DNA from: Spirochaetota bacterium
GTDB lineage: Bacteria; Spirochaetota; UBA4802; JAFGDQ01
DNA: 28,778 bases
Reading direction: 5' to 3'
NCBI GenBank assembly: GCA_043803405.1
Contig: JAZDKB010000012.1
Span: 1-28,778, forward strand
Below are positions 1-28,778 of the stretch, one piece after another. Within the stretch, counting starts at the first letter, position 1. Each line of letters begins with the position of its first letter. The notes beneath the pieces were generated by a model, which did no database searches, was not told the DNA's origin, and saw nothing but the letters and a program-made list of their open reading frames with translations. The position numbers and the translations under genes are program-made.

Positions 1-187
1 CTCATGCTAAATATAACTTCTGAAATTCCTGCTCCGGATTAAATCCTCCGGCTCGCTACGCTCGCCACCTCCTTTATTAAAGGAGGTTTGAAAGCTTTTT
101 ACCCCCTTTTTTTAAAGGGGGTTAGGGGGATTTTCATCCCAAATCCCTAAATTCAATCGGCTTCACCTTAGCATGAGACAGCCCTGC
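1..187. mobile_element. MITE/REP-like palindromic element, left end truncated by the window edge
   Basis: Terminal inverted repeat CTCATGCTAA (1-10) / TTAGCATGAG (168-177) continuing ACAGCCC. Internal hairpins CCTCCTTTATTAAAGGAGG and CCCCCTTT..AAAGGGGG. Bases 32-187 recur inverted at 28623-28778 with 2 mismatches. Confidence 0.8.
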
Positions 188-338
188 GGGCCATCACGCA
201 GCAAATCATATCTGATTTTTTAAAGTCATCCAGTATAACTCCTCTTTATTTTTTCCTGAAATCATCGGATTATTATTTTAAAATTTATACATCTGTTTTT
301 AGCTTGAAATATTCGCGTTTTTAACAAAGCTTACAATT

Positions 339-2354
339 ATGAAAAATAAAAAGTCAATTAATCCCGTCAATATGTCTGATAAACAAATTAGAAAAAAGCC
401 GGTATCTACATCTAAAAAAAGCACAGATAAAATAAAGGGCAAATTGCGGTATGATTCAGATAAAGCTAAAGGCAGGGGGAAAGCCAGTGCCGTTATAGTG
501 AAGCGTAAAAGCGCTAAAAAAGCCGTCAATGCTTCGGAAGATATGTTCAGGGAACTGGCTGAAAAGTCCCTTGCAGGTATTTATATAATACAGGACGGTT
601 TTTTTAAATACGCCAATCCCAGGTTTGCCGAGATATTCGGTTATACTGTTGATGAAATAGAAAACAAAATGCGTCCGGAGGATATGGTTTTGCCGGAAGA
701 CTGGCCTGTTGTCAGCGGGAATATCCGAAGGAGGCTGACCGGCAAGGCTGTTTCAATTCATTATGAGTTTATAGGGATTAAAAAAAACAGGGAACCTGTC
801 AGTATTGAAGTCTACGGATCAAGGGTAATGTATCATGGAGAGCCCGCTGTTATGGGGACATTGCTTGATACTACAAAAAGAAAACTGGCAGAGGAAAAAT
901 ACCGCAGTATATTTGAAAATTCAGTTGAGGGTATTTTTCAGTGCACCCCGAATGGACAGTTTATTGTAACAAACCCTGCCTTTGCGGAAATGCTGGGATA
1001 CGGCTCTGCGGAAGAAGTTATATCTGTGCTTACGGATATATTGCAATTATACGCTGATCCTTCGAGTTATTCGGATTTTATGAATATTTTAAGGAGAGAA
1101 GACCTTGCTGTCGGATTCGAATGTGAATTCTTTAAAAAAAGTAAGGAAAGAATATGGGTATCGATTAATGCCCGCGCTGTCCGCGAAATAGACGGTTCAA
1201 TTCAGTATTATGAGGGCAGCGTTGAAGATATCACTGAAGAAAAAAAGGCAAAAGATGAGCTTCGCCGGTTGAATGAATTTAACACTGCTATTATTGAAAA
1301 TGCTCCCGTAGCAATATTCGTTCTGGATAAAAACGGCGTTGTTAGAAGCGTTAATCCTGCTCTTGCTATAATATCCGATCTTGGGCTGCGAGTTGAAGAA
1401 AAATTAATAGGATTTAACTGGCTTAAAAATCCGTATACTATAAAATGCGGTCTGGCCCGACAAATTGAAAAGGGTTTGCAGGGTGAACCATTCCAGTTAT
1501 GGGACTTTCCTTTTATTACTTTCCGCGGCGACAGGAATCTTTATATGGATTTTAAAGGAGTTCCTCTAAAAGGAAAGGGTGGGAACATAGAAGGACTGCT
1601 TTGCATAATTGAAGAAACCACCGACCGCGTAAAAATAAGGGCAAAGCTGATGCAGGAAGCGCGGATGGCTGCAATAGGTAAACTGGCAGCAGGTATTGCC
1701 CATGAGCTGAACAATCCGCTTGCAACACTTGTAGCTCATTCTGAGCTTGCCGGTCACTGCCTGGAAGCCCTTCGGAAAAATAAAAAAGAGCAACCTGTGC
1801 TGGAAGAGCTTAAAGGTTATCTTAATATAATCGAGACACAGGCATTCCGCTGTAAAAATGTAACAAGCGATATATTGAGCCTGCCATGGAAAGAAGGACT
1901 TGAATTAAAAAGCGTGGATATTAATAAACTTATTGATAATGTTCTGGAATTTGGAAATATTGATCAGCCCGGCATTAAGATTGTAAAAGAACTCGGTTCG
2001 CCTCTTCCTTATGTCAGCGGAGATATCGGGGCATTGCGCCAGGTTTTCGTGAATCTGATAAACAATGCATCGGACGCAGTTGAAGGGAGAATGGACGCTA
2101 CAATATGGATAAGAACAAAAACAGAACACGGCCTTGTTCTGATAGAAATAGAAGATAACGGCAGCGGTATTCCGGACACGATCGCAGAAAAAATATTTGA
2201 GCCTTTCTTTACAACAAAGGAATCAAAAAGAGGGATAGGCCTGGGATTATCGCTTTGTCATGAATTTATAACTCATATGGGCGGAACTATTACTGCAGAA
2301 AGCCAGCCCGGAAGCGGGGCCAGGTTTGTTATTTCCCTTCCTGCGGAAAATTAA
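339..2354 (+). CDS. Cytoplasmic PAS-domain sensor histidine kinase (3 PAS, HisKA, HATPase_c; NtrB-like)
   Basis: 671-aa ORF with three PAS/PAC-like segments ([36 protein letters not shown]), H-box [11 protein letters not shown]-box [11 protein letters not shown]-boxes [20 protein letters not shown]. No TM segment. Lys-rich N-terminal ~65 aa; exact start uncertain. Confidence 0.93.
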
Positions 2355-2390
2355 TAGAAAAAATTTTATTCGAATGATTATATTATTATA

Positions 2391-2683
2391 CTATAGTATT
2401 TTAAAGTACATTCTGCTTGCCTCGACTCCGCTCGGCAAGCGGAAAAATCGCACCCAGAGCGAAGAGGCTGTGTGAGAAAATGAATACCTTTGCTGCTACG
2501 GCCCCCTAAATCCCCCTTGAGGGGGACTTTTAACTTTTTTTATTGAGAAAGGCTTGTGCTTTTTTGTTTTTAAGTCCCCCTCAAGGGGGATTTAGGGGGG
2601 CCGGGAGCATAAAAGCCTTACTTTTCACATAGTCTCGAAGTCGGAGGGTGCATGGAATGTAAATCATTTCGTTAACCGCTATA
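2391..2683. repeat. Outer REP-like palindromic element interrupted by a nested MITE
   Basis: Ends CTATAGTATTTT (2391-2402) and AACCGCTATA (2674-2683). Internal CTCGACTCCGCTC ... GAGCGAA|GTCGGAG pairing and GCACCC/GGGTGC arms are split by the 2464-2636 insert. Confidence 0.55.
2464..2636. mobile_element. Non-autonomous MITE (~173 bp) carrying a long internal inverted repeat
   Basis: Imperfect TIRs GAGGCTGTGTGAGAAA / TTTTCACATAGTCTC, flanked by a GAA duplication (2461-2463, 2637-2639). Internal ~30-bp inverted repeat GGCCCCCTAAATCCCCCTTGAGGGGGACTT (2500-2529) / 2572-2602. Confidence 0.75.
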
Positions 2684-2698
2684 AAATGGAGATTATAA

Positions 2699-4051
2699 AT
2701 GATCCGTGTTCTTATAATTGATGATGAGCTTCAGCTTACCGAGGCTTTTAAAACGCAGTTAAATAAAGAAGGTATGGATGTGTCTGCCTGCCCATCTGCT
2801 GCCGAAGCAATCGCAATTATGAAAAAGCAAAGATTCGATGTAGCAGTACTTGACATTAAGCTTCCTGATATAAACGGCGTTGAGTTTCTTTTAAAGCTGA
2901 AAAAAACAGAGCCCGACATGGAAGTTATCATGCTTACGGGTTTCGCTTCAGTGGACACTGCGATTCGGTCTATGAAGCTCGGCGCTTACGATTACCTTAC
3001 AAAGCCGTGCAAAATATCGGAGCTCCATAAAGTAATATTAAAAGCTTATGAAAAAAAGAGTTTGCAGGAAAAGAATATTGTCCTCAAAGAACACATCCAG
3101 AGAATCGGGCACCATGATGATTTCATCGGCGAAAGCAAAGAAATAAAAAAAATTAAAAAGCTCATATCACTTGTTGCTGATTCAAACATGCCAGTGCTTA
3201 TACTCGGAGAAACAGGCACAGGCAAAGAGCTTACGGCGCGCGCCATACATGAACAAAGCAAGCGGGCGGGAAACCCGTTTGTCGCTATTAACGCAGCTTC
3301 ACTTCAGGAGAGTATACTGGAAAGCGAACTCTTCGGATATAAGAAGGGAGCATTTACAGGCGCGCAGAATAACAAGCTTGGTCTTCTGGAAATAGCGAAC
3401 AACGGCACTCTTTTTGTAGATGAAGTAGGCGATATGGGGCTGGCAATTCAATCTAAAATGTTAAGAGTTGTTGAGACAGGCACTTTTATGAAACTGGGAG
3501 ATACGAAAGAAATAAAAGTAAACATACGATTTATTTTCGCTACGAACAAGGAGCTTGAAAGCGAGATAGAAAGCGGTAAATTCCGCAAAGATCTTTTTTT
3601 TAGAATGAATGCTTTTGTAATTAATCTTCCGCCGCTTAGAGAAAAGAAAAAAGATATCCCTTACCTTGCAAATTATTTTCTGGAAAAATTTTCCGGAGGA
3701 GGAAAAAGGAAAAGCTTTTCTTCGGATGCGCTTAAACTATTGACGTCCTATGACTGGCCCGGTAACGTAAGAGAGCTTGCTAATGTAATTGAGCGTTCAG
3801 TGCTGTTGAGTGCCAAAAGGGACGAAATACTCATAAGCGATTTCCCGGAAGGAATGCTGAAACCGTCACCTAAAGCTGAAGAAAGCAAAAGAGTTAAAAT
3901 AAAAAATGACATTATGAAACTTACCAATCTGGAACAGGATCATATAAAAAAAGTACTGGATTCCGTAGGCGGCAACAAGAGCAAAGCTGCAAGTCTTTTA
4001 GGCATAACAAGAAAGACGCTTTACAGCAAGATAGGCAAAAACATAAAGTGA
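2699..4051 (+). CDS. Sigma-54-dependent response regulator (NtrC/AtoC family: REC, AAA+, Fis HTH)
   Basis: Receiver with IIDDE and AVLDIKLPD, Walker A GETGTGKE, ESELFGY-x3-GAFTGA, FVDEV Walker B, WPGNVREL, C-terminal GGNKSKAASLLGITRKTLY HTH. Confidence 0.96.
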   Translation: MIRVLIIDDELQLTEAFKTQLNKEGMDVSACPSAAEAIAIMKKQRFDVAVLDIKLPDINGVEFLLKLKKTEPDMEVIMLTGFASVDTAIRSMKLGAYDYLTKPCKISELHKVILKAYEKKSLQEKNIVLKEHIQRIGHHDDFIGESKEIKKIKKLISLVADSNMPVLILGETGTGKELTARAIHEQSKRAGNPFVAINAASLQESILESELFGYKKGAFTGAQNNKLGLLEIANNGTLFVDEVGDMGLAIQSKMLRVVETGTFMKLGDTKEIKVNIRFIFATNKELESEIESGKFRKDLFFRMNAFVINLPPLREKKKDIPYLANYFLEKFSGGGKRKSFSSDALKLLTSYDWPGNVRELANVIERSVLLSAKRDEILISDFPEGMLKPSPKAEESKRVKIKNDIMKLTNLEQDHIKKVLDSVGGNKSKAASLLGITRKTLYSKIGKNIK

Positions 4052-4125
4052 TATTTTATTGTAAAAATATCTCCAGCGTTCGTATTTAAAAGTAATCCAA
4101 TTAAGCTAGCTATTTATTATACATA

Positions 4126-4144
4126 TTGTATCCTTTCTATACAA
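4126..4144. promoter_or_regulatory. Candidate upstream activator sequence for the sigma-54 activator
   Basis: Palindrome TTGTAT-N7-ATACAA (TGT-N11-ACA form) about 200 bp upstream of the -24 element. Confidence 0.45.
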
Positions 4145-4345
4145 ATTCCATCATTTTACATCATTCATTAAGACAGTCATGAGGTCGGAATTACTTCTAT
4201 CTATGGCTGTTTGTCTCTATATTTAATCCAATCCATCATTAAATTATTCGGTTTCATCATCGGTCTTTCAGGAAATATGGCTTAAAACAATAAAAATTAT
4301 TTTTTTGCAATATCATATAAAGGAAAATCGCATTATCCGGACATC

Positions 4346-4362
4346 CTGGCACATATATTGCT
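4346..4362 (+). promoter_or_regulatory. Sigma-54 (-24/-12) promoter
   Basis: CTGGCAC-ATATA-TTGCT matches the TGGCAC-N5-TTGC consensus, ~100 bp upstream of the ligase gene and directly downstream of a sigma-54 activator gene. Confidence 0.88.
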
Positions 4363-4462
4363 AAATATATTATCAGCATTAAATAAAAAAATAAGCAATA
4401 TGTATCGTTTCCAAAGTAGTTACTGCGAATAGAAACATAATGCTGATAATATGGAGGTAATT

Positions 4463-6319
4463 ATGTCCTTAAATAATCAATGGATACAACCTGAAGTCGA
4501 AGTAGTAAAAGCAGCAGATGGAGCTCAGTTAATACAAAATAAGGTTCCTCTTGCGCCTTATCCTAATAACCTGGGTGAATGGCTTCGTTCTCACGGTAAA
4601 AACTATCCGGATAAAAATTTTTTACTCGAACGGAATTCGGAGGGTAAATGGGATAGTGTGACTTATGGCCAGGCGCTGGCTATGGTGAACCAAATCAGTA
4701 ATAAGCTTGTTGAATTAAACCGGTTTACAGCCCGGCCTGTTGCACTCTTGTGTGAAAATTGCATTAAAATGGCACTGGTACAGCTTGCAGCCATGCAGGT
4801 AGGAATACCGGTTGTTCCAATCAGTTATGCATATTCAGTTCGATCCGAAACCGGTTCGTTGGTAAAACATATTCTGGATGTTTCCAAGTCATCCATACTT
4901 GTTATGTCCGATGCACGCATTCACATGACGAAACTTAAACAATGGAATACAGGCGATTTGCAGATGTTCGCATTTACAAACAGCGAATTATTCAACAATG
5001 TTCAGCCATTAGAGTCTTTATTGACAGGAAGCAATAAGCTTACATCAGCTGCACAGGAACTGTTTAATAATGTTACACCTGACACCCTTGCAAAAATTCA
5101 GTTTACATCAGGATCGACAAATCTGCCAAAGGGCGTTCAGGTAACTCATGGGATGCAACTCAGCAATCAAACAGGGATGGCTCAAATGTGGCCGTTCTTA
5201 ACTAAAAATGAAGTTATGCTCGACTGGCTGCCGTGGAATCATACTTTCGGCGGAAACTTTGTATTTAATCTGGCATTGATGCATGCTACGACTTTTTATA
5301 TCGATAACGGCAATCCGACTCCGCAGGGACTTAAAAACACAATACAAAATATAAAGGATGTATCGCCTACAATATATTTTTCAGTGCCGCGCGGTTATAC
5401 GGCTCTTCTTGCTGCAATGAAACAGGATGAGGAATTAAAAAAAGCTTTTTTTAAAAATTTGAAATTCATGTTCACCGCAGCTGCAGCCCTGGATCAGAAC
5501 ACCTTTAACACTCTGCACACAATGAGTTCAGAAGTGCGCGGAGAACCTGTTCCTTTCTTTGCAGGCTGGGGAAGCACGGAAACCTCTCCTGATTCGACAT
5601 TGGTTTACTGGCATACAAAAGAGGCAAAGGTAATCGGGTTGCCGATTCCCGGAGTAAAAATAAAACTGGTAGATGATCCTTCCGGAAAGAGGGAACTGCG
5701 TGTTAATGGGCCGAATGTTACCGCCGGTTATTATAATAACCCGGAAGCTACGGCAAAATCGTTTGATAAGGAAGGTTATTTTGTCACAGGTGATGCGGGT
5801 GCATTTCTGGACAATAATAAACCTGCGGCAGGACTGATTTTTGACGGCCGGATAGGGGAAGATTTTAAATTAAACACCGGCGTATGGGTAAACAACGGTC
5901 AACTACGCAACAGCATAAATGAGATCGGACAGCCTTTTTTACTGGAAGTAGTCCCTGCTGCGCCTAATAAAGAATATTTATCCGCGCTTGTTTTCCCAAA
6001 TAGTCCGGCGCTACGAAGCCGTTTTTCAGAAGCATCGCAAAAACATTCGGATGAAGAAGCTTTTCTTAAAAGTCCGGATGTTGTAAACTATTTCCATATT
6101 GTTTTTTCTAAGCACAATACAAAGGGTAACGGTAACGGCAGCAGCGGGAAAATTGAGCGCTTTACAATTTTAACAACTCCGCCGCGCCTTGATAAAAATG
6201 AGACAACGGACAAAGGGTATATTAACCAAAGTGCTGTTCTAAACCACCGTTCGGAAATTGTGGAACGGCTTTATATGGATAAATTGCCGGATGATGTTTA
6301 TGTTGTGGATGCTAACTAA
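4463..6319 (+). CDS. fcs: Feruloyl-CoA synthase-like acyl-CoA ligase (AMP-binding family)
   Basis: AMP-binding motif FTSGSTNLPKG, family-typical LDWLPWNHTFGGN, GWGSTET, TGD, FDGRIGEDFKL and C-terminal ETTDKGYINQ. GGAGG RBS favours ATG 4463 over 4451. Substrate not provable from sequence. Confidence 0.8.
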   Translation: MSLNNQWIQPEVEVVKAADGAQLIQNKVPLAPYPNNLGEWLRSHGKNYPDKNFLLERNSEGKWDSVTYGQALAMVNQISNKLVELNRFTARPVALLCENCIKMALVQLAAMQVGIPVVPISYAYSVRSETGSLVKHILDVSKSSILVMSDARIHMTKLKQWNTGDLQMFAFTNSELFNNVQPLESLLTGSNKLTSAAQELFNNVTPDTLAKIQFTSGSTNLPKGVQVTHGMQLSNQTGMAQMWPFLTKNEVMLDWLPWNHTFGGNFVFNLALMHATTFYIDNGNPTPQGLKNTIQNIKDVSPTIYFSVPRGYTALLAAMKQDEELKKAFFKNLKFMFTAAAALDQNTFNTLHTMSSEVRGEPVPFFAGWGSTETSPDSTLVYWHTKEAKVIGLPIPGVKIKLVDDPSGKRELRVNGPNVTAGYYNNPEATAKSFDKEGYFVTGDAGAFLDNNKPAAGLIFDGRIGEDFKLNTGVWVNNGQLRNSINEIGQPFLLEVVPAAPNKEYLSALVFPNSPALRSRFSEASQKHSDEEAFLKSPDVVNYFHIVFSKHNTKGNGNGSSGKIERFTILTTPPRLDKNETTDKGYINQSAVLNHRSEIVERLYMDKLPDDVYVVDAN

Positions 6320-6386
6320 ATTAATAAAAGGTTGTTAACGGACTCCTGAGAAAAATAGATTCCTCGATCGATTTTAGCTTAAACTA

Positions 6387-6453
6387 TTTGAACCCCTGAG
6401 AGGCAATACCTCCCCATATAAAAAATATTGCCATCAGGGGTTCAAACTCTTTT
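6387..6453 (+). terminator. Long hairpin downstream of the ligase gene (terminator or small repeat element)
   Basis: TTTGAACCCCTGA (6387-6399) / TCAGGGGTTCAAA (6434-6446) plus inner GGCAATA / TATTGCC, followed by CTCTTTT. Confidence 0.6.
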
Positions 6454-6582
6454 AAAAAAATTCTATTTCTTAAAAAATATTCTCTTACTAAACGTGCAAA
6501 AAAACTTCCTGACACCATATGATTTTTATCTGAGTATCGTAATGAATATATAATTTTATATTAATACTCGGGTGAATGTTTC

Positions 6583-6611
6583 TTGACTTTTTTCCCCTTG
6601 CTGCTTAATTT
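6583..6611 (+). promoter_or_regulatory. Candidate sigma-70 promoter for the V-ATPase operon
   Basis: TTGACT-17 bp-TAATTT; AT-rich context lowers specificity. Confidence 0.35.
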
Positions 6612-6620
6612 TCCATTTAT

Positions 6621-6782
6621 GGTTCCCTCTAATAATTAAATATTGATGTAACCATTGGCCGCATTTTTGACATCCGTGTCAAATACGGCATGCAAAACAT
6701 CGTGTTTCTTGGAACAAATTGCAGTAAAAATAAGGTTTTTTATTTGATACAACAATAAAAAACCTTATTTTTAGAGGTTCCC
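6621..6782. mobile_element. Degenerate MITE-like element with internal palindromes
   Basis: Imperfect TIRs GGTTCCCTCTAATAA / TTTTTAGAGGTTCCC (11/15). Internal TTTGACA-TCCG-TGTCAAA and a ~20-bp inverted repeat TAAAAATAAGGTTTTTTATT / AATAAAAAACCTTATTTTTA (6725-6773). Confidence 0.5.
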
Positions 6783-6849
6783 TTATTTAATTCTCTCAAT
6801 TATGCTGCCCGTGACGGCAGTTTAAAACATATCTTTTTTATACCCTTAC

Positions 6850-6937
6850 CTGGCTTGTTCGGATAGCCGGTTGCGGGACAGATTGATATTTTTAAGAAGG
6901 TTTCTTGTAAAGCAGTCGGTTTACCAAAATTTTTTTT
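6850..6937 (+). ncRNA. Candidate cis-regulatory RNA (possible Na+-sensing riboswitch-like leader)
   Basis: AGCCGGTTG (6865-6873) can pair with CAGTCGGTT (6913-6921) including tandem G-U pairs. A weak competing hairpin GTAAAGC..GTTTAC precedes a T-tract (6930-6937). Located upstream of a Na+-type V-ATPase. Not verified with a covariance model. Confidence 0.3.
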
Positions 6938-6976
6938 AATAATGGATGATAATTAGACTTGTAGCAGTTCTGATGC

Positions 6977-7047
6977 GTCATTTTGACCGAAAAAGAGAAA
7001 TCCGTTAAAGTTGAGAAATAACTCGCCTCCGGCATCTTCAAAATGAC
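6977..7047. repeat. Degenerate REP-like element (GTCATT..GAGAAATC..AATGAC family)
   Basis: GTCATTTTGA / TCAAAATGAC inverted ends with GAGAAATC at 6995-7002; same architecture as 14009-14091. Confidence 0.6.
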
Positions 7048-7120
7048 AGTCTTTTATCCGGTTTAATTATTCCATTATAAATCAAAACAAAAAATTTCTG
7101 AATTTATATGAAGGGGTAAA

Positions 7121-7732
7121 ATGGAAATTCAGTTAAACGAACTAATCACAAAAATAAAAAAAGACGGCATTGATGAAGCTGAAAAGAAAGCTGCTGAAAT
7201 AATTGATAACGCAGAAAAAGAGGCTTCCGAGATAATTAAAAATGCAAAAAAAGAAGCTTCGGAAATAATATCGAATGCAAAAAAAGAACAGCAGCATTTT
7301 GAGAATACCGGCAGGGAAGCACTTAAACAGGCAGGCCGCGATCTGATTCTCTCAATAAGGGAGAAATTGATTTTAATGTTCGATTCTATAATTAAACAGG
7401 AAGTTTCCGGAGCGCTTACTGATGGAGTGACAGCGGAAATTCTTCCGGTGATTATCAAAAACTGGACGGATAATGGCAAGGATATTGAAGTATTCCTGTC
7501 TAAAGAGGACAGAGTAAAACTTGAAGAAAGTTTATTTAATAAATTAGCCGCTGAACTTAAAAATAATGTAACCGTAAAAGCTCATCCTGAAGTTAAAGCC
7601 GGTTTCAGAGTTACCGAAAAAGACGGCGATCTATATTATGATTTTACCGATTCTGCAATAGCTGAGAATCTTGTGAGGTATTTAAATCCTGTATTGACGG
7701 ATATTATAAAAAAAGCAGCATCGGGGAAATAA
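7121..7732 (+). CDS. ntpE: V/A-type ATP synthase subunit E
   Basis: MEIQLNELITKIKKDGIDEAE start, 11-residue coiled-coil repeats, GFRV..DG..YYDFTD C-terminal motif; first gene of the operon. Confidence 0.9.
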   Translation: MEIQLNELITKIKKDGIDEAEKKAAEIIDNAEKEASEIIKNAKKEASEIISNAKKEQQHFENTGREALKQAGRDLILSIREKLILMFDSIIKQEVSGALTDGVTAEILPVIIKNWTDNGKDIEVFLSKEDRVKLEESLFNKLAAELKNNVTVKAHPEVKAGFRVTEKDGDLYYDFTDSAIAENLVRYLNPVLTDIIKKAASGK

Positions 7733-7733
7733 A

Positions 7734-8270
7734 ATGTCCAAGTATTATTTTGCAGTAGCCTCGCTGCCACATCTGGAATATGATATGGAGAATATCTTTC
7801 CGATTGAACAATTTCTTGAAATATGCGAACGCAATCTTAAGCCTGAACATTTGAATCTGATTAAATCCGCACACCTGGATAATCCTGAACAGCCATTAAC
7901 AAGTAATAAGTTATTGAATGACTGGTTAATATGGGAAAGAAATTTAAGGAACAATCTTGTTCTACTTAGAGCGGAAGATAAAAATGAACTCCCCGAGAAA
8001 TACTTAAGAGAGAATCAGGAAACCCCGCTGAATTACAGATTCATAAGCGAAGCGTATGAAAGCGAATCTCCTTTAAATGCCGAGGAAATTTTATATCTGG
8101 AGAGATGGTCTTTCCTTGATAATATTGAAAGCGGCCATTATTTTGATGAAATAAACCTGATTGTTTATTATATCAAACTGCAGATACTATGGAGAAAACA
8201 TTCCTTAAATAAAGAAAGCGGAACGCGTAAGTTCGGTCAATTACTGGAATTACAAAATATAACAATTTAA
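7734..8270 (+). CDS. DUF2764 family protein (V-ATPase subunit C-like)
   Basis: YYFAVASLPHL N-terminus, RWSFLD..GHYFD..YYIKLQIL C-terminus; position between E and A is typical of this operon type. Confidence 0.85.
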   Translation: MSKYYFAVASLPHLEYDMENIFPIEQFLEICERNLKPEHLNLIKSAHLDNPEQPLTSNKLLNDWLIWERNLRNNLVLLRAEDKNELPEKYLRENQETPLNYRFISEAYESESPLNAEEILYLERWSFLDNIESGHYFDEINLIVYYIKLQILWRKHSLNKESGTRKFGQLLELQNITI

Positions 8271-8373
8271 TATATCAATATTTTATATTATTAGCAATAA
8301 ATAGTATTTTACTGCGGCGAACTATGCACAGGCAGATGCAATTTAGTCGTGAAACAGAGTGGAGAGAAACACA

Positions 8374-10140
8374 ATGACCGCATCAGGAAAAGTAGTAGGC
8401 GTAAACGGAAATCTTGTGACTGTAGAATTCAGCGGCGATGTTTTAATGAACGAAGTCGCTTATATTGCTTATCAGGATAAACGTTTAAAATCAGAAGTAA
8501 TACGCATCAAAGGTAAAAGAGCCGAGTTACAGGTCTTCGAAATAATTAAAGGAGTGGGTGTCGGCGATGATGTGGAATTTACAGGGAGTCTTCTTTCAGT
8601 TGTAGTCGGCCCGGGCCTGCTTGGTCAGATTTTTGACGGTCTACAGAATCCTCTTCCCCAGCTTGCAGAGAAATACGGCTTTTTTCTTGAAAGGGGAATA
8701 TACCTGGAATCCATATCAGATGAAAAAAAATGGGAATTTACTCCAAAAGTAAAAGCAGGCGACAGTGTTGTTCGCGGCCAGCAGTTGGGTACAGTCCCTG
8801 AAGGAATTTTCAAGCATAAGGTTATGGTTCCGTTTAATTTTTATGATATCTATAAAGTCAGGTCAATAGCTGCTGAAGGCAGTTATTCTGTAAAACAGAC
8901 TATAGCTGAACTTGAAGATGAAAATGGCAATGTCATTCCTGTTTCAATGATATTTCAATGGCCTGTAAAAAAGGCCATAAAAGCATATAAGGAAAGGATG
9001 AAGCCTTCCGAACCGATGGTAACCCAGATAAGGATAATAGATACTCTTTTCCCTGTTGCAGTAGGAGGGACATACTGCATACCCGGACCTTTTGGCGCCG
9101 GTAAAACCGTATTACAGCAACTGACCAGCCGTTATGCAGATGTTGATATTGTTATTCTGGCTGCGTGCGGAGAGCGCGCCGGCGAGGTTGTGGAAACATT
9201 AAAGGAATTCCCGCAAATGATCGATCCGAGAACCAGCAAGCCGCTTATGGAAAGGACAGTGATTATATGCAACACGAGTTCCATGCCCGTGGCAGCGCGC
9301 GAAGCATCGGTCTATACTGCTGTTACGATCGCGGAGTATTACAGGCAAATGGGTCTCAAGGTATTGCTGCTGGCGGATTCCACGTCAAGGTGGGCGCAGG
9401 CTATGAGGGAAATGTCCGGCCGTCTTGAGGAAATTCCGGGAGAAGAGGCGTTCCCCGCATATCTGGATTCTGTTATTGCCGCATTTTATGAAAGGGCAGG
9501 TGTTGTGAAAAACATCGATGAAAGCACAGGCTCTATTACAATCGGAGGAACAGTCAGCCCTGCGGGCGGAAATTTCGAAGAGCCGGTTACTCAGGCCACG
9601 TTAAAGGTCGTAGGAGCTTTTCATGGCCTGTCAAGAGAACGTTCGGATGCGAGAAGATATCCTGCCATTCATCCTCTGGAAAGCTGGAGTATATACAGCG
9701 GTATTGTAAGTGAAAGAAAAACCTCTTATGCGAAAAAGATACTGTTTGAAGGCGAAGAGATATCCCAAATGATGAAGGTTGTCGGGGAAGAAGGCACAAG
9801 CATAGAGGATTATATAATTTATCTTAAAAGCGAATTTTTTGATTCCGTTTATTTGCAGCAGAACGCATTTGATAAGGTTGACGCGTTTACTTCCAAAGAA
9901 AGACAAAACTATGTTTTCGACAGATTGCTTATGATCCTGCTGGCCGGTTTTAAACTGGCGCACAAAGATGAAGCCCGTTCGTACTTTAATCAGTTGAGGC
10001 AGAAATTCCTGGACTGGAACGGGAATCCCGTCGATTCCTATGAGTTTAAGAAAATAGAGTACGAAATAATGTCAATGCTGAAAAGCAAAAGTATGGAGTC
10101 TATAGAGAATATTACGGAAAAATTAAACAGCTTAATTTAA
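8374..10140 (+). CDS. ntpA: V/A-type ATP synthase subunit A (catalytic)
   Basis: P-loop GPFGAGKT, CGERAGEV, NTSSMPVAAREAS, ADSTSRWAQA, PGEEAFPAYL, VSPAGGNFEEPVTQ. GGAGA RBS favours ATG 8374. Confidence 0.97.
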   Translation: MTASGKVVGVNGNLVTVEFSGDVLMNEVAYIAYQDKRLKSEVIRIKGKRAELQVFEIIKGVGVGDDVEFTGSLLSVVVGPGLLGQIFDGLQNPLPQLAEKYGFFLERGIYLESISDEKKWEFTPKVKAGDSVVRGQQLGTVPEGIFKHKVMVPFNFYDIYKVRSIAAEGSYSVKQTIAELEDENGNVIPVSMIFQWPVKKAIKAYKERMKPSEPMVTQIRIIDTLFPVAVGGTYCIPGPFGAGKTVLQQLTSRYADVDIVILAACGERAGEVVETLKEFPQMIDPRTSKPLMERTVIICNTSSMPVAAREASVYTAVTIAEYYRQMGLKVLLLADSTSRWAQAMREMSGRLEEIPGEEAFPAYLDSVIAAFYERAGVVKNIDESTGSITIGGTVSPAGGNFEEPVTQATLKVVGAFHGLSRERSDARRYPAIHPLESWSIYSGIVSERKTSYAKKILFEGEEISQMMKVVGEEGTSIEDYIIYLKSEFFDSVYLQQNAFDKVDAFTSKERQNYVFDRLLMILLAGFKLAHKDEARSYFNQLRQKFLDWNGNPVDSYEFKKIEYEIMSMLKSKSMESIENITEKLNSLI

Positions 10141-10254
10141 CACCTTTGGCTTGCACCTGTGGATTTTGTTATATCTATGGCAAAGTAAACCAGAGTAATT
10201 GCAGCTGCTCTGATAAATTTGAAAGATGAGTAATTATATTTTCTGGAGTGAAAG

Positions 10255-11550
10255 ATGCGAAAGATATATAACAGGATTGAGGAAATTAAAGGTAATGTTA
10301 TATCAGTACGCGCGGAAGGCATAAAGTACGGAGAACTCGCGGAAATAACATCCGGACACGGGAAATCGCTCGCTGAAGTTATCCAGCTTTACGAAGATAA
10401 AGTTTCGCTGCAGGTTTTTGCAGGCGGCAGGGGCATTTCAACAGGCGATGAGGTACGCTTTCTTTCAAGGCCTATGATGGTCTCTTTTTCCGACAACTTA
10501 TTAGGACGAATCTTTGACGGCAGGGGAAATCCGAGGGATAATGGCCCTGTATTAACAGATAGTCTAATCGAAATCGGAGGGCCATCCGTCAACCCCGCAA
10601 AAAGAATAATCCCGCGGAATATGCTCCGTACCGGCATTCCGATGATTGATCTTTTTAACACTCTTGTCGAGTCACAGAAGCTCCCCATCTTTTCAATCTC
10701 GGGTGAACCCTATAACGAACTCCTTGCCAGAATAGCCACCCAGGCGGAAGTCGATCTGATTATACTGGGTGGGTGCGGTTTAAAATATGACGATTACCTC
10801 TTCTTTAAGGAAAGGTTGGAAAAAGACGGTTCTTTAAGCAGGTCTATATTTTTTATACATACCGCGTCCGATCCTGTAGTAGAGTGTCTTATGGTTCCGG
10901 ATTTATCCCTTGCGGTTGCGGAAAAGTTCGCGTTAAAAGGCAAAAAGGTTCTTGTTCTAATAACGGACATGACGAATTTTTCCGACGCTTTGAAGGAAAT
11001 CTCAATCACCATGGAGAGAGTCCCTTCTAACAGGGGATACCCGGGCGATCTTTACAGCCAGCTTGCTTCAAGATACGAAAAGGCCGTGGACTTTGAGGGA
11101 CAGGGCTCAATTACTATTTTGGCTGCCACTACAATGCCTGGCGATGACGTGACCCATCCTGTACCGGACAATACTGGCTATATTACCGAAGGCCAGTTCT
11201 ATTTAAGGAACGGAAGGATAGAGCCTTTCGGCTCCCTCTCAAGATTAAAACAATTAGTTAATGGGAAAACAAGAGACGATCACAGGCCGTTAATGGACGG
11301 AATGATAAAATTATACGCGTCTTTTAAAGAGACTCTTGAAAAGAAGGCCATGGGATTTCGTATGTCTGACTGGGACGGGAAGCTTTTAAAATACGGCGCT
11401 CTTTTTGAAAAGGAGCTTATGGATCTTTCGGTAAATATGCCGCTGGAAAAGGCACTGGATAAGGGATGGGAGATATTTGCGGATTGTTTTACTCCTGAAG
11501 AAACAGGCATGAGAACAGGGCTTACGGATCAATACTGGCCTAAACAATAA
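10255..11550 (+). CDS. ntpB: V/A-type ATP synthase subunit B
   Basis: [58 protein letters not shown]. Confidence 0.97.
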
Positions 11551-11563
11551 AGGAAAATAAAAT

Positions 11564-12157
11564 TTGGCTAAGATAAAGCTGACAAAAAATGAACTAAAGC
11601 ATCAGAAGGATGATCTGAAGCGTTTTAACAGGTATCTTCCAACCCTGCAGCTGAAAAAGCAACAGCTTCAATTTGAAATCCATTCAGTTGAAGCCAAATA
11701 CAGGGAGAGTTCTTCTGCTAAAGAATTCATTAAGGAAGAAATAATGAAATGGGTGGATGTGTTCGGTGAAGAAACAGGAGTTGAGACCTTAATTAAATTT
11801 AAAAAGATAAACACAGAAACAGGCAACATAGCAGGAATCGAGATACCGGTATTCAGGGACGCTGAATTTGAAGTAATTTCCTATGATCTTTTTTTAACGC
11901 CTCTCTGGGTAGACAGGGCTGTTAATAAATTAATAGATATTTACAGGATTATTGCTGAATTGAAAGTGCTTCAGAAACAATTAGAACTTTTAAGAGAGGA
12001 ACTGAGAATTACTTCTCAGCGTGTGAATCTTTTTGAAAAAGTTAAGATTCCCGAAGCAATGAATAATATTAGAATAATTCAAATATATATGGGAGACCAG
12101 CAGACTGCTGCTGTTGTGCGCGGTAAAATAGCTAAAACCAAAACGGCTGAAGTATAA
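11564..12157 (+). CDS. ntpD: V/A-type ATP synthase subunit D
   Basis: TTG start after AAGGA. TKNEL, YLPTLQLKK, NIAG, TSQRVNLFEKVKIP motifs. Confidence 0.95.
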   Translation: MAKIKLTKNELKHQKDDLKRFNRYLPTLQLKKQQLQFEIHSVEAKYRESSSAKEFIKEEIMKWVDVFGEETGVETLIKFKKINTETGNIAGIEIPVFRDAEFEVISYDLFLTPLWVDRAVNKLIDIYRIIAELKVLQKQLELLREELRITSQRVNLFEKVKIPEAMNNIRIIQIYMGDQQTAAVVRGKIAKTKTAEV

Positions 12158-12159
12158 CC

Positions 12160-13959
12160 ATGATCGTAAAGATGAAGAAGACAACAGTTGTTGTTCTGGA
12201 TTCTAAAGTTGAAGAATCCCTGAAGCAATTGAGAGATACTGGAGTTATGCATCTCAATATAACTCCGAGAGGGAATAAACAAATTGCGGAAATTCATAAA
12301 AAAAGATTCATTTTGGAAAATTCCCTTGCCGTACTGGCCGACCATGAAACAGACCATATCAGCCCAGGTTCAACTGATATTGGAAGCATCATGGAAACAG
12401 CTTATATGATTCATGAGCTTGGCTCCAGGCAGTTTACATGTAACGAAGAACTTTTAGTTGTAGAACGGGAGATCCACAGACTGTCGCCATGGGGCGATTT
12501 TAAATTTCATGATTTAAAAGTATTAAAAGGAAAGGGAATCGACATACGATTGTATGAGCTGACTCCCGAGCAGTTCAATAAAATCCCGAGAAACAAACTG
12601 TTTTTTATTATCCATAGAGAAAGGACGGTAATAAGAGTAGCTGTTATCTTTACAGGAGAAAATAATGAGGACATTCCTTTTGAGCAGGTATCGTTGCCGG
12701 AGCAGTCTCTGTCACAGCTTAATTCAGAACGCGAAAATACGATAAGAGAAATCAGGTCCATTCAACTGGAGCTGAAAAGACTAAGCACGCATAAGAGTGA
12801 GCTTAAATATGCTATGAAAGAAATTGACGCAGAACTGGAGTTTGAGCATGCGGTAGCAGCGATGAGTAAAGAAGGGGAAATAGCGTACCTGACCGGTTAT
12901 GTTCCGGAGAATAAAATCGCTGCCGTTAAGACTGCGGCATCAAAAAACAGCTGGGGTCTTGTTATAGACGATCCTTCCGGTGACGATCCGGTTCCGACTT
13001 TAATTGAAAATCCGAAATGGGTAAATGCTATTTCGCCAGTATTTAAGCTCCTTGGAACAATACCGGGATACAGGGAGTTTGATATCAGCTTATGGTTCAT
13101 GGTTTTCTTCAGCATATTCTGGGCAATGATTATTGGGGATGCCGGATATGGCATACTGTTTCTTATTATGTCAATTATTGGAAGGATAAAGTTTAAAAAT
13201 GCATCCTTTGAACCATTCCTTCTTCTGTATATAACAAGTATAACTACAATTATCTGGGGCGCAATTACAGGGACATGGTTCGGATCTGAAGCACTTTCCA
13301 GGCAAGGGGCTTTATCGTGGATGATTATCCCGTCTATTTCAAGCTTTGCAGGCCCGAATAGCGGTACGGAAAAAATATTAATGAATTTATGCTTTGCATT
13401 AGGCACGCTGCATTTAAGCATCGCGCATTTGCTGAATTTTTTCCGTATGTTGCCTTCATTAAAAGCTTACTCTGAGATTGGGAGGCTATCTTTAATATGG
13501 GCATTGTATTTTTTAACACGCAGGCTTGTATTGAATCATGAATTGCATCCTGTAACTATCTGGCTTTTATTTGGAGGATTAGGATTAATCATTATTTTTT
13601 CCGAGCAAAAGGGCAGGTTCTTTAAAGGGATACTGGACAGCTTTGCCGGCATGTTTGTCATCACACTTAACAGCATCAGCTTTTTTTCCGACATTATTTC
13701 CTATGTTAGATTATTTGCCGTGGGGCTGGCTTCGCTGGAAGTCGCAAAGAGTTTTAATACAATGGCTATGTCGCTCGGATCAGGTTTCTTTGCGGTTATA
13801 GGATCTGTTTTAATATTATTTTTAGGGCATTGTCTTAATATAACATTAAGCGCGATGTCGCTCATTGTTCATGGGGTAAGACTTAACATGCTGGAATTTT
13901 CCGGGCATCTGAACATGGGATGGTCAGGGACAGAATACAAGCCTTTTAAAAAAGAATAA
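12160..13959 (+). CDS. ntpI: V/A-type ATP synthase subunit I (a)
   Basis: Soluble N-half then multi-TM C-half. PGYREFD, MIIGDAGYG, SDIISYVRLFAVGL (essential Arg), VHGVRLNMLEF, YKPF. Confidence 0.95.
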   Translation: MIVKMKKTTVVVLDSKVEESLKQLRDTGVMHLNITPRGNKQIAEIHKKRFILENSLAVLADHETDHISPGSTDIGSIMETAYMIHELGSRQFTCNEELLVVEREIHRLSPWGDFKFHDLKVLKGKGIDIRLYELTPEQFNKIPRNKLFFIIHRERTVIRVAVIFTGENNEDIPFEQVSLPEQSLSQLNSERENTIREIRSIQLELKRLSTHKSELKYAMKEIDAELEFEHAVAAMSKEGEIAYLTGYVPENKIAAVKTAASKNSWGLVIDDPSGDDPVPTLIENPKWVNAISPVFKLLGTIPGYREFDISLWFMVFFSIFWAMIIGDAGYGILFLIMSIIGRIKFKNASFEPFLLLYITSITTIIWGAITGTWFGSEALSRQGALSWMIIPSISSFAGPNSGTEKILMNLCFALGTLHLSIAHLLNFFRMLPSLKAYSEIGRLSLIWALYFLTRRLVLNHELHPVTIWLLFGGLGLIIIFSEQKGRFFKGILDSFAGMFVITLNSISFFSDIISYVRLFAVGLASLEVAKSFNTMAMSLGSGFFAVIGSVLILFLGHCLNITLSAMSLIVHGVRLNMLEFSGHLNMGWSGTEYKPFKKE

Positions 13960-14008
13960 ATTAATTATTAACAGCGTACTTGAGCAGTTTACCTAATGAT
14001 TAGTACTG

Positions 14009-14091
14009 TGTCATTTCGAACGGATGTGAGAAATCACCTGATTAAGTGTAAAAATAGATTTCTCAGTCGCTATCGCTCCTTCGGAATGACA
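14009..14091. repeat. REP-like nested palindrome between ntpI and ntpK
   Basis: TGTCATTTCGAA (14009-14020) / TTCGGAATGACA (14080-14091) enclosing TGAGAAATC (14027-14035) / GATTTCTCA (14057-14065). Confidence 0.75.
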
Positions 14092-14204
14092 ATTTGATAT
14101 ATTTATTCAATCGAAAAATGCTATAGTTTGTTGTAAAGCGAAATTTCTGGGTATTTGCGTTGTGGATGTAAATATAGATACTTATATATTAAAAGGAGAA
14201 AAAC

Positions 14205-14633
14205 ATGAATTTTGATTTTTTTGGTTCTGCTGCCGCGCTTGCATTTGCAGCGTGCGGATCTGCTGCCGGATCGGGTATAGCCGGAATGGCCGCGATCGGA
14301 TCATGGAAAAAATGCTTTATTCAGAACAAGCCCGCGCCGTTCCTGCTTATTGTCTTTGTAGGGGCTCCTCTTTCGCAGACGATATACGGGATGATTCTTA
14401 TGAACGCAGTGCTGGCCGCGTCCGGCACCGATCCTGTTATTAAACTCTCTGCCGGAGTTTTCGGCGGAATAGCCATAGGAATGTCGGCGCTCTTTCAGGG
14501 AAAAGCTGGTGCGAGCGGCTGTGACGCGCTGGCTGAAACAGGGAAGGGTTTCGGTAATTTTATAATGGTTATCGGCGTAATTGAGACGGTTGCATTATTT
14601 GTTATGGTTCTTCTGCTGAGTATTCTGGGTTAA
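14205..14633 (+). CDS. ntpK: V/A-type ATP synthase subunit K (4-TM proteolipid, Na+-type signature)
   Basis: 142-aa hydrophobic protein with PLSQTIYG, ALFQGKAG and IETVALF; AAGGAG RBS. Confidence 0.95.
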   Translation: MNFDFFGSAAALAFAACGSAAGSGIAGMAAIGSWKKCFIQNKPAPFLLIVFVGAPLSQTIYGMILMNAVLAASGTDPVIKLSAGVFGGIAIGMSALFQGKAGASGCDALAETGKGFGNFIMVIGVIETVALFVMVLLLSILG

Positions 14634-14689
14634 AAGCGCAATAAAAATATATTATTTTTTCATCAGGTAATTATTAAAATTATAAATTA

Positions 14690-14716
14690 AAAAAACCCTT
14701 ATTTTTATAAGGGTTT
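14690..14716. terminator. Intrinsic terminator between convergent ntpK and tRNA-Gly
   Basis: AAACCCTTAT-TTTT-ATAAGGGTTT hairpin with an A-tract on the left (U-tract for the minus-strand tRNA). Confidence 0.75.
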
Positions 14717-14728
14717 AGGTTTTCCATG

Positions 14729-14799
14729 AGCGGGTGATGGGAATCGAACCCACGCTATCAGCTTGGAAGGCTGGAATTCTACCACTGAATTACACCCGC
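14729..14799 (-). tRNA. tRNA-Gly (anticodon TCC), CCA not encoded
   Basis: Minus strand GCGGGTG-TA-ATTC-AGTGGTA-GAAT-T-CCAGC-CTTCCAA-GCTGA-TAGC-GTGGG-TTCGATT-CCCAT-CACCCGC-T folds as a cloverleaf with U73 discriminator. Confidence 0.96.
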
Positions 14800-14963
14800 A
14801 TATACAAATACAAAAATATATTAAACATGAAATGAGTCAAGTAAATTTTGTTTTATGTGTTAGTGCCCTGAAAATTGATGATTATTGCTTTTTAAATATT
14901 ACTGTAATTAGTAGGATTTAGACACATCCTTATTCTCCTTTCCGGGGAAAGTTTTAAAATTGA

Positions 14964-14991
14964 TTGCAAAATTTTTGACATTCTATATAAT
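14964..14991 (+). promoter_or_regulatory. Candidate sigma-70 promoter for glgP
   Basis: TTGCAA-16 bp-TATAAT about 200 bp upstream of glgP. Confidence 0.4.
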
Positions 14992-15187
14992 AATTCGATT
15001 CATTCCAATATGCTGAAATTATTTTACTTTGCATATTTCTGATTGCCGGTTGATTCAATCTCCCGCCTGTGAAAGCGGGAGATTGTATTATATAGTTATT
15101 TGTAATCGATATATATTTTGATATAAATAAAGATATTTTACTATATTTTTATAAAAACTGATAATACTGATATCGCAGGAGCTGGAA

Positions 15188-17743
15188 ATGGCTAAAATAA
15201 AGAAATTTCGTGTGTTCCCATATTTGCCGGAGGCCTTAAAGCCTCTTTTAAAGATAGCACAGAATTTATCGTGGATATGGAATTTTGAAGCAATTGAATT
15301 ATTCCGGAGACTGGATGTGGATATTTGGCGCGAAGTAAGGCATAATCCTATAGCCCTGCTGGGCTCCCTTTCACAGCAAACAATGGATGAGGCGGCATCA
15401 TCCGAAAGTTTCATTGCGCACATGAAACGCGTTGAAGATGAATTGAACTGGCAGCTGACAAAAAAGACATGGTTCGAGGAGAACAGGAGCGGCAACGAGA
15501 ATATGGAGATCGCATATTTTTCCGCTGAATTCGGCATTCATGAATGCCTCCCGATTTATGCAGGCGGGCTGGGAATTCTTGCAGGCGATCATTTGAAATC
15601 GGCGAGCGAGCTGGGGCTGCCTTTGAACGGGGTAGGTTTGCTGTACAGGCTTGGATATTTCCATCAATATCTGAATGTTGACGGATTGCAGCAGGAAAGG
15701 TTTCCGGAAACTGATTTCAATAATATACCAGTAAACCTGGTTAAGGATAATAACGGAGAAACAATATTTATAAAAGTCGAGTATCATGAAAGGGAAATAT
15801 TCGCCCGGATATGGGAAGTCCTGGTCGGAAGAATTAAGCTGTATCTGCTGGATACCGATATCGACAGGAATTCTGCTGAGGACAGATCGATTACTTACCA
15901 GCTTTACGGCGGAGATAATGAGATGCGTGTTAAACAGGAAATACTGCTGGGGATCGGGGGGGTAAGGGCATTACGGGCGCTTGGAAAAAAAATCTCGGTT
16001 TATCACATGAACGAAGGACATTCGGCTTTTCTCAGTATCGAAAGAATACGCCTTGCAATGAAGGAAAACAATTTTACTTTTTACGAAGCGCTCTCGTTCG
16101 TAACTTCGACAAATGTGTTCACAACGCATACTCCTGTGCCAGCCGGAAACGACAGGTTTGAGCCCGAGCTGGTGGAAAAATATCTTACATATTATATTAA
16201 AGACATGGGATTAAAAAAAGAGGAATTTCGCGCGCTCGGCCGGGAAAAACCCCTGGATAAGGAAGAGACTTTCTGCATGACTGTGCTTGCGATTAAGACG
16301 GCAGCAGCCTGTAACGGCGTTTCCAGGCTTCACGGTGCAGTATCAAGGAATATGTGGAAGAATATTTGGCCATCGCTGCCGGTACATCATGTTCCGATAA
16401 CACATATTACTAACGGGGTGCAGACTCTTTCGTGGACTTCCGATGAAATGATGCGCGTCCTTAACAGGTACCTCGGACTGCGCTGGATAGACAATCCGGT
16501 GGATAAATCTGTGTGGTTAAATGTCGATTCCATACCTGATTCCGAATTATGGCGATGCAGGGAAAGGATGAAGGAAAGGCTGGTAGGATTTGCGAGAAGA
16601 ATATTAAAACAGCAGTTGCAGGCCAGGGGCCTGCCGAACTATGAAGTAGCAAAGTCGGATGCAGTGCTTGATCCCGAAGCCCTTACAATTGGTTTTGCCA
16701 GGAGATTCGCGGAATATAAAAGAGCCAACCTGATTTTCAGGAATATGGCTAGGCTCGAAAAAATCCTTCTGAACAAGGAAAAGCCGGTTCAGTTCGTTTT
16801 TTCGGGCAAGGCTCATCCGAAGGATTCCCTGGGGAAAGATCTGATCAAGCTCGTCGTTAACTTAGCCCGTGATGAAAGGTTCAGAAACAAGATAGTCTTT
16901 CTCGAAGATTACGATATCAATATTGCAAGATATATGGTTCAGGGCTCGGATGTATGGCTCAATACTCCGACCAGGCCCAAGGAAGCATCCGGCACAAGCG
17001 GAATGAAAGTTGTCCCGAACGGCTGTCTTAATATAAGCATACTGGACGGATGGTGGGACGAGGCTTACAACGGCACTAACGGGTGGACTATCGGCCATGG
17101 TGAAGAATATGATGACTGGGATTACCAGAACTCGGTTGAGAGCGAAGCATTATACAATATACTCGAGAACGAAATTATCCCGATGTTTTATAATCGCGGA
17201 GCAGACCATATCCCGAAAGAGTGGGTTGCCAGAATAAAGGAATCAATGAAGACCATTTGCCCTATGTTTAACACAAACAGAATGGTAAGGGAATATGCCG
17301 AGAAATTATATTTAGATTCGCATAAGAACTATAAAATGTTTTCCGAAGACAATTTCAACAGGACCAGAGCCTTTACGCAATGGCAGAGAAAAATATCGGA
17401 GAAATGGAGCAGCATTTCGATAAAGGATTTATTTATCGAGGGCGGAGACGAAATAGTCGTAGGAAAAAGAATTAATGTAAAAGCGGTAGTGGACATAGGT
17501 ACTCTTACGCCGGACGAGGTGCAGGTAGAGCTTTATTTCGGATGTCTTAATTCAAGAGGAGAGATACTCGAAGGTGCTGCGACTCCTATGCAGATGGTTT
17601 CGAATATCACTAACGGCGAATATAAGTACGAAGGATATCTGCTTTGTTTAAAATCCGGAGAGTTCGGCTTTACCGCGCGTGTTGTTCCGTATCATCACGA
17701 CATGTTCAGGAAGTACACTCCCGGGCTGATCACCTGGGCATAA
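15188..17743 (+). CDS. glgP: Alpha-glucan (glycogen/starch) phosphorylase, DUF3417-type
   Basis: YFSAEFG, YAGGLGILAGDHLKSAS, HMNEGH, FTTHTPVPAG, GFARRFAEYKR, PLP-site EASGTSGMK, LDGWWDE. Confidence 0.97.
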   Translation: MAKIKKFRVFPYLPEALKPLLKIAQNLSWIWNFEAIELFRRLDVDIWREVRHNPIALLGSLSQQTMDEAASSESFIAHMKRVEDELNWQLTKKTWFEENRSGNENMEIAYFSAEFGIHECLPIYAGGLGILAGDHLKSASELGLPLNGVGLLYRLGYFHQYLNVDGLQQERFPETDFNNIPVNLVKDNNGETIFIKVEYHEREIFARIWEVLVGRIKLYLLDTDIDRNSAEDRSITYQLYGGDNEMRVKQEILLGIGGVRALRALGKKISVYHMNEGHSAFLSIERIRLAMKENNFTFYEALSFVTSTNVFTTHTPVPAGNDRFEPELVEKYLTYYIKDMGLKKEEFRALGREKPLDKEETFCMTVLAIKTAAACNGVSRLHGAVSRNMWKNIWPSLPVHHVPITHITNGVQTLSWTSDEMMRVLNRYLGLRWIDNPVDKSVWLNVDSIPDSELWRCRERMKERLVGFARRILKQQLQARGLPNYEVAKSDAVLDPEALTIGFARRFAEYKRANLIFRNMARLEKILLNKEKPVQFVFSGKAHPKDSLGKDLIKLVVNLARDERFRNKIVFLEDYDINIARYMVQGSDVWLNTPTRPKEASGTSGMKVVPNGCLNISILDGWWDEAYNGTNGWTIGHGEEYDDWDYQNSVESEALYNILENEIIPMFYNRGADHIPKEWVARIKESMKTICPMFNTNRMVREYAEKLYLDSHKNYKMFSEDNFNRTRAFTQWQRKISEKWSSISIKDLFIEGGDEIVVGKRINVKAVVDIGTLTPDEVQVELYFGCLNSRGEILEGAATPMQMVSNITNGEYKYEGYLLCLKSGEFGFTARVVPYHHDMFRKYTPGLITWA

Positions 17744-17807
17744 AATATATATCAGAAGGTGCAAAACAAGGGGCTCGTGCCCTTTAGGGGGCCTGGAACT
17801 TAAATTA

Positions 17808-19604
17808 TTAATCTATCTTCAAAATTGTCATGAAGGCTTCCTGGGGAATGTCGACCGATCCAATTGTCTTCATTCTCTTTTTGCCTTCCTTTTGCTTCTC
17901 CAGAAGTTTTCGTTTTCGTGTAATGTCACCGCCGTAACACTTGGCAGTGACGTTTTTCCTTAAAGCCGAAATGGTTTCCCTTGCTATTATTTTTGCCCCG
18001 ATTGCAGCCTGGAGAGGAATTTTAAACTGGTGCCTCGGTATAACATCCTTGAGCTTTTCGACAAGCTCCCTTCCGCGCGCGAATGCCTTGTCTTTATGCA
18101 CTATGAAGGATAACGCGTCCACCGGTTCGCCGTTGACAAGAATGTCGACTTTCTCCATCTGCGCAGCCCGATAATCTTTAAAATCATAGTCGAATGACGC
18201 GTAACCTTTTGAGCATGACTTCAGCTTATCATAAAAATTAAAAACTATTTCGGAAAGAGGCATATCGTATTTTAATTCCACCCTTTCCGAGGTTATATAA
18301 TCCATGGATTTATGTATTCCCCTTGAGTCCTGCACAAGCGACATTATGTTGCCGACAAATTCCGTAGGTGTAATTATGCTTGCGTCCACATAGGGCTCTT
18401 CTATTTTTTCTATTGACGAAACGTCCGGCATTTTTACCGGGTTGTCGATCATGATCGTTGCCTGTTTTGTCGTGGTGATTTTGTATTCAACCGTAGGTGC
18501 TGTTGTAACGAGTGATAGCCCGAACTCCCGCTCGAGCCTCTCCTGCACGATCTCCTTGTGCAGCAGCCCGAGGTAGCCGCAGCGGAAGCCGAATCCCAGC
18601 GCGTACGAATTATCCGGCTCTGTAAGAAGAGCGGCGTCGTTCAGCTTCAGCTTCATTAGTGCTTCTTTCAGATTCTCGTAATCGTCGCTGTAAATGGGAT
18701 ACAGCCCTGAAAACACAAAAGGTTTTACTTCCTTAAAGCCTTTGAGCGGCTCCGCAGTCGGATTACCCGCAAGCGTTACAGTGTCCCCTATTTTTGTTTC
18801 GCTTACTGATTTTATTCCTGCAGTGATATATCCCACATCGCCGGGATTAAGGCTGGGCTTTTTTTCTCTTTCAAGGCGGAAAAAACCAACCTCTGTTACG
18901 TTAAATTCTTTTTTAGTAGAATATAGCAGAATGGGATCGTCTTTTTTTACACTGCCATCGAACACCCTGACTTTTATAAGCACGCCCATGTACTTGTCAA
19001 AATAAGAATCGAATATCAATGCTTTGAAAGGCTTGTCCGGGTTTCCTTCAGGGGGCGGTATCACTTCGATTAATTTTTCCAGGAGCTCGTCGACACCTGT
19101 TCCCATTCTTGCGGATATTAAAACAGCTTCGTCCGCGTCTAACCCAAGGCTTTTTTCTATGCTTTGCTTTGTTCTTTCTATGTCCGCGTTCTGCATATCG
19201 ATCTTGTTTATTACAGGGAGTATTACCAGGTTGTTTTCGAGCGCGAGATACATGTTCGCTATTGTCTGCGCTTCGACGCCCTGGGTTGCATCCACGAGCA
19301 GAAGCACGCCTTCGCATGCGCCAAGCGCCCTTGAAACTTCGTAAGTGAAATCGACATGGCCGGGAGTGTCAATCAGGTTAAGGATATATTCATCGCCGCT
19401 TTTTGAAATGTAATTAAGCGTGATTGTATTTGTCTTTATGGTTATTCCGCGCTCTTTTTCAATGTCCATGCTGTCCATAAGGAGCTCGGCATGCCTTCCC
19501 GGGTCGACAAGCTTGCATTTTTCTATTATGCGGTCGGCAAGAGTCGATTTCCCATGGTCGATGTGTGCTATAATTGAGAAGTTACGTATTTTTTTTAAAT
19601 CCAT
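17808..19604 (-). CDS. lepA: Elongation factor 4 (LepA)
   Basis: [75 protein letters not shown]. Confidence 0.99.
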
Positions 19605-19812
19605 ATCTATTAAATTTTAAATACTTTTATTTAGAGTAAGTCACCAAACCTTTTAGTTTATCGTAATCCGGGACAATATACAGGTTTTGGGACGCGGTTT
19701 TTTTTTAGTTTTCCGGTTGAGAATAGGTAATACCTGCCACAGATAAATATGTGCAAGCATTTTTTTGATATTATCTATATTATTGAACAAAACAATGCAA
19801 TATCTTTCTTTC

Positions 19813-19826
19813 TTGACTTAAGTCAA
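19813..19826. promoter_or_regulatory. Perfect 14-bp palindrome resembling a Crp/Fnr-family box
   Basis: TTGAC-TTAA-GTCAA, same geometry as the FNR/Dnr TTGAT-N4-ATCAA box, ~120 bp upstream of the oxidase-like operon. TTGACT could also be a -35 with TATTAT at 19837-19842. Confidence 0.65.
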
Positions 19827-19943
19827 TGTGCGCTGATATTATAAAGCATAAGTACTTCTTGCCATAGCTATAAATTTTGTATTTTTTGCAGAATTTTACG
19901 CATTCGATAAAATATCATACAACATTTTTTTAAGGAGGGATTT

Positions 19944-20492
19944 ATGGTTGACTCGATAATTGTCCTCTGGGGACAGACAATCGCGTACACGTTGTATGCT
20001 GTTGCTATCATGTCTGTTGTCGGGTGGTTCGGGTACAGGGTTACGAAAAAAGGGAATGGCAGGGAGTTCAAGCCGGCAATCTTTTATGCCTTCGTTGCTT
20101 TTCTTATCATTGTAGGCGTATCGCTGCACCTCATTACGCACGCGACAATACCATGGAAACCGGTCGACCTTAACCGGCAGTCGGTAATAACTGACAGGAC
20201 ATTCGGCATCAGTATTATAGATCATAAATTTATTTTACCGAAAGAAAGAATATATATAAAAAAAGGTGATGTTGTCAGGTTCAATGTTACATCCGATGAC
20301 CTGACTTACGGATTCGGATTATTCCGAAAGGATAACACAATGGTTTTTCAGATGCAGGTGCTGCCGGGGTATGTAAACGATATTGTGTGGCATTTCGACA
20401 AGCCGGGCATTTACTCAATACGGTCAACCGAGTATTCCGGCCCTAAAGGCATTGGAATGATGGAGAAGGATGCGGTTGAGGTTGCCGACTGA
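19944..20492 (+). CDS. Heme-copper oxidase subunit II-like protein lacking the CuA site
   Basis: Two N-terminal TM helices then a cupredoxin-like domain (IYIKKGDVVRFNVTSDDLTYGF, VLPG, FDKPGIY). The CuA motif reads RSTEYSGPKGIGM instead of CxExCGxxHxxM, and the protein has no Cys. Confidence 0.88.
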   Translation: MVDSIIVLWGQTIAYTLYAVAIMSVVGWFGYRVTKKGNGREFKPAIFYAFVAFLIIVGVSLHLITHATIPWKPVDLNRQSVITDRTFGISIIDHKFILPKERIYIKKGDVVRFNVTSDDLTYGFGLFRKDNTMVFQMQVLPGYVNDIVWHFDKPGIYSIRSTEYSGPKGIGMMEKDAVEVAD

Positions 20493-20540
20493 TTATGAAG
20501 TCCGGCAGATATTATTTTAATAAACATAAGGAATAATATT

Positions 20541-22163
20541 ATGAATTTTATACAAACTTTAATAAAAGGCGAGCAGGGATTATTTAAGCCCGGTTCCCTG
20601 ACCCCTATGCAGAAAATGACTCTTAGATTTGTAGTAGTGGGCCTTTTGTATTACGGACTTGCTCTTACCGAAGGTATGATAATGAGAGTATACCTTGTGA
20701 AGCCCTTTGATCTTATTCCGCCTCCGCAGTTTTATGCGATTCTGACAGCTCACCCGCTCATCGGGATTTTCGGATCAACCTATTCGATTGTATTCGGCGC
20801 GTTTTTATTTCTTGTGCCTTTTCTTATGAAAAAGCCGCTTTGGAGCATTAAGCTTGCGGGCTGGACGTGCGGGCTTGTGGCAACAGGAACTTTCGTTTTC
20901 TGGTTCTCGGGATTTATTACGCACTATGCGCCGCTGTACACTTTGTACTGGCCGCTTCCCGCGGACTTTACGCAGTTCAGCGTATGGGGCGGGACTTTCT
21001 TTATTGCCGGCATTGCTGTAGTGATGATCGGCACGATTTGCTTCGTTATCAATATCTTTAAAACAATAACATACACGCCCGCGGGTGCTTCAAAACAGCC
21101 CGCGGGCGCGCTTCTTTCTTCCGCGCTTGGCCTTAGCGGTCTCAGGAATCTTTTTTCGAAAAATAAAAAAGAGCATCTTGTTTCGTTGCCCGTGGCTGCA
21201 ATAGCCCGCGGCACTGTGGACACTCTGTTTAACTCTGCCGTGATTACTTTTACAGGAGTGCTTATACTCATTTACATGATAGCAGAGATACTCGGGTTCA
21301 GCTTAAAGCATTCCGCGATCGATGCTTTACTGTACAAGAACTGGTTCTGGTGGGGGCTGGATCTTATTGCGGACGGCCTTGTGCTCATCTATGTTGCAGG
21401 CACATGGTACCTGCTCGCAACGCTTATTACAGGCAAAAAGCTGTTTATGGAAAACATAGCTCGCGCAGCCCTTTTAGTGGAACTCGTGGTTTCATGGACA
21501 GTATGGTCCCATCACCTGATGTCCGACCAGGCGCAGCCGGGCATACTCAAGGTCGTGTCCGGTGAAATGGTCACGGCATTCGAACTTATTACGCAGGGGC
21601 TCGCGTTCTTTATAACGCTTGTAACGCTGTGGAGCGCGCGGCCGCTTAAGATGACGAACCCGCTTAAGTTTTTACTGGGCGGGCTTCTCGGATTTGCCAT
21701 GGCTGTTCCCGCAGGCATTATACAGGCCGATCTCGGCCTTAACCGCATTCTGCATAATACGCAGTGGATCGTGGGGCCGCATGTACATGTCGCGGTTCTT
21801 GTGGGACTTACAATGACCCTTTACTCGGCCATATATTATCTGCTGCCTTTACTGACAAACGGCGCAAAGCTTTACAGCGAAAAGCTGGCGAACATTCATT
21901 TCTGGGCGCATCTGTTGGGCGGTATAGGCATGGGCGCGTTCATGGGCATGGCAGGCCTGCGGGGAATGCTCCGGCGCAATATCTGTTTTGACGGGGAGTT
22001 TACCGGATTTATGGTGCTTGCCGCGCTTGCGGGATGCCTTCTTTTACTCGGATTCCTTGCGTTCTTTATTAATATTGTAATGACACTCGGGATTAACGGA
22101 GTTGTCGGTATTTTTATGCCGTCTAAGCTTAAGACCAGCGAACTTCTGCCCGGGAAGAAGTAA
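20541..22163 (+). CDS. Heme-copper oxidase superfamily subunit I with non-canonical active site (putative gNOR-like nitric oxide reductase)
   Basis: 540-aa multi-TM protein with H71 (helix II), YTLYWPL loop, VWSHH (H324/H325), HNTQWIVGPHVH (H414/H416) and GMLRR. Helix VI reads WWGLDLIAD, with D274 and D278 at the His and Tyr positions. Superfamily call is firm; the NOR function is inference. Confidence 0.88.
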   Translation: MNFIQTLIKGEQGLFKPGSLTPMQKMTLRFVVVGLLYYGLALTEGMIMRVYLVKPFDLIPPPQFYAILTAHPLIGIFGSTYSIVFGAFLFLVPFLMKKPLWSIKLAGWTCGLVATGTFVFWFSGFITHYAPLYTLYWPLPADFTQFSVWGGTFFIAGIAVVMIGTICFVINIFKTITYTPAGASKQPAGALLSSALGLSGLRNLFSKNKKEHLVSLPVAAIARGTVDTLFNSAVITFTGVLILIYMIAEILGFSLKHSAIDALLYKNWFWWGLDLIADGLVLIYVAGTWYLLATLITGKKLFMENIARAALLVELVVSWTVWSHHLMSDQAQPGILKVVSGEMVTAFELITQGLAFFITLVTLWSARPLKMTNPLKFLLGGLLGFAMAVPAGIIQADLGLNRILHNTQWIVGPHVHVAVLVGLTMTLYSAIYYLLPLLTNGAKLYSEKLANIHFWAHLLGGIGMGAFMGMAGLRGMLRRNICFDGEFTGFMVLAALAGCLLLLGFLAFFINIVMTLGINGVVGIFMPSKLKTSELLPGKK

Positions 22164-22227
22164 AGCGAGACTGATTTTATAATATTTGCGCTGGAACGGT
22201 ATGTTAATAAAAAGCGTTCTATAAAGC

Positions 22228-22255
22228 AAAACCGGCGGGATGTCCCGCCGGTTTG
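22228..22255. terminator. Bidirectional intrinsic terminator
   Basis: AAACCGGCGGGA-TG-TCCCGCCGGTTT between the convergent oxidase operon and the TA pair. Confidence 0.8.
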
Positions 22256-22336
22256 TTAAGATGGTAAAACAATATTTAAAAATAATTGAATTAGCGGCCG
22301 TATGCGGCTTTCTGCATGAGAAATATATTGATTTTT

Positions 22337-22567
22337 CTAACAGGCTTTTTTTACTAATTCTTCGATTTCGTGCCCGTATTCGGAAAAGTTCAATACGGTA
22401 AAACCGATAATTTCACCGCTCTTTGGATTGAATCGAATAAGCAAATCTTCACCCGTATCGAGCACTTCGCCTTCTGCCGGCTCCCCGAAAGAAACATAAA
22501 GAACATCTGCTTCTTCATCAAAAAAGCTTGAAACTGTTTTACCTGCTGGCAGCTTTACTTTTTCCAT
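22337..22567 (-). CDS. DUF2283 domain protein (putative antitoxin)
   Basis: FDEEADVLYVSF, LLIRFNPKSGEIIGFTVLNF pattern typical of DUF2283; small and acidic; overlaps the upstream gene by 13 bp. Confidence 0.85.
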   Translation of the reverse strand: MEKVKLPAGKTVSSFFDEEADVLYVSFGEPAEGEVLDTGEDLLIRFNPKSGEIIGFTVLNFSEYGHEIEELVKKAC

Positions 22568-22866
22568 ATTATTTTCCTTTTAAAAGAAGGTCTTCTTGTA
22601 AAATATACCGTTAATATAAAACCTTTATCTAAAGATATATTCTTATACACAACAATGCAATATTTATTTTCCGATACAGGTGTCTTGGCGAACTTTTTAA
22701 TCGATAATTTTTCGCCCCTGCTGCCTTCCTGAATATAATCCGGGTCAGTTATGGTATCATTAACAATTTTTTCCTGATGCATGGTCTCCGGATGTTTATT
22801 GTTTATATGCTTCCATCTTTCCGGCGATAAATTTATTTCTTTTCCCTGGTAATCTGTATAAAGCAT
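22555..22866 (-). CDS. PBECR/RelE-fold-like putative nuclease toxin
   Basis: 103-aa basic protein with INLSPERWKHI..KHPE, DPDYI, KYCIVV, GFILTVY; coupled to a DUF2283 gene. Confidence 0.7.
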   Translation of the reverse strand: MLYTDYQGKEINLSPERWKHINNKHPETMHQEKIVNDTITDPDYIQEGSRGEKLSIKKFAKTPVSENKYCIVVYKNISLDKGFILTVYFTRRPSFKRKIIWKK

Positions 22867-22983
22867 TTTTAAATTAAGTTATCCCTTTGAGTATAGGCAA
22901 CGTATATATTATATTTTTAAATTTTTTTTAATGTTAAAACATAGTAAGATATTATGTAAAGAAAACAATCATTTTTTAAAAAT

Positions 22984-23010
22984 AAAACCGGCGGGGTGAG
23001 CGCCGGTTTG
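22984..23010 (-). terminator. Intrinsic terminator for the lipoprotein gene
   Basis: AAACCGGCG-GGGTGAG-CGCCGGTTT with a T-rich tail on the minus strand, ~30 bp after the stop at 23037. Confidence 0.75.
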
Positions 23011-23036
23011 GATAATGTAAACCAAGTAAAATGTTG

Positions 23037-24740
23037 CTATCTGCTTATTGTAAACTTAGTATCTAATTTATAGTTTACAGATGTTACACTTGCAGCACCA
23101 GGTATGCCTTCTCCCATTTGGCCTGGATACCTTGTAGCATTAATTGCGGATCTTGACACATTAAAGGATATTCCAGATCCGGAAGAAGCTGTTGTTCCCA
23201 TCCATACAGCAAGATTGCTTTTCCCGTCGTATGCAAAAGGCATAGATAATGGGATTTCAATCCAGTCACCTTTAATGAAACCCGCAGGTACTGTAACAGT
23301 ACTGTTTACTGCTGTTAGTTGGCTTACAAAATCTAATGCCGGATCAGTGTTAAGTGTATCTAATGGGCAATGACCTATGATTAGTTTAAAGTTTGCAAAG
23401 CTTGTTGCACTTGTAGTGATATTGTCATTCAGACGGCAGGAAATTGATGTAATAGTACCAGTAGTACCTAATTCGGAAGCACGGTATAGGTTTATCCTTC
23501 CATTGGGAGTTTGGCCAAATATAAATCCGGTATCATCACCTTCGTCCGTAATCACATCCACAGTCCCGCCGTAGAAACGGAATTTGATTGCATATAAGAC
23601 ATCGCTAACAGTTCCAGTATTGTCTCCAACTGCAGCGTATAATCTCCTTCCTGTAACCGTATTATACAACCTGAAAAGATTGTGACTTGGCGCGGTAACC
23701 TCGATCTGAATAATAAGATTATTCGTTCCATTGTAGTTAAATGTTCCGTCCGGAATGGGAATCCAGACGAATTCACCGGTCGGAACTCCATTGGGCACGA
23801 CAACATTGACCGCACTGGCAACGGTGACTGGCTCCCCGACGTTAAAATTACCGGCAAATGAGTCGGTCAGAGCCGTAAGGTTAGTATGCCCCATTCTGAC
23901 ATTAACGGTATATGTCCGCTCCTCTGTTACTGCTAAGACCGGAAAAGCCATACCGGTAATCGGCCCGGAACCATTGATCTCGCTTGCCAGGTACAGCTGT
24001 TGCACCTTTTGTCCGCTCAAAGCCGTGGTAAATGGGTATGAATTACTGCTGCCGGAAGAAGAAATAGCTGTATTATCCCCGCCCGCGAACGCAAACTTAG
24101 TATGAGGAACGTTTAGACTAGTGGTGCCAGTATCCGGATCCAAACTATCATCAGAATATACTTGAGCAGTATATGTTGTTGTTCCTTGTCCGATAGTTAC
24201 CTGCACCACCTGCGAACATGCAACAGTACGGGTAAAATCTATAACAAGATTGTCAATCCCATTATAGTTAAATTGCGTGCTTAATGGTATTTCAAAATAA
24301 TCACCGGCATTTCCAGCTGGTACTGTAACAGTTGCATTATTTAAAACCGTTATAGCCGATCCTTTATCCTTAATATTTGTAGTCATATCAGTGGCTAAGT
24401 CTGTTACAGTTACATTTGTGTGGGCAAGTTTAATTGTAACATTAGGGCACGTCGTTGCAGATAGCATGGTCTCATTACGTTTAAAATATATTGATTTTAT
24501 ATAGCCCGCTCCTGCAACATCAGCTGGTTTGTACAATAATTGATAATGACGGAAGGCATTTGTGCCGAATATTCCCACATTGTAGTTAGTTGATACACTC
24601 AATGCTACTTCTTTCGTAAACGTCCCCGCGGGCGTTCCGCCGCCTCCGCCGCTGTCGCTGCTGCCTCCGCCGCAGGCTGTGAAGATAAGCGCCAGCGTAG
24701 TAATAAGCATTGCAAAAATTGCCTTTAACAAATTTTTCAT
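23037..24740 (-). CDS. Lipoprotein with three tandem ~170-aa beta-rich repeat domains, function unknown
   Basis: Signal MKNLLKAIFAMLITTLALIFTA-C, Gly/Ser linker, three repeats of LYxxxE/D..G.I....I/VxxxH....IP....FxYxGxxNL; GGAGG RBS. Confidence 0.85.
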   Translation of the reverse strand: MKNLLKAIFAMLITTLALIFTACGGGSSDSGGGGGTPAGTFTKEVALSVSTNYNVGIFGTNAFRHYQLLYKPADVAGAGYIKSIYFKRNETMLSATTCPNVTIKLAHTNVTVTDLATDMTTNIKDKGSAITVLNNATVTVPAGNAGDYFEIPLSTQFNYNGIDNLVIDFTRTVACSQVVQVTIGQGTTTYTAQVYSDDSLDPDTGTTSLNVPHTKFAFAGGDNTAISSSGSSNSYPFTTALSGQKVQQLYLASEINGSGPITGMAFPVLAVTEERTYTVNVRMGHTNLTALTDSFAGNFNVGEPVTVASAVNVVVPNGVPTGEFVWIPIPDGTFNYNGTNNLIIQIEVTAPSHNLFRLYNTVTGRRLYAAVGDNTGTVSDVLYAIKFRFYGGTVDVITDEGDDTGFIFGQTPNGRINLYRASELGTTGTITSISCRLNDNITTSATSFANFKLIIGHCPLDTLNTDPALDFVSQLTAVNSTVTVPAGFIKGDWIEIPLSMPFAYDGKSNLAVWMGTTASSGSGISFNVSRSAINATRYPGQMGEGIPGAASVTSVNYKLDTKFTISR

Positions 24741-25017
24741 ACATCCTCCTGATTATTTTTATTATATTTTCTTAAGCTGTTTTAAAGAGCTTTTGTTTTT
24801 TATCCGGATCGGATAAATATATGATCTGATAATCCGAACGATAAATTTTTGTTCTCCTTATATTGTAGTCCCGGTTTTGCCAGAATCGTCACAAAAAAAA
24901 GTTAAACTTTTCTGTATTTGATTATTAGCGTTATTTACACCCTGATCGTAACATGAAAAATTTGCGGGAACAGGACATTGTGTCCTGTTTTTAATGCCGG
25001 AGTTATTAAATGAATTT

Positions 25018-25067
25018 GTAACTGCTCAGCTAAATCCGGATATCTCTACGAAAACTTGAGCAGTTAC
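25018..25067. mobile_element. 50-bp minimal MITE
   Basis: Perfect TIR GTAACTGCTCA / TGAGCAGTTAC flanked by ATGAATTT (25010-25017) and ATAAATTT (25068-25075), a 7/8 matching putative target-site duplication. Confidence 0.6.
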
Positions 25068-25101
25068 ATAAATTTACAGAAAAATAATCTGCGTAATTTC
25101 C

Positions 25102-26952
25102 TCAGTAAATACTCGTATACAGGCCTTCTTTAAAAACAACAGTTGGTGAAGCTACATTACTTATATCGATAATTGCCATGCCATAAGGTCCGTTTGCTAT
25201 ATAAGCATAATTCCCGCTAAGAGAAATGCCATATGCAGCTCCGTTAAAATTCAAATTTCCGGCTTCTGCCGGGTCGGTGGGATCGGTTATGTCCAGTATT
25301 ATCAGGCCATTTGTCTGATCAGCTACGTATGCGTAATTCCCGCTAATTGTAACATCCCATGCCTGGCCTGTATCATACGTTACTGCTGTAAGACTTGCAG
25401 GATTGCTGATGTTAACAATCACTAGTCCGTTGTCATCATCACATACATAAGCATAGTTCCCGCTTATCTTTACACGATGCGCGTAACCTGCCGTATCGTA
25501 ATGACCGGCTTCGCTCAGGCTGGATAAATTGCTTATATCAACAATTACCAGACCATTATCTGTGTCAGCTACATACGCATAGCTGCCGTTTACCGCAACA
25601 CCTGAAGCAGTTCCAACTGTATCGAAATGACCTGCTAATGACGGGGAAGCGTTATTGGAAACATCAACAATGACCAGTCCGTTATCGCTGTCAGTCACGT
25701 ACGCATAATTACCGTTAACTGCCACTCCACAGGCATAACCGTCGGTATCGAACTGCCCGATCTGCTTTGGAGTAGCCGGATCAGAAATATCAAAAATAAG
25801 AAGACCGTTATCGGAGTCAGCTATATATGCATAGCTCCCGTTCGCAACAACACTGGATATATCGCTGCCCGTGGAATAATTCCCGGAATCCGAGGGGTGC
25901 AGCGGATCTGCGATGTTATCTATCAATAGTCCTCCGGCTGACGCAGCACGAAAGGCATAGCTGCCGTTAACGCAAATACTGCGTGAATCGCCCAGCATGT
26001 AAATCCCTGCCTCTGCAGGATGTACCGGATCACTTACATTAACTATCACAAGCCCGTTCATATAATCAGCTACATACGCGTAATCACCGCTTAAGCTGAT
26101 GCCAAACGCACTGCCGGATGTATCATAGTGTCCCGCTTCAGTAATGTTTGATAAATCACTGATATCGAGGATCGCCAGTCCGTTGGCCTTGTCAGCCACA
26201 TAAGCATGATTTTTATCCACGACAACGTCATTGGAAAAACCAGCAGTATCATAATGCCCGGCCTCCGATAAGCTCGACATATTGCTGATATCAACTATGA
26301 CCAGTCCGTTGGAGTTGTCAGCCACATAAGCATAACTTCCTTTTATATAAACATTATTAGCAAAACCAGCAGTATCATAATGCCCTGCTTCAGTACAACT
26401 CGACAGATCGCTTATATCTATAATATAAAGCCCGTTTGCTCCGTCGGCAATGTACGCGTAATTGCCGTCCAGGGCAACCCCGTATGCACTTCCTGCTGTA
26501 TTATACTGACTCATAAAAACAGGAGAGGCAGGATCGCTTATATCAACGATCACAAGTCCGCTTGCACTATCAGCTACATAAGCATAGTTACCTCTGACTG
26601 CCACACCGTAAGCATTGCCGGTATTATAACTTCCAGTTTTCTGCGGATGTACAGGATCACTGATATTAAAAACAACCAGACCTGCTATTCCGTCGGCTAT
26701 ATAGGCATAATTTCCGCTAACGGCAACATCCTGAGCGTCACCGCCGAAATAGCATTTGCTTACTCTTGCCGGATTTGCCGGATCAGTAATATCCATAACA
26801 TGCAGACCGCCTTCGCCCGCAGCAACATACTTATATGTCCTGACCGGTGTCGTCTGGCCTTTAGAGCTGCTGCTTCCTCCTCCGCAAGCTGTAAAGACAA
26901 GCGCCAGCGCAGTGATAAGCAATAAAAAAATTGCCTTAAATAAATTCTTCAT
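25102..26952 (-). CDS. LVIVD-repeat lipoprotein (14 repeats, probable double beta-propeller)
   Basis: Signal MKNLFKAIFLLLITALALVFTA-C with GGAGG RBS supports ATG 26952 rather than 26991; 14 copies of a ~42-aa YAYVAD..GLVIVDIS repeat. Confidence 0.92.
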   Translation of the reverse strand: MKNLFKAIFLLLITALALVFTACGGGSSSSKGQTTPVRTYKYVAAGEGGLHVMDITDPANPARVSKCYFGGDAQDVAVSGNYAYIADGIAGLVVFNISDPVHPQKTGSYNTGNAYGVAVRGNYAYVADSASGLVIVDISDPASPVFMSQYNTAGSAYGVALDGNYAYIADGANGLYIIDISDLSSCTEAGHYDTAGFANNVYIKGSYAYVADNSNGLVIVDISNMSSLSEAGHYDTAGFSNDVVVDKNHAYVADKANGLAILDISDLSNITEAGHYDTSGSAFGISLSGDYAYVADYMNGLVIVNVSDPVHPAEAGIYMLGDSRSICVNGSYAFRAASAGGLLIDNIADPLHPSDSGNYSTGSDISSVVANGSYAYIADSDNGLLIFDISDPATPKQIGQFDTDGYACGVAVNGNYAYVTDSDNGLVIVDVSNNASPSLAGHFDTVGTASGVAVNGSYAYVADTDNGLVIVDISNLSSLSEAGHYDTAGYAHRVKISGNYAYVCDDDNGLVIVNISNPASLTAVTYDTGQAWDVTISGNYAYVADQTNGLIILDITDPTDPAEAGNLNFNGAAYGISLSGNYAYIANGPYGMAIIDISNVASPTVVFKEGLYTSIY

Positions 26953-27062
26953 ATATCTATCCTCCGGATTTTGTTTAATATTTATGTTCAAGAAGTAATG
27001 GATAAACTAAATTACCCTTCTATAATATTATAATTTAGTAAATCAGCATTGTATTGCCATCA

Positions 27063-27166
27063 GTAGAAATACATAGATCAGGATTTTTTTATTTTTTTTA
27101 TTAATGTTCGTGGAAATACATAGACAAAACGTTGCTTATCTTGTCTTTATGGTAGAAGTATATTGA
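27063..27166. promoter_or_regulatory. Three direct-repeat operator-like motifs in the divergent promoter region
   Basis: GTAGAAATACATAGA (27063-27077), GTGGAAATACATAGA (27110-27124), GTAGAAGTATATTGA (27152-27166); minus-strand TATAAT at 27027-27032. Confidence 0.6.
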
Positions 27167-27232
27167 ACTAATTTCAAATAATGATTTTATTTAAATAACT
27201 GATAGCTTATCTGTTTCTTAATTATTCTTACT

Positions 27233-28462
27233 ATGAACCTGCTTGAATTAATATCCGCTTTCTTCGGCATCCTGGCCTTGCTGCTTGGTATTTATATATT
27301 ATATCTCGATCCCAAAAAGCTTATCCATAGATTGTTTTTTTTAATGATGATGCTGCTCGCGTGCTGGCATTTTATTAATGTTGGGGAAATATATTTTAGA
27401 GACAAGGAAACATTTGTTTTCTGGTATAAAATGGGATGCATTGCACTTGTCTTTGTTCCCATGACCCTTCATATTGTAATGCTGATAGTAAAATTAAGCA
27501 GAAAAATAATGGTTCCTTTATTGGCTGTTTTTTACTCCTCGCATGTGTTTTTTCTTTATCAGAATTTTAATCTTAATTTAATGTATAATGACTTTGTCAG
27601 GATTGACGGTTACTGGAATTATATAAGGATCGAGGCAGGGTTCATTCCTGTTGTTTATATGGCCACTTATGCCCTGATATTTATTATTACAATGATCCTG
27701 CTGATCAACTGGCATAGAAAAACAAATTTTCTGCGGGAAAAAAAGCAGAGCTTTGTATTGCTGTTTTCCCTGGTTTTAATATTTATATTTACATTTGTTG
27801 ACTACGTAGTGTTCAGGTTTTTTACAAACCGGGATCTCGGTATATTCGCGCATTATATTTTTATATGGCCTGCAGGGATCGGCATATCCATTATCAGATA
27901 CCGCTTCCTGTCCGTTTCGCCCGGACTTTACTCGCACGATATTTTCGAAAACATAGATGAGTCTGTGCTTGTACTGGATCATAACAAAGATGTAGTATTT
28001 GCGAACTCAGGCGCAAAAAAAGCGATCTTCGGCAATGCTGCGGAATATAAATTCATTCAGGGCTTCGGCAGCGTTGCAGAGGTCGCCGATGAATTATTAA
28101 AGGGACCGGTAAACAGCTGTGCTGAAAATATAGTGGGTGTATATAAAGATAAAACAAAATCCGCGTTCCTGGTGAAATTCTCGGTCATTAAAGATAAATA
28201 CAATGACAGGACAGGCGTGCTCATAATCGCGCAGCAGCTAAAAGGCATAAAGGAATTTACTGCGGAGTATAATATAACGGACAGGGAGCTGGATGTCATT
28301 AAACACGCCGCAAACGGGCTTTCGAGCCGCGAAATTGCCGAAAAATTAAATATAAGCGAAAGGACTATAGAGTCGCATCTGGTGAATATTTATAACAAAC
28401 TGGAAATTAAAAAGAGAGTTGAGCTGATAAATATTTTTAAAAGATATATTTTGCAAAAGTAG
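27233..28462 (+). CDS. Membrane-bound one-component regulator: 7TM sensor (HisKA_7TM-like), PAS-like linker, LuxR HTH
   Basis: About seven hydrophobic segments in residues 1-225 ending IIRYRFL, IFENIDESVLVLD..FAN PAS-like start, C-terminal ITDRELDVI..GLSSREIAEKLNISERTIESHLVNIYNKL. No H-box, ATPase or receiver domain. Confidence 0.88.
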   Translation: MNLLELISAFFGILALLLGIYILYLDPKKLIHRLFFLMMMLLACWHFINVGEIYFRDKETFVFWYKMGCIALVFVPMTLHIVMLIVKLSRKIMVPLLAVFYSSHVFFLYQNFNLNLMYNDFVRIDGYWNYIRIEAGFIPVVYMATYALIFIITMILLINWHRKTNFLREKKQSFVLLFSLVLIFIFTFVDYVVFRFFTNRDLGIFAHYIFIWPAGIGISIIRYRFLSVSPGLYSHDIFENIDESVLVLDHNKDVVFANSGAKKAIFGNAAEYKFIQGFGSVAEVADELLKGPVNSCAENIVGVYKDKTKSAFLVKFSVIKDKYNDRTGVLIIAQQLKGIKEFTAEYNITDRELDVIKHAANGLSSREIAEKLNISERTIESHLVNIYNKLEIKKRVELINIFKRYILQK

Positions 28463-28622
28463 AATTTTAAAATGAACGCTACTTAAAACGTAATGAACGC
28501 TTGGCGGTAAATTCCGGCTTTTCGTAAAACGCGGCGGTTATAAGCCTGAATGGCATAAAAACGTACCTGGAAAATATTATACATTAATTTTGTTTTTGTG
28601 TTTCAATTAGAACAGCGTGAGG

Positions 28623-28778
28623 GCAGGGCTGTCTCACGCTAAGGTGAAGCCGATTGAATTTAGGGATTTGGGATGAAAATCCCCCTAACCCCCTTTAAAA
28701 AAAGGGGGTAAAAAGCTTTCAAACCTCCTTTAATAAAGGAGGTGGCGAACGTAGCGAGCCGGAGGATTTAATCCGGAG
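28623..28778. mobile_element. Second, inverted copy of the MITE/REP-like element at the window start (truncated)
   Basis: Reverse complement of 32-187 with 2 substitutions over 156 bp. Confidence 0.85.

What the first reader, a model, noticed from the sequence alone, without database searches (positions are those of the whole stretch)
19944..22163. Heme-copper oxidase-family enzyme with a rebuilt binuclear centre (His to Asp, Tyr to Asp): candidate gNOR-like or new NO reductase
Seen: subunit I keeps five of the six canonical histidines (H71, H324/H325, H414/H416) and the Arg-Arg pair, but helix VI reads WWGLD(274)LIAD(278) where O2 reductases have WxxGHPxVY. D274 is 50 residues before the HH pair, the same spacing as H240 to H290 in the bovine enzyme. 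Established: that His ligates CuB (FeB in NORs), the cross-linked Tyr is needed for O2 reduction, and NO reductases replace the Tyr with other residues such as Glu. A His-to-Asp change is, from memory, the hallmark of the proposed and little-characterised gNOR family. Inference: a carboxylate-rich non-heme metal site (probably Fe) doing NO or other non-O2 chemistry, likely mis-annotated as cytochrome c oxidase. Both ORFs are intact, and no heme A/O synthase, Sco or nitrite reductase gene is in the window, which suggests a stand-alone detoxification or respiratory module.
Basis: partly seen in the sequence, partly recalled or inferred. Interest (0 to 1): 0.9.

Follow-up and report, generated by a model that had tools for sequence, protein, structure and literature searches.

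The report
Known gNOR-type nitric oxide reductase genes

Summary
Subunit I (20541-22163, 540 aa) keeps H71, H324/H325, H414/H416 and R478/R479. It has D274 and D278 where oxidases have the CuB histidine and the cross-linked tyrosine. Subunit II (19944-20492) has no cysteine and lacks the CuA ligands.

Both aspartates were found in 120 of 120 close homologues and 119 of 120 more distant ones.

These are the published hallmarks of gNOR (norGH): Asp for His, Asp at the Tyr position, and a CuA-less cupredoxin subunit. One genome that Murali et al. 2024 score as A=1, C=1, GNOR=1 holds an A-type gene, a C-type gene and a homologue of this gene. This is therefore a new member of a known, biochemically untested family. 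This scan had already reported gNOR in at least 23 other genomes.

- The cassette was not found in 40 of 40 sampled relatives, which suggests horizontal gain.
- An HcpR-type box (TTGACTTAAGTCAA) lies upstream. The same box also fronts hcp in this genome.
- No NirS, NirK, NrfA or NosZ gene was found in the genome.

Together these point to NO detoxification, not denitrification. NO turnover itself remains untested.

The parts
19813..19826 (.). Perfect palindrome TTGACTTAAGTCAA, predicted binding site of an HcpR-type CRP/FNR regulator, 131 nt before the subunit II start codon
   Evidence: Read. It matches the consensus wyTTGACnnnnGTCAArw that Rodionov et al. 2005 predicted for HcpR (PMC1274295, passages). 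In this genome the exact box occurs 4 times, 3 of them intergenic. One of those lies between a CRP/FNR regulator gene and hcp. The box is kept upstream of subunit II in the nearest relatives L005 and L027, and with one mismatch in L007.
19813..19842 (+). Sigma-70-like promoter match (TTGACT, 18 nt, TG-TATTAT) whose -35 hexamer lies inside the palindrome
   Evidence: Consensus scan, 10 of 12 positions. This is a pattern match only and no transcript start is known.
19944..20492 (+). Subunit II: membrane-anchored cupredoxin-like protein without CuA ligands (182 aa)
   Evidence: It has no cysteine at all. Alignment to Thermus ba3 subunit II CuA domains puts Tyr, Arg and Ser at the His and two Cys ligand positions. 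There are weak COX2/CoxB/NosZ-C-terminal matches. A homologue sits directly upstream of subunit I in 75 of 76 loci with enough upstream DNA. A Shine-Dalgarno-like AAGGAGG precedes the ATG.
20541..22163 (+). Subunit I: heme-copper-superfamily catalytic subunit (540 aa) with D274/D278 on helix VI and H324/H325, H71, H414/H416, R478/R479 retained
   Evidence: AlphaFold model: mean pLDDT 82.8, pTM 0.86, with D274/D278 inside helix 262-297. Foldseek: full-length match to bo3 and aa3 subunit I, TM 0.72-0.77.
22229..22254 (.). G+C-rich hairpin (11-bp stem) 66 nt after the subunit I stop, a possible terminator
   Evidence: The scan lists it on the minus strand, and its T-run is weak, so its function is not shown.

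Best explanation
The two genes at 19944-22163 encode a two-subunit heme-copper-superfamily enzyme with Asp274 and Asp278 in place of the metal-binding histidine and the cross-linked tyrosine and with a subunit II that lacks the copper-A ligands. This matches the published gNOR (norGH) family, and the enzyme is predicted to reduce nitric oxide to nitrous oxide, with electrons likely taken from menaquinol. Shown here: the residue pattern, its near-invariance across the family, the fold, strong purifying selection, and the fixed pairing of the two genes. Inferred: two b-type hemes are held by H71/H416 and H414. A non-heme metal, probably iron, is bound by H324, H325 and D274, with D278 (and perhaps the invariant E348) as further carboxylates. 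Without the His-Tyr cofactor the enzyme would do two-electron NO chemistry and not four-electron O2 reduction. In this genome the cassette was probably gained by horizontal transfer. It is predicted to be switched on by an HcpR-type regulator together with the hybrid cluster protein. It would therefore serve NO detoxification in a non-denitrifying anaerobe and not respiration.
For: Family features:
- D274/D278 align with the CuB His and the cross-link Tyr.
- The other five His and the Arg pair are kept and are invariant in a 36-sequence alignment reaching down to 40% identity, as is E348.
- Subunit II has no Cys, and Y, R and S sit at the CuA ligand positions.

Literature:
- Murali et al. 2024 (PMC11214002, passages) describe gNOR as the only HCO family with Asp for an active-site His. 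They describe a CuA-less cupredoxin subunit and a probable quinol donor.
- PMC8756737 (appendix table) lists D at the Tyr position for gNOR.
- PMC8906906 (passages) calls the genes norGH.

Elimination test: Dataset S6 of Murali et al. gives CG2-30-36-16 sp001873185 as A=1, C=1, GNOR=1. The genome holding record MNYQ01000027.1 'Ignavibacteria bacterium CG2_30_36_16' (L032) has four PF00115 matches. They are an A-type gene of 486 bits cut at its contig end, a 70-bit N-terminal piece that ends where its own contig ends and that I read as its other half, a C-type 708-aa frame, and an 80%-identical homologue of this gene.

Tree: all 42 D-x3-D rows form one clade with SH-aLRT 100.

Functionality: dN is 0.09-0.16 with saturated dS.

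NO link:
- The box TTGACTTAAGTCAA lies upstream.
- Of 4 exact boxes in the genome, 3 are intergenic. One lies between a CRP/FNR regulator gene and hcp (NF003658, 838 bits), which is followed by a ferredoxin gene.
- The same box lies upstream of gNOR in L005 and L027, and with one mismatch in L007.
- It also lies beside or within about 1.3 kb of the HcpR orthologues of those three genomes.
- In 41 of 74 loci a three-Cys Rrf2 regulator sits directly upstream instead.

No denitrification context:
- No NirS, NirK, NrfA or NosZ was found in this 94%-complete genome.
- Among 50 other gNOR-bearing genomes, full-length NirS was found in 2 and NirK in 5.

Horizontal gain:
- 0 of 40 relatives carry the gene.
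- glgP-lepA synteny with same-genus genomes ends exactly at the cassette.
- No flanking gene is shared with any of 80 other loci.

Heme type: no heme O synthase scored over the cut-off, which fits b-type hemes.
Against: - No gNOR has been purified or assayed, according to the papers I read, so NO reduction is inferred from sequence. It also rests on a myoglobin mimic cited by Murali et al. that I did not read.
- I could not place the protein in a tree with the six reference gNOR accessions. Two accession look-ups did not hit them and the published alignment is a picture. Membership therefore rests on shared features and one elimination test.
- The window's subclade is only 40-46% identical to the rest of the D-x3-D clade and sits on a long stem.
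- A preprint (10.1101/592808, passage) says gNOR has a His-to-Glu change at a heme ligand. That change is not present here.
- The HcpR box count in the genome (4) equals the chance expectation (4.6). The argument rests on where the boxes lie, not on how many there are.
- The box overlaps the best -35 match, so activation versus repression is open.
- The Rrf2 neighbours reach only the superfamily model, not the NsrR equivalog.
- Hcp was found in only 6 of 50 gNOR genomes.
- In the model the H324/H325 stretch is non-helical, and residues 326-329 fall below pLDDT 50. No coordinates were available to measure the site.
Confidence: 0.72

Rival explanations
1. It is a respiratory NO reductase that is part of a denitrification chain. 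This is how the literature frames gNOR: denitrification in sulfidic habitats.
For: Murali et al. 2024 propose this role (passages). Seven of the 50 other gNOR genomes searched do carry NirS (2) or NirK (5).
Against: This genome shows no NirS, NirK, NrfA or NosZ at 94% completeness. In 43 of 50 other carriers no NO-forming nitrite reductase was found. The neighbours are stress regulators, not nir or nos genes. The MAGs are incomplete, so absence is not proven.
Confidence: 0.1
2. It carries out another reaction at a heme/2-His-2-Asp centre and not NO reduction to N2O. Examples would be the turnover of another nitrogen or sulfur species.
For: No family member has been assayed. In 10-13 of 81 loci, all from Bacteroidales-type records, YeeE/YedE-like sulfur-transport halves and rhodanese genes lie downstream. 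Murali et al. report gNOR mostly from sulfidic habitats. The site has no precedent among solved HCOs: no chain named NO reductase appears among the 50 profile matches.
Against: The regulators next to it or predicted for it (HcpR box, Fe-S Rrf2, CRP/FNR) are the kinds known from nitrosative-stress regulons. The sulfur genes are confined to one lineage and may simply be neighbours.
Confidence: 0.12
3. It is a low-level oxygen-scavenging quinol oxidase.
For: It is the only PF00115 gene in the genome. The closest solved relatives by sequence profile and by fold are O2 reductases such as bo3.
Against: The cross-linked Tyr and one CuB His are replaced in all members examined. By established knowledge of the superfamily, restated in Murali et al., O2 reduction needs the His-Tyr cofactor. 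A cytochrome bd oxidase is present for O2.
Confidence: 0.04
4. It is a decaying or inactive oxidase remnant.
For: Catalytic residues of the parent family are lost.
Against: Both frames are intact. The substitutions are fixed across hundreds of genomes (at least 575 relatives) and dN is far below the saturated dS.
Confidence: 0.02

Closest known systems
gNOR (norGH) family of the heme-copper oxidoreductase superfamily. Described in Murali et al. 2024, PMC11214002. Earlier sources named there and in PMC8756737 are Hemp & Gennis 2008 and Sievert et al. 2008, which I did not read.
   Same: Asp for the helix-VI metal-ligand His, Asp at the Tyr position, a cupredoxin subunit II without CuA, a two-gene unit, and occurrence in anaerobes of many phyla and in archaea.
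   Different: It belongs to a tight subclade, 75-88% identical across phyla, that is only 40-46% identical to the other D-x3-D proteins. Here it lacks any denitrification partner and carries an HcpR-type box. I found no paper in the held library that links gNOR with HcpR or NsrR.
qNOR / cNOR (NorB-type NO reductases)
   Same: The proposed reaction and a carboxylate near a non-heme metal. For qNOR, the proposed quinol donor is also shared.
   Different: cNOR and qNOR keep three His plus a Glu at FeB and belong to the C-family branch. No chain named NO reductase appears among the 50 PDB sequences matched by the family profile at E up to 1e-5.
B-family (ba3) and bo3-type oxygen reductases
   Same: The overall subunit I fold (TM about 0.75). 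The subunit II cupredoxin is most like Thermus ba3 subunit II. The CuA-less, quinol-type architecture resembles bo3.
   Different: The His-Tyr cofactor and one CuB ligand are replaced. At the K-channel Lys position the alignment shows Ala; this is my own reading of that alignment.
HcpR regulon of anaerobes (Rodionov et al. 2005, PMC1274295)
   Same: The same TTGACnnnnGTCAA box lies in front of hcp-ferredoxin and, here, in front of the gNOR genes. That paper predicted such a box before norB in Synechocystis.
   Different: Binding and the signal are predicted only, and the regulator here is 218 aa with no equivalog match.

Membership tests
gNOR | Catalytic subunit is a heme-copper-superfamily subunit I | tested here: met
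   PF00115 at 179.5 bits over residues 26-499. Foldseek TM 0.72-0.77 to bo3 and aa3 subunit I.
gNOR | Aspartate in place of one active-site (CuB/FeB) histidine (Murali et al. 2024) | tested here: met
   D274 aligns with the His of GHPEVY. It is invariant in alignment A3.
gNOR | Aspartate at the cross-linked tyrosine position (table in PMC8756737) | tested here: met
   D278 aligns with the Tyr of GHPEVY. It is invariant.
gNOR | [quoted passage not shown] | tested here: met
   No Cys in 182 aa. Y, R and S sit at the H, C and C positions of ba3 subunit II. The fold of subunit II was not modelled.
gNOR | Recognised as gNOR by the curated family model of Murali et al. | tested here: met
   The test is indirect, by elimination in one genome. 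Dataset S6 lists CG2-30-36-16 sp001873185 with A=1, C=1, GNOR=1. That genome has four PF00115 matches: an A-type gene, a short piece at a contig end that I read as its other half, a C-type gene, and this family's homologue L088. The HMM itself was not available.
gNOR | Groups with the reference gNOR sequences (for example CBE68178.1, OFY63238.1) in a tree | not tested
   The reference sequences could not be obtained. My tree shows only that all 42 D-x3-D rows form one clade.
gNOR | Conserved quinol-binding residues | not tested
   The residues are not named in the texts I could read. The cited source paper was not read.
gNOR | NO reductase activity | not testable with these tools
   No biochemical data for any member appear in the papers read.
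cNOR / qNOR | FeB bound by three His plus a Glu; C-family-related subunit | tested here: not met
   One His is Asp. No chain named NO reductase is among the 50 PDB matches of the profile.
A/B/C oxygen reductases | Three CuB histidines and a cross-linked tyrosine | tested here: not met
   D274 and D278 replace the helix-VI His and Tyr. For the new NOR families, Murali et al. report no tyrosine migrated to another position. I did not test for a migrated Tyr on coordinates.
sNOR / bNOR | All three His kept, Asn at the Tyr position (Dataset S1) | tested here: not met
   The window protein has D, not H, and D, not N. Distant hits P0214 and P0226 show the H...N pattern instead.

The most novel reading that the evidence does not exclude
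The tight gNOR subclade to which this gene belongs is not a denitrification enzyme. It is a horizontally mobile, stress-regulated membrane module of non-denitrifying anaerobes. Its heme/2-His-2-Asp centre may handle a substrate other than, or in addition to, NO, for instance a sulfur-nitrogen species. This is hinted at by the sulfur-transport and rhodanese neighbours in one lineage and by the family's sulfidic habitats.
Probability: 0.12. Interest if true: 0.7.

Novelty: new member of a known kind. Interest (0 to 1): 0.22.

Why it matters
gNOR is one of several proposed NO reductase families that may add to N2O production, yet none has been purified. This case does not change what the family is.

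It does sharpen what the family may be for:
- It is the only heme-copper enzyme in a non-denitrifying anaerobe.
- It was not found in the 40 sampled relatives.
- It sits behind the same predicted HcpR box as the hybrid cluster protein gene.
- In 43 of 50 other carriers no NO-forming nitrite reductase was found.

If this holds, counting gNOR genes as denitrification potential in metagenomes would overstate denitrification. The annotation 'cbb3-type cytochrome c oxidase' also wrongly suggests oxygen respiration in strict anaerobes.

Tried and rejected
- **Direct link to the six reference gNOR accessions of Murali et al.:** two cluster look-ups returned other accessions. The published alignment (Dataset S2) is a picture without text, and Dataset S1 has no gNOR column.
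- **Sievert et al. 2008:** not held under the DOI or under a PMC id that I recalled.
- **Synteny:** no flanking gene of the window is shared with any of the 80 related loci.
- **Composition as evidence of transfer:** GC3 of the two genes (0.53-0.56) is only slightly above glgP and lepA (0.50), so this is not decisive.
- **Rrf2 gene next to the cassette:** none in this window. The only Rrf2 homologue in the genome is 35% identical and lies on another contig.
- **hcp as a neighbour of gNOR:** found in 1 of 81 loci only.
- **Expression:** no RNA holder was listed for the stretch.
- **Palindrome mining upstream of the Rrf2 genes:** exact arms gave nothing shared. Two patterns read off by eye afterwards are post hoc.
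- **Structure:** the model gave the fold, but no coordinates were available to me, so no metal-site distances could be measured.
Full report
**What is there.**
- The window carries two co-oriented ORFs 48 nt apart: 19944-20492 (182 aa) and 20541-22163 (540 aa). Each is preceded by a Shine-Dalgarno-like sequence.
- The larger ORF matches Pfam COX1 at 179.5 bits over residues 26-499. The smaller matches COX2 only weakly, at 15.3 bits, below the cut-off.
- NCBIfam equivalogs for CtaD, CcoN and SoxB are matched far below their cut-offs. The protein is therefore a divergent member of the superfamily.
- HMMER alignment to solved oxidases places D274 and D278 under the His and Tyr of GHPEVY. It places H414/H416 under HFH and the Arg pair under PRR.
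- Subunit II has no cysteine. Aligned to the Thermus ba3 CuA domain, it has Tyr, Arg and Ser at the His and the two Cys ligand positions.
- An AlphaFold model built on 36 family members has mean pLDDT 82.8 and pTM 0.86, with D274/D278 inside helix 262-297. The stretch after H324/H325 is non-helical and of low confidence in this metal-free model.
- Foldseek finds full-length matches to bo3 and aa3 subunit I at TM 0.72-0.77.

**Is it decay?** It is not.
- A word-indexed search gave 3148 proteins at E up to 1e-5 among the 8000 scored. The best 120 are 80-100% identical, and all 120 carry WWGLDLIAD.
- A representative search found only two close full-length 50%-identity clusters, at 73% and 46% identity. 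The next full-length hits, at 30% identity or less, keep the histidine or show other patterns.
- A search from the 46% relative, P0123, listed 120 proteins. They include archaeal, Anaerolineae, Dehalococcoidia and Actinomycetota records. Of these, 119 show WWGLDM[IV]AD or a close variant, and one (P0320) was not resolved.
- In a 36-sequence alignment reaching down to 40% identity, the invariant residues include H71, D274, D278, H324, H325, E348, H414, H416, R478 and R479.
- dN against eight relatives is 0.09-0.16 while dS is saturated. Two further pairs were not found by my string search.
They come from many phyla, and the best 80 are 75-86% identical.

**Which family.**
- Passages of Murali et al. 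2024 (PMC11214002) describe gNOR as the one HCO family that has replaced an active-site histidine with aspartate. They describe a cupredoxin second subunit without CuA residues and a probable quinol donor.
- An appendix table of PMC8756737 lists D at the tyrosine position and no proton channel for gNOR.
- PMC8906906 names the genes norGH.
- All the sequence features that could be tested are met here.
- I could not obtain the six reference sequences, so I used an elimination test. Dataset S6 of Murali et al. scores CG2-30-36-16 sp001873185 as A=1, C=1, GNOR=1. The genome behind record 'Ignavibacteria bacterium CG2_30_36_16' (L032) has four PF00115 matches:
  - an A-type gene cut at its contig end;
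  - a 70-bit N-terminal piece that ends where its own contig ends, which I read as the other half of that gene;
  - a C-type 708-aa frame;
  - a homologue of this protein.
- In my tree of 55 rows (quick IQ-TREE, LG+G4), the 42 D-x3-D rows form one clade with SH-aLRT 100. The rows were every eighth of P0002-P0120, every fifth of P0296-P0414 longer than 480 aa, ten distant hits, and three A- or C-type genes.
- That clade splits into a tight subclade holding the window and a more diverse one. Long branches make the deeper order unsafe.
- A family profile matched 50 PDB sequences at E up to 1e-5. They are bo3, aa3, ba3 and cbb3 chains, and none is named NO reductase. This fits the published view that gNOR descends from oxygen reductases.
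- One discordant note: a preprint (10.1101/592808) says gNOR has a His-to-Glu change at a heme ligand. That change is not seen here.

**Context and likely role.**
- This is the only PF00115 gene in the 3.98-Mb, 94%-complete genome.
- A cytochrome bd oxidase is present.
- NrfA, NosZ, NirS and NirK were not found, and no heme O synthase scored over its cut-off.
- In the rest of the window, a V-type ATPase operon, glgP and lepA lie upstream, and unrelated genes lie downstream.
- The gene was not found in any of 40 relatives: 2 of the same genus, 4 of the same family and 34 of the same order.
- glgP-lepA synteny with the same-genus genomes, at 75-79% nucleotide identity, shows that the contig belongs to this lineage. 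In those genomes another gene sits where the cassette is here.
- None of the window's flanking genes occurs in the 80 related loci.
- This pattern is best read as horizontal gain of a two-gene cassette.

**Regulation.**
- A perfect palindrome, TTGACTTAAGTCAA, lies 131 nt before the subunit II start. It equals the HcpR consensus TTGACnnnnGTCAA that Rodionov et al. 2005 predicted (PMC1274295, passages).
- The genome has four exact copies, against 4.6 expected from base composition, so the number alone means nothing. Three of the four are intergenic:
  - one lies between a divergent 218-aa CRP/FNR regulator gene and hcp (838 bits to the hydroxylamine reductase equivalog), which is followed by a ferredoxin gene;
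  - one lies before the gNOR genes;
  - one lies before a Zn-ribbon/HD-domain gene.
- The nearest gNOR relatives are three records titled Spirochaetota or Spirochaetes. They keep the box upstream of subunit II, exact in two and with one mismatch in one.
- Each of those genomes has one orthologue of the regulator, 45-54% identical. A box lies in its divergent intergenic region in L104, about 200 nt beyond it in L105, and about 1.3 kb from it in L106.
- Of the nine intergenic boxes aligned, seven are followed by TG.
- The box overlaps the best -35 match, so I cannot say whether the regulator activates or represses.
- Among 74 loci (the window included) with at least 1300 nt upstream, 41 have instead a three-Cys Rrf2 regulator gene directly upstream on the same strand. 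It reaches only the Rrf2 superfamily model, not the NsrR equivalog.
- Eight loci have a CRP/FNR gene nearby.
- I searched 50 other gNOR-bearing genomes, chosen by hand from the 80 and mostly those with long flanks.
  - Full-length NirS was found in 2. Fourteen further genomes reach the Pfam cut-off only with partial matches of about 24-39 bits, which I do not count.
  - NirK was found in 5.
  - Hcp was found in 6.
  - These genomes are MAGs, so absence is not proven.
- The stretch is not on record in any listed RNA run, so expression is untested.

**Mechanism.**
- Shown: the ligand pattern, the fold, the subunit pairing and the purifying selection.
- Inferred from established knowledge of the superfamily:
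  - H71 and H416 hold a low-spin heme and H414 holds the high-spin heme.
  - H324, H325 and D274 bind a non-heme metal, probably iron as in NORs.
  - D278 lies one helical turn on and supplies a second carboxylate.
  - The invariant E348 on the next helix may supply another carboxylate.
- Without the His-Tyr cofactor the enzyme should not reduce O2 to water, but it can do the two-electron coupling of two NO to N2O.
- With neither CuA nor a heme c domain, the donor is likely menaquinol.

**Novelty.**
- The family is published, and this scan had already filed it in at least 23 other genomes. I read those notes only after reaching the same reading myself (onward).
- An FNR/Dnr-type box and the Rrf2 link had also been noted there.
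- In the held library no paper contains gNOR together with NsrR or HcpR.
- The small addition here is that in this lineage gNOR shares the predicted HcpR box with hcp and stands without nitrite reductases.
- The verdict is a correct observation, a supported reading, a new member of a known kind, and low interest.

Noticed in passing
G000:C10:115480-117974 (locus L092:1981-4475): A divergent pair: a 218-aa CRP/FNR regulator gene and hcp (hydroxylamine reductase equivalog, 838 bits), with TTGACTTATGTCAA between them and a 4Fe-4S ferredoxin gene after hcp. This is the layout described for HcpR regulons.
   Followed up: yes
G000:C18:55068-55787 (locus L093:2569-3288, minus strand): The third intergenic HcpR-type box (TTGACATAAGTCAA) precedes a 239-aa protein with a Cys-rich N-terminus and an HD domain. 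A similar small Cys-rich ORF follows the box beside the HcpR orthologue in L104.
   Followed up: partly
L092:5392-5949 and five related loci (for example L083:7884-8483): A DUF5698-DUF2179 membrane protein gene lies next to hcp-ferredoxin in this genome and downstream of gNOR in 5 of 81 loci. It may be a shared member of NO-stress gene sets.
   Followed up: no
Related loci, for example L067:10205-10714, L073:5246-5848, L072:2129-3169: In 10-13 Bacteroidales-type loci, two YeeE/YedE-like sulfur-transport half-genes and several rhodanese-domain genes lie 2-6 kb downstream of gNOR. DUF1858-DUF2249 (8 loci) and PAS_10 (9 loci) genes also recur.
   Followed up: partly
Upstream of the Rrf2 genes in related loci (for example L045-L051, L056, L067, L070): Two patterns sit at fixed distances from the Rrf2 start: TGTGA-N6-TAACA at -81/-82 in 13 of 41 loci, and ATGCTA-N8-TATCAT at -23 in 11 of 41. 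Both were read off the same data and come from related genomes, so they are leads only.
   Followed up: partly
Protein P0227 (462 aa, Logan assembly only) and P0214 (472 aa): Two distant HCO homologues share the WWGL-type helix VI. P0227 has Arg at the His position and Gln at the Tyr position (ALRFYLQ). P0214 has His and Asn (WWGLHSYVN), which is sNOR-like.
   Followed up: no
window 7121-14633: A V/A-type ATPase operon (subunits A, B, D, I and the c proteolipid, plus a DUF2764 gene) lies upstream of glgP.
   Followed up: no
window 22555-22866 (minus strand): A 103-aa ORF with low G+C (0.32) lies just after the cassette. It has a sub-threshold match to PBECR3, a Barnase/EndoU/RelE-like nuclease domain (26.6 bits, cut-off 30). 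It may mark mobile DNA at the synteny break.
   Followed up: no
window 339-4051: A multi-PAS histidine kinase gene is followed by a sigma-54-dependent response regulator gene. No link to the cassette was seen.
   Followed up: no
preprint 10.1101/592808 (passage): The preprint states that gNOR has a His-to-Glu substitution at a heme ligand. In the 36-sequence alignment H71, H414 and H416 are all invariant, so the statement does not fit this clade.
   Followed up: partly
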